A stretch of DNA of 64,000 nt, taken from NCBI GenBank assembly GCA_044229355.1, contig JBGATF010000025.1:33930-97929 (forward strand), read 5' to 3'. Under the pieces are notes generated by a model that did no database searches, was not told the DNA's origin, and saw only the letters and a list, made by a program, of their open reading frames with translations. The stretch comes from Limisphaerales bacterium (lineage in GTDB: Bacteria; Verrucomicrobiota; Verrucomicrobiia; Limisphaerales; JADJPG01). A program made the translations under genes and the position numbers. Positions 1-64,000 of the stretch are shown here, one piece after another; position 1 is the first letter of the stretch, and every line of letters begins with the position of its first letter.

Positions 1-65
1 CTTTTCCTTGCCTGACCGTGGACCGGCTGATCATTCTTGGCCCCGCTTTAACATCCAGCCTCGTC

Positions 66-1376
66 ATGAACGCCCCCCTCACCTTTCGCCAGCCGCTTTG
101 GTTGGCTCCGCTCGCGCTCGTCACCCTGACGGCGCTCAAGTCGATCCCGGCGCAAGCCGCGGAGTGGCCGCAATACCGCGGACCGCAGGGCAACGGCATC
201 ACCGCCGAGAAGATCTCGACGCGCTGGCCGGCGGAAGGGCCGAAGGCGTTGTGGCGGGTGCCGACGCCCACCGGCTTCAGCTCATTTGCGGTGGCGGACG
301 GCCGGGCGTTCACGTTGATCGCCCGCGAGGTCGAGGGCGTGCTGAACGAGGTCTGCGTCGCCCTCGACGCGTCCTCCGGCAAGGAGGTCTGGGCGAAGCC
401 GCTGGGCTTCGCGAAGTTCGATCGCGGGGGCGACTCGGGGGCCGCGGGCAACAACGGCGGGGATGGTCCACGGTCCACTCCCACGGTCGAAAGCAACCGG
501 GTCTATGTGCTCAATGGCGCGCTGGTCCTGAGCTGCCTCAAGGCCGAGTCCGGCCAGCTGCTCTGGAAGAAGGATCTGGTTCGCGAATTCGGCGCGCGCA
601 ACATCTCCTGGCAAAATGCGGCGTCGCCCCTGCTCGATGGCAATCTGCTCTTCGTCTGCGGCGGAGGCGCCGGCCAGGCCCTGCTCTGCTTTCACAAGAT
701 CACCGGCGGCCTCGTCTGGAAGGCGGAGAGCGATAAAATGACCCACGCCACCCCGATCGCCGCCACCCTCCAAGGCCATCGGCAGATCGTCTTCTTCACC
801 CAGTCCGGCCTCGTCTCCGTCGTGCCCGGCACCGGCGCCGTCCTTTGGCGCCACCCGTTTCCGTTCCGCACCTCCACGGCCGCCTCCCCGGTCGTCGGCG
901 GCGACATCGTCTATTGCTCCGCCGGCTACGGCGTCGGCGCGGGCGCCGTTCGCGTCGGGTTCGATGGCTCTCGCTGGTCCGTGACCGAGCTCTGGCGCAA
1001 GCCGAACGATCTGATGAACCATTGGAGCACGTCGGTCTACAAGGACGGCCATCTTTACGGCCTCTTCGGGTTCAAGGACTACGAGCAGGTGCCGCTGAAG
1101 TGCATCGATCTGGCGACCGGCGACGAGAAATGGTCGAAGGGCGGCTTTGGCCAGGGTGGCACCATTCTCGTGGACGGCAACGTGCTCGCCCTGGCCGAAA
1201 ATGGCGAGCTGGTGCTCGTCGAGGGAAACCCGGCCGGCTACCACGAGCTGGCTCGCACCAAGGCGGTCACGGGCAAGTGCTGGAACAACGCCGCCGTCGC
1301 GGAGGGCCGGGTCTACGCCCGCAGCACCAAGGAAGGCGCCTGTTTCGACCTCACGGTGAAATCAGCCGCGCCCTGA
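66..1376 (+). CDS. Secreted PQQ-like (BamB-type) beta-propeller repeat protein
   Basis: ORF 18..1376. The first ATG at 66 gives a signal peptide (LWLAPLALVTLTALKSIPAQA). Repeated propeller-blade motifs follow (WPQYRGPQGNG, RVYVLNGALV, GDIVYCSAGYG, GHLYGLFG, GRVYARS). Confidence 0.8.
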   Translation: MNAPLTFRQPLWLAPLALVTLTALKSIPAQAAEWPQYRGPQGNGITAEKISTRWPAEGPKALWRVPTPTGFSSFAVADGRAFTLIAREVEGVLNEVCVALDASSGKEVWAKPLGFAKFDRGGDSGAAGNNGGDGPRSTPTVESNRVYVLNGALVLSCLKAESGQLLWKKDLVREFGARNISWQNAASPLLDGNLLFVCGGGAGQALLCFHKITGGLVWKAESDKMTHATPIAATLQGHRQIVFFTQSGLVSVVPGTGAVLWRHPFPFRTSTAASPVVGGDIVYCSAGYGVGAGAVRVGFDGSRWSVTELWRKPNDLMNHWSTSVYKDGHLYGLFGFKDYEQVPLKCIDLATGDEKWSKGGFGQGGTILVDGNVLALAENGELVLVEGNPAGYHELARTKAVTGKCWNNAAVAEGRVYARSTKEGACFDLTVKSAAP

Positions 1377-1432
1377 CCCTGCCCCTGACCGCGGTCTTGC
1401 TTAGTGGCACGGGGAACCGGTTACATTTCGGC

Positions 1433-2176
1433 GTGGCCGACACCCTGGTCGTTAATGAGATCTACCTGAGCCTGCAAGGCGAGAGCACGTTTGCAGGGTT
1501 GCCCTGCATCTTTGTCCGCCTCACGGCCTGCAACCTGCGCTGCTCGTACTGCGACACGGCCTACGCCTTCACCGAAGGCCGCCGACAAGCATTCCCCGAA
1601 ATCCTGAGCCAGGTCCAGGCCCTGGCCGGGCGCTACCAGGCCACGCCCCAGGCCGCGTCCGCGGGCCGTCTGCCGCTGATCGAGTTCACCGGTGGTGAGC
1701 CGCTCCTCCAGCCAGGCGCCGCCCCGCTCATGCACCAACTCTGTGAGCTCGGGTTCACCGTCCTCGTGGAGACCAGCGGCGCGCTCGACATTTCCACGCT
1801 GGACCCGCGCGTCCGGCGCATCATGGACCTGAAATGCCCCAGCAGTGGTGAGGTCGGCCGCAACCGGTGGGAAAACCTGCCGCACTTGCGCGACACCGAC
1901 GAGGTCAAGTTTGTGATCGGCACGGTGGAAGATTACGAGTGGGCCCGGCTCCAGCTCCAAACCCACCGTCTGGCCGAGCGATGCCCCGTCCTGTTCTCCT
2001 GGGTTGCTCCGCTCTCCCGCGAACAACAGCATCCGGCCCTGCAACCCGTCCCGGCCGGGCAGACCGCGCTTTCCCGGCGGGACCTCGTCGAACGCATCAT
2101 CGCCGACGCGTTGCCCGTGCGGTTTCAATTGCAGATGCACAAGGTCATCTGGGCGCCGGACCAGCGCGGCGTGTGA
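1433..2176 (+). CDS. queE: 7-carboxy-7-deazaguanine synthase (radical SAM, queuosine pathway)
   Basis: In-frame GTG at 1433 within ORF 845..2176. N-terminus VNEIYLSLQGEST and radical-SAM cluster motif CNLRCSYCDT. The upstream part of the ORF overlaps the previous gene and is Arg-rich noise. Confidence 0.85.
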   Translation: MADTLVVNEIYLSLQGESTFAGLPCIFVRLTACNLRCSYCDTAYAFTEGRRQAFPEILSQVQALAGRYQATPQAASAGRLPLIEFTGGEPLLQPGAAPLMHQLCELGFTVLVETSGALDISTLDPRVRRIMDLKCPSSGEVGRNRWENLPHLRDTDEVKFVIGTVEDYEWARLQLQTHRLAERCPVLFSWVAPLSREQQHPALQPVPAGQTALSRRDLVERIIADALPVRFQLQMHKVIWAPDQRGV

Positions 2177-2207
2177 TCGATCCCGCGACCGGCAACCCCA
2201 CCCAGGC

Positions 2208-3536
2208 ATGAAGGCCACCGACCGACCCCAGACCCGGCGCGTGCTGGATCGGCTCCGGCGTTTCGAATCCCGCAACGTCACGGCCATGGCCGCCGACGGC
2301 TCGTGGCCCATCGTGTGGGAGCGCGCGCGCGGCGGCCACGTGTGGGACGCCGACGGACGGCGCTACCTGGACTTGACCGCGGCGTTCGGCGTCGCGGCGG
2401 CCGGCCACGGTAACCCGGCCGTCGTTCGCGCCGGGCAGCGCCAGATGGCCCGGCTCGCGCACGCGATGGGCGATGTTCATCCACATCCGCTCAAGGGCGA
2501 GCTGGCACGCGAGCTCAGCCGGTTGACCTACGGCCGCTGGCAGCCGGGCGGCACCGGCAAATGCCTCTTCGCCAACTCGGGCTTTGAAGCGGTCGAAGCG
2601 GCCCTGAAAACGGCGCGGCTGGCCACGGGACGGCCCGGGGTTATCGCGTTCGCCGGCGGGTATCACGGCCTGGGCTACGGCGCGCTGAACGTGACGCACC
2701 GGGATCATTTTCGGCGGGACTTTCGCAACCAGCTTCGCGAGTTCGGGCACTTCGTTCCCTTCCCGACCCGCTCCGGGGAACTGCCGCCAACATTGAACGC
2801 CGTGCGCCGGGCGCTCCGCCGCGGAGATGTCGGCGCGGTTCTGATCGAACCGATCCAGGCCCGGGGCGGAATTCGCGTGCCCGCAAACGGATTTTTGCCC
2901 GAGCTGCAGCACCTGTGTCGTCGTCACGACGCGCTGCTCATCCTGGACGAGATCTACACGGGGTTCGGCCGAACCGGCCGCTGGTTTGCCTGTGAGCACA
3001 GCGGCGTCGTCCCGGACCTCATCTGCCTGGGCAAGGCGCTGACGGGCGGGTTCCCGTTGTCCGCGTGCGTCGGTCGCGCCGACGTCATGGACGCGTGGCC
3101 GGTCTCAACGGGGGAAGCCATTCACACGAGCACGTTTCTCGGGCACCCGGTCGGGTGCGCCATGGCCCTGGCCCAGATCGCCGAGATCCGACGGCTGGAC
3201 CTCCCGCGGTGCAGCGCGAGGCTCGGTCGCCGACTGTTGAGCGCCCTGGCGGAAGTGCGCGCGCCCGGGCTGGAGATCGAAGCGCGCGGCGTGGGATTGA
3301 TGGCCGGGCTGGCCTTCATGGAGTCGCCTCCGCACGGCGGTCGCATCCGATCGCCTCGCCCGGCCACGGAGACCGTCTGGGGATTGGTGACCGCGCTCCT
3401 GGACCAGGGCTTCATCTTTTTGCCGGAAGGAGAGCATGGCGAGGTGCTGGCCTGGACGCCACCGCTGACCATCGCCGAACCGCAACTGCTCGCCAGCGTC
3501 CGGGCGGTTACGGCATTGCTCGGGAGGAGACAGTGA
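2208..3536 (+). CDS. Class-III (acetylornithine/GABA-type) PLP-dependent aminotransferase
   Basis: ATG at 2208 within ORF 2004..3536. Motifs: GHVWDADGRRYLDLTAAFGVAAAGHGNP, LILDEIYTGFGRTGRWFA, ICLGKALTGGFPLS (PLP-Lys region). Confidence 0.85.
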   Translation: MKATDRPQTRRVLDRLRRFESRNVTAMAADGSWPIVWERARGGHVWDADGRRYLDLTAAFGVAAAGHGNPAVVRAGQRQMARLAHAMGDVHPHPLKGELARELSRLTYGRWQPGGTGKCLFANSGFEAVEAALKTARLATGRPGVIAFAGGYHGLGYGALNVTHRDHFRRDFRNQLREFGHFVPFPTRSGELPPTLNAVRRALRRGDVGAVLIEPIQARGGIRVPANGFLPELQHLCRRHDALLILDEIYTGFGRTGRWFACEHSGVVPDLICLGKALTGGFPLSACVGRADVMDAWPVSTGEAIHTSTFLGHPVGCAMALAQIAEIRRLDLPRCSARLGRRLLSALAEVRAPGLEIEARGVGLMAGLAFMESPPHGGRIRSPRPATETVWGLVTALLDQGFIFLPEGEHGEVLAWTPPLTIAEPQLLASVRAVTALLGRRQ

Positions 3537-4387
3537 CGCTGACCGAGATGCGGCGGTTGCTGGAGACGGGCGGCATTCAACTGACGCGTTCGCTGGGCCA
3601 GAATTTTTTGCATGACGGCAATCAGCTGCGACGAATCGTCGAGCTGGCGGAGGTTCGGCCTGGGGATCGGGTCTTGGAGATCGGCCCTGGGCTTGGCCCG
3701 TTGACGGAACAATTGCTGGCGGCGGGCGCGGAAGTTTGGGCCATCGAAAAGGACGCCCGCTTGGTGCCGATTTTGCAGGAACGTTTTGCGCGGGAGTTGG
3801 CGCAGGCCGAACCGCCGGGACGCCTCAAGCTCGATCTGGCGGACGCGCTCGCCGTGGTCGAGGAGCGGCGCGAATGGGCGGGCTGGGCCCTCGTGGCCAA
3901 CCTGCCGTATTCGGTGGCGTCGCCCATTCTGGTGGAACTGGCCCAGGCGGACCACCCGCCGGAACGGCTCGTGGCCACGCTGCAATTGGAGGTGGCGCAG
4001 CGACTCATGGCCGCCGCGGGCAGCGATGCCTATGGCATCCTGACGTTGCTCGTGCAGCTGCGCTACCGGCCCGTGTCCCTGTTTCGGGTGCCCGCGACCT
4101 GCTTTTTTCCGGCCCCGGACGTGGAATCCGGCTGTCTTCGGCTGGATCGCCGCGCGCAGGAGCTGCTGCGACCCGAGCTGCGCCGGGTGTTCTACCGGGT
4201 GGTCAAGCGGGCGTTTTCCCAACGGCGGAAGATGATGCTGAAACTGTTGCGGGGGGACTGGCCCGCCCCGGAGCTGGAACGGGCGTTTGCTGACGCGGGA
4301 GTCCCGTCGACGACACGGGCGGAGGCGGTGAGCCTGGAACAATTTGTTCGACTGACGGAAGTCCTGGCGGCAACGTCGGCGGCATGA
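3533..4387 (+). CDS. rsmA: 16S rRNA (adenine1518/1519-N6)-dimethyltransferase
   Basis: GTG at 3533 overlaps the upstream stop (GTGA) and is preceded by GGGAGGAGA. An ATG at 3548 is the alternative start. Motifs: LGQNFLHD, VLEIGPGLGPLT, ANLPYSVASPIL. Confidence 0.85.
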   Translation: MTLTEMRRLLETGGIQLTRSLGQNFLHDGNQLRRIVELAEVRPGDRVLEIGPGLGPLTEQLLAAGAEVWAIEKDARLVPILQERFARELAQAEPPGRLKLDLADALAVVEERREWAGWALVANLPYSVASPILVELAQADHPPERLVATLQLEVAQRLMAAAGSDAYGILTLLVQLRYRPVSLFRVPATCFFPAPDVESGCLRLDRRAQELLRPELRRVFYRVVKRAFSQRRKMMLKLLRGDWPAPELERAFADAGVPSTTRAEAVSLEQFVRLTEVLAATSAA

Positions 4388-4896
4388 GCGAGGAAATCTT
4401 CGACGTCGTGGATGAGCGGGACCACGTGGTGGGCCACGCGCCGCGCGGCGAAGTGCATCGTCTCGGCCTGAAGCATCGGGCCGTTCACGTGTTGGTCTAC
4501 GACCTTGCCGGCCGGATCTTCCTGCAGAAACGGTCCATGAAAAAGGACTGCTTTCCCGGGGCGTGGGATTCCTCGGCTTCCGGGCACCTGGATCGGGGCG
4601 AGTCCTACGAAGCCTGCGCCATGCGGGAGGTTTGGGAAGAGATCGGCGTGAAGCTGGATCGGCGTCCGGAGCCCTTGTTCAAGCTCGACGCGTGTCCGGA
4701 GACCGGCCAGGAGTTCTGCTGGATCTACCGGACGAACCATGAGGGGCCGTTCCAATTGCATCCGGACGAGATCGAGCGCGGCGACTGGTTTTCCGTCGCG
4801 GAGGTCGACCGCTGGGTGGCGGAGAAGCCCGGGGAGTTTGCCGCGGCCTTCCTGGCCATTTGGCGCCGGCTCGGGCGGGGCGGATCTCCGGGGTAG
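4384..4896 (+). CDS. NUDIX hydrolase
   Basis: ATGA overlap with rsmA. Nudix box: GHLDRGESYEACAMREVWEEIGV. Confidence 0.85.
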   Translation: MSEEIFDVVDERDHVVGHAPRGEVHRLGLKHRAVHVLVYDLAGRIFLQKRSMKKDCFPGAWDSSASGHLDRGESYEACAMREVWEEIGVKLDRRPEPLFKLDACPETGQEFCWIYRTNHEGPFQLHPDEIERGDWFSVAEVDRWVAEKPGEFAAAFLAIWRRLGRGGSPG

Positions 4897-4959
4897 CGCA
4901 CTGGCCGCCAAGATGATAGACTTCCGGCCGCTCTACGATGACGTTTCGAAACCGACCCA

Positions 4960-6420
4960 ATGTCGAGTGAAACTCAGGTCAACACGTTGCCCGGGCCCGC
5001 TGGCGCCAGCGAGCGCGCCTCGCGCGCCCGTCCCATGAAATCGTCGCGGTGGCCGCTCTGGCGCCAGCTGAAGGATCTCCTGGAGGAAACAGCGCCCGCG
5101 CCGGAGCAATTATCCTTCCGGCTCAAAACGGTCGAGCGCGACGTCATTCTTCCCGTCAAGGGCGTCTTCGTCCTCATCCTCCTCTACAATCTTTACTTCT
5201 CGCGCTGGTTTGAGGATGTCTCGCTCCCCCAATCCGTCGCCCAGCAGCTGATCGAACGGTTCTTCCTGATTTACCTTCTGGTTACCGTCGTGGTTGCGGC
5301 CGTCCTCCTGTTCGGCCGCAAGCTGCCCGGCTCGATGATCCAGCGGGTCATCTTCACCTCCAGCTTCCTGGACGGGCTGTTTGTCGCCACGTTGGCCTAC
5401 GTGACCGGCGGGTTTGCCAGCATCGTTTACTGGCTCTTCCTCGGCCTCATTGCCCGCAACGCCCTGAGCTGCCCGCTGGCCGCCCCGCAGCTCATCCTGA
5501 ATTTCTCCGTCAGCCTCTGCTACCTCGGCGCCGGTCTGCTGGACGTCATCATCACCGACAGCAGCCGCGACTTCGCCGAGCCGGTGCCCGGGGTCGACAC
5601 AACGCCCGAGCCGTTTGTGCTCCGGCTGATCGTCCTTTGGATGACGACGATCTGCTGTTACGGCGTGCAGGTGCTGTTCGAGAAGCAGCGGCGCGCCGCC
5701 GAAGAGGCGCGCGAGTTCGCGGTGCGCCAGGAACAGTTGCGCTCGGCCGGACATCTCGCCGCCAAGATCGCGCACCAGATCAAGAATCCGCTCGGCATCA
5801 TCAACAACGCCGCGTATTCCCTGCAGCGCTCGCTCCAGGAAGGCAAGCCGGTCAACCCCCAGCAAATTGAGATCATCCGGGAGGAGATCACGCGCGCCGA
5901 CAACACCATCACCAAACTCATGGGCTATGCCCAGCTCGCCGAAGGCAAGGTCGAGCGCCTCGCCGTCACCGAAGAGGTCGACCGCGCCATCGATCTCGCC
6001 CTCCCGCCCGCCGCCAAATACCCCGTCACCGTCATCCGCGACTACGCCCCCACCCTGCCCGTGCTCATGATGCAGCGCGGCCACCTCTCCGAGGTGCTCG
6101 TCAACCTCATCCAAAACGCCCGCGAAGCCATGGTCGGCGGACGTGGCACCATCAAGATCGCCGTCCAATCCGGCGAAGGCCAGACCGTCATCATCACGGT
6201 GGCCGACGACGGCCCCGGCATCTCCAAAACGCGGCTCGACAAAATCTTCCAGGCCTATTTCACCACCAAGGAAAAAGGGACCGGCCTCGGGCTCGCCATC
6301 GTCAAGCACAACACCGAGCTCTATAACGGAACCGTCCACGTCGAATCCGAGCTCGGCAAGGGCACCAAGTTCACCCTCACCTTCCCCACCCGCACCATCC
6401 GGACCCAATCCCCGTCATGA
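4960..6420 (+). CDS. Membrane sensor histidine kinase (NtrB/AtoS-like)
   Basis: About 5 N-terminal TM helices. H-box HLAAKIAHQIKNPLGII, N-box LVNLIQNAREA, G-boxes DDGPGI and GTGLGLAIV. Confidence 0.85.
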   Translation: MSSETQVNTLPGPAGASERASRARPMKSSRWPLWRQLKDLLEETAPAPEQLSFRLKTVERDVILPVKGVFVLILLYNLYFSRWFEDVSLPQSVAQQLIERFFLIYLLVTVVVAAVLLFGRKLPGSMIQRVIFTSSFLDGLFVATLAYVTGGFASIVYWLFLGLIARNALSCPLAAPQLILNFSVSLCYLGAGLLDVIITDSSRDFAEPVPGVDTTPEPFVLRLIVLWMTTICCYGVQVLFEKQRRAAEEAREFAVRQEQLRSAGHLAAKIAHQIKNPLGIINNAAYSLQRSLQEGKPVNPQQIEIIREEITRADNTITKLMGYAQLAEGKVERLAVTEEVDRAIDLALPPAAKYPVTVIRDYAPTLPVLMMQRGHLSEVLVNLIQNAREAMVGGRGTIKIAVQSGEGQTVIITVADDGPGISKTRLDKIFQAYFTTKEKGTGLGLAIVKHNTELYNGTVHVESELGKGTKFTLTFPTRTIRTQSPS

Positions 6421-7838
6421 GCGCGGCCCTTCCCCCCGTCCTCGTCATCGATGACGAAAAAAACATGCGTCTGTCCCTCCAAACGATGCTGGAGGACGAA
6501 GGCTACGCCGCCAAAGCCGTGGACAGCGCGGAGCAGGGGCTGGCCCTGGTCGCCCGCGAGCCGTTCTTCATGGTCATCACAGACGCGCACCTCAACGGGA
6601 TGAGCGGCTACGATCTGCTTTCGCGCCTGCGCCAGTCGCACCCGGAGCTGCCCGTGCTGATGATTACGGCCTACGCCACGCCCAAGCTGGCCGTCGAGGC
6701 CATCAAGGCCGGCGCCATTGATTACCTCGCCAAGCCGTTCGAGCCAGAGGAGCTGCTGCACGCGGTTTCGCGTTGCGCCGAACGGTTCAAGCTCCTCCAG
6801 GAAAACGCCCGCCTGCGCACCCAGGCCACCCAGGAGTTCGATGTCGATCAGATCATTGGCAGCTCGCCCAGGATGATCGAGCTGAAGACCCTCATCCGCA
6901 CCGTCGCCGTCGCCAACGCCACGGTCCTCGTCGTCGGCGAAAGCGGCGTCGGCAAGGAGCTCGTGGCCGGAGCCATCCACAGCCTGAGCCAGCGCCGCCT
7001 GAAGCCCTACGTGCGCATCAACTGCGCCGCCATCCCCGAAAACCTCCTCGAGAGCGAGCTGTTCGGCCATGAAAAGGGGTCCTTCACCGGCGCCTTGAAA
7101 CAAAAGCTCGGCCGCGTCGAGGAGGCCGACGGCGGCACCATGTTCCTCGACGAGATCGGCGACATGAGCCGTCCGCTGCAGGCCAAGCTGCTGCGGTTCC
7201 TCGAGGACGGCACGTTCAGCCGCGTCGGCGGCAACGAGGAGCTGAAGGTCGACGTCCGGCTGATCGCCGCCACCAACCGGGACATCATCGACGCCATCCG
7301 CCAGAACCAATTTCGCGAGGACCTCTTCCACCGCCTCAACGTGGTTCAGCTCCGGCCGCCGCCGCTCCGGGAACGGGGCAAGGACGTGCTCGCGTTGGGG
7401 GACTTCTTTCTCCGGCAGTTCAACGCCGCCATGGGCAAGCAGATCCTGCGCTTCTCCCCCGCCGCCCAGCAGAAGCTGCTCAGCCACCACTGGCCAGGCA
7501 ACGTCCGCGAGCTGCGCAATGTCGTCGAACGCGCCGTCATCCTCGAGAACTCCAACGAGATCCACCCGGCCAACCTCCCCGAGTTCCACCTCGAAACCCG
7601 GCTGCGCAAGGGCGAGCTCCCCATCGTTCCTACCGACCGCTCCATCGACGATGTCATGGCCGGATTTGAGCGTGAATTTATCCTCAACACGCTGGCCCAA
7701 AACCGCTATAACCTGACCCGGACGGCTGAACAGCTGAAGATCAGCCGCCACGCACTGCGCTACCGAATGCAACGGCTCAACATCCAGACCGACGCTGACG
7801 AGGAAGGGACGCCTGCGTCCAGCCGCGAGACATCATGA
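6417..7838 (+). CDS. Sigma-54-dependent response regulator (NtrC family: REC + AAA+ + Fis-type HTH)
   Basis: ATGA overlap with the kinase gene. REC domain (VLVIDDE...DAHLNGMSG), Walker A GESGVGKE, GAFTGA-like motif GSFTGA, C-terminal HTH (NLTRTAEQLKISRHALRYRM). Confidence 0.9.
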   Translation: MSAALPPVLVIDDEKNMRLSLQTMLEDEGYAAKAVDSAEQGLALVAREPFFMVITDAHLNGMSGYDLLSRLRQSHPELPVLMITAYATPKLAVEAIKAGAIDYLAKPFEPEELLHAVSRCAERFKLLQENARLRTQATQEFDVDQIIGSSPRMIELKTLIRTVAVANATVLVVGESGVGKELVAGAIHSLSQRRLKPYVRINCAAIPENLLESELFGHEKGSFTGALKQKLGRVEEADGGTMFLDEIGDMSRPLQAKLLRFLEDGTFSRVGGNEELKVDVRLIAATNRDIIDAIRQNQFREDLFHRLNVVQLRPPPLRERGKDVLALGDFFLRQFNAAMGKQILRFSPAAQQKLLSHHWPGNVRELRNVVERAVILENSNEIHPANLPEFHLETRLRKGELPIVPTDRSIDDVMAGFEREFILNTLAQNRYNLTRTAEQLKISRHALRYRMQRLNIQTDADEEGTPASSRETS

Positions 7839-8281
7839 ACCCCACCCTCACCCTTCTCCTGGCTCAGACCCAGCCAGCGGACGCCCTCACCGACACCCTG
7901 AAAAACGCCCGGCGCACCGGCAACCCGGAGCTGCTGGTGATCCTCGCCTGCGTGGCCGGCCTGGCTCTCGTCCTCCTCGTTTGGGCCGTCTTCTTCCGCC
8001 GACGCCCCAAAACCACCCGCGGCTCCCTCGTCGTCGAAAAGCGCCGGAAAGGCTCCGAAGCCACCGACAAAGACTCCGAACGCAAACGCCGGCGCCGGTC
8101 GGAACACGGACAACGCTGGGGCCGTAATCCGACTCTGGCGGAAACCGGCGGTCTCCCCCCGCCCCGGGCCGAAGATACCTCCCGGGGCGATGAACCGATC
8201 GTCGAAACGCAAACGGCCTCCACCCACCAGGTCAACGCGGCCCCCGAACCCGAACGGCCCCGCATCATCCGCCCGAGCTAA
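7835..8281 (+). CDS. Small single-pass membrane protein with a highly basic tail (unknown function)
   Basis: ATGA overlap with the NtrC-like gene. Strong GC3 coding bias. One TM helix (LLVILACVAGLALVLLVWAVFF), then a Lys/Arg-rich region and the motif NPTLAETGGLPP. Confidence 0.5.
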   Translation: MNPTLTLLLAQTQPADALTDTLKNARRTGNPELLVILACVAGLALVLLVWAVFFRRRPKTTRGSLVVEKRRKGSEATDKDSERKRRRRSEHGQRWGRNPTLAETGGLPPPRAEDTSRGDEPIVETQTASTHQVNAAPEPERPRIIRPS

Positions 8282-8319
8282 ACCCGGCCCGACCGCCTAC
8301 CAGAACGGATTCTCCGCGC

Positions 8320-9189
8320 ATGGAACAAAGCGCGATCATCACCCGCAAAAGCGCCTCCAACCTCGCTCAGGCTTTCGTCATCCTGCCCAAGCCAAAGCGG
8401 GAAGCCATGACCGCCCTCTACGCGTTTTGTCGGGAGGTCGATGACGTCGCCGACGAAGAGTCGGTCCCCGTCGACGAACGCCGCCGACAACTCGCCGCGT
8501 GGCGCGAGGACATCGGCCGCGCCTGCCGCGGAGAAACGCCGGAGTTCGTCGTCAATCGCGAGTTCCAGCCCGTCATCCAGGCCCACCGCTTGCCCTTCAC
8601 CCTTTTCGACGAGCTGATCCGCGGCTGTGAAATGGATCTCGAGATCAAACGCTACGAGACCATGGCGGACCTGGAGCAATACTGCTACCGCGTCGCCTCG
8701 GTCGTCGGTCTGCTCAGCATCGAGATCTTTGGCTACCAAAACCCCGCCTGCCGCGACTACGCAGACTCCCTCGGCAAGGCGCTCCAGCTGACCAATATTC
8801 TCCGCGACGTCCGCACCGATGCCGAGCGCGGGCGCATCTATCTGCCCCTGGCCGACCTCGCCCGCTTCGGCGTGCGCGAGAGCGAGATCCTCGCCTTCGA
8901 ATACTCCGACCGGTTCCGACGCCTCGCTGTGCATGTCGCCGCTCGCGCGCGGGACTTCTATCAGCGCGCCCGCCAGACGCTTCCTCACGAAGATCGCCGG
9001 TCCATGCTTGTCGCCGAATTGATGGGCTCGGTCTATTGGCGCCTGCTGCGCAAGCTCGAAGGCCGGCACTTCAACGTGTTTGGTCCCCAACCCACCCGCC
9101 TCAGCAAGGCGCACAAGCTCCTCCTCATCGGCCGCGGCTGGTCCCGCGCCGTCTTCGGCGGGTTCGCCCCGAGTTACGGCCAGCCGTAA
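8320..9189 (+). CDS. Squalene/phytoene synthase family enzyme (HpnD/CrtB-like)
   Basis: First Asp-rich motif YAFCREVDDVADE. Further motifs: YCYRVASVVG, NILRDVRTDAERGRIYLP. Confidence 0.8.
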   Translation: MEQSAIITRKSASNLAQAFVILPKPKREAMTALYAFCREVDDVADEESVPVDERRRQLAAWREDIGRACRGETPEFVVNREFQPVIQAHRLPFTLFDELIRGCEMDLEIKRYETMADLEQYCYRVASVVGLLSIEIFGYQNPACRDYADSLGKALQLTNILRDVRTDAERGRIYLPLADLARFGVRESEILAFEYSDRFRRLAVHVAARARDFYQRARQTLPHEDRRSMLVAELMGSVYWRLLRKLEGRHFNVFGPQPTRLSKAHKLLLIGRGWSRAVFGGFAPSYGQP

Positions 9190-9220
9190 CCCGACACCCA
9201 CCGGGAACCCCCACGCCGCG

Positions 9221-10042
9221 GTGCCAACACGCCGTCTCATCGTCAACGCCGACGACTTCGGTCGATCCCCCGGCATCAACGCCGCCGTCGTTCGCTCGCA
9301 CGTCGACGGCATCCTCACCACCGCGAGCCTCATGGTCAACGAGCCGGCCTGCGCCGAGGCCGTCGCCCTCGCCCGGGATCACCCGCGCCTCGGCGTGGGC
9401 CTGCACCTCGCCCTGCTCTGCGGCCGATCCGCGCTCGGTCCCGGCCGCATCCCCGGCCTCGTCAACGACCGCGGCGAGTTCAGCTCGAATCCCGCCGGCA
9501 CCGGCATTCGTTACTTTGCGCGCCGCGGCCTCCGAGCGCAGCTCCGCGATGAACTCCACGCCCAGTTCGACCGGTTCCAGCAAACCGGCCTGCCCATGGA
9601 CCACGTCAATGGCCACCTCCACATGCACCTCCACCCGGTCGTCTTCGACCTCCTCATGGAGCACGCCGCCGAGTGGGGCATCCAACGCCTCCGCCTGACG
9701 CGCGAACCGTTCCGTCTCGACGCGCGTCTTTCCTCGGGCCACTGGCTCTACCGCATCAGCCACGCGACGATCTACCAAGCCTTGTCGCGCCGCGCCGCCC
9801 CGGCCCTGCAAGCGCGCCGCATCCACCACACCCGGCACGTCTTCGGCCTGCTGCAAAATGCGCGCGTCACCGAGGCGTACCTGCTGAAGCTGCTGCCCGC
9901 ATTGCCCCCGGGCGATTCCGAGCTTTACTCCCACCCGTCCGTCGATGAGTTTCCGCACGAACTGGCCGCGTTCGTCAGCCCGCGCGTCAAGGCGCTGGCC
10001 GACGAGCTCGGCGTGCAACGCATCCGCTACGCCGACCTGTAA
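9221..10042 (+). CDS. YdjC-type carbohydrate deacetylase (ChbG/HpnK family)
   Basis: In-frame GTG at 9221 within ORF 9080..10042. N-terminus LIVNADDFGRSPGINAAV, then NGHLHMHLHP. Confidence 0.75.
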   Translation: MPTRRLIVNADDFGRSPGINAAVVRSHVDGILTTASLMVNEPACAEAVALARDHPRLGVGLHLALLCGRSALGPGRIPGLVNDRGEFSSNPAGTGIRYFARRGLRAQLRDELHAQFDRFQQTGLPMDHVNGHLHMHLHPVVFDLLMEHAAEWGIQRLRLTREPFRLDARLSSGHWLYRISHATIYQALSRRAAPALQARRIHHTRHVFGLLQNARVTEAYLLKLLPALPPGDSELYSHPSVDEFPHELAAFVSPRVKALADELGVQRIRYADL

Positions 10043-10044
10043 CC

Positions 10045-10195
10045 CGCATATTTCATGCTGAGCTCGAATCGCGAACACCCTGATGGGAGGACGGAGGGTG
10101 GGGCGCGCGCTCCGCGCACGCCGCCAAACCGGTTCGCATCAACGGGTCGCCGGCGCGCACGGAGTGCGCGCCCTACCTTCACCATGAAATATTCA
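10045..10195. repeat. Imperfect ~150-bp palindromic intergenic element containing a short member of the GGTRGGGCGCGC-terminus repeat family (core 10097..10177)
   Basis: Outer arms atatttcatg (10047-10056) and catgaaatat (10183-10192). Inner arms ggtggggcgcgcgctccgcgcacgccg and cggcgcgcacggagtgcgcgccctacc. Each inner arm is itself a hairpin. Confidence 0.7.
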
Positions 10196-10209
10196 GGCTA
10201 AACGTCACC

Positions 10210-10644
10210 ATGCAAAAACTCCTTTTGTTCCTGCTCGCCGCCCTCTCACTCGAAGCCCTCGGTGTGGTTTACCTCAGCCAGGGCCTCAAACAGCTCGGCG
10301 AGCCCGCCGGCTATAGCCCCCGCGAGATCGGCCGCCTGATCGTCCAGGGCGTCACCAACAAGCACGTCCTCCTCGGTGTCGCCATGGAAACCGCGTTCTT
10401 CGTCATGCTCATGCTGCTGCTCCGCAAACATGACGTCAGCCTCATCTGGCCGCTCACCTCGCTCGGCTTCGTCCTCACCGCCCTCGCCGCCAAATTCATC
10501 CGCCACGAGGAGGTCTCCAGCCTGCGCTGGAGCGGCGTCGCCCTCATCGTCCTCGGCGCCGCCCTCGTCGGCTGGAGCGAACAGTTGAAGAAGCCCGCGT
10601 CGGAACACCCCAGCGCTCCTCCCACTCCCAATCAGCCCGCCTGA
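10210..10644 (+). CDS. Small EamA/DMT-type 4-TM membrane protein
   Basis: 144 aa with four hydrophobic helices. Its size and pattern resemble single-EamA-domain (ArnE/F-like) proteins. Confidence 0.6.
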   Translation: MQKLLLFLLAALSLEALGVVYLSQGLKQLGEPAGYSPREIGRLIVQGVTNKHVLLGVAMETAFFVMLMLLLRKHDVSLIWPLTSLGFVLTALAAKFIRHEEVSSLRWSGVALIVLGAALVGWSEQLKKPASEHPSAPPTPNQPA

Positions 10645-10666
10645 CGGTTTTCTCGGACCCGCCTGC

Positions 10667-11212
10667 TCAAAGTGCAAGTTCCCGGGTGACCTCGCGGTTG
10701 GACTCCAGCGGCCGACGGGCTGGAAGGCCAAGCCTGTCCAATATCTTCCACCGCCAGAGCTCCCATCGGCTCGGCCGCGAATACCGCCAACTCACCGCAA
10801 CCCTCCATTGGCTCGCCCCCGGCGGCGCGCTGATGTGGTAAGGCCGTTGCCCGCGGAACTCGACCGCCTCGCCAGGGCTCAGCGTCCGCGGACGTAGAAT
10901 TATCGGAGGGGCCGACAGAATCGGCGGCGGGACCGGACCGGACCGTTCGACCACAGCGGATCCCACGCCGGATTGCCAAATGCCGTCACACCGGCACTCC
11001 ACCATGGGCGGCTGACATTCGACCTCGCGCGCGCCCGCGTTCGAGACAACCAGGACAAAACGCCCTTGCCGGAGAACCAGCTCGCCAACCAACACGACCG
11101 GTGACGAGCGCGGCCCGAAAGTTCGAAACAAAGCGAATCCCGGCAGAACGATCGCCACGCCAACGATCGCCAGCCAACGCACTGTCCGCGGAGAGAAGAA
11201 GCGGGCACTCAT
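10667..11212 (-). CDS. Hypothetical membrane-anchored protein
   Basis: Internal ATG at 11212 of ORF 10667..11962 gives MSARFFSPRTVRWLAIVGVAIVLPGFALF (signal anchor). The upstream part of that ORF is antisense to nusB and was discarded. Confidence 0.45.
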   Translation of the reverse strand: MSARFFSPRTVRWLAIVGVAIVLPGFALFRTFGPRSSPVVLVGELVLRQGRFVLVVSNAGAREVECQPPMVECRCDGIWQSGVGSAVVERSGPVPPPILSAPPIILRPRTLSPGEAVEFRGQRPYHISAPPGASQWRVAVSWRYSRPSRWELWRWKILDRLGLPARRPLESNREVTRELAL

Positions 11213-11401
11213 TTTGAGCGTCGTCAGCCTGGCCGCAACCGCGCATTTCTCCCAGCTCCAACTGGACGATTCGGTTGCAACACCCGGGTAATCTTCTGCC
11301 CCAATTCCCCGGCCATCCCCGCCGTGCCGCTCAGCGCCCGCGCTTCGTTCGTCTCTGATTTTCCTTCCCGTTGCCGCCATTTCTTCGGCATTCTGCATCG
11401 T

Positions 11402-11902
11402 ATGGGTAAACGCCGAGAGGCGCGGGAACGCGCCGTGCAGTTTCTGTTTCAGCATGACTTGAACCCGCCCGACAACGTGGACGCGGCTCTTGAGCAGTTC
11501 TGGCAGGGCCAACGCTCGGCGGAGATCGCCCGCGACAAGGCCCGCGCCACCTGGGGCGAAACCGTCCAGCCCACGGAGCCCACGCCGGACGACATTGCCG
11601 TGCGCCTGTTTGCCGATCCCCTGATTCGCGGCACGCTGCAGCACCGGACGGACCTCGACCAGCACATCCTCAAGCACTGCCGAAACTGGGAGCTCTCGCG
11701 CATCGCCGCCGTCGATCGCAACATCCTGCGTCTCGCCGTCTACGAAATGTTGCACCGCCAGGACATCCCGCCGGTGGTCTCGATCAACGAAGCCGTGGAG
11801 ATCGCCAAGAAGTTCTCCACCCAGGACAGCGGCAAGTTCGTCAACGGCATCCTGGACAGCGTCAAGGCGGAGCTGATGCGCCCCGCGCGCCTCGCCACAT
11901 GA
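11402..11902 (+). CDS. nusB: Transcription antitermination factor NusB
   Basis: ATG at 11402. Motifs: RREARERAVQFLFQ, NWELSRIAAVDRNILRLAVYEM, INEAVEIAKKFS...SGKFVNGILD. Confidence 0.9.
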   Translation: MGKRREARERAVQFLFQHDLNPPDNVDAALEQFWQGQRSAEIARDKARATWGETVQPTEPTPDDIAVRLFADPLIRGTLQHRTDLDQHILKHCRNWELSRIAAVDRNILRLAVYEMLHRQDIPPVVSINEAVEIAKKFSTQDSGKFVNGILDSVKAELMRPARLAT

Positions 11903-11927
11903 GACCCCGGACGAAGACAACGAAGCG

Positions 11928-12815
11928 ATGAGCGCCTGGGCCGATCTGCACCTGCATACCAAGTTCTCCGACGGGACCTACACCCCGGAAGAGCTGGTCG
12001 CTCACGCGCATCGCTGCGGGTTCAAGGCCATCGCCCTGACCGATCACGACACCATGGAAGGGTGCGTCCGCGCCGGGTTCGCCTGCGAAAAGGTCGGCAT
12101 TGAATTCATCCCCGCCACCGAGCTCACGTGCGAACACGACGGCCATGAGCTGCACCTGTTGGGCTATTATCTCGACGCCACCCATCCGCAGCTGGCCGCC
12201 GATCTCGCCAAGTTCCAGGAGGTCCGCCAGGGGCGCATTCTCGAGATGGTCACGCGCCTCAATCACCTCGGCATTCCCCTCCAGGCCGACGCCGTCTTCG
12301 CCCTGGCCAATTGTCACTCGCCCGGACGACCGCACGTCGCGCGGGCGCTGGCCCAAGGCGGCTGGTGTTCGAACCTCGACGAGGCCTTCGAACGGTTCCT
12401 GAAAAAGGGCAAGCCCGCCTGGGTGCCCAAATTCAAGATCTCCGCCGTCGACGCCATCGCGTTGGTGCACGAGGCCGGCGGCCTCGCGGTCATGGCCCAC
12501 CCGGGCCTCAACCATTGCGATGAGCTCATCCCCGTCCTGGTCGAAGCGCGGCTGGATGGCCTCGAATGTTTCCACAGCAAACACTCCACCGTCGCCACGC
12601 AACGTTACCTGGAGATCGCCGATCGCCACCGGCTGCTTGTCACCGGCGGTTCAGACTGCCACGGCATGAGCAAGGGCAAGCCGCTCATCGGCAGCATCAA
12701 GGTCCCCTACGAATGCGTCGAACGGATGCGCAACGTCGTGCTCCGCCGCGCCGGCGAAGGCGGCTTCCTCATCGCGGGCGACGCCGGAACGGCCCCCCCT
12801 CCCGCCTCGGCCTGA
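11928..12815 (+). CDS. PHP-domain metal-dependent phosphoesterase (TrpH/YciV-like)
   Basis: Motifs: ADLHLHTKFSDGTYTPEELV, IALTDHDTMEG, MAHPG, GGSDCHG. Confidence 0.85.
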   Translation: MSAWADLHLHTKFSDGTYTPEELVAHAHRCGFKAIALTDHDTMEGCVRAGFACEKVGIEFIPATELTCEHDGHELHLLGYYLDATHPQLAADLAKFQEVRQGRILEMVTRLNHLGIPLQADAVFALANCHSPGRPHVARALAQGGWCSNLDEAFERFLKKGKPAWVPKFKISAVDAIALVHEAGGLAVMAHPGLNHCDELIPVLVEARLDGLECFHSKHSTVATQRYLEIADRHRLLVTGGSDCHGMSKGKPLIGSIKVPYECVERMRNVVLRRAGEGGFLIAGDAGTAPPPASA

Positions 12816-12843
12816 TCCGTCCGCGCCACCTCCTTTCCAACTC

Positions 12844-13767
12844 ATGGGCCTGTTCCAGAAATTCAAGCAGGGCCTGCAGAAAACGCAGGCCAGGTTGTTC
12901 CACGAGATCAAGCGCATCGTCACCCTCTCGCCCAAGCTGACCGGGTCGACGCTCGAAGAGCTCGAGGCCGCCCTCCTCGCGGCTGATCTCGGGACGGGCA
13001 TGACCCAGCAGATCCTGGGCGCCGTCAAAACCGCCTACGAAACCCAGGGCCGATCCGGCCTCGCCATCTTCGACGTCGCCGAACGCGAGGTGGAAAAATG
13101 CCTGGCCGCCGCCCAGGCGCCGCTCCGCCGCCAGCCTTCCGGTTTAACCGTCGTTTCCATTGTCGGGGTCAACGGCACGGGCAAGACCACCACCGCCGCC
13201 AAGCTCGGCCACCTTCTGAAAGCTGAAGGCCGCTCGGTCGTCCTGGCGGCGTGCGACACGTTCCGCGCGGCCGCCGTCGAGCAGCTCAAGCTGTGGGGCG
13301 AGCGCCTCGAGGTGCCGGTCGTCGCCGGCGCCGCCAATGCGGATCCGGCTGCCGTCGCCCACGACGGCATCGCCTCCGCGCAGGCGCGCAACGCGGACTA
13401 CCTTCTGGTGGACACCGCAGGCCGCCTGCACACCAAGCACAACCTCATGCAGGAGCTGCAAAAGGTGCACCGCGTCATGGATCGAAAACTCCCGGGCGCA
13501 CCCCACGAGACGTTGCTCGTGCTCGACGCCACCACCGGCATGAACGCCCTCAACCAGGCTCGCGAGTTTCACAAGGCTGTCACCTTGTCCGGACTCGTCA
13601 TCACCAAGCTCGACGGCACCTCCAAGGGCGGCATGGTCGTCGCCATCCAACGCGAGCTCGGCCTGCCCATCAAATTCATCGGGCTCGGCGAACAACCCGA
13701 CGACCTCCAGCCCTTCGACGCCAAACAATTCTCGGAAGCGCTCTTTTCGATCAAGGAAGGGGCCTGA
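12844..13767 (+). CDS. ftsY: Signal recognition particle receptor FtsY
   Basis: Short-form FtsY. NG domain with [42 protein letters not shown]. Confidence 0.9.
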
Positions 13768-13791
13768 GGAGTTTGCATTTTCATCTCCGGG

Positions 13792-13906
13792 CAGGGCTGG
13801 CGCTCCCTCCTTCGCTCAGAGCTACGGCGGGCCGAAGCCACCGCCGGCCTGGGGCGGCACGTTGATCCGCACCGATCGGCCCGCTGCGGAGAGCGGGCCC
13901 CACCCC
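13792..13906. repeat. ~115-bp GC-rich MITE/REP-like element (copy E1)
   Basis: Reverse complement aligns colinearly, at about 80% identity by eye, with 34380..34494. Contains the hairpin ggcccgct-gcggag-agcgggcc (13878-13899). Lies between convergent ftsY and the ABC exporter gene. Confidence 0.8.
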
Positions 13907-13938
13907 TCGTTCCTGGTAATCCCAGCGTCCGCGGAAAT

Positions 13939-15783
13939 TTAATCCGCCCGGATGCCCTGCTGCGCCGCCATGCCGGCAAACACGCCCCGCCGGCGCAGCA
14001 GCTCCTGAAAACTGCCCTGCTCCACGATCTCCCCCTCGTTCAGCACCACAATTTCGTCCATCGCCGCCAGCGTGGACAGCCGGTGGGCCACGCAGATGAC
14101 GGTGCGATGCTCCGCCAGGTGATCGATCGCCGCCTGCACCTCAGCCTCGGCATTCGCGTCGAGCGCGCCGGTCGCCTCGTCCAGCACCAGGATCGGCGCG
14201 TCGCGCACAAACGCCCGCGCGATGGAAAGCCGCTGGCGTTGCCCGCCGGACAACGTCGCCCCCCGCTCGCCCGCCGGGCCGTCGTAGCCGCCCGGACGCT
14301 CGAGGATGAATTCATGGGCGTAGGCATCGCGCGCCGCCGCGATGACCTGCTCGCGCGTGGCTCCCTTGCGTCCACACGCGATGTTGTCCGCAATCGATTG
14401 ATCAAAGATGACGACCTCCTGGCTGACCAGCGCCATCACCTGGCGCAGGTCGTGCGTCGAGTAGTCGCGGAGGTCCACGCCGTCGATCCGCACGGAGCCG
14501 CCGGACGGATCATAGAACCGGAACAGCAGGTTCAAGACGGTGGTCTTGCCCGAGCCGCTGGCCCCCGCCAACCCCAGCTTGCGCCCGCGCGGGATGGTCA
14601 GGCTGAAATCCTTGAGCACCGTGCGCTCGCCGAACCGCATGGTCACCCGGTCGAAGACGATGCGGTCGTTGAAGCCGGCCAGCAGACGGGGCTGGGCCGG
14701 CTCGCGCACGGAGGGTTGCTCGAGGAGAATCTCCCGCAGGCGCACGACGCCGACGCCGGCTTGTTCGAACAGGATGTGCAGGCCGGCCAGCTTCTTGATT
14801 GGCTGGAAAAACAACAAAACGCCGGTCAGGAACGACGCCAGTTCGCCCCCGCTGCGGCCGGCGCGGAAGACATACATCAGCAGCACGCCCAACCCGATCG
14901 CGGCCACCACTTCGATCACCGGGTTGACCAGCTCCTTGGCCTGCACGCCTTTCATGCCGGCGTGGACGATGTCGCCGGACGTGCGATGGAACCGCGCGCG
15001 CTGTTCCTCCTCGAGGCCGAAGGCTTTCACCACCCGGACGCCGGCCAGCAGTTCGATCAGCTGGCCGGACTGCATGACGCTCGCGCGCAGCCCGGCCTTG
15101 GTGGCGCGCCGGGCCTTTTTCCCGAGGCGAATCAGCGGATAGAGGCAAAGCGGCAGCAAAACCAGGGCGGCCAGCGTCAGCTGCCAGTCGAGCCAGCAGA
15201 GGCAGCCCAACACGAAGATCAACGTGAGCGGTTCCTTGATGAGATCGGCCGCGCCCTGGCGCAGGCTGCGCAGCAGGTTCAGGCTGTCCGTGTTGACCCG
15301 CGTCAGCAAATCCCCAGTCGACGCGCGATTGAAGAAGTCGAGCGACAGATCGTTCAGCTTGTCGACGATGTCGAGCCGGATGTCGCGCACGACGCGTTCG
15401 CTGACCCAGCCCATGCAATAGCTGCTGAGATAATCCGAGGCCGCCCGCAAAAACATGGGCAGAGTGAGGAAGATGAGCAGACCGTAGTAATGCCGGGTTT
15501 CCATCGGCCGGCCGACGCGGGGCAGGTAGCGATCGACCCACTCGCGCAGGCTCGCCTTGGTCTCCAGGACGAACGCCGGCGTGGTCACCGGCCGCGCGGC
15601 CACGTGTCGGGCCGCCGGCTCCGGGTGTTCGTCGAAGCGCTCGGCCAGCGTGCTGATCACACCGATGACGCTGGCGTTGAACAGGGCGAAAAGAAGCCCG
15701 AAGCCGACGCTGGCCAGGAGCCGAAGCTTATAGCGGCGCAGGTAGGTCCAGCCAAACCCGAGGACCGTGGCGATGTTGTTCAT
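13939..15783 (-). CDS. ABC transporter, fused permease/ATPase (MsbA-like lipid/multidrug exporter)
   Basis: ATG at 15783 within ORF 13939..15951. Six-TM domain, Walker A GASGSGKTT, signature LSGGQRQR, Walker B ILVLDEAT. Confidence 0.9.
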   Translation of the reverse strand: MNNIATVLGFGWTYLRRYKLRLLASVGFGLLFALFNASVIGVISTLAERFDEHPEPAARHVAARPVTTPAFVLETKASLREWVDRYLPRVGRPMETRHYYGLLIFLTLPMFLRAASDYLSSYCMGWVSERVVRDIRLDIVDKLNDLSLDFFNRASTGDLLTRVNTDSLNLLRSLRQGAADLIKEPLTLIFVLGCLCWLDWQLTLAALVLLPLCLYPLIRLGKKARRATKAGLRASVMQSGQLIELLAGVRVVKAFGLEEEQRARFHRTSGDIVHAGMKGVQAKELVNPVIEVVAAIGLGVLLMYVFRAGRSGGELASFLTGVLLFFQPIKKLAGLHILFEQAGVGVVRLREILLEQPSVREPAQPRLLAGFNDRIVFDRVTMRFGERTVLKDFSLTIPRGRKLGLAGASGSGKTTVLNLLFRFYDPSGGSVRIDGVDLRDYSTHDLRQVMALVSQEVVIFDQSIADNIACGRKGATREQVIAAARDAYAHEFILERPGGYDGPAGERGATLSGGQRQRLSIARAFVRDAPILVLDEATGALDANAEAEVQAAIDHLAEHRTVICVAHRLSTLAAMDEIVVLNEGEIVEQGSFQELLRRRGVFAGMAAQQGIRAD

Positions 15784-15790
15784 CCGCAGG

Positions 15791-17623
15791 TCAGGACGGC
15801 GGCGGGGACGGGGGCGGTTCCTGCGGTCCGGATTGTCGTTTGAGCTGCCGAGAAAGTGCGCGCTCCAGGTCCACCAACATCTTTTCCTTGGCCACGAGCT
15901 CCGCCTCCAGCTCGACGACGCGCTGGTCGCGCGCGCGCAGGCGGGTTTCAAATTGATTCTGGATCCGGGTCAGGCGTTCCTCGAGCTCCAACACCTGCTC
16001 GGCGCCGGCGTGGTGCGACGACAGCAACTGGCTGCGCTCCGCGGCCAGCCAGCGAACCAGGCGCTCCCGCAAAAGTTGAAAGAACGGAGGGTTCGGCCCC
16101 CGGCCGCCACCGTCCTCCGGCGGCCGCGCGGCCCGCCCTCGCATGTGGCCAATCTCCTCCTCCATCCCGCCCCGGCCCGCGCCTTCGTCCGGCTCCACGC
16201 CTCCCGCCGGGTGTTCCAAAACCTGAAACGGACCGCCCATTCTCGCCCGCTCCATCGTGACCAGACGCGCCGTCACCGGCCCGCTCGGGCGAGGCGTCCC
16301 GGCGCCCAGCGTCCCCGCCGGAACAATCGGCGGCTCCGGCAGCGGCCGACGCCGGCGCAACGCCCAAATTCCCGCCCCCAGGACGACCAGGGCCACGCCG
16401 GCTCCCACCGCCAGCGATCGCGGATCGAATCGTGAGGATTTGTCGCTCTCCGCCCGGTCGGTTCGTTCGGTGCGGCGAGCGTCAGCGGGCTGAGCTGGCG
16501 GGGTCGTCGGCCCCGCCGCAGCCGCGAGCCCAACCCGGTTGGTTGGGGGCTTGCCCGCTGAACCTCCGGCCGCCAGCGCCGGGGCCAGTCCGTTTGTTCC
16601 GTTGGTGGCTTTCGCAGGCGCCGGAGTACCCACCGCCTGGGCCACCGCCGGGGACGAGGACGCCGGGCTGCCGTTCGTGCCGGCCGCCGGCTTACCCGCC
16701 GGCTTGACAGGCGGGCGGGCCGCCGCCACGGCGACCGGCCGGTTGGTCGGGGTGCTCCCCGGAGATTTCAACCCGAGCTCGACCAGCGCCACCGGAGCAA
16801 AAAAGCCCCGCTGTTCCACCGACTGAGGCTCACCCACCGTCACCGCGCCCTTGTAAAAAGCCGAGACGAGCGATCCTTCGGCCGGCCAGCCGGTGCTCGA
16901 TTGGGCCGTGGACGCCGACAACGTGCGATTGCCCGGCGCCAGCTTGAAGCCGTTCGCCAGCAGGACGGCGCACGCCGGGTCATTGGTGCCGCCGGGCTGG
17001 TCGACTTCCAAATCCGTGGCCAGATACGCCGCCTTGTGTTCGTGCGTGGCCGAGTCAAAGAGCCAGCGCTGGTGCGCCACGATGTAACGCGCACACAGCT
17101 CGCGCCGGCGCGGGATGCTCGCGGCCATCTCCCGCGTCATCCACGAAGCCACCCGCGGGAATTGCACCGTGTAAAACATCAGCACCTCCACCGGCTGCTG
17201 GATGATGCAAAACGAAAAGCCGCCCGGGATGTCCAGCCGTCCCGTTTCCCGCCACGCCACCGTGCGGGAGTAAGGCGGTGCATGCTTCGACAGCACCGTG
17301 AGCACCGGCGACACCGTCCGCGTGCTCGGCGAATCCTTCAGGAACGAAGAGAAAATCGGGTTCAGATAACTGGCCGGCTTCAACAGGTCGGACAGCTGCT
17401 TGGTCGTGCTGCGGCTGGGGATCCCGTGGAGAAGAATGACGTCGGCATTGAGGGGCTTGAGCACCGCCGCAGCCCGCTCGAGATACGGCGCGAACGCGGC
17501 GGCCGAATTGGTCGGCGGCGCGTCCGGAAGTTCCACCAGCCACGTTGCCACCGTCAGCGATTGCGCGGGGGCGGCAACCACTGACGACAACGTTAACAAC
17601 AGGATCGACAGGACTCGTCGCAT
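15791..17623 (-). CDS. Hypothetical bitopic membrane protein: secreted N-domain, Pro/Ala-rich linker, TM helix, cytoplasmic coiled coil
   Basis: ATG at 17623 gives the signal peptide MRRVLSILLLTLSSVVAAPAQS. TM helix LAVGAGVALVVLGAGIWAL. C-terminal heptad-like ELEERLTRIQNQFETRLRARDQRVVELEAELVAKEKMLVDLERAL. Its stop is 8 nt before the ABC exporter start. Confidence 0.6.
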   Translation of the reverse strand: MRRVLSILLLTLSSVVAAPAQSLTVATWLVELPDAPPTNSAAAFAPYLERAAAVLKPLNADVILLHGIPSRSTTKQLSDLLKPASYLNPIFSSFLKDSPSTRTVSPVLTVLSKHAPPYSRTVAWRETGRLDIPGGFSFCIIQQPVEVLMFYTVQFPRVASWMTREMAASIPRRRELCARYIVAHQRWLFDSATHEHKAAYLATDLEVDQPGGTNDPACAVLLANGFKLAPGNRTLSASTAQSSTGWPAEGSLVSAFYKGAVTVGEPQSVEQRGFFAPVALVELGLKSPGSTPTNRPVAVAAARPPVKPAGKPAAGTNGSPASSSPAVAQAVGTPAPAKATNGTNGLAPALAAGGSAGKPPTNRVGLAAAAGPTTPPAQPADARRTERTDRAESDKSSRFDPRSLAVGAGVALVVLGAGIWALRRRRPLPEPPIVPAGTLGAGTPRPSGPVTARLVTMERARMGGPFQVLEHPAGGVEPDEGAGRGGMEEEIGHMRGRAARPPEDGGGRGPNPPFFQLLRERLVRWLAAERSQLLSSHHAGAEQVLELEERLTRIQNQFETRLRARDQRVVELEAELVAKEKMLVDLERALSRQLKRQSGPQEPPPSPPPS

Positions 17624-17891
17624 GCGGAATCGATGGCAGCATAAGTACGGGCCGCCGACCAAATGTAAAGCCCGTGTTTCGGCGGGATCAGGGACATTTT
17701 TGCCGATCGACTTCAGGCCCGTCCCAAACCCGCTCGCGGTGCAATTCGCGACGTGAGCCCAGGGCGGCCCGCCCGCCTAACCATCCCGGCCGATGCGACT
17801 TCTCCCGGCGTGAGCCGGCCCGGAAGGCGCCCCTTGAAGATTGCGCGTGGAGAGTTTTTCGGCATGCTTCCGCCCAACACTTACTTTCGCC

Positions 17892-18857
17892 ATGAACATC
17901 TCCCGCCGCCATTTTCTCGCCGCGTCCGCGGCCACCTCCGCTGCTGCCGGCCTCCTCCTCCCGGCCCCCGGCGCCCACGCCGCACCTTTGGCCACCCCGC
18001 CCCGCAAACGCATCAAGTTCGGGATCTCCACCTACTCCTATTGGCACTTCAAAACCACCCGCGTCCCGATCGAGACCGTCATCGAACAAGCCGCCATCCT
18101 CGGGGCCGAAGGCGTCGACATCCTCCATCGGCAGATGGACATCCCCGAACGGCAGCCGCTCACGGCGGATGGACGCGCGTATTTGCGGCGGCTCAAGCGC
18201 CACGCGTTTCGCAATGGCATCGATCTGATCTGCCTGTCCACCCACCAGTCCTTCGTGAACCCAAACCGCGAAAAGCTCGACGCCGAGGTCGAGCACACGA
18301 AGCGATGCATCGAGATCGCCTACGAGCTGGGCATACCCAGCATCCGCATCAATACCGGCCGCTGGAACACCGTCGACTTCGACACGCTTATGGCCCAGCG
18401 CGGCGTCGAGGCCGTGTTGCCCGGCTACACCGAGGAGGATGGATTCCGCTGGTGCATCGACGGCATCCGCCGCTGCCTGCCCAAGGCCGAGGATTGCGGC
18501 GTCCTGCTCGCGCTCGAAAATCATTGGGGCCTGGCCCGCACCCCCGAAGGCCTCCTGCGCATCCTCGGCGAAATCAAATCGCCCTGGCTCGGCGCCCTCA
18601 TGGACACCGGCAACTTCCTCGAAAATCCCTACGTCAAGCTCGAGCAGATCGCCCCCCAGACCGTCTTCGTGCAGGCCAAGACCTATCACGGCGGCGGCGA
18701 GTGGTACACGCTCGACCTCGACTACAAACGCATCGCCCGCATCCTCGCCGATGTGAACTACACCGGCTACGTCTCGCTCGAGATGGAAGGCAAGGAAAAC
18801 CCTGACACCGCCGTGCCCAAGAGCCTCAAGATGCTCCGCAAGGCCTTCGATTCGTAG
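17892..18857 (+). CDS. Tat-exported sugar phosphate isomerase/epimerase (xylose-isomerase-like TIM barrel)
   Basis: ATG at 17892 gives the twin-arginine signal MNISRRHFLAASAATSAAAG. Motifs: LALENHWG, DTGNF, YTGYVSLEMEG. Confidence 0.85.
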   Translation: MNISRRHFLAASAATSAAAGLLLPAPGAHAAPLATPPRKRIKFGISTYSYWHFKTTRVPIETVIEQAAILGAEGVDILHRQMDIPERQPLTADGRAYLRRLKRHAFRNGIDLICLSTHQSFVNPNREKLDAEVEHTKRCIEIAYELGIPSIRINTGRWNTVDFDTLMAQRGVEAVLPGYTEEDGFRWCIDGIRRCLPKAEDCGVLLALENHWGLARTPEGLLRILGEIKSPWLGALMDTGNFLENPYVKLEQIAPQTVFVQAKTYHGGGEWYTLDLDYKRIARILADVNYTGYVSLEMEGKENPDTAVPKSLKMLRKAFDS

Positions 18858-19030
18858 GCCGGTGCCTCCGCAGGTTTTCGGTGACGCTTCGTCCGATGTC
18901 CGGAGCGCGGGAATTCTGCCCGCAGCGGCTGGAATCGGCGGCCCGGGCCGACAACTTCGGGATGCACTGTCGCGGGCCGCCGGCGCGGGCCGACCTTGCC
19001 CACGCGGACTGGTTCATGTTATCCGCAGAC

Positions 19031-20359
19031 ATGACCGCCCCGACCCTGACTGCGGAACCCCCGTCGCGCGTCCGCTGGCACATCGTGGCGCTTCTCATGG
19101 GCCTCTGCTTCATCAGCCATGTCAACCGCACCGCCATGTCCGTCGCCGGCACCGACCGCATCATGGACCAATACGGCGTCGACCCCGTCGCCATGGGCGG
19201 CGTCTACACCGCGTTCCTTTTGATCTACTCGCTCGCAATGATCCCGGGCGGGCTGTTCATCGATCGTTTCGGCGCGCGCCGCGCCTTGCTCCTGGTCGGG
19301 CTGGGCTCCGCCATCTTCGGCGCGTTGACCGGCATCGCCGGCTGGGCGGTGACGACCGGCGCCATGCTGATCCCCGCCTTGTTGATCGTCCGTGGCACCA
19401 TGGGCCTGGTCAGCGCGCCGCTTCACCCGGCCGCCGCCCGCGCCATCGCCACGTGGTTTCCCTTCGCCCAACGAAGCTGGGCCAACGGACTCGTGACCGC
19501 CGCCGCCATCGCCGGCGTGGCCTCCTGCTATCCCGGCTTCGGCTTCCTCGTCCACTACTTCGACTGGCCGGCTGCCTTTCTCATCTGTGCCGGCCTGACC
19601 ACCGCGCTCACCCTCGCCTGGGCCCGTGTGGCCGCTGACGACCCCGCCCGTCACCCCCACGTCAATGCGGCCGAGCGCCACTGGATTCAAGGCGACTCCG
19701 GCCCGGACCCGGCGTCGGCCACCCCACCCGGCCGGCCGACGGCCGCCGTTGAAAGCTGGGCCACCCTCGCGCGAAACCGCAATCTGCTCATGCTGACCTT
19801 CGCTTATGGTGCTGTCGGCTACTTCCAGTATCTCTTCGCCTACTGGATGCAGTATTACCTGGTGAAAGTCCTCCACGTCGACGCCACGCAAAGCAAAGTC
19901 TACGCAAGTGTTCTCCAGGTTGGCCTTGCTCTCGGCATGCCGCTCGGCGGATGGCTCTCCCAACGCCTGACGTCAGCGCTGGGAGTCCGGGCCGGACGCG
20001 CCCTCGTCGCGGGCGGCGGCATGACCCTCAGCGCCGCGCTGTTGGGTGTGGGCGTCCTGACGCACGACCCCGGCTGGATTGTCACCTGGTTTGCGCTGGC
20101 CCATCTTGCCATCGGAGCCAGCGAAGGGCCCGTCTGGGCGACGGCGGTTGACATCGGTCGTCGCCAGGGCGGCACCGCCGCGGCCATCTGCAACACGGGC
20201 GGCAACGTCGGCGGCCTGCTCGCGCCGTCGCTGACCCCTTGGATCTCCACCCATCTCGGCTGGCCCGCCGGCATCGCGCTCGGGGGCGTCATCTGCCTGC
20301 TCGGCGCCCTTTGCTGGTTTTGGATCGACCCCCTGGGACGTCACAAGACCAGCTTGTAG
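19031..20359 (+). CDS. MFS transporter
   Basis: ATG at 19031 (alternative 19016) within ORF 18881..20359. About 12 TM helices. Motifs: LLMGLCFISHVNRTAMSVAG, IDRFGARR. Confidence 0.85.
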   Translation: MTAPTLTAEPPSRVRWHIVALLMGLCFISHVNRTAMSVAGTDRIMDQYGVDPVAMGGVYTAFLLIYSLAMIPGGLFIDRFGARRALLLVGLGSAIFGALTGIAGWAVTTGAMLIPALLIVRGTMGLVSAPLHPAAARAIATWFPFAQRSWANGLVTAAAIAGVASCYPGFGFLVHYFDWPAAFLICAGLTTALTLAWARVAADDPARHPHVNAAERHWIQGDSGPDPASATPPGRPTAAVESWATLARNRNLLMLTFAYGAVGYFQYLFAYWMQYYLVKVLHVDATQSKVYASVLQVGLALGMPLGGWLSQRLTSALGVRAGRALVAGGGMTLSAALLGVGVLTHDPGWIVTWFALAHLAIGASEGPVWATAVDIGRRQGGTAAAICNTGGNVGGLLAPSLTPWISTHLGWPAGIALGGVICLLGALCWFWIDPLGRHKTSL

Positions 20360-21075
20360 CCGACCCCGTGCACCGTCAGCAAATGACGCGGCTGATCCGC
20401 CGGGTCCCCCAGCTTTTTGCGCAGTTGCACGATGACTTGATCCAGGGTTCGCGTGGTCCCGTGGTAGCCGTAGCCCCAAACCTCATTCAGCAGGCGATCC
20501 CGCGACAGCACCTCCCCCGCACAGGTGTGGAACAGCCCGAGCAGCTTCAGCTCCCGCGCCGTCAGCTCCTCCTTCGACCGACCGCGCCGCAGCTCGAACC
20601 GCCGCGGATCAATCGTCGCCGTTCCGATGACGAACGGCTCCGCCATCGACGGCCCCCCCCGCCCGTGGGGCCCGCCCGCCTCGGCCGCCACCTCGGTGGG
20701 GACCCGGCGCAGCAGCGCCTTCAGCCGCGCCACCAGCTCCCGCACCCCAAACGGCTTCGTCATGTAGTCGTCCGCCCCCAGATCCAGCCCAACCACCTTG
20801 TCGATCTCCTGGCCTTTCGCCGTCAGCATCAGGATCGGCGTCCGGATCTTGCGCGCACGAATCTGCCGGCACAGATCAAAGCCGCTCACGCCCGGCAGCA
20901 TCACGTCCAACAGAATCAACGCCGGCTGAACCTGCGCCAGCTGTTCCAACGCCCGATCGCCTCGCGTGCAGGTGACGACGTCATAACCCTCGCTCCGCAG
21001 AACCTCCTCCAGCCCCAGCAAAATGTGCGGGTCATCCTCGACCACGAGTATTTTCAACGTCGGTTTTGGGCTCAT
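20341..21075 (-). CDS. OmpR/PhoB-family response regulator
   Basis: REC domain (KILVVEDD...LILLDVMLPGVSG...LTAKG) plus a winged-helix output (LTARELKLLGLF...TVHGVGYKL). Has an unusually long Gly/Pro linker. Confidence 0.9.
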   Translation of the reverse strand: MSPKPTLKILVVEDDPHILLGLEEVLRSEGYDVVTCTRGDRALEQLAQVQPALILLDVMLPGVSGFDLCRQIRARKIRTPILMLTAKGQEIDKVVGLDLGADDYMTKPFGVRELVARLKALLRRVPTEVAAEAGGPHGRGGPSMAEPFVIGTATIDPRRFELRRGRSKEELTARELKLLGLFHTCAGEVLSRDRLLNEVWGYGYHGTTRTLDQVIVQLRKKLGDPADQPRHLLTVHGVGYKLVL

Positions 21076-21083
21076 GCTCGTGC

Positions 21084-23003
21084 TCAGGTGCGCGTGGGCA
21101 AGACAAGGGTGAAACAGCTGCCGCCGCCGTCGCGGGGCGCATAGGTGACCGTTCCGCAGTGAGCGAGGGCGATCTGGCGCGCCAGCGTCAGCCCCAGGCC
21201 CGAGCCCTGCACGCCTTCCGCCAGCGAGTCGTGGGCCCGGTAGAACTGCTCAAAGATTTTCTCCTCACAGCCCGCGGGCACGCCCCGGCCGCGATCGCAA
21301 ACCGACACCTCCGCCCGATCGTCGTGCCCCTCTGCCCGCACCACGACGTCGATCTCCTTCCGCTCCGCCGAATACTTCTCGGCATTGGCCAGCAGGTTGA
21401 CCAACACCTGCGCCAGCGCGTCCCGGTCCCCCCGAACCTGCGTCGCGCCGCCCGCCGGCCCGCCCCTCTCCACCCGGCAGTTCAGCGTGAAGCCCTCGCT
21501 CTCCAGATGCGGCCGGTAAAGCTCGACCGTCTCCTTCACCAACGCCGCGAGGTCGACCGGCGCAAATTGATAGGTCTTGTCCCCCCGCTCCAGCCGCGCA
21601 AAATCCAGCACGTTGTTGATCAGCCGGGTCAGGCGCGCCGCCTCCGTCGTGATGATCCCCAGAAACTGCCGCCGCTTCCCTTCGTCGAGCACCCGCCCTT
21701 CCGCCAGCATCTCCGAGAACATCCGGATCGAAGTGAGCGGCGTCTTGAGCTCGTGCGAGACGTTGCTGACAAAGTCGGTCTTTTGTCGCGCCAGCGTCAG
21801 CTGTCGCTGCAGATCCACGACGATCAGCCAGCTGCCGATGGCGATGGCGAGAACGAGCACGCCGATGAGCAGGCCGACCGTCAGGCGCGTCGAGGCGATC
21901 GACCGATCCAGGCGCTGGGAGTCCACCAAATACGCCGCCACCTCCCAATGCGGCAACACCTCGCCAATCTCGGTCGCCACATACGGATGTTTCCAAAATG
22001 CCCCGGCGGACGCCCGGTCCGGGATCGCATTGGCCGTTGCGCTCCCCGCGATCGCGCCGTAAATCGGGCCGCTCCGCGGCGCGTTCGACGCCTCCAGTTC
22101 CAGGCCGAACGTTGGCACCTGGATCGCCGCCCCGGCCACCGTCGGCAGCACTCCGTTGCGCGCGGGAGGCGGATTCGTCTGGCCCACAAACCGCGTCCCC
22201 GGAAACACCACCGGCTGCCCTGCCGCGTTGATCAAGGCGACTTCGATCTGCTCGCCCAGCGGCGCCTCCAGATGCAAGGCGTCGCGCACGCGCTCGACCA
22301 GACGCGGCAGGCTCACGCGCGCGCCGAAAACCAGCGGCCGATCGAGCTGCGGCCGGTACCAGAACAGGACATTCAATTGATCCTGAAGAAACCGCGCCAC
22401 CGTTCCGGACTTGCCTTGCCGCACAATCTGCCGGAATGCGGTCACCTCCGGCGCGCTCTTCGACTCGCCCGGATCCGCCGCGGCCGTGGCCACGTCCTTC
22501 GTCGGAGACACGATGCGGGCAGCCTTGCTCTTCGCTGTCATCTCCGCGGGCGGCGCGGCCGCGTCAGGCCCGGCTTTCGTCCCGCCCCAATAAACTTCGA
22601 GCGGCTGCCGGCTGCACAGGAAGCGGATGTACTCCGTGCGGAACTGCGCGCCCTCCGGCCCTTCCATCATCGACGGCGAGATCAAATCGCCATCCAGCGC
22701 CACCGCGAAGCCGACTTCCGCCAACGGCCACTGCCGGCGCAGGTCCCGATCGAAGCGCAAGGCCACCAGAGTCGACTTGTCCGCGCGCAGCAGCGTGTCC
22801 ACCTCCGCCTCAAACTCCGCGCGCAGCTCGTCCACCGACGCCCGAACCCGCGCCGCGACCGCCTCGACTGCGCCCTGGTAAAGCAGGGTCTGCTGCCGCT
22901 CCAGCACCGCCGCCTGATCGCGGAGCGATCCCACCGCCAGCCAGGCCAGCACCAGGCTCGGCAGGATCACCGCCACCACGAAAACCAGGGCGACCTTCCG
23001 CAT
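21084..23003 (-). CDS. Sensor histidine kinase with a large periplasmic domain
   Basis: Two TM helices flank a ~330-aa periplasmic region. H-box FVSNVSHELKTPLTSI, N-box LVNLLANAEKYS, G-box GSGLGLTLAR. Its stop is 8 nt upstream of the response regulator gene. Confidence 0.85.
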   Translation of the reverse strand: MRKVALVFVVAVILPSLVLAWLAVGSLRDQAAVLERQQTLLYQGAVEAVAARVRASVDELRAEFEAEVDTLLRADKSTLVALRFDRDLRRQWPLAEVGFAVALDGDLISPSMMEGPEGAQFRTEYIRFLCSRQPLEVYWGGTKAGPDAAAPPAEMTAKSKAARIVSPTKDVATAAADPGESKSAPEVTAFRQIVRQGKSGTVARFLQDQLNVLFWYRPQLDRPLVFGARVSLPRLVERVRDALHLEAPLGEQIEVALINAAGQPVVFPGTRFVGQTNPPPARNGVLPTVAGAAIQVPTFGLELEASNAPRSGPIYGAIAGSATANAIPDRASAGAFWKHPYVATEIGEVLPHWEVAAYLVDSQRLDRSIASTRLTVGLLIGVLVLAIAIGSWLIVVDLQRQLTLARQKTDFVSNVSHELKTPLTSIRMFSEMLAEGRVLDEGKRRQFLGIITTEAARLTRLINNVLDFARLERGDKTYQFAPVDLAALVKETVELYRPHLESEGFTLNCRVERGGPAGGATQVRGDRDALAQVLVNLLANAEKYSAERKEIDVVVRAEGHDDRAEVSVCDRGRGVPAGCEEKIFEQFYRAHDSLAEGVQGSGLGLTLARQIALAHCGTVTYAPRDGGGSCFTLVLPTRT

Positions 23004-23052
23004 AACCCAATCATTACCGGCCTCGACCCAAAACCGTCGAGCCCCGACTCCT

Positions 23053-24357
23053 TCATTTCGCCGCCAGCCGCCCGGGGCTGCCGGCCGCCTTCCGCATCGT
23101 TTCCACCACCGCCGCCGCCGCTGCCATCAAGGCTTGGTCACCCGGATTTCGACCCGTGACCAGACGCGCGGCCGGTTCGAGAAAACGCCCCAGCTGCAGA
23201 TGGCGCACGGCCTCGAGAGACCGGGCTTTGCCGGCCTCGTCGCCCTGGCTGTAGCGAACCAATTCCCGCTGGAGATCGCTTTGCATGGACGGAGTGATCA
23301 GCTCGGCCCGCCCCACCATGACCCGTTTCACCTGGGCCGCCTTCGGCTCCAGGCTCAAGGGCAGCGTCCGATCCGTCCACGCCTCCGGCAACAGATACAA
23401 CACCCGCAGCCCACGCTCGCCGAACCATGAGTCGTCCCACGTCCTGACCATCGCCCGCGCCTCCGCCGCATACAGGCCGGCTTCCACCAGAGACGCAGCC
23501 AGCGCCTCACCCAGACGCCCGCGCACCGCGGTCACCGGCGCGAATGCAACCGCCTGATCCAGGCTCACCCCGGCGCCGGCGCCAGCCGCCAGCCGATCCA
23601 CTTTCACAAAGCGCGCCTCGTCTCCCCGCACTTCGTAAACATAAAAATCCCGCAGCTCCTCGGCGCCCCGGTTTTGCAGTTTCAGCTCCACGCCGCCGGC
23701 CGCAGATTGGGTCACCGTCAACGGCGCCCTAAAATTCCCCACCCCCCGATAAAACAGGAATTTTTCGGTCTCGCCGTTGACCCGCAGGATGTCCGCCTCC
23801 GTTTCTCTCGCGGCGTAGTAATGGCTCGGCTTTGTCGCGATCCGGGGAACCTGGTCGCCGACCCGGACCTGACCGCTGGCCGGCGCCGGCACGCTTGCGC
23901 TCACCTGTACGGAGTCCCAGCGCAAACTCTTTGGGCCAAAGACGTCCTCCGCCGATGCCGGCACCGCGAAGTTCGCCTGGGGATACCACTCCGTCATCGT
24001 CCCCTGCGGGAACTTCACCTGAACGTTGAGCGTCAGGTCCGCATCGGCATAAAAGTAGATCACCGGCGTCTCCATCCGTTGCAGCGACATCGCGGTGGCT
24101 TTGCTGACCAGGGCCACTCGCGCCAGGTCGATGTTCGTCCGCCCGGATTTCGGCCAGTTATGAACAAAGTCCGGCAGGTCCGAGGTCACCAACGGATTCC
24201 AGGACAGTTGCACGCCGTCGGCGCCCTGCACCGAAGTGAACGTGCCCCACTCGTGGGCGACATAGTTGGGCGCCGCCCCCAGGTTCCCCGACAGACCAAC
24301 ACCGGCCGCACACAAAAGGGCGGCCCCGAATTTGCACACCATCGATTTGGTTTTCAT
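23053..24357 (-). CDS. Secreted protein of unknown function
   Basis: Signal peptide MKTKSMVCKFGAALLCAAGVGLSGNLGAA. Strong GC3 bias. No family recognised. Its stop is 49 nt upstream of the kinase gene start. Confidence 0.6.
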   Translation of the reverse strand: MKTKSMVCKFGAALLCAAGVGLSGNLGAAPNYVAHEWGTFTSVQGADGVQLSWNPLVTSDLPDFVHNWPKSGRTNIDLARVALVSKATAMSLQRMETPVIYFYADADLTLNVQVKFPQGTMTEWYPQANFAVPASAEDVFGPKSLRWDSVQVSASVPAPASGQVRVGDQVPRIATKPSHYYAARETEADILRVNGETEKFLFYRGVGNFRAPLTVTQSAAGGVELKLQNRGAEELRDFYVYEVRGDEARFVKVDRLAAGAGAGVSLDQAVAFAPVTAVRGRLGEALAASLVEAGLYAAEARAMVRTWDDSWFGERGLRVLYLLPEAWTDRTLPLSLEPKAAQVKRVMVGRAELITPSMQSDLQRELVRYSQGDEAGKARSLEAVRHLQLGRFLEPAARLVTGRNPGDQALMAAAAAVVETMRKAAGSPGRLAAK

Positions 24358-24601
24358 ACGCCCTCATTCCACACCAAATCGACGGCGAAGTTGTCAGCCG
24401 GCTGTCAGTCGTTTGTAAAAGTTTTGTCAGAAGGGCTATCCGGAACGATTCCGTGGGACGGCGGACGGTTGCGCCACGGATTCTTGCGAAGGCCCAGGCG
24501 TGAGGAGCGAGCGAACTAGGATGAAATACGCAAGCAACGAACAGCGAAGTCCTTCGCAAGGAGATCCAGCAAACGGCAGTCGGCCAATGGAATCGTTCCC
24601 G

Positions 24602-25621
24602 CTAAGGCGAGAGCAGGCGGGTTCGATAGTAATGCACGCCGGCGCAACCAGTGCCCTTGTCGTAAACCGTCATTGGTCCGCCGATCCCGACAAAATCCTC
24701 CGCCCCGCTCACGGGGAGCCACGTGACAAAGTCGGCCGACCGTTCCAGGGAATAATGTCTGCCCGCCACCGTGTGGACAACCAGCGCCGTATCCAGGCGG
24801 ATCTCGGCGACTCGTGCCTCGGTGATCGTCGCGAGCCCCGTGGCCTTGCGAATGCCGGCGTTGACAGCTCGACTCAGGACGACCGAGAAAGTCTCATCCG
24901 CTTCGGGCGCCGCGTCGGGTTTCAATTGGACGGAGATGGATCGGGACGTCACGCCCGGCGGGAACTCGAGAGTTCCGCTCACCGGCTCGTAGTCCTGGCC
25001 GGCCACGGCCGTACCGTCTTGCGTTGCGAAGTCGACCGTGACGGTATCCGGGCAGGCACCACCCAGGGTGACCTGAAAGACCGCCTGGGCAACGCCATTG
25101 CTGCCTTCCGCAACCGTGATGTCCCGGATGGCCAGACCACCGCTCACCACAATCAAGGGACGAAACCGGGCGGGATGGGAACTGGTGCTCATTTGCCAAA
25201 TCACAGTCGCCGGATCGCCAAATGCCAGAGTCACCGGTCGGATATCGGTTTCCCCAAATGCCGCCCCCGCAGCTCGCGCCGCCTCCCAGTCGCGACCATA
25301 CTCCGCCGCCCAACCTCGAATCTGCATTGAAACCGTCTCGCCTCCGCTGAAACCAAAGATCGGATAAGGCCTGGGCGCTTCAATGATCCCGGGCGTGACC
25401 GTCGACGACCAGCCGAGCTGACTCGAGACCAGGACGCCGTTCACGAAGGCGCCGTAGACCAACGACACCGATGTCGGGACCGGAACGGTCGAGCCATCCT
25501 TGGCGTTTTGCAGGAATGCGGGATAAAGCGACGCGTTGTTCAGCGTGATCCATCCCTGCGCGAACGCTGCCGAGGCCTGCGCCAACCAGCAGCAACCGGC
25601 GACTATCATTCGGTATTTCAT
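24602..25621 (-). CDS. Secreted Calx-beta domain protein
   Basis: ATG at 25621 gives the signal peptide MKYRMIVAGCCWLAQASAAFA. Calx-beta motif: FATQDGTAVAGQDYEPVSGTLEFPPGVTSRSISVQL...DETFSVVLS. Carries the shared C-terminal module. Confidence 0.75.
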   Translation of the reverse strand: MKYRMIVAGCCWLAQASAAFAQGWITLNNASLYPAFLQNAKDGSTVPVPTSVSLVYGAFVNGVLVSSQLGWSSTVTPGIIEAPRPYPIFGFSGGETVSMQIRGWAAEYGRDWEAARAAGAAFGETDIRPVTLAFGDPATVIWQMSTSSHPARFRPLIVVSGGLAIRDITVAEGSNGVAQAVFQVTLGGACPDTVTVDFATQDGTAVAGQDYEPVSGTLEFPPGVTSRSISVQLKPDAAPEADETFSVVLSRAVNAGIRKATGLATITEARVAEIRLDTALVVHTVAGRHYSLERSADFVTWLPVSGAEDFVGIGGPMTVYDKGTGCAGVHYYRTRLLSP

Positions 25622-25918
25622 GGTAATGCCCCTTGTCTTGTTTTTTCTCACCGCAGCCAAATTCACGAGCCAATGCCGTCCGGCCAACCAGCCCACATCA
25701 TGGCGTTCGCCGACGCGCCGGTCAACGCCCGGTCCCGCCAGGACCAATCCCGGAACAGGACCGCGCGCAGGTGTGGCCGGCCGGGACCGTCGCCACTGGA
25801 CGCCACGCCACGCCACGCGACGCCACGTCACGTCATTTCCCTAAACCGGCACCCCGACGACTTCAGCGATCGGCCGCCGCCATCGGATTGACGCCCATCC
25901 TGGCCGCCCGAGCACGCG

Positions 25919-28900
25919 TCACGGCGTCGACCAGACGCGATAAAACCGCTGCGGTTGACCAGTCGCTTCCGGATCAGAGAACGTCAACTCGCCATTGCGG
26001 CTCGCGACCACGTCCACGGCGGTCCAGGTCTTTAGGTCCGATGACGCTTCGACCACGTAACTGGCGTCGTTCCCGACCTGCAGACTGAAGCGGCCGGACG
26101 CATCGCGCCGGATCTGGGCCAGTCGAAGCGCCGGGACGCTTGCTCCCGTGAATTGAGTCAACTGAACCGGAGTGATTTCCAGAAAGCAGATCTTGTTGTT
26201 GCTGGCACCCGTGCCATTGCTCACGGTCAGACGTCCGTCTGTCACGGTGACGGTGTTGGTCCCGGTCATCCATCGGGTGGACGTGGTGGGCGTCCCGGCG
26301 ATGGTCAGCAGACCCTCGACGTTGATTCGATAAACGCTGTCAAATGCCGTGGCGTCGCCGGACACACCCCAGACCCGATACGTGCCGTTCGGCAGGCCAA
26401 TCTCCCACGTCTGGGCACCGCCGGTCCGTTGCATATGAGTCAGCGTGTCGTAACGCTGATCGGGCGAACGGGTCGAGTTTCGATCCCGGGTGGAGGCGGT
26501 GTTGGTCGAGTTCCAGCCGTAGGCGAAGCCATTGCCGCGATTGCCGAAGACCGCCCCGACATCGGCCAGGTAACCGGCGGGCACCGTCGATCCGGAAGGT
26601 TGGAAGTTGATCTTCACCACCGGAGTTGAGGAGGTTACGGCCAGCGAGCCGGCCACATGGGTGATGACATAGTTGGCGTCGGCTGCCCCACTGGCGGTAA
26701 TGGGATAAGTGCCCACCGGGCTGCTCGCGGTCGCGGTGGTGGCCAATTTCACCGGCGCGTCGAGCACGGCTGCAGTGTCACCATTGACAAGCCCCACATA
26801 CGTGGCCGTCAACGCCGGCAAGGCCGCACCGTAAAGCTTCGCCTTGTTTTGCGCCCGGACGGTCAGGGGGGCGCGGAGCACATCGATCGTCACCGAGCCG
26901 GTCACTGCCAGAAAGGTTGCGAGATCGGTCGGGGTAAACACCACCGTCAGCACCCGCCCGGTTCCCGCATTAAGCACTGCACCGGCACCGGGCGTATAAA
27001 CGAACGACCCGGGCGCCGAAGCCGTCGCATTCAGCTGCAGCCCGCTCAATGGCGTGCCATAGGTCACGGCCGCAGGGCGGCTCCAACCGAGAACCGGTGG
27101 CGTCCGCACCGCGTCGCTGTCATCCAGCTGCCGGAGATACGCGCCAAGGTTGGCGAGATCGACGGAAGTCAACGCCACACCGCGGTGGGCCACAATGGCG
27201 TCCTCAACGGTGGCCGCCGAGCCGTCGTGAAGATAAGGGCCCGTGGCGTACACGCCGAGCAAGGTAGGCGTGTCCAGACCGGTCAAGGGACCGCCCAACC
27301 GCCCGCCGCTGCTGGGTTTGATCGTTCCCACGTCGCGGAACACTCCGAGCGCGCTATCCGTAAAGCGCGTCCCGGCGTGGCACTGGGCGCAATTCAATTG
27401 CTGGAAGAGAGAACGTCCCGCCAGCGCCGCTGCCGTGAGAGTGCCGTCGGGATTGCGTTCGGGACTGAATCCGTGAGCGGTCAACGAGCTCACGTAGGCC
27501 GCCAGCGCATCGAGATCACGGCTGAGACCCGCCTTGCGGTCCCCCAGGGCAGTGGCCCGGGTGCCCGCATGGAAATCGGCGTCGTTCATCAGGCCCGTTC
27601 CGCGCGCAAAGTCGCGGATCTGCCCTTCAAAATCCTGCACTTCATCAAAATTGCCGGTCCAATGGAGCGGCCCGTGCGCCGTGCCGCCATGCCCGCGCAG
27701 GGTGATGGTGTTCCGCAAACCTTCGCCGAACTGGGTGAAATCCCAGACGCGCCCGTCCTGGCCGCCATCGTTGTGGCAGCTCGCACAGCTGATGTATTGC
27801 TGGAACGCCACCCGCGTGTCGCGCGTGTCGTAGAACAGTTGCTTGCCGAGCAAAACGTCGGGCGAAAGTTGTTCGGTCGCGACGCAATTCAACGTGACCG
27901 GTGGAGGCGGAGGCGTCCCCGCCCCGGCCGCCAGCGCGCTGACATCGTGGATCGTCACGGTCCGATCCATGAAGTTGTGCACAAACAGCGTCCGTCCATC
28001 CGGCGCGAGGACCAGCCCCTGCGGCGCCCGCCCCGCGTCGAAGCGCAGGATCTCCTGCCCGGCCCATGCGTCCGCCACCGCCACCTCCCGGCTGCCCTCC
28101 AACGCGGTGAACAAAAAGTTGCCCTGCGGATCGAAGGCCGACGCGCTCGCCATGCCCGCGTTGTCGAAATCAACCCGGCGGCCGAGATCCTCCGTCTGCG
28201 TCGCCAGGATCAGCCGCGACGCGATGCTCCGCATGGCCATGTCATGCGTCAGTTCACCGCCGTTGCGGAGACGCCCCCGCTTGATGTTGTCCTGCTTCGA
28301 CGGCACCCAGGCGGAGAGACCGTCCGGAGAAATCGCCGCGGCGCCCAAATAATTGGGAATGCCCTGGGCGGAGTTCGACGTATCCGCCACCTCGCTGTGT
28401 TCCAGGATGCCGGTGGCCAGAAGCGTCATGGCCGTCGCGTCGATCATCAGGACCTCGCCGCCATGCTTCACGCCCGCCACTGTCGTGTCCACGATCGCGG
28501 TGTCTTCGCCCGGCAGACGGGGTGTCACGAATCGCGTGGCCAGCACCCGCGTGCCATCGGCCGTCACGGAGACATGGCGGACGTGCGGGCCGACAGTCGT
28601 GGCGCCGATCACCGCACCGCCGACAGGATTCAGCTTGAGCACCTGGCCGCCATGCTCCAGGGCCACATAGAGGCTCGTCCCGGCGGGATCGAAAACCACG
28701 CCATGCGGTCGCGATCCCCGCGGCAGCGCCACCGTTTGCGCCACGCTCAAGTCGCCGCGCAGCACGGTGAGCGTGGACGATTCCGTGTTCGCAACCCACA
28801 CCCGTCCGTCAACCCCCATTGTCAGAGTGCGCGGCGCCCGGCCAACTTTGACTTCTGCCAGCCTCGCCCGCGTGACCGCATCGAACACCGTCACGCTGTC

Positions 28901-31900
28901 GTTGTCCGGGTTCACCACCCAAAGGCGATCGTTCGCGCCGGTGCGATCTTCATAAACCACGCTTGAGGACTGCGTCGGCCGCGACGCGGTCAAGGGGGCG
29001 TGCACCGCCTGCCGATAGCTGGCGGTGACCGTGCGCCCCGTCTGATCGCGAACGGTCACGGTGATCAAATACCGTCCGGGAGTCGCATACGCATGCGTGA
29101 TGCCGGGAAGGTCGGCGAAGGCGGTGTCAGGTGTGCCATCGCCGAAGCTCCAGGCAAACTGTGGATTCAGCCCGCCGACGGCCCGCGCGGTCAGTGTGAC
29201 GGGAGTGCCTACCGGCACGGCGGCGCCGGAGAGCGCCTGAACCGTGAGCACGTCATCGACCACCCAGGAAAATGTCGCGCTGACGGCTGGAGTGTTGCCA
29301 TCCGTAACGACAATCGTCGGAGAGAACGTGCCGGCTTGATTCGGGACACCTGAGATCAGTCCCGACGAAGGGTTGAGCGAAAGTCCCGGAGGCAGTCCGG
29401 TGGCGCTCCAAGTGAGGAGATCGCCATTGGGATCGGTGGCCGATAGCTGTCGTTGGGCCGCGACCCCGATCACGTTGGTTTGAGGTCCGGGCGAGGCGAA
29501 ACTCGGCGGAGCGGGCAAAGCGAGAGCGTTCACGCTGAGGGTCCAGCTTTCAATATCGTGATTGTTGAATTGGCCGCCGGTCGCTCCAGTAAAACCGAAC
29601 CACGCCTGGCCGCCGACGAGCGCTGGCAGATCCACGGAGAGGGTGATGACCGGAACGGCGGGACGCTGCACGACATTGCTTGCGGCGAGAAAGACCCGGA
29701 GCTGATTGGCCGGGCCGTCGTATTCGACCCACGCGGTTTGGCTGGCGGCGTTCTCCAGGTCCCACGCCGGGGTGTAGGTGGCGAGATGCGTTGCCACGTC
29801 GCCGTTGCTCAGGACGGCGACGTGGTTCGCATTGGCGTCGCCGGTGCCCGCGTAGTTATCGATCTCCACAGCCAGGCTCTGGCTGAGGCCCCCGTAGCCC
29901 AGGCCGCTGCCGCCGACTCCCAACGCATTGGGACCGTTCGCCTGCACACAAAAGGTCAGGCCGTCGGCACCGTCGGCTGTCCCGTGGATCCGGTAAACGA
30001 ACCGCGTGCTGAACGATGTGTTCGGGCCGATCGGCACCGCGTTGGTGATATAGGCCGAACCGGCCTGGTTGGCGGCGTTTGAAGCCAGACGCAAGGCGCC
30101 GGCGATGACCGCAGCCCGCCCGTTGAGACTCAGTCCACTGGTGTTGGCAAAATTCGCGAACGTGCGGGCCAGCGTGGCGGGTTGCACCGACCAGCTCACA
30201 TCCGCGATGTCCGAAGTTCGACCGTCGGTGACCGTGATGCGCGCGTTGAATGTCCCCAGCGCGGTGGGGATTCCGGAGATCCGCCCATCGCTGCCGCCGA
30301 TGGCGAGACCTGGCGGCAGGCCCGTCGCGGACCAGCTCAGGACACTGCCGGCAGGGCCGCTGGCAAACAGAGCCAGAGAGACCGCCTGGCCGAGGTACGA
30401 AGACTGGTTGCCGGGCGGGACGACGTCGACGGCGTTGATGGCGTCCACCAGAATCGTGCGGGAGACCGAGTGCACGCCGGCGGCGTCGAGCGCGAACAGC
30501 ATCCAGTATCCCGGGGTCATCACATTGAGGCTGGCGTGGGCGGTCAATTCGTAGGTGCCGGGAGTGACCTCGGTGAACGGCAGCGAAAGGAACCGCACGT
30601 CGGTGTTCACCGAGTGGGTGATGGCCGACATCTTGATGAAGCTGAACTTTTGCATTCCCGGCGTGGCGGTCACGGTGAACCTCGTGCCCACCCCGATGGC
30701 GGCGGGCGCGCCGGCGATCGACGGGCGGGTCGCCGGCGTCCCGTCGGCGTTGAACAGATTCGGCGGGGTGAACAACTGGACGTCCTGATGGTCAGCTCCG
30801 CCAAGACCGCCCCCGCCGGAAAGAATCCTCCCGTCCGGCAGCAGCAACGCGAGCGAGTGATAGTTGCGCGGCACGGACGCGTCCGCCACCGGCCGCCACA
30901 GTCCGCTGGCCGGGTTCCAAACCTCCGGCGTCAGAATCGATCCCGTGTCGTTGAACTTCAGACCAGACGTGTTGCCGCCCATGACCATGACCTCGCCATT
31001 GGGCAGGATCGCGGCGTTGGCAAACTGACGCGAGAAGGCCATCGGAGTTCGCGAAGTGACGACGGGCGAGCTGCCGCGCACGTCCACGGTGTAGACCAGG
31101 TTCGTGCTCGTGCCGGTGGTGGTGTCATTCACGTTCGCCGTCGTGTTGGCGCCGCCGCCCGCAACCAGAATCCGCCCTTCGTCGTACATCACCCACGATC
31201 CTTCCTTCGGATAGTGCGTGCCCGGAACCGTCGTGCCCGCCGCACTGAGCGTGCCACTGCCTTCCGGCGAAACCCAATGCATCGTGTCCGTCGGCCCGAA
31301 ATGAATAAGCCGCCCATCCGGGGCGAGCGAGAGGAACGGATGCCAGATGTTGATGTAGCCCGGCTCGGCCGTGACGGTGTTCCAATCAATCCCCGTCAGG
31401 CGGCTCCAGCCGACCGCAGAATCCCAACGCTCCGCCGTGCCGGATCCGCCGCTGCCGCTGACCGTCCAAACCCGTCCGCTCGGAAGAGCCACGCTGGTGT
31501 TGTACCAGCGCGGATCGTTCATGTCCGGAGTGCGCGTCCACGTGTTGACCCGCCAGTCAAAAAGACTCGCACGCACCGTCGTGTTGCGCCCCCCGTTGAC
31601 CAGCACCCGCCCGTCCGGCAACATCACCAGCGCGCCGCAAAACATGTCGTGCGACGGATGATTGAACTCCCGGAACTCGCCCGTGGCCGGATTCCAGGTC
31701 GCGGCAAAGGTGAACTCCGGCCCCGCCGGAAACGTCGTTCGCTGGTTGGAGGCAAAGGTCAGAATTCGGCCATCCGGCAAATTGGCGGCGGAGACCGGAA
31801 TGTGGGGCGTCCACGGAATGATCGAACTCCACTCGCCGCGCGTGCTGCGCAGGTTCGGCGGCGTGCCGGCGGGCGCGAAGAAGACCTCCTCCTGCGGCAA

Positions 31901-32116
31901 TAGCGCCGCCACCTCGGCCGCAAATGTGTCCCCGGCCACATGCGGATCCACGTCCGCGCGCACGGACGGCTGCGCCGTCACGCCCCACAGCGCGCCGCCT
32001 AACAGCGCCGCCGCCACCGCCCGCGCCCAGCCGGCGGCGTTGCGCAGGCCAGGCCTGAGGTTCAGCGACGCGTCCCTGCCTCCGGAGTGCAGGCGTCCTC
32101 GCCTGCAGAAACTCAA
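25919..32116 (-). CDS. Giant secreted mosaic protein: galactose-oxidase-type copper radical oxidase + lectin/Ig/PKD/YVTN-propeller modules + di-heme cytochrome c peroxidase-like domain + MBG + malectin-like domain
   Basis: ORF 25919..32449. The likely start is the in-frame TTG at 32116, because 32117-32315 is occupied by intergenic repeats; the exact start is uncertain. Signal peptide AVAAALLGGALWGVTAQPSVRA. Approximate domain map in nt: GAO+DUF1929-like 30455-31867 (HDMFCGAL, NYHSLALLLPDGRILSGGGG, ITHSVNTD, PGYWMLF); legume-lectin-like 29534-30166; PKD 29000-29248; YVTN propeller 27935-28957; CCP-like 27110-27877 (CASCH 27773-27787, CAQCH 27377-27391); MBG 26630-27097; malectin-like 26165-26623. 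Confidence 0.85.
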   Translation of the reverse strand: MSFCRRGRLHSGGRDASLNLRPGLRNAAGWARAVAAALLGGALWGVTAQPSVRADVDPHVAGDTFAAEVAALLPQEEVFFAPAGTPPNLRSTRGEWSSIIPWTPHIPVSAANLPDGRILTFASNQRTTFPAGPEFTFAATWNPATGEFREFNHPSHDMFCGALVMLPDGRVLVNGGRNTTVRASLFDWRVNTWTRTPDMNDPRWYNTSVALPSGRVWTVSGSGGSGTAERWDSAVGWSRLTGIDWNTVTAEPGYINIWHPFLSLAPDGRLIHFGPTDTMHWVSPEGSGTLSAAGTTVPGTHYPKEGSWVMYDEGRILVAGGGANTTANVNDTTTGTSTNLVYTVDVRGSSPVVTSRTPMAFSRQFANAAILPNGEVMVMGGNTSGLKFNDTGSILTPEVWNPASGLWRPVADASVPRNYHSLALLLPDGRILSGGGGLGGADHQDVQLFTPPNLFNADGTPATRPSIAGAPAAIGVGTRFTVTATPGMQKFSFIKMSAITHSVNTDVRFLSLPFTEVTPGTYELTAHASLNVMTPGYWMLFALDAAGVHSVSRTILVDAINAVDVVPPGNQSSYLGQAVSLALFASGPAGSVLSWSATGLPPGLAIGGSDGRISGIPTALGTFNARITVTDGRTSDIADVSWSVQPATLARTFANFANTSGLSLNGRAAVIAGALRLASNAANQAGSAYITNAVPIGPNTSFSTRFVYRIHGTADGADGLTFCVQANGPNALGVGGSGLGYGGLSQSLAVEIDNYAGTGDANANHVAVLSNGDVATHLATYTPAWDLENAASQTAWVEYDGPANQLRVFLAASNVVQRPAVPVITLSVDLPALVGGQAWFGFTGATGGQFNNHDIESWTLSVNALALPAPPSFASPGPQTNVIGVAAQRQLSATDPNGDLLTWSATGLPPGLSLNPSSGLISGVPNQAGTFSPTIVVTDGNTPAVSATFSWVVDDVLTVQALSGAAVPVGTPVTLTARAVGGLNPQFAWSFGDGTPDTAFADLPGITHAYATPGRYLITVTVRDQTGRTVTASYRQAVHAPLTASRPTQSSSVVYEDRTGANDRLWVVNPDNDSVTVFDAVTRARLAEVKVGRAPRTLTMGVDGRVWVANTESSTLTVLRGDLSVAQTVALPRGSRPHGVVFDPAGTSLYVALEHGGQVLKLNPVGGAVIGATTVGPHVRHVSVTADGTRVLATRFVTPRLPGEDTAIVDTTVAGVKHGGEVLMIDATAMTLLATGILEHSEVADTSNSAQGIPNYLGAAAISPDGLSAWVPSKQDNIKRGRLRNGGELTHDMAMRSIASRLILATQTEDLGRRVDFDNAGMASASAFDPQGNFLFTALEGSREVAVADAWAGQEILRFDAGRAPQGLVLAPDGRTLFVHNFMDRTVTIHDVSALAAGAGTPPPPPVTLNCVATEQLSPDVLLGKQLFYDTRDTRVAFQQYISCASCHNDGGQDGRVWDFTQFGEGLRNTITLRGHGGTAHGPLHWTGNFDEVQDFEGQIRDFARGTGLMNDADFHAGTRATALGDRKAGLSRDLDALAAYVSSLTAHGFSPERNPDGTLTAAALAGRSLFQQLNCAQCHAGTRFTDSALGVFRDVGTIKPSSGGRLGGPLTGLDTPTLLGVYATGPYLHDGSAATVEDAIVAHRGVALTSVDLANLGAYLRQLDDSDAVRTPPVLGWSRPAAVTYGTPLSGLQLNATASAPGSFVYTPGAGAVLNAGTGRVLTVVFTPTDLATFLAVTGSVTIDVLRAPLTVRAQNKAKLYGAALPALTATYVGLVNGDTAAVLDAPVKLATTATASSPVGTYPITASGAADANYVITHVAGSLAVTSSTPVVKINFQPSGSTVPAGYLADVGAVFGNRGNGFAYGWNSTNTASTRDRNSTRSPDQRYDTLTHMQRTGGAQTWEIGLPNGTYRVWGVSGDATAFDSVYRINVEGLLTIAGTPTTSTRWMTGTNTVTVTDGRLTVSNGTGASNNKICFLEITPVQLTQFTGASVPALRLAQIRRDASGRFSLQVGNDASYVVEASSDLKTWTAVDVVASRNGELTFSDPEATGQPQRFYRVWSTP

Positions 32117-32167
32117 GGACGACTGAAGGGCTTGGATGCATCCCAACCGGTGGAAAAATCCATCTTC

Positions 32168-32194
32168 CTGCGCCCGAGGACGGGCGCACCCCGG
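32168..32194 (+). repeat. 27-nt hairpin repeat (copy 1) ctgcgcccgaggacgggcgcaccccgg
   Basis: Perfect reverse-complement match to 34296..34322. Internal stem gcgcccg/cgggcgc. Confidence 0.9.
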
Positions 32195-32198
32195 GACC

Positions 32199-32298
32199 GG
32201 TAGGGCTGGCGCTCCCGCCTTCGCCCGGGGCTGCGGCGGACCGAAGCCGCCGCCAGCCGGCTGTCCAGATTGCGGCGCGTTGCGCAGAGGGCGCGGTG
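32199..32298. repeat. ~100-bp GC-rich MITE/REP-like element (copy E3, diverged)
   Basis: ggtagggctggcgctcccgccttcgcccggggctgcggcggaccgaagccgccgcc... aligns with 13792..13850 and with the reverse complement of 34437..34494. Confidence 0.7.
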
Positions 32299-32315
32299 TC
32301 ATCCGATCGAAAATG

Positions 32316-34211
32316 TCAGGGTGAGGTTGAATCATGGGGTGATGAAGGATTGAGATTGGTGCGGACCAGAAAAGCGTCCCGGGATGAGGCCGGGGCGGCC
32401 GCCTTCGTGGCGACGAACTTGTCGTCGGTGAGTGTCTTGAGAAAAGCAACCAACGCCGCCTTGTCGTCGGCGCTCAACCCGAGTCCGGCCACGGGATGCT
32501 TCGCCAGGTTCGGATCAAGCGTCGACGTCCGATGCAACGGACCATTGTAATGCTCGACCACATCTTCGAGCGTGGCGAACCGTCCATCGTGCATGTAGGG
32601 CCCCGTCAGCGCCACATTTCGCAGGGACGGCACCTTGAACTTGCCGCGATCGGATTCCAGACCGGTGACGGCCATTCGCCCGACGTCGCCGTCGTGTTCG
32701 GGCAGGCCGTTGTTGAGAAACTGCTGGTTGCTGAACAAATTGCCGCCGTGGCAGTGAAAGCAGTCTGCCCCGCGCAGGCCTCGCGCCGGATCATGCTCCG
32801 TGACGAACAGCTGCAAGCCGCGTTGTTCCTGCGGGCTCAGCGTCGTCAATTTTCGCGCCGCGCGATCGAATTTCGATTCCTGCGAAATCAAGGTGAGGAG
32901 GAATTGCTCCAGTGCGCGGGCGATTCGCTCCGAAGTCACGCCGGGGCTGCCAAACACGGCGTGGAATCGATCGGCATAAGAACGGTCGGCCTGGAGCTTG
33001 GCCACCGCGCGATCCAGGGATTCGTTCATCTCCTTCGCATCCTGGATGGGCAGCAACACCTGCTCCCGCAGCGATCGGGCACGGCCGTCCCAGAAAAATT
33101 CCCGGGCCCAGGCCAGGTTGGCCAGGGCCATCGCATTCCGCCGCCCGGGTTGTCCGCTCTCCCCCACACTTTGACGCCGGCCGTCCGAGAATGCGCGCGC
33201 ACGGTCGTGACACGACGTACACGCCTGCCGACCGTTGCGGGATAGTTTCGGCTCTTCGAAAAGCCGCCGGCCAAGCTCCACGCCTTCGACGGTCAGCGGG
33301 TTGTCCGCCGGCAGGGTCACTTGGGGCAGTCGCTCCGAGATCGCCAAAGGATAGGGCGCGCCGTTGCGAGAGGCCGACGGGCCTTTCCCTTTCCCATCGA
33401 GGGCCGCCAGAGGGACCTTTTGATAGGTGTCGGCCTGCACGTTGCGGACCCGAAAGGCGCGACTCACCCGCACCTTCATCGTCACCGCGAGTGGATCTCC
33501 GGCCCGGGAATGCGTTGCGTTGGCGGTGCCCACCACCGCGCCATCGTCGAGAATTGCAGCGAGATCCATCCCGAGGCGCACATGAGCCGGCCGCCGACCG
33601 GAAAACTGGACCGGCAACTCAACCGTCATGGCGGGCGTCGGCCCCGCAAGGTGATAGGAAAAGCCCGCCAGCAGGTTTGAACCGTAATGACCTTCCATGG
33701 CCAGGAAGACATATCCGGATCGCCACCCCCAATGCAGACCGCACACATCCGGATGCAGCGGATGCTCCGCCGGCCAGGCCTGCGGATCCAGCGCGTCCGT
33801 CGCGGCATCCAGCCCGACTCGAAATCGAATGGCGCGAATGTCCTCCGCCGGGACGCCATCTGCCATCGCAGACCATCGGCCGAGGTCCGCCCGGAAAAGT
33901 GCGAACCAGTCCTTCGCTTCGATCCACTGACCGTTCGTCCGTTGCAGAGCCAGCCCCGAAAGCAACCCGTCGATTCGGCTGAGTGACATCGGCGCCCCCT
34001 TCGCCCCAATCACTTGTTGATTTAGCTCCAGGCGTCGGCCGTTCCATTCAGGCTCAATCTCAATCTGCAGCTTCTCCGCCACCGCCAACCGGGGAAGCCA
34101 CACCAGGCAAAGAAATAGAAATGGCCAGGACGGCAGGAAATCCCGCGCGTCTGGCCATCCTGGCGAGGTTATACAATCCTTGTCGGTCACGGAGCAGCAA
34201 GCGTGTATCAC
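32316..34211 (-). CDS. Fusion protein: N-terminal MbnP-like domain + C-terminal di-heme cytochrome c peroxidase/MauG-family (MbnH-like) domain
   Basis: GTG start at 34211 (exact start uncertain). Hydrophobic leader WPFLFLCLVWLPRLAVA. N-domain motif HPLHPDVCGLHWGWRSGYVFLAMEGHY (about 33417-34079). CCP domain with CTSCH (33207-33221) and CFHCH (32748-32762), plus KVPSLRNVALTGPYMHDGRFATLEDVV. Confidence 0.8.
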   Translation of the reverse strand: MIHACCSVTDKDCITSPGWPDARDFLPSWPFLFLCLVWLPRLAVAEKLQIEIEPEWNGRRLELNQQVIGAKGAPMSLSRIDGLLSGLALQRTNGQWIEAKDWFALFRADLGRWSAMADGVPAEDIRAIRFRVGLDAATDALDPQAWPAEHPLHPDVCGLHWGWRSGYVFLAMEGHYGSNLLAGFSYHLAGPTPAMTVELPVQFSGRRPAHVRLGMDLAAILDDGAVVGTANATHSRAGDPLAVTMKVRVSRAFRVRNVQADTYQKVPLAALDGKGKGPSASRNGAPYPLAISERLPQVTLPADNPLTVEGVELGRRLFEEPKLSRNGRQACTSCHDRARAFSDGRRQSVGESGQPGRRNAMALANLAWAREFFWDGRARSLREQVLLPIQDAKEMNESLDRAVAKLQADRSYADRFHAVFGSPGVTSERIARALEQFLLTLISQESKFDRAARKLTTLSPQEQRGLQLFVTEHDPARGLRGADCFHCHGGNLFSNQQFLNNGLPEHDGDVGRMAVTGLESDRGKFKVPSLRNVALTGPYMHDGRFATLEDVVEHYNGPLHRTSTLDPNLAKHPVAGLGLSADDKAALVAFLKTLTDDKFVATKAAAPASSRDAFLVRTNLNPSSPHDSTSP

Positions 34212-34295
34212 AACTCCGTGACCCAGAGCAAATCTTCGTTGCGCGATTGTTTACCCTCGCCGCGATCTCCCGCCGATCTCCAACGCGAATCGCCT

Positions 34296-34322
34296 CCGGG
34301 GTGCGCCCGTCCTCGGGCGCAG
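34296..34322 (-). repeat. 27-nt hairpin repeat (copy 2, inverted)
   Basis: ccggggtgcgcccgtcctcgggcgcag is the exact reverse complement of 32168..32194. Confidence 0.9.
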
Positions 34323-34379
34323 AAAGGTGAGAATTTTCCAAAGCTCAGAATCCTCCAGCCTCTCAGTCGTTCTTGAAAA

Positions 34380-34494
34380 GGTAGGGCGCGCTCTCCGCAG
34401 CGCGCCGCCGGTGCGGACCGCCGTGCGAACAACCGGCTGGCGGCGGCTTCGGTCCGCCGTAGCCCCGAGCGAAGGCGGGAGCGCCAGCCCCACC
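34380..34494. repeat. ~115-bp GC-rich MITE/REP-like element (copy E2)
   Basis: Termini ggtagggcgcgctctccgc and (reverse complement) ggtggggctggcgctcccgc form imperfect terminal inverted repeats. Hairpin ggcgcgct-ctccgc-agcgcgcc. Full-length match to 13792..13906 in the opposite orientation. Confidence 0.8.
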
Positions 34495-34617
34495 GGGTTG
34501 CCCGACAGGCGTCGTGACGAGCCACGTTCAGCGCTGTCGGATCCAGACGTCCCACGTTGGGATCCTGGGTTCTGGATTCTGGAGCTTGGATCGGGGTCTG
34601 AGCGTCGACATCCTGTT

Positions 34618-35934
34618 ATGCCTTCCTTTGCTTATATCGCGTTGGACCGTCGGGGCGTGGAGACCCGTGGGGCGCTCACGGTCGGAACCCAGTTGGAAGC
34701 GCTGCAGGCCATCCGCGAGATGGGCTTCTTCCCAACCAAGGTCGTCGAGCACGGGTCACCCACACCCACAACCGCCAATTCCCGGACGAGCCGCCGGACG
34801 GACGCCGACGCCGAACGACCCGGCACCACCCGGCCCCGCCGGCCTTTCCGTCGTTCGTCGCCCGGATCGGGTCGGCTGAAGCCCCGCGTTCTCGCCGCCT
34901 TCACCCGCCAGACGGCCACCATGCTCGAAGCCGGCATGCCGTTGCTGCGCGGGTTGCGCCTGCTGCGGGAACAGGAGTCAAATCGTGTCTTGAGCCGCAC
35001 GATCGACGACCTCACCGAGGCCATCGAAGGTGGCGCTTCCTTGAGCGAGGCCATGGCGCGGCACCCGCGCGTCTTCAGCCGCCTCTACCTGCAAATGATT
35101 CGCGCCGGCGAGATCAGCGGCGCCCTCGATGTAGTCCTGCGCCGCCTGGCCGACCTCATGGAAAAGGCGGAACGAATCAAAGGAAAAGTCACCACGGCCC
35201 TGGTTTATCCCGTCGCGGTCATGCTCGTGGCCATCGCCGTCCTCGGTGTTCTCGTGGTCTTCGTCGTGCCACGCTTTCAGGAGATCTTCGACGGGCTGAT
35301 GAATGGACGCCCGATGCCCACCTTCACCCGGTTCGTGATCGCAATCAGCCTCCTTGCCCGCGACCACGCCCTCATCGGGGCGGTGGCGGGGGCCGCAGTC
35401 GTTGCCGGCCTTGTCGGACTCGGCCGCACCCGGGCCGGGCGGACCTGCTTCGATCGCGCCAAGCTCGGGCTTCCGCTGTTCGGGGATCTCTTTCGAAAAA
35501 CCGCCGTGGCCCGGTTCACCCGCACGCTCGGCACACTTGCGTCCAACGGCGTACCCATCCTCCAGGCCCTCCAAATCGTGCGCGAAACCGCCGGCAATGT
35601 CGTCATCAGCCACGCCGTCCAGAGCGTGCACGACGCCGTGGCCGATGGCGAACCCGTGGCCGTGCCCCTGCGGAGCAGCGCCGTCTTCCCATCGCTCGTC
35701 GTCGGCATGGTGGACGTCGGCGAACAAACCGGCGCGCTGCCCGAGATGCTCAATCGAATCGCCGATAACTACGAGGAGGAGATCGACCGCTCGGTCGCAG
35801 CGCTCACCTCCCTGCTCGAACCCCTGCTCATCGTCTTCCTCGCCATCGTCGTCGGCAGCATCGTCATCGCCCTGTTCCTCCCGCTCATCGACATCGCCGT
35901 CAACGCCGACTCGATGGACCGCAAGGGAGAATGA
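34618..35934 (+). CDS. Type II secretion/type IV pilus platform protein (GspF/PilC family)
   Basis: ATG at 34618 within ORF 34327..35934; the upstream part is translated repeat DNA. Two T2SSF repeats (MLEAGMPLLRGL..., LASNGVPILQAL...) and three TM helices. Confidence 0.85.
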   Translation: MPSFAYIALDRRGVETRGALTVGTQLEALQAIREMGFFPTKVVEHGSPTPTTANSRTSRRTDADAERPGTTRPRRPFRRSSPGSGRLKPRVLAAFTRQTATMLEAGMPLLRGLRLLREQESNRVLSRTIDDLTEAIEGGASLSEAMARHPRVFSRLYLQMIRAGEISGALDVVLRRLADLMEKAERIKGKVTTALVYPVAVMLVAIAVLGVLVVFVVPRFQEIFDGLMNGRPMPTFTRFVIAISLLARDHALIGAVAGAAVVAGLVGLGRTRAGRTCFDRAKLGLPLFGDLFRKTAVARFTRTLGTLASNGVPILQALQIVRETAGNVVISHAVQSVHDAVADGEPVAVPLRSSAVFPSLVVGMVDVGEQTGALPEMLNRIADNYEEEIDRSVAALTSLLEPLLIVFLAIVVGSIVIALFLPLIDIAVNADSMDRKGE

Positions 35935-36000
35935 CCCGGAGCCCGACCCGCCCGAATAATTTTCCCCTGACAAGTTCCAGCCCATCCACAAGATGGGGCG

Positions 36001-52930: not shown

Positions 52931-55900
52931 TCAGGGCTGGAAGTTCGGCGGGGTCGGCTGCAGCCGATCGACGAAGAACCATCGCGCCCAGCGGCTGTAG
53001 AAATCGTCGCCGGTCGCGTCGCTCAAGCGCTTTCGTAAACCAAGAAGCTGCTCCCGAGGCACAGCCTCAAATTCACCCTCATCGTTCATTCGCAAGCCGC
53101 CCAAAGCCTCGCCCAAGTCGGCCAGCCAATTGGGCCAGGGTCGGGGAATTTCCCGCACGTCCCACAATCGGATCGTATTGTCCGCGGACGAGGTCGCCAG
53201 CCGCCGGCCATCGGAGCTGAGCCGCGTGCGCAGGACCATGGCGCCGTGACGAAATGGTTCCGTGACCGGATAGCCCGTCCGCGCGTCCCAGAGCCGGGCC
53301 GTGCCATCCTGGGAGCCGGTGACCACCCGATTGCCGTCTGAAGTGAAATAGGCGACCCAGGTGCGATCCGCGTGGCGGATCGGTTGGGAGACTGGACGCC
53401 CGTTGGTGGCATTCCATACGCGCACGATGCCTTCCTCGGTGCTGGTGACCAGCCACGCGCCGTTGGGGCTGAAACGGACGGCGCACACTCCTTTCTCGTG
53501 GCGAATCGGCCCGAAGCGCGGGACGCCGCTCGCCGCGTCGAGCACCTGCGCGGTGCGATCGGCCGAAGCGGTCGCGAGGGTTTGTCCGTCCGGGCTGAAC
53601 ACTGCGGTCCACACAATTCCCCGATGTTGCGGGCTTGTCATGAGCAGCTGCCCGCTGGGCACCGACCAGACCCGGGCCCGGCCGTCCAGACACGCCGTGG
53701 CCAGCCGCTCGCCTTTCGCGTCGAGTTCGATGGCAAGAACCTGATCGGGATGTTCCAACGGCGGACAGACGGGCCTGCCGGTCCGCGCCTCCCAAACGCG
53801 CGCCGTGCGATCATCTGAGCCCGTCGCGAGAAGCCGCCCGTCCGGCGAAAACACCACGTTAAGGATGTTGTCGCCATGGCGCATGGGGATGCTCACCGGC
53901 TCGCCGGTAAAGCCGTCCCAAATGCGCGCCAGCTTGTCGTTGCCCGCCGTGGCGACCCAGCGGCCGTCCGGAGAAAATGCCGCCGCGGAAATTCGGCCGT
54001 TGTGGCTCATCGGCGCACCCATCGGTTCTCCGGTGTGTGCATCCCTCAGCTGGCCCGAGCTGCGAGTGGTCGTGAGCAGACGGCCGCCGTCCGGGCTGAA
54101 GAGCAATTCTCGCGAGGGCTCTTCCTGACGAATGATCAGGCCGGTCGGGCTGCTCATACGCACGTCCCACAGCTGCGCCGTCCCGTCTTCCGAGGCCGTG
54201 GCCAGAAATTCTCGATCGGGCGCGAAGCGAACCGCATTGACCGGCCCGGCATGTTCGAAGGGCTGCGTCAACGCCTCCCCGGTCCTGCCATCGAACACTT
54301 GCACCGCGCCCTCCCGGGACGCCACAGCGACGCGTTCGCCGTCGGCACTGAAATCGGCGCTGAGAAGGTATCCCGGCAAGGCCAGAGGTGGTCCCAGCGG
54401 TTGACCCGTGTGCCAATCCCACAGCCGTGCCGGCTCCAGGTACGCCCGGGTGAGCAGCCGCCCTCCGTCCGGGCTCAGCGCCAGTCCGGTGATCTCGTTC
54501 CGGTGAGCCTGCACCTCGCGCAGCGTCGTGCCGTCGGCCAGACTCCAGACCACCCATCGCCCAAAGCCGTCGCCGGTGATCAACTCCTGTTCGCCCGGTG
54601 GGAAAAGGAGATGGTCCACCCGGTTGCCGCGGTAAAGCGCCGGGAAGGCCAGCCGACCAGTCCGAAGATCCCACACCTGAATCGTCCCATCCGGCGACGC
54701 CGTCGCCAGGTGTTGACCGGTCGAACTGAAATGCAGGCGATTGATGATGTGAGGATGACGGAAAGGCGGGAAGGCGGGTTCACCGGTGGGCGCGTGCCAA
54801 ACCTGGACCGTATTCGTCCCCGGATTGGTCGCGATCCAACGTCCATCCGGACTCCACTCGGCCCGAGGATGTTGATCCGCCGGCGGGGGGAATTCCAAGG
54901 CCGCCCCCGGCGCGCCCGAACCGAGCGGGACCACCCGAACCACGCCGTCGACCAGCGACACCAGCAGACGAGTGCCGTCCGGGCTCAAGCGCGCATCGAG
55001 GGCCGGTTTCTCATTCGGGAAACTCCACACCAGCGTCATGCTGCGCGCGTCCCACCAGCGCACGACTCCATCGTGCGACGCGGTCAGCAGTCGGGCGCCG
55101 GTCCGATCAAATTCCACGGAGTTAACGCGCGCCCGGTGCACGAGCGGGAGGCCGAGCGGCAGCGCAAAGTTGCGCAGGCTTAACAGGGACAACAGACGGC
55201 TGGCGACGCCCGAGTTCGTGGGATCCATGCGGACGAACCGGCTGAAGTAGGCAAGTGCCGCCGGGGTTTTGTCGGCCGCCGCCAGCTGTTCAGCTCTGGC
55301 CCACTCGAGATCGCGGACATTCTTCGCCAGCCGGACATTGGATGCTTCGGTCTGTAGGCGGGCGTGTTTGACCCGCCACGCCATCACGGAAGAAACCGTC
55401 GCGACCGCCACCAGGGCGAATGCGACCGCCGCGAGCGCGACGGCTTTCGCGGGCTTGCGCCGGGCCCATTTGATGATCCGCTCAGAGGTGGACACGGGCC
55501 GCGCCGATACGGGCTCATCCCGCCTCCAACGATCCAGATCGTCGGCCAAAGAATCGGCCGACCGATAGCGACGGACGGGATCCTTTTCCAGACACTTGAG
55601 GCAAATAGTCTCCAGATCGAGCAGGCGCGATCCGCCCAGCGCGCCGCGGCCCGCGGCCCGCACGCCGGCCGGCGCCGGCCGGAGCTTCGAGGGAGGCACC
55701 GGCTCCTCCTCGAGAACCTGCCGGATGGTTTCCAGTGTGTTGTTCCCGGCGAACGGCGGGCGGCCCGCGAGGAGTTCGTAGAGAATGGCGCCCAGCCCGT
55801 ACACATCGGCGGCGGTCGTCAGCTGCCGGCTCTCGCCGCGGGCCTGCTCCGGCGCCATGTAGCTCGGCGTGCCTAACGAAGCAAACGTCCGGGTCAACGA

Positions 55901-56539
55901 GCTGTCCTGTTCCACCAGCCGGGCCAGACCGAAGTCAGTCAGGAACGGCTCGCCCAGGGTATCGAGCAACACGTTTCCGGGTTTGAGATCGCGATGCAGG
56001 ATGCCGCGTTGATGCGCGTAATGGACCGCCCGGGCCAATTTCGCGAGCACCAGCGCCGCCCAATCCGCATCCGTAGACGGCTCCGACTCGCCGTCTGCGT
56101 TCCCGAATAAGTTGGAGACCGCCGCGGGCTTGGCTCGTGAAAGCGTTCCTCCTTCAACCAGCTTCATGGAAAGGAACGGTTGCCCGTGATCTTCGCCAAT
56201 TTCAAAAATCGGAACGATGTTCGGGTGGTCCAACCGGGCGGCCGCCTCAGCTTCGGTGCGAAAGCGTTGGAGAAAGTCGGGTGCCGCAAATTCGCCCGCC
56301 AGCATGACCTTGAGCGCCACTTCTCGATTCAGCTCGCGATGACGCGCGCGGTAAACGACGCCCATACCGCCCCGGGCTATTTCGCCGAGAAGATCGTAGG
56401 CGCCAAAGGCGCGGGGAAACTTTGCCGCCCCAGGCTCCGGCCCTCCCAGCATCTGCAGAAAGGCGCAACGCGAACACCAGCCCTCCGGCGAATCCGGCGG
56501 CATCGGCGCCTCGCAAACCCGGCATCTCAACGGCATCAT
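52931..56539 (-). CDS. Ser/Thr protein kinase with N-terminal CxxC...CxxC ribbon, TM helix and 16 WD40 repeats
   Basis: ATG at 56539 (the ORF begins at TTG 56560). Kinase motifs: [39 protein letters not shown] helix [23 protein letters not shown] (55379-55444). 16 blades of the type TASxDGTxxxWD (about 53141-55153). Confidence 0.9.
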
Positions 56540-56615
56540 CGTCGTCAAACCGCCACGCAAACGCCCTCAACTCAACGCCAGCCCTTGCCCCCAGGACCGG
56601 TTCGATCGCCAGACT

Positions 56616-57368
56616 TCACCTCGCCAGCGCGCCCACCAGATAACGAATCTCTTCATCCACTTCCTCCGGATGCCCCACCGTCTGCGCAATCTCGTCCCGG
56701 AAAACCTGACGAAACCGCTCCCGCAACCGGTGCAGGGTCGAGGTCACCGCGCTGACCGACATTCCCAGGCGCGCCGCCGCCGCGTCGTAGGATCCGGCGC
56801 CGGTATCCCCCGTGATCATGTCCTTGAGCACTTCGAATCGCTGTTCGGTGCCCGCCACCCGACACTCCCGCCGCAGGCGTTCGCCCACCTGCGCCAGCAC
56901 CGCCTGCGCCCAACGCCGCTCAAACAATCGCTCCGGGGTCTGATCATCGCGCGGCTCGAATTGATACCGCTCCTCCGCCGTGACCCCATCCAACGCGATA
57001 ATCTCCCGGCCGCCCCCACGCTTCAAACGCCGCTCCTTGTCCCACTGGTCGGAGAGAAAGTGGTTGAACGACCCGAGGAGAAACGACCGGAACTTGCCGC
57101 CGTCACGCGTCACCCGGCCCAGCGCTTGCCGTTCCAGGAGATCCGCGAAAAAGCCTTGCGTCAGATCCTTCGCCGCATCCGCGACATGACCGCGCCGCCG
57201 AGCGTAGGCATAGAGCGGAAACCAGTAAGCCCGGCAGAGCTGTTCCAACGCGGCCAGAGCAGCCTCCGAATCCCCACGACCCGCCATCAACACCAGACTC
57301 CAATGAGTCGTGCGAAACTGTCGAACGTCTGCGCGTGGCAACAAAGGATCTGAATCCGCGGCTGACAT
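56616..57368 (-). CDS. ECF-type RNA polymerase sigma factor (kinase-associated, PVC-type)
   Basis: ATG at 57368. N-terminal TTHWSLVLMA motif. Region 2 (YWFPLYAYARRRG...DLTQGFF) and region 4 (SYDAAAARLGMSVSAVTSTLHRLRERFR). Lies 76 nt upstream of the kinase gene. Confidence 0.85.
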   Translation of the reverse strand: MSAADSDPLLPRADVRQFRTTHWSLVLMAGRGDSEAALAALEQLCRAYWFPLYAYARRRGHVADAAKDLTQGFFADLLERQALGRVTRDGGKFRSFLLGSFNHFLSDQWDKERRLKRGGGREIIALDGVTAEERYQFEPRDDQTPERLFERRWAQAVLAQVGERLRRECRVAGTEQRFEVLKDMITGDTGAGSYDAAAARLGMSVSAVTSTLHRLRERFRQVFRDEIAQTVGHPEEVDEEIRYLVGALAR

Positions 57369-57453
57369 TGCCCGACATTCTTCCTCATTCGCCTGCCGTA
57401 CGCCAAGGCCGTTTCCTCGACCGCCGGCTCGCCCCATCTCAACTCAGACGACG

Positions 57454-58584
57454 CTACCCATCGAGCCACTCGTCACGATGCGCCGCCACAAAATAATCGT
57501 CGGTCAAATGCGGATACGTCCGACAAACCCGATCGATTTCCTCTCGTTGCCCCGGGCTGAGCCGCTCGCCTGGATCCAGGCAATACGTCCCCGGCAACAG
57601 CCCCTGCCGCCGCAATACTTCGTGAATCCCCGGTATGCAGCCGGCGAATTGATGGCCGGGATCAAATAACGCCGAGTTGGCGTCTGTGACCTCGCTCGCC
57701 AGCCGCAGCCATCGTGACGAGATCCCGGCCCGGCCGGATTCGGCGCGGCACGCCGCGTGCAGTTCCACCGCCCGACGAGTCCAGACCGCCCAATGTCCCA
57801 ACAAGCCTCCCACGATCCGGCGTTGCACCATTTTCCCGCCCACTTCGAACCGGCACGCCGTCAGGAGATCCATCACGATGTTGTCGTCGTTGCCCGTGTA
57901 GAGCGCGATGTCGTCCCGCTCGGCCTCGATGACCGCCCGCACGACATCCAACGTCTGATAGCGATTGAACGGCGCGATCTTGATCCCCACCACATTCGGA
58001 ATTTCCGCGAAACGACGCCAGAAGGAGAGGGCCAGCGGACGCCCGCCTGCCGCCGGTTGCAGGTAGAACCCGAAGATGGGAAGAACTTCGGCCACGGCGC
58101 GGCAGTGGTCGATGAGTTCGCGCTCGGTCGCCGCGTGCATCGCGCCAAGGCTGAGCAAGACACAATGGTATCCTAGCTCAGCAGCCAGAGCCGCCTCGGC
58201 CAGCGCCTGCCGCGTCTGCCCGCAAACGCCCGCGACCAGGACAAAATTATCTGACCGGCCTTTCATCGCGGTCGCCGCTGCGCTCGATGGATTCTTGCCG
58301 CCTCGAGTGTGGACGAAGGGCTGCAAGCGCGGCCGGGATTCATTGGCGGTGTCCAGCGCGAGTTCGAGCACAGGACGATAAAGCCCGACTTCCGGTTTCC
58401 GGATCGCGAACTGCGTGGTGTGAACGCCCACGGCCAGTCCGCCGGCTCCAGCCGCGCGGTAGTAACGAACCAACGCGCGCTGGTGCCGCTCCGACAGACG
58501 GCGTTGGCGCGTGAGCGCCAGGGGACACGCCGGAATGACCAGCCCCTTCCCCAGTCGCCGGCGCAATGCCTCAGTATTTCCCAT
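57454..58584 (-). CDS. Dihydrodipicolinate synthase/N-acetylneuraminate lyase-family (class I aldolase-like) protein
   Basis: ATG at 58584 within ORF 57454..58791. TIM-barrel pattern with candidate Schiff-base Lys in VVGIKIAPF. Overlaps the upstream gene by 14 nt. Confidence 0.65.
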   Translation of the reverse strand: MGNTEALRRRLGKGLVIPACPLALTRQRRLSERHQRALVRYYRAAGAGGLAVGVHTTQFAIRKPEVGLYRPVLELALDTANESRPRLQPFVHTRGGKNPSSAAATAMKGRSDNFVLVAGVCGQTRQALAEAALAAELGYHCVLLSLGAMHAATERELIDHCRAVAEVLPIFGFYLQPAAGGRPLALSFWRRFAEIPNVVGIKIAPFNRYQTLDVVRAVIEAERDDIALYTGNDDNIVMDLLTACRFEVGGKMVQRRIVGGLLGHWAVWTRRAVELHAACRAESGRAGISSRWLRLASEVTDANSALFDPGHQFAGCIPGIHEVLRRQGLLPGTYCLDPGERLSPGQREEIDRVCRTYPHLTDDYFVAAHRDEWLDG

Positions 58585-59656
58585 CGCGTGTTTCAAAATG
58601 AGTCGGGCGACCCAGGTTCCGTCCGCCGTTCGCCACCCAATGTCCGATCCAGGACACCATTTGCTCCAACGAGACCCGCGGCTCGCCCAGCGCCCCGCAG
58701 ATTCGGCCGGCGTTCCCGACGATGGCGTGCGTGGACTCGGAACCGACCAGCCGCGGAGTCCGCCCGTACACGAGTCCAAATCGTTCCGCAATGTCCCGCA
58801 CCCGAAACATCTCCGGCCGGCAAAGATTGAAGACCGATGGTGGCGTTCGAGCCAAACCGAGTGAGCGGAGAATCATTTCGTTCGCGTCCCCCTGCCAGAT
58901 GCAGGTGACGTAGCCGTTCCCGAGCTCGATCGGCTCGTCCGCCCACACCTTTCGCGCGATGTCGACGAGCACGCCGTAACGAAGTTCCACCGCATAGTAG
59001 AGGCGCAACACGGCCATCGGAATGCCGCTCTGTCTCGAGTAATGATCGAAAATTCGTTCCCGGCCCACGGCCGCGTTCGCATACTCGCCGAGTGGTGTTA
59101 GCGAATCGTCCTCCGTCGCCCCGCCGCGATCGACGGGGCTCAAGGGATAAACATTGCCGGTCGACAACACCACCATCCGCGCCTGCGGGTATCTGCGGCA
59201 AATTCGATCCGGCGCGAGGGTGTTCACCGCCCAGGTCAGGGATGGGTTCTGGCCGGTGCCAAACTTCAGCCCGATGAGCGAGAGCACATGGCCCGAGTCC
59301 GGCAACTGCTCCAGGGCTTTCGCGTCCAACAGATCCACGCTCAACGTGCGGACGCCGCGCTGCTCGAGCCATTCTCGCGCCGCCGGATCACTAAACCGAC
59401 TCACCGCCACGACCTCGAGCGGATGCCCGGCCGCCTCCGCCGCCCGTCGGGCCAGCACCGAGAGCGTTGGGCCCATTTTGCCACCGGCGCCGACCACCAC
59501 CAGCGGACTGCGCACCGACCGAATCGCCTCCGTCAGCACCGCAGACGGCCGTGTCAGCAGCTCGTCCAGCTGCGCCTCGGTTTCAATCCGGTCCGTCGCT
59601 GACCCCGCATCGCCGTTTGGGTCGCGCAAGCTTTCCTGGTCGCGTGTCGTGTCCAT
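58571..59656 (-). CDS. NAD(P)-dependent epimerase/dehydratase-family (extended SDR) protein
   Basis: Rossmann motif VVVGAGGKMGPTL, then VVLSTGNVY...PLGEY. Confidence 0.75.
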   Translation of the reverse strand: MDTTRDQESLRDPNGDAGSATDRIETEAQLDELLTRPSAVLTEAIRSVRSPLVVVGAGGKMGPTLSVLARRAAEAAGHPLEVVAVSRFSDPAAREWLEQRGVRTLSVDLLDAKALEQLPDSGHVLSLIGLKFGTGQNPSLTWAVNTLAPDRICRRYPQARMVVLSTGNVYPLSPVDRGGATEDDSLTPLGEYANAAVGRERIFDHYSRQSGIPMAVLRLYYAVELRYGVLVDIARKVWADEPIELGNGYVTCIWQGDANEMILRSLGLARTPPSVFNLCRPEMFRVRDIAERFGLVYGRTPRLVGSESTHAIVGNAGRICGALGEPRVSLEQMVSWIGHWVANGGRNLGRPTHFETRDGKY

Positions 59657-59783
59657 TTCGCTCGGGCGCCGGGGTCGACCTTCGAACGTCTTCGACCCCG
59701 GCCACCATCGGGCCCATTAACCAACAACCCCCGCCCAATGCCAAATTCCATTTCACCAAACCCGGCGCTGGGTGTCAGGGCTC

Positions 59784-62700
59784 TCACTTCAACGCCAGGC
59801 TGACCCGGTAGAATTGCATCTGCACCCCCGGGGGAACCGGTGCTTCAAACTGATCGCCACCCACGCGCGCCGGGCTCACCGGCACATCGACAAATGGCTG
59901 CCCGAGGTCAGCCGTGGCCTGCACGCTGAATCGTATCTTGCCCGCGTAGGCCTCGGGCCAGCTCCAGGCCACCTTAAGCTGGCCGCCGACCACCTTGAGC
60001 TCAATCTGCGGCGGGCCCACGTTCGCCGGCGCCGAGCCCTTGCTCGTCGCATCCAGCAGGTCCGTGCCCTCCAGCGCTTCCTGAAAATTGCTGATGCCAT
60101 CGCCATCTGCATCGCCGCTTCCGTTCTGCCCCAGATTTCCAAACAACAGCATCTCCAAATCGTCCGGCAGCAAATCGCCGTCACTGTCGTTGACCCCCAC
60201 GGCCGGCACGCTGTCGAGCCCGAGCGCGATCACTTCCAACGCCTGCCCTGGACAGCCCCGCGGCGGTCCATCGGTGAAGCCAAACACGTGCACGGCGCTG
60301 CCGGCTGGCAGGCTGAAGTTTTCCAGCAGCCGATAGGGCTCGCCTGAGGGCAGGAACAGGCTCCACGTCGTCCCACCGAACTGCCCGTCAAGCGGCACGC
60401 AGTCCGAGTTGAACGTGTCCGCCCGCGTCACGAGGGTGACGTTTGTCGTCGGGCGCGGCTGCATCGATGCGAGGATCTGATTGGCGACGCTAAAGGCCGA
60501 CGTCCGGTCGTTCGGAGTCAACGCCGACGCGGCGAGGTAATTTGTCGGCAGCTCGCCCGTCGAGAGAAAGCGGCGCAATGTGTCGACGGGCGACGGATAG
60601 GCGCCGGGGGCCGCGTTGTTGGACGCGCTGCTGATGCGATAGATGTCGGTGGCCAGGGCCCGCAGGGCCTGGCTCGACAGGTTGGCCGGCGCCACCGCAT
60701 TCGTGGCGGTGCGATACACTCCGCGCAACGCGAACGCCGGCTCCCCATTCGGCCCGAGCTGCTCAATCGCCAGCAGGTTGGATTGAGAAAGACTCACCCG
60801 CGCCTTGTCTGTCAGGCGAAACGGAAACAGCGTCAGCTGCGCTGCCGTCGCCACCCCACGTGTCTGGAGAACCTCGCCGACCTTCCGTTCCACCAACAGC
60901 GCTGCCAGCGTGTCCAGCACCCCGAGCTCTTGGATCGAGCGCAGGTGCGTGACGGAGCCCTGCGCCGCTTGCGCCGCCGCGATCCAATTGTTCGCCTCCG
61001 TGGCCAGCGGACCTCCGCCATAGACGTAGTTCACGGTCAGGCCCGCCGCGACTTCAGGCACGGGTCGAAATCCAATCAATTCCCGGCCCAGAGCCTTATC
61101 CGCCCCCGGCGTGGCCAGATCGAAATGTTGTTCGGTGGCAACCGCCAACAGCCGCTGGCGAGTGTCGATGACAATGTTCGAGAGCGCGACCGAAGGGTTC
61201 AGCGCACCCGGAATGTTGAGGCTGGCGGTCGCGCCATAGCGCAGCAGAGCTCCCGGCCCATCGTAAACGCGGACCGGAGTTCCCGGCGCGCTGACCGTGA
61301 CCGCGTTGGCCACGCCGTCGATTGGCCGCGGCGTCTCCACGAAATCAACCGAAGTCTTCAGCTCCACGTGCCCCGCCGGCATGCTGGCCGCACTTTTCGG
61401 ATCGGAGCCCTGCAGGATCTCGTCCAGATCCGAATATCCATCGCCGTCGGAATCCGGACCGCGTCGCGGATCGAGCCCCTTGGCCACCTCGACGAAGTCC
61501 GGCACGCCATCCCCGTCCGAGTCCAGCTGGCCCGGCGCCTCCGTGAAATGATACGCCGCATGACGAATGACGGACTTGGCCGTGCCCGCCGCCGGCTTGG
61601 CGTAATACGAAACCACCGTGTCCTGGAACAACATGATGGGTCCCGCATACGTCAGCCAATCGCCGCTTTGCTTGAGTCGGTATTGCACGATCGCTCCCGC
61701 CTGACTGGTGGTCAGCGTGACTTGAACGCTGGTTTTGTACGTCCCGGCCGGCGGGGCGATCTTGACCTCCACGACTTCATCGCCGATCGGCGTCGTGACA
61801 CTGAAGATGGAAAGCGGCGCCGCGTACTGGTTGACCAGGCCAAAGTGCATGAGCGGGTGCGCGGATCCGAGCGGCACGGGTGTCGGATTGTCGAGACCGT
61901 TGCTCGAGCTGACAAATGTCTCCACGTTGGCGCTCAATTGCGGGAGCGCTTCGGTGTTGAAACGCGAAGTCCAATCTCCGGCGGTTAGCGAACGCAGCAA
62001 TTTTGGAGTGGCTGACACAAAGGGCTCGGCCTCGAACTGGAACACGTTGGCCACGCCGGTCAACGCCGTGAGACCCGGCAGCGCACCGGCGGTCCCCGCG
62101 GAATATTGGCCGCCATTTGCATGATAGTTTTTAAACCGGCTCGAGGTCGACGCGCCGGCGTCCGCCGTCAGCATCGTGAAGTCGCCCGACGCCAGCGGTG
62201 CCGCCCCGGTGAAGTGTCCGCCGGCGTCCGCGGCGAGGTCCTGCAGCGGCGTCGGCGCGTTCACTCCGTCGAAGTTGTAAACCCGGGCCAGTTGGCCGCC
62301 GGCGAAGATGACGAGCAATCGCGCGCCCGACGGCTGGGCCAGCACGAAGACCTGCTGAATCGCGGAGCCGAGGTTGAAAACGGTCTCGGCGCCCAGCGCG
62401 AACACACCAGGCGTCGGCTCGATCACCGAACGCGAGCGCAGCGCGCCCGTGGCGTCTCCCGCCTGGAAAAAAAGAAACTGCGCCAGGGCGGCACCCGTAA
62501 AGTTGCCAGGTACAAACGCCGAGTTCGCCGGCAATCCGGCCGCTTGCAGGGTCAGCAACAGTGAGCCGCCGGCCAGGTTGTAGACGCGGAACGTGTCGCT
62601 GCCGTTGTTGCGCAGAAGCACCGCAGCCATCTTGGCGGCCCCGGTCTTGATCGACACAGCGTTGCCGGCGGCGAACGGCGTGGGCTGAACCAGACTGGCG

Positions 62701-63278
62701 CCCATCTGGGTGAATACCGCCGCATTGTTTCGCATCAGGCTCACCTGGTTCGGCGCTCCGCTGTTGTTCGCGATCGAGCCGACCAACAGGTCTTCCAACG
62801 GCGTGTTCCCGCCCCCCCCAATGTCCAACGCCACGACCAGCTCGGGTCCGAGCGTCGGCACAAAGATCGGCAGCGGAACGCCCGGTGTCGCCGGGCTGTT
62901 CGCTTCCACGACGTTGAGACGGTTCGCGTCGGGAGACGTGAACACCAGCGCGTCGCGCCCGGTCGCCAGCACGCGGCCGACCGTGAACCCGCTCACGTTC
63001 TCAATCCCGCTCGCCCTCGCCGCGGCCCACACCTGCTGCCCCTCCGCGGGCTGCAGCGCCACCCGATAATTGCCAGTCGCCCGATCCACAATGACGACGT
63101 CCTCGCGGCCATCGCCATCAAAGTCCCCCGTAGCCGTGAACTCGGCGGGTGTTTCGTAAACAAATCCGCTGGCAGAAGCTGCCGGCAGCAGAGCGGACAG
63201 CACCAGACCGCTCCAGACTCGGCCCAGGAATCGGAGCCAGCGTCGGCCGGCGTGGGCAGTGGGATTCGAATGCTTCAT
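59784..63278 (-). CDS. Large secreted protein with N-terminal FG-GAP/VCBS-like repeat, TSP3-like Ca-binding repeats and the shared C-terminal module
   Basis: ATG at 63278 gives the signal peptide RFLGRVWSGLVLSALLPAASASG. Motifs: DFDGDGREDVVIVDRATGNYRV, DSDGDGVPDFVE...DSDGDGYSDLDEILQGSDP, DSDGDLLPDDLE...DADGDGISNFQE. C-terminus FSVQATADLGQPF...QFYRVSLALK. Confidence 0.75.
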   Translation of the reverse strand: MKHSNPTAHAGRRWLRFLGRVWSGLVLSALLPAASASGFVYETPAEFTATGDFDGDGREDVVIVDRATGNYRVALQPAEGQQVWAAARASGIENVSGFTVGRVLATGRDALVFTSPDANRLNVVEANSPATPGVPLPIFVPTLGPELVVALDIGGGGNTPLEDLLVGSIANNSGAPNQVSLMRNNAAVFTQMGASLVQPTPFAAGNAVSIKTGAAKMAAVLLRNNGSDTFRVYNLAGGSLLLTLQAAGLPANSAFVPGNFTGAALAQFLFFQAGDATGALRSRSVIEPTPGVFALGAETVFNLGSAIQQVFVLAQPSGARLLVIFAGGQLARVYNFDGVNAPTPLQDLAADAGGHFTGAAPLASGDFTMLTADAGASTSSRFKNYHANGGQYSAGTAGALPGLTALTGVANVFQFEAEPFVSATPKLLRSLTAGDWTSRFNTEALPQLSANVETFVSSSNGLDNPTPVPLGSAHPLMHFGLVNQYAAPLSIFSVTTPIGDEVVEVKIAPPAGTYKTSVQVTLTTSQAGAIVQYRLKQSGDWLTYAGPIMLFQDTVVSYYAKPAAGTAKSVIRHAAYHFTEAPGQLDSDGDGVPDFVEVAKGLDPRRGPDSDGDGYSDLDEILQGSDPKSAASMPAGHVELKTSVDFVETPRPIDGVANAVTVSAPGTPVRVYDGPGALLRYGATASLNIPGALNPSVALSNIVIDTRQRLLAVATEQHFDLATPGADKALGRELIGFRPVPEVAAGLTVNYVYGGGPLATEANNWIAAAQAAQGSVTHLRSIQELGVLDTLAALLVERKVGEVLQTRGVATAAQLTLFPFRLTDKARVSLSQSNLLAIEQLGPNGEPAFALRGVYRTATNAVAPANLSSQALRALATDIYRISSASNNAAPGAYPSPVDTLRRFLSTGELPTNYLAASALTPNDRTSAFSVANQILASMQPRPTTNVTLVTRADTFNSDCVPLDGQFGGTTWSLFLPSGEPYRLLENFSLPAGSAVHVFGFTDGPPRGCPGQALEVIALGLDSVPAVGVNDSDGDLLPDDLEMLLFGNLGQNGSGDADGDGISNFQEALEGTDLLDATSKGSAPANVGPPQIELKVVGGQLKVAWSWPEAYAGKIRFSVQATADLGQPFVDVPVSPARVGGDQFEAPVPPGVQMQFYRVSLALK

Positions 63279-63346
63279 ACAAAATGCTCCAGAAATGAAC
63301 TCAGGTTGGAGGATAGGTTTGCTGATCGTGGCGCACGATGAACGGA

Positions 63347-64000: not shown

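Follow-up and report, generated by a model that had tools for sequence, protein, structure and literature searches.

A single gene in this DNA encodes an MbnP-like and an MbnH-like domain fused in frame, and it lies directly upstream of the gene of a giant copper radical oxidase. To judge from the sequence, the enzyme and the presumed substrate of the MbnH/MbnP pair are present in one exported chain. MbnP and MbnH are usually encoded by adjacent separate genes, as the preliminary description of this DNA had pointed out. We consider that the fusion may be an H2O2-activated kynurenine/copper accessory of the neighbouring oxidase, copper supply being its most likely task, and we give this reading a probability of roughly 45%. 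The gene was located in the window (the whole stretch of 64,000 nucleotides that was analysed) as follows:

32316..34190, reverse strand: MbnP-like/MbnH-like fusion gene, 624 amino acids from the GTG at 34190 (open reading frame list and translation)
34077..34190, reverse strand: probable Sec signal peptide

The longest open reading frame of the fusion gene extends from 32316 to 34211 on the reverse strand, with its upper end at 34211. Nevertheless, the GTG at 34190 is probably the start, because the N-terminus MTDKDC... that follows from it matches relatives beginning with MTDKDR. The gene call in the database, of 595 amino acids, begins too far downstream, so that the signal peptide is missing from it. 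This putative signal peptide was read from the sequence (a hydrophobic core, then ...LAVA followed by EK), and hydrophobic N-termini are found at the same position in the relatives (alignment A1). The protein is probably exported or secreted.

Regarding the integrity of the gene, both Pfam families PF20243 and PF03150 match the product of the 32316-34211 reading frame, which confirms that MbnP-like and MbnH-like domains are joined in one polypeptide. The preliminary description had considered a frameshift or an assembly artefact as a possible cause of the fusion, and we found neither. The fusion is not a frameshift and not an artefact, because the two domains are fused in frame in all 76 complete relatives from reference genomes across Verrucomicrobiota, and because an independent sludge-metagenome contig of 718 nt, spanning 33297-34014 and therefore the domain junction, shows 0 differences. 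More than 230 database homologues carry the same two Pfam domains, and the architecture is constant throughout a large family of Verrucomicrobiota. A few database entries of the family (P0127, L009 and L019) are split or truncated.

The gene is flanked by two copies of one repeat:

32161..32275, no strand assigned: one copy of a REP/MITE-like repeat, within the 199-nt spacer that separates the fusion and oxidase genes, with inverted repeats I1 and I2
34296..34496, no strand assigned: another copy of this repeat, inverted, on the upstream side of the fusion gene

The inverted arms of the repeat measure 79 nt (89% complementary) and 34 nt (94% complementary). In other metagenomes the contig depth over 32161..32275 is 5-10 times that of the neighbouring positions. 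A composite transposon or mobile cassette between the inverted repeats was considered and rejected, since the repeat is also present elsewhere in the window and the synteny is kept across genera.

The N-terminal half of the mature protein contains the following features:

33426..34076, reverse strand: MbnP-like beta-sandwich domain of a cysteine-free branch, residues 46-262 (PF20243, hhalign, AF2/Foldseek)
33723..33737, reverse strand: LHWGW, with the WxW motif; W161 falls in the column of the first WxW Trp in MbnP (hhalign)
33651..33653, reverse strand: His187, candidate metal ligand, corresponding to the invariant His of ..VHLGS.. in classical MbnP
33504..33515, reverse strand: THSR motif, in which His234 occupies the column of the invariant Met in classical GCMS (hhalign)

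From its sequence, this domain is a divergent, cysteine-free branch of MbnP. The Pfam MbnP model PF20243 matches residues 46-224 with E 7.5e-23 and 81.9 bits against a cut-off of 27, covering positions 2-179 of the 189 of the profile. The profile-profile comparison with classical MbnPs (hhalign) gave a probability of 98% and E 2.5e-13. Furthermore, when the AF2 model of the domain (pLDDT 81) was compared with the PDB by Foldseek, the chains of 7l6g were the only significant matches (E 2e-9, TM 0.52-0.56). The earlier assignment of the domain as MbnP-like is thus upheld by Pfam, by hhalign and by the fold, but the scoring against MbnP-family models was divided: the strict equivalog TIGR04052 reached only 25.9 of the 140 bits needed, with residues 118-188 alone matching. 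The identity to MbnP is only about 15%. A single-sequence search of the PDB with the domain gave no match, and a profile search of the PDB gave E 0.1 for the MbnP relation. The kinship is visible only by profile, hhalign and fold search.

The motif HPLHPDVCGLHWGWRSGYVFLAMEGHY, singled out in the preliminary description, corresponds to residues 150-176 of the fusion (33684-33764 of the window). L159, H160, W161 and W163 are invariant in the 76 relatives, as are H187 and, around the THSR motif, T233, H234, S235, R236 and D239. In MbnP, Kyn174 has been placed within the WxW motif (PMC11951088). The conservation of the Trp and of the ligands, which had been proposed as a check, was found in part: the WxW Trp and the candidate ligand His187 are invariant in 76 of 76 relatives, but both classical Met are replaced. 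Mature classical MbnPs have only two invariant Met, and the Cu(I) ligand must be one or the other; aligned with them are here the invariant Leu159, in the column of the Met of M-x-W-x-W, and His234. The invariant His of ..NHS.. in classical MbnP has no aligned His in the domain (hhalign), and Thr233 stands where classical MbnP has one of its four Cys. The four-Cys signature is absent, exactly as had been noted before: no Cys occupies the invariant Cys columns of alignment A2, and the single Cys that the domain holds is not conserved. Therefore, with both Met replaced and the four Cys missing, an MbnP-type Cu(I) site cannot be assumed, and the metal site of this domain, if there is any, should differ in its chemistry from that of MbnP.

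The C-terminal half is joined to it by a linker and carries the heme-binding positions:

33312..33425, reverse strand: flexible interdomain linker of about 35 residues (residues 263-300), poorly conserved in the alignment
32403..33311, reverse strand: MbnH/MauG-type di-heme domain, residues 301-603 (PF03150, TIGR04039, 6e1c)
33207..33221, reverse strand: first heme-binding motif CTSCH, residue 331, invariant in 76 of 76
32748..32762, reverse strand: second heme-binding motif CFHCH, residue 484, invariant in 76 of 76
32547..32549, reverse strand: Tyr555, axial-ligand position, opposite the Tyr of 6e1c and opposite the Met of 1iqc

The CCP/MauG domain with CTSCH and CFHCH was already recognised in the preliminary description, and PF03150 (CCP_MauG) matches it with E 1.4e-53 and 182 bits. 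TIGR04039, the MbnH family, is the best NCBIfam match at 241.6 bits, below its cut-off of 362.85. The best match in the PDB was 6e1c (E 2e-46), which we take to be MbnH of Methylosinus trichosporium OB3b. The axial ligand at the position of Tyr555 is Met in ordinary peroxidases and Tyr in MbnH/MauG. This Tyr lies 14 residues past the conserved His of the PYMHDG motif and is invariant in the 76 relatives; by these sequence features the domain is of the MauG/MbnH type with a Tyr axial ligand. The full-length AF2 model is a two-domain chain with pLDDT 85 and pTM 0.83, and pLDDT falls below 50 only at model residues 224-236, so that the predicted order of the linker is partly low. The model suggests that the two domains have a defined docking.

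The next gene on the same strand had been taken as a copper-dependent radical oxidase, and this was borne out:

25919..32116, reverse strand: partner oxidase gene, encoding a secreted mosaic protein of 2065 amino acids, directly downstream of the fusion
30446..31867, reverse strand: copper radical oxidase (galactose-oxidase-like) catalytic domain

The partner is composed of a galactose-oxidase-type copper radical oxidase, lectin, Ig/PKD, beta-propeller, a di-heme CCP-like module, MBG and a C-terminal module. Its oxidase domain matches 9g8h with E 1.4e-93 and aligns to 1gof with E 1e-68, and as a Kelch propeller it keeps the Cys of the Tyr-Cys link, the equatorial Tyr, the axial Tyr-His and the second His at the catalytic positions of galactose oxidase (1gof numbering). 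HDMFC, RWY and NYH are invariant in 43 oxidase sequences and THSVNTD nearly so. Since all the copper and Tyr-Cys residues are kept, the oxidase needs copper. The GlxA equivalog model scored 147 on this protein, missing its cut-off of 800. A prediction of the complex between the fusion and the propeller of the oxidase gave a score of 0.00, which is evidence in neither direction. A metatranscriptome (run X19) yielded one contig here, limited to 31918-32118 at the 5' end of the oxidase gene and without any part of the fusion gene; as it may derive from carried-over DNA, it says nothing on co-transcription of the two.

Across the relatives, the co-occurrence of the fusion with genes of this oxidase type, proposed earlier as a check, proved to be strong: in 51 of the 66 testable loci the fusion is followed immediately by the oxidase gene. 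In related loci the gaps leave so little room that many of the paired genes must touch or overlap. The 15 loci with no adjacent oxidase represent one Prosthecobacter clade, and in all five tested genomes of this unlinked clade the oxidase is encoded elsewhere. The source genome, which belongs to a Verrucomicrobia bacterium of sludge, has a second fusion paralogue on contig 24, adjoining a YHYH protein. More distant fusions adjoin YHYH or YHYH-sulfatase proteins and not the oxidase, and no such oxidase was found in the genomes of these distant branches. In a phylum-wide sample of 300 genomes, 8 additional genomes had a more distant fusion, and none of these had the oxidase. Therefore, the link with the oxidase is limited to the branch of the window, and copper delivery to a radical oxidase is not a general function of the family, because the distant fusions occur without the oxidase. 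The histidine kinase and response regulator encoded downstream scored best as PhoR/WalK/OmpR-like, which is generic; copper-type two-component regulation was rejected, as both stayed below the cut-offs of the heavy-metal subfamilies.

According to the reading that we prefer, the heme domain, once activated by H2O2, would oxidise Trp161 to kynurenine, either in its own chain or in a neighbouring molecule. The resulting metal site would consist of Kyn161, His187 and His234, perhaps with His160. Judged by its composition, it would resemble the His2-kynurenine copper sites of MopE/CorA more than the His/Met/kynurenine Cu(I) site known from MbnP. Once loaded, the fusion would serve the neighbouring oxidase in the periplasm as a dedicated accessory, most likely as its copper supplier, and the H2O2 from the oxidase would provide the heme domain with its natural oxidant. 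In favour of this role, W161, W163, H187, H234, Y555 and both CXXCH are all invariant in the 76 relatives. It also fits a partner-specific accessory that the two paralogues of the source genome adjoin different putative metalloproteins, one the oxidase and the other the YHYH protein. In the known pair, copper binding by MbnP requires the MbnH-dependent conversion of Trp to kynurenine (PMC11951088), and after deletion of mbnP or mbnH the copper-bound methanobactin stays in the medium (PMC13729199). On the other side, the fusion falls below both strict NCBIfam equivalog cut-offs, and to tie a single-turnover enzyme permanently to its substrate would be uneconomical, which hints at a continuing role of the hemes. 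The role in copper acquisition or delivery put forward in the preliminary description is plausible as a hypothesis, and the fusion is a good candidate helper of the giant copper-radical oxidase.

The closest known system is the MbnP/MbnH pair of Methylosinus trichosporium OB3b (7L6G and 6E1C; TIGR04052 and TIGR04039), with the same two folds in the same pairing. Both systems share the WxW with its first Trp as kynurenine precursor, one invariant His and the His/Tyr di-heme ligation, as well as an extracytoplasmic location, predicted in our case, and a copper-related genomic context. However, the fusion is one polypeptide, it lacks the four Cys, and it has Leu159 and His234 in place of Met. Moreover, no methanobactin or TonB-receptor genes lie near it, the partner being the giant copper radical oxidase instead.

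MauG of Paracoccus denitrificans, with pre-methylamine dehydrogenase (3L4M), is a homologue of the C-terminal domain (E about 1e-30) with the same Tyr axial ligand. MauG oxidises Trp residues of another protein by long-range hole hopping. Its product, unlike that proposed for the fusion, is tryptophan tryptophylquinone, and its substrate is a separate protein; nothing similar to the subunits of methylamine dehydrogenase was present among the reading frames scanned in the window. A functional analogue of the proposed role is offered by GlxA of Streptomyces lividans, a secreted radical copper oxidase that reportedly matures by means of the Sco/ECuC copper chaperones and the heme peroxidase DtpA. 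Nevertheless, these accessories, Sco with a thioredoxin fold and a DyP-type peroxidase, are unrelated to the fusion; they are unfused proteins of a Gram-positive host.

In MopE/SACCP of Methylococcus capsulatus and CorA/CorB of Methylomicrobium album BG8, the copper site is made of kynurenine, two His and water, and these copper proteins are located at the surface or in the periplasm and encoded beside a di-heme MauG-like peroxidase (PMC3912023; PMC11951088). The ligand set predicted for the fusion, Kyn161/His187/His234, has the same composition. According to the reviews MopE/CorA have a different fold, and their genes are separate.

Other explanations of the same data have to be weighed. The fusion might be a MauG-like maturase, whose di-heme domain oxidises a residue of the neighbouring secreted enzyme (oxidase, YHYH protein or sulfatase), the MbnP-like domain being a docking module or an electron/hole relay through the conserved Trp and not a copper site. 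We regard this as unlikely, although it would agree with the fact that every fusion paralogue or branch is tied to a different neighbour, as expected of a partner-specific modifier, that the MauG-type Tyr is invariant and the Met ligand of MbnP is not retained, and that MauG acts on a separate protein via Trp-mediated hole hopping (PMC11951088). However, the WxW, H-L-G and C-M-S segments are all conserved with residues of the His ligand type, which argues for a retained site over a mere adaptor. Furthermore, the Tyr-Cys cofactor of galactose oxidases arises unaided from copper and oxygen, and no maturase is needed for it.

Quite unlikely as well is a reading in which the hemes turn over continuously, for example consuming the H2O2 of the oxidase or exchanging electrons with the MbnP-like metal centre; the fusion would in this case act as a redox enzyme or peroxide partner, a heme-copper (per)oxidase or reductase and not a chaperone. 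The partner does make H2O2, and a permanent link between enzyme and "substrate", together with the confidently docked model (pTM 0.83), would suit ongoing catalysis better than a single turnover. But the giant oxidase has a di-heme peroxidase-like module of its own, the His/Tyr ligation is typical of the protein-oxidising MauG/MbnH whereas detoxifying peroxidases use His/Met, and the YHYH-linked fusions have no obvious source of peroxide. Finally, an artefact (frameshift or misassembly), or a cassette recently mobilised between the inverted repeats, is effectively refuted: the flanking repeat copies and the split or truncated entries would speak for it, but the shared frame, the many database proteins with both domains, the identical independent contig and the conserved order of fusion and then oxidase in other genomes all stand against it.

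A wider form of the accessory reading is that these MbnP-like/MauG-like fusions represent a general, partner-specific maturation system for secreted verrucomicrobial metalloenzymes, in which each fusion paralogue would make its own kynurenine-His2 copper site, with MopE/CorA-like chemistry on the MbnP fold, and provide metal or oxidising equivalents to a dedicated client. The client would be the giant copper radical oxidase in one branch and the YHYH proteins (predicted three-His proteins, often sulfatase-fused) in others. This extension is improbable at present; if it were true, the YHYH proteins would be a new class of copper enzymes.

The only known MbnP/MbnH chemistry is that the di-heme enzyme makes the kynurenine that enables copper binding. 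A covalent fusion of enzyme and substrate would be a natural 1:1 single-protein system for studying the kynurenine reaction, and with its changed ligands (His for Met, no disulfides) it probes what the site cannot do without. The radical oxidase, which needs copper, makes H2O2 and is constantly paired with the fusion, is a concrete, testable client, and the YHYH-linked sister branch carries the question over to an uncharacterised protein family. If the accessory reading is right, this would be the first link of kynurenine-type copper proteins to the maturation of cuproenzymes in Gram-negative bacteria. In the full-text literature we found no paper on the fused form or on the link with the oxidase, two key primary papers being outside the coverage. 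Nevertheless, the two-domain architecture is already visible in public database annotation: Verrucomicrobiota entries, for example P0052, P0097 and P0109, bear purely automatic names ("MbnP family protein" or "cytochrome c peroxidase") and are direct homologues with 42-59% identity in the N-terminal domain and the same two Pfam domains.

The fusion of an MbnP-like with an MbnH/MauG-like domain is a conserved, exported protein, and each of its paralogues is tied to one secreted putative metalloenzyme. In the window the partner is the giant galactose-oxidase-type copper radical oxidase (hereafter the oxidase), encoded directly downstream. The features concerned are the following:

32316-34211, minus strand: fusion open reading frame in its longest form, translated into 631 residues
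25919-32116, minus strand: oxidase, 2065 aa, with a probable TTG start at 32116
27050-29002, minus strand: the oxidase's own beta-propeller and di-heme CCP-like module (CASCH, CAQCH), similar to hydrazine synthase beta/gamma
32161-32275: GC-rich REP/MITE-like repeat copy with an internal hairpin, in the fusion-oxidase spacer
34296-34496: inverted twin of this repeat, likewise GC-rich, REP/MITE-like and with an internal hairpin, upstream of the fusion gene

Translation of the fusion is likely to start at GTG 34190, because the N-termini of its relatives read MTDKDR... against (V)TDKDC... here and a hydrophobic stretch ending in LAVA comes next; judging from the sequence, the mature protein would begin near residue 46. 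The stored public gene call (P0003, 595 aa) takes an internal GTG, at 34103 of the window, as its start and is without the signal peptide. Of the preliminary description, the N-terminal motif, both CXXCH motifs and the lack of the four cysteines were borne out.

Regarding the domains, residues 46-224 match MbnP (PF20243) with E 7.5e-23 and 81.9 bits, the cut-off being 27, and CCP_MauG (PF03150) is matched with E 1.4e-53. The top-ranking NCBIfam model was the MbnH family TIGR04039 (241.6 bits), followed by MauG; these two, as well as the MbnP equivalog TIGR04052 (25.9 bits), stayed under their strict cut-offs. The closest solved relative of the C-terminal half was the di-heme enzyme 6e1c (E 2e-46), which we take to be MbnH of Methylosinus trichosporium.

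A single-sequence PDB search with the N-terminal domain gave no match, and a 23-sequence profile reached 7l6g at E 0.1 only. Comparison by hhalign with a profile of 18 classical MbnPs of the four-Cys type, for which a 77-residue stretch of 7l6g served as seed, gave a probability of 98% (E 2.5e-13, 209 columns). Modelled by AlphaFold2 (pLDDT 81, pTM 0.77), the domain had six significant PDB matches, every one a 7L6G chain (E 2e-9 to 3e-8, TM 0.52-0.56). The profile-profile match and these model matches together make the predicted MbnP fold a sound assignment. The domain belongs to a large cysteine-free [L/M]-H-W-x-W branch: it matches 1268 clusters (50% identity) with E <1e-3, and their members are stand-alone (~250 aa) as well as fused (~600 aa).

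A frameshift or assembly artefact, the possible refutation raised beforehand, was ruled out by the following observations. At least 230 database proteins of 530-690 aa, mainly from Verrucomicrobiota, carry both Pfam domains, the short matches being chiefly fragments. A pattern scan of the GTDB species genomes yielded 261 loci, 80 of which were fetched; the fusion was in frame in each of the 76 whose 3' end is complete, and 74 of these had two CXXCH motifs. Furthermore, contigs of two independent sludge metagenomes were identical to the gene over the matched stretches, one of 718 nt covering 33297-34014, linker and junction included, with zero differences. The full-length AlphaFold2 model (pLDDT 85, pTM 0.83), of low confidence in 13 linker residues only, suggests that the domains pack against each other in a definite arrangement.

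In MbnP the kynurenine is reportedly formed from the first Trp of WxW. The motif supplies the Trp that becomes Kyn174, and the copper ligands are one His, one Met, water and the kynurenine (PMC11951088). In the 18-sequence alignment the mature part of classical MbnPs has just two invariant Met, those of M-x-W-x-W and G-C-M-S; the invariant His are likewise two, in N-H-S and in V-H-L-G-S. The check on the Trp and the ligands came out in part: W161 and W163 of the fusion stand opposite WxW in the hhalign columns and the V-H-L-G-S His is retained as H187, whereas the two Met are replaced by the invariant L159 and by the invariant H234 of T-H-S-R, and the N-H-S His is without an aligned His. Invariant in the 76 fused relatives are L159, H160, W161, W163, S185, H187, T233, H234, S235, R236 and D239, as are both CXXCH motifs. 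From the alignment and this invariance, the domain retains the three conserved segments of MbnP with a predicted ligand set that is harder and His-rich, and with zero disulfides. By composition, the predicted Kyn, His, His site resembles those of MopE/CorA. Tyr555, likewise invariant, lies opposite a Tyr of 6e1c and opposite the position that the axial Met ligand takes in 1iqc, a Nitrosomonas peroxidase; a Tyr there is the defining mark of MauG/MbnH enzymes, the branch that oxidises proteins.

The next gene on the same strand does encode a copper radical oxidase, as previously described: its galactose-oxidase-type domain matches 9g8h with E 1.4e-93, and the catalytic Cys, Tyr, Tyr-His and His residues are present and conserved in 43 relatives. 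Legume-lectin, Ig/PKD, YVTN beta-propeller, di-heme CCP-like, MBG and C-terminal modules follow. The propeller/di-heme module shows 56-75% identity among relatives, a conservation equal to that of the oxidase domain.

The proposed co-occurrence of fusion and oxidase held among related loci and failed among distant ones. Downstream sequence of at least 700 bp was available for 66 related loci; in 51 of these the oxidase, as a giant ORF of ~2000-3000 aa, directly follows the fusion on the same strand. In most linked loci 72-263 nt separate the fusion stop from the start of the oxidase match, so many pairs must abut or overlap. In the fusion tree the 15 unlinked loci all fall within a single Prosthecobacter clade, interspersed with linked ones. 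The flanks there are unchanged (a 263-aa PEP-CTERM protein upstream, a 272-aa gene downstream) and the giant gene is cleanly absent between them; in all five unlinked genomes checked the oxidase lies at another site, and the 1.5 kb retrieved upstream of it contain no fusion gene. This implies repeated relocation or loss of the giant gene, with about seven changes on the tree. An example pair is L037:8884-13238 against L039:8150-20183. Sampling 300 genomes evenly across the phylum brought up eight others with a more distant fusion (N-domain identity 31-33%), none of them with the oxidase. The oxidase linkage is branch-specific.

The window's genome has only one oxidase gene and a second fusion paralogue (contig 24, L001:23-3339; ~54% identity at best to relatives), directly downstream of a 455-aa YHYH protein (PF14240, E 1.4e-31). 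YHYH domains have a predicted three-His metal site (preprint 10.64898/2026.10.18.759936). The neighbours at six fetched loci of distant fusions were a YHYH-sulfatase fusion protein in four, a YHYH-Ig protein in one and an unrelated autotransporter-like protein in one. The pairing with these ~1100-aa YHYH neighbours is seen at L091:4293-7403, L094:9106-12489, L095:9456-12827, L096:5212-8278 and L093:4663-7281; it recurs in small verrucomicrobial genomes, where a galactose-oxidase-like gene was not found.

We favour, with a probability of roughly 0.45, a reading in which the hemes would turn W161 into kynurenine, intra- or intermolecularly, a His-rich copper site would then form in the fusion, and the fusion would serve the adjacent oxidase, most simply as copper supplier; the hemes could plausibly be oxidised by H2O2 from the oxidase. 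The specificity for a partner and the permanent fusion are matched about as well by two other explanations. That the fusion is a maturase modifying its partner protein we consider rather unlikely, and slightly less likely still is that it acts as a working redox enzyme or peroxide partner.

As for the surroundings, the fusion-oxidase spacer is 199 nt long. In other sludge metagenomes contigs accumulate over 32136-32219 to 5-10 times the depth alongside, a pattern that a multicopy repeat would give. A sludge metatranscriptome (X19) gave a 201-nt contig matching 31918-32118 exactly and ending 2 nt past the proposed oxidase TTG, too slight a match to be read as expression or as the end of a transcript. 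Upstream of the fusion lies a divergent T2SS-F gene; on the downstream side there are a Calx-beta protein, an unknown ORF and a generic two-component system.

Public annotation already records both domains on such proteins, some named 'MbnP family protein' by NCBI, and our literature search, which lay outside the primary MbnP/MbnH papers, found no paper on the fused form. The source verrucomicrobium (~9.9 Mb, 65% G+C) occurs in bioreactor and activated-sludge metagenomes and is most closely related to metagenome genomes of the Limisphaerales/Pedosphaera type. The verrucomicrobial operon is also found in bins titled 'uncultured Bifidobacterium sp.' (L004, L006, L013) and 'Fimbriimonadales' (L005); these titles are at odds with the gene content, and the bins are probably mislabelled or contaminated.
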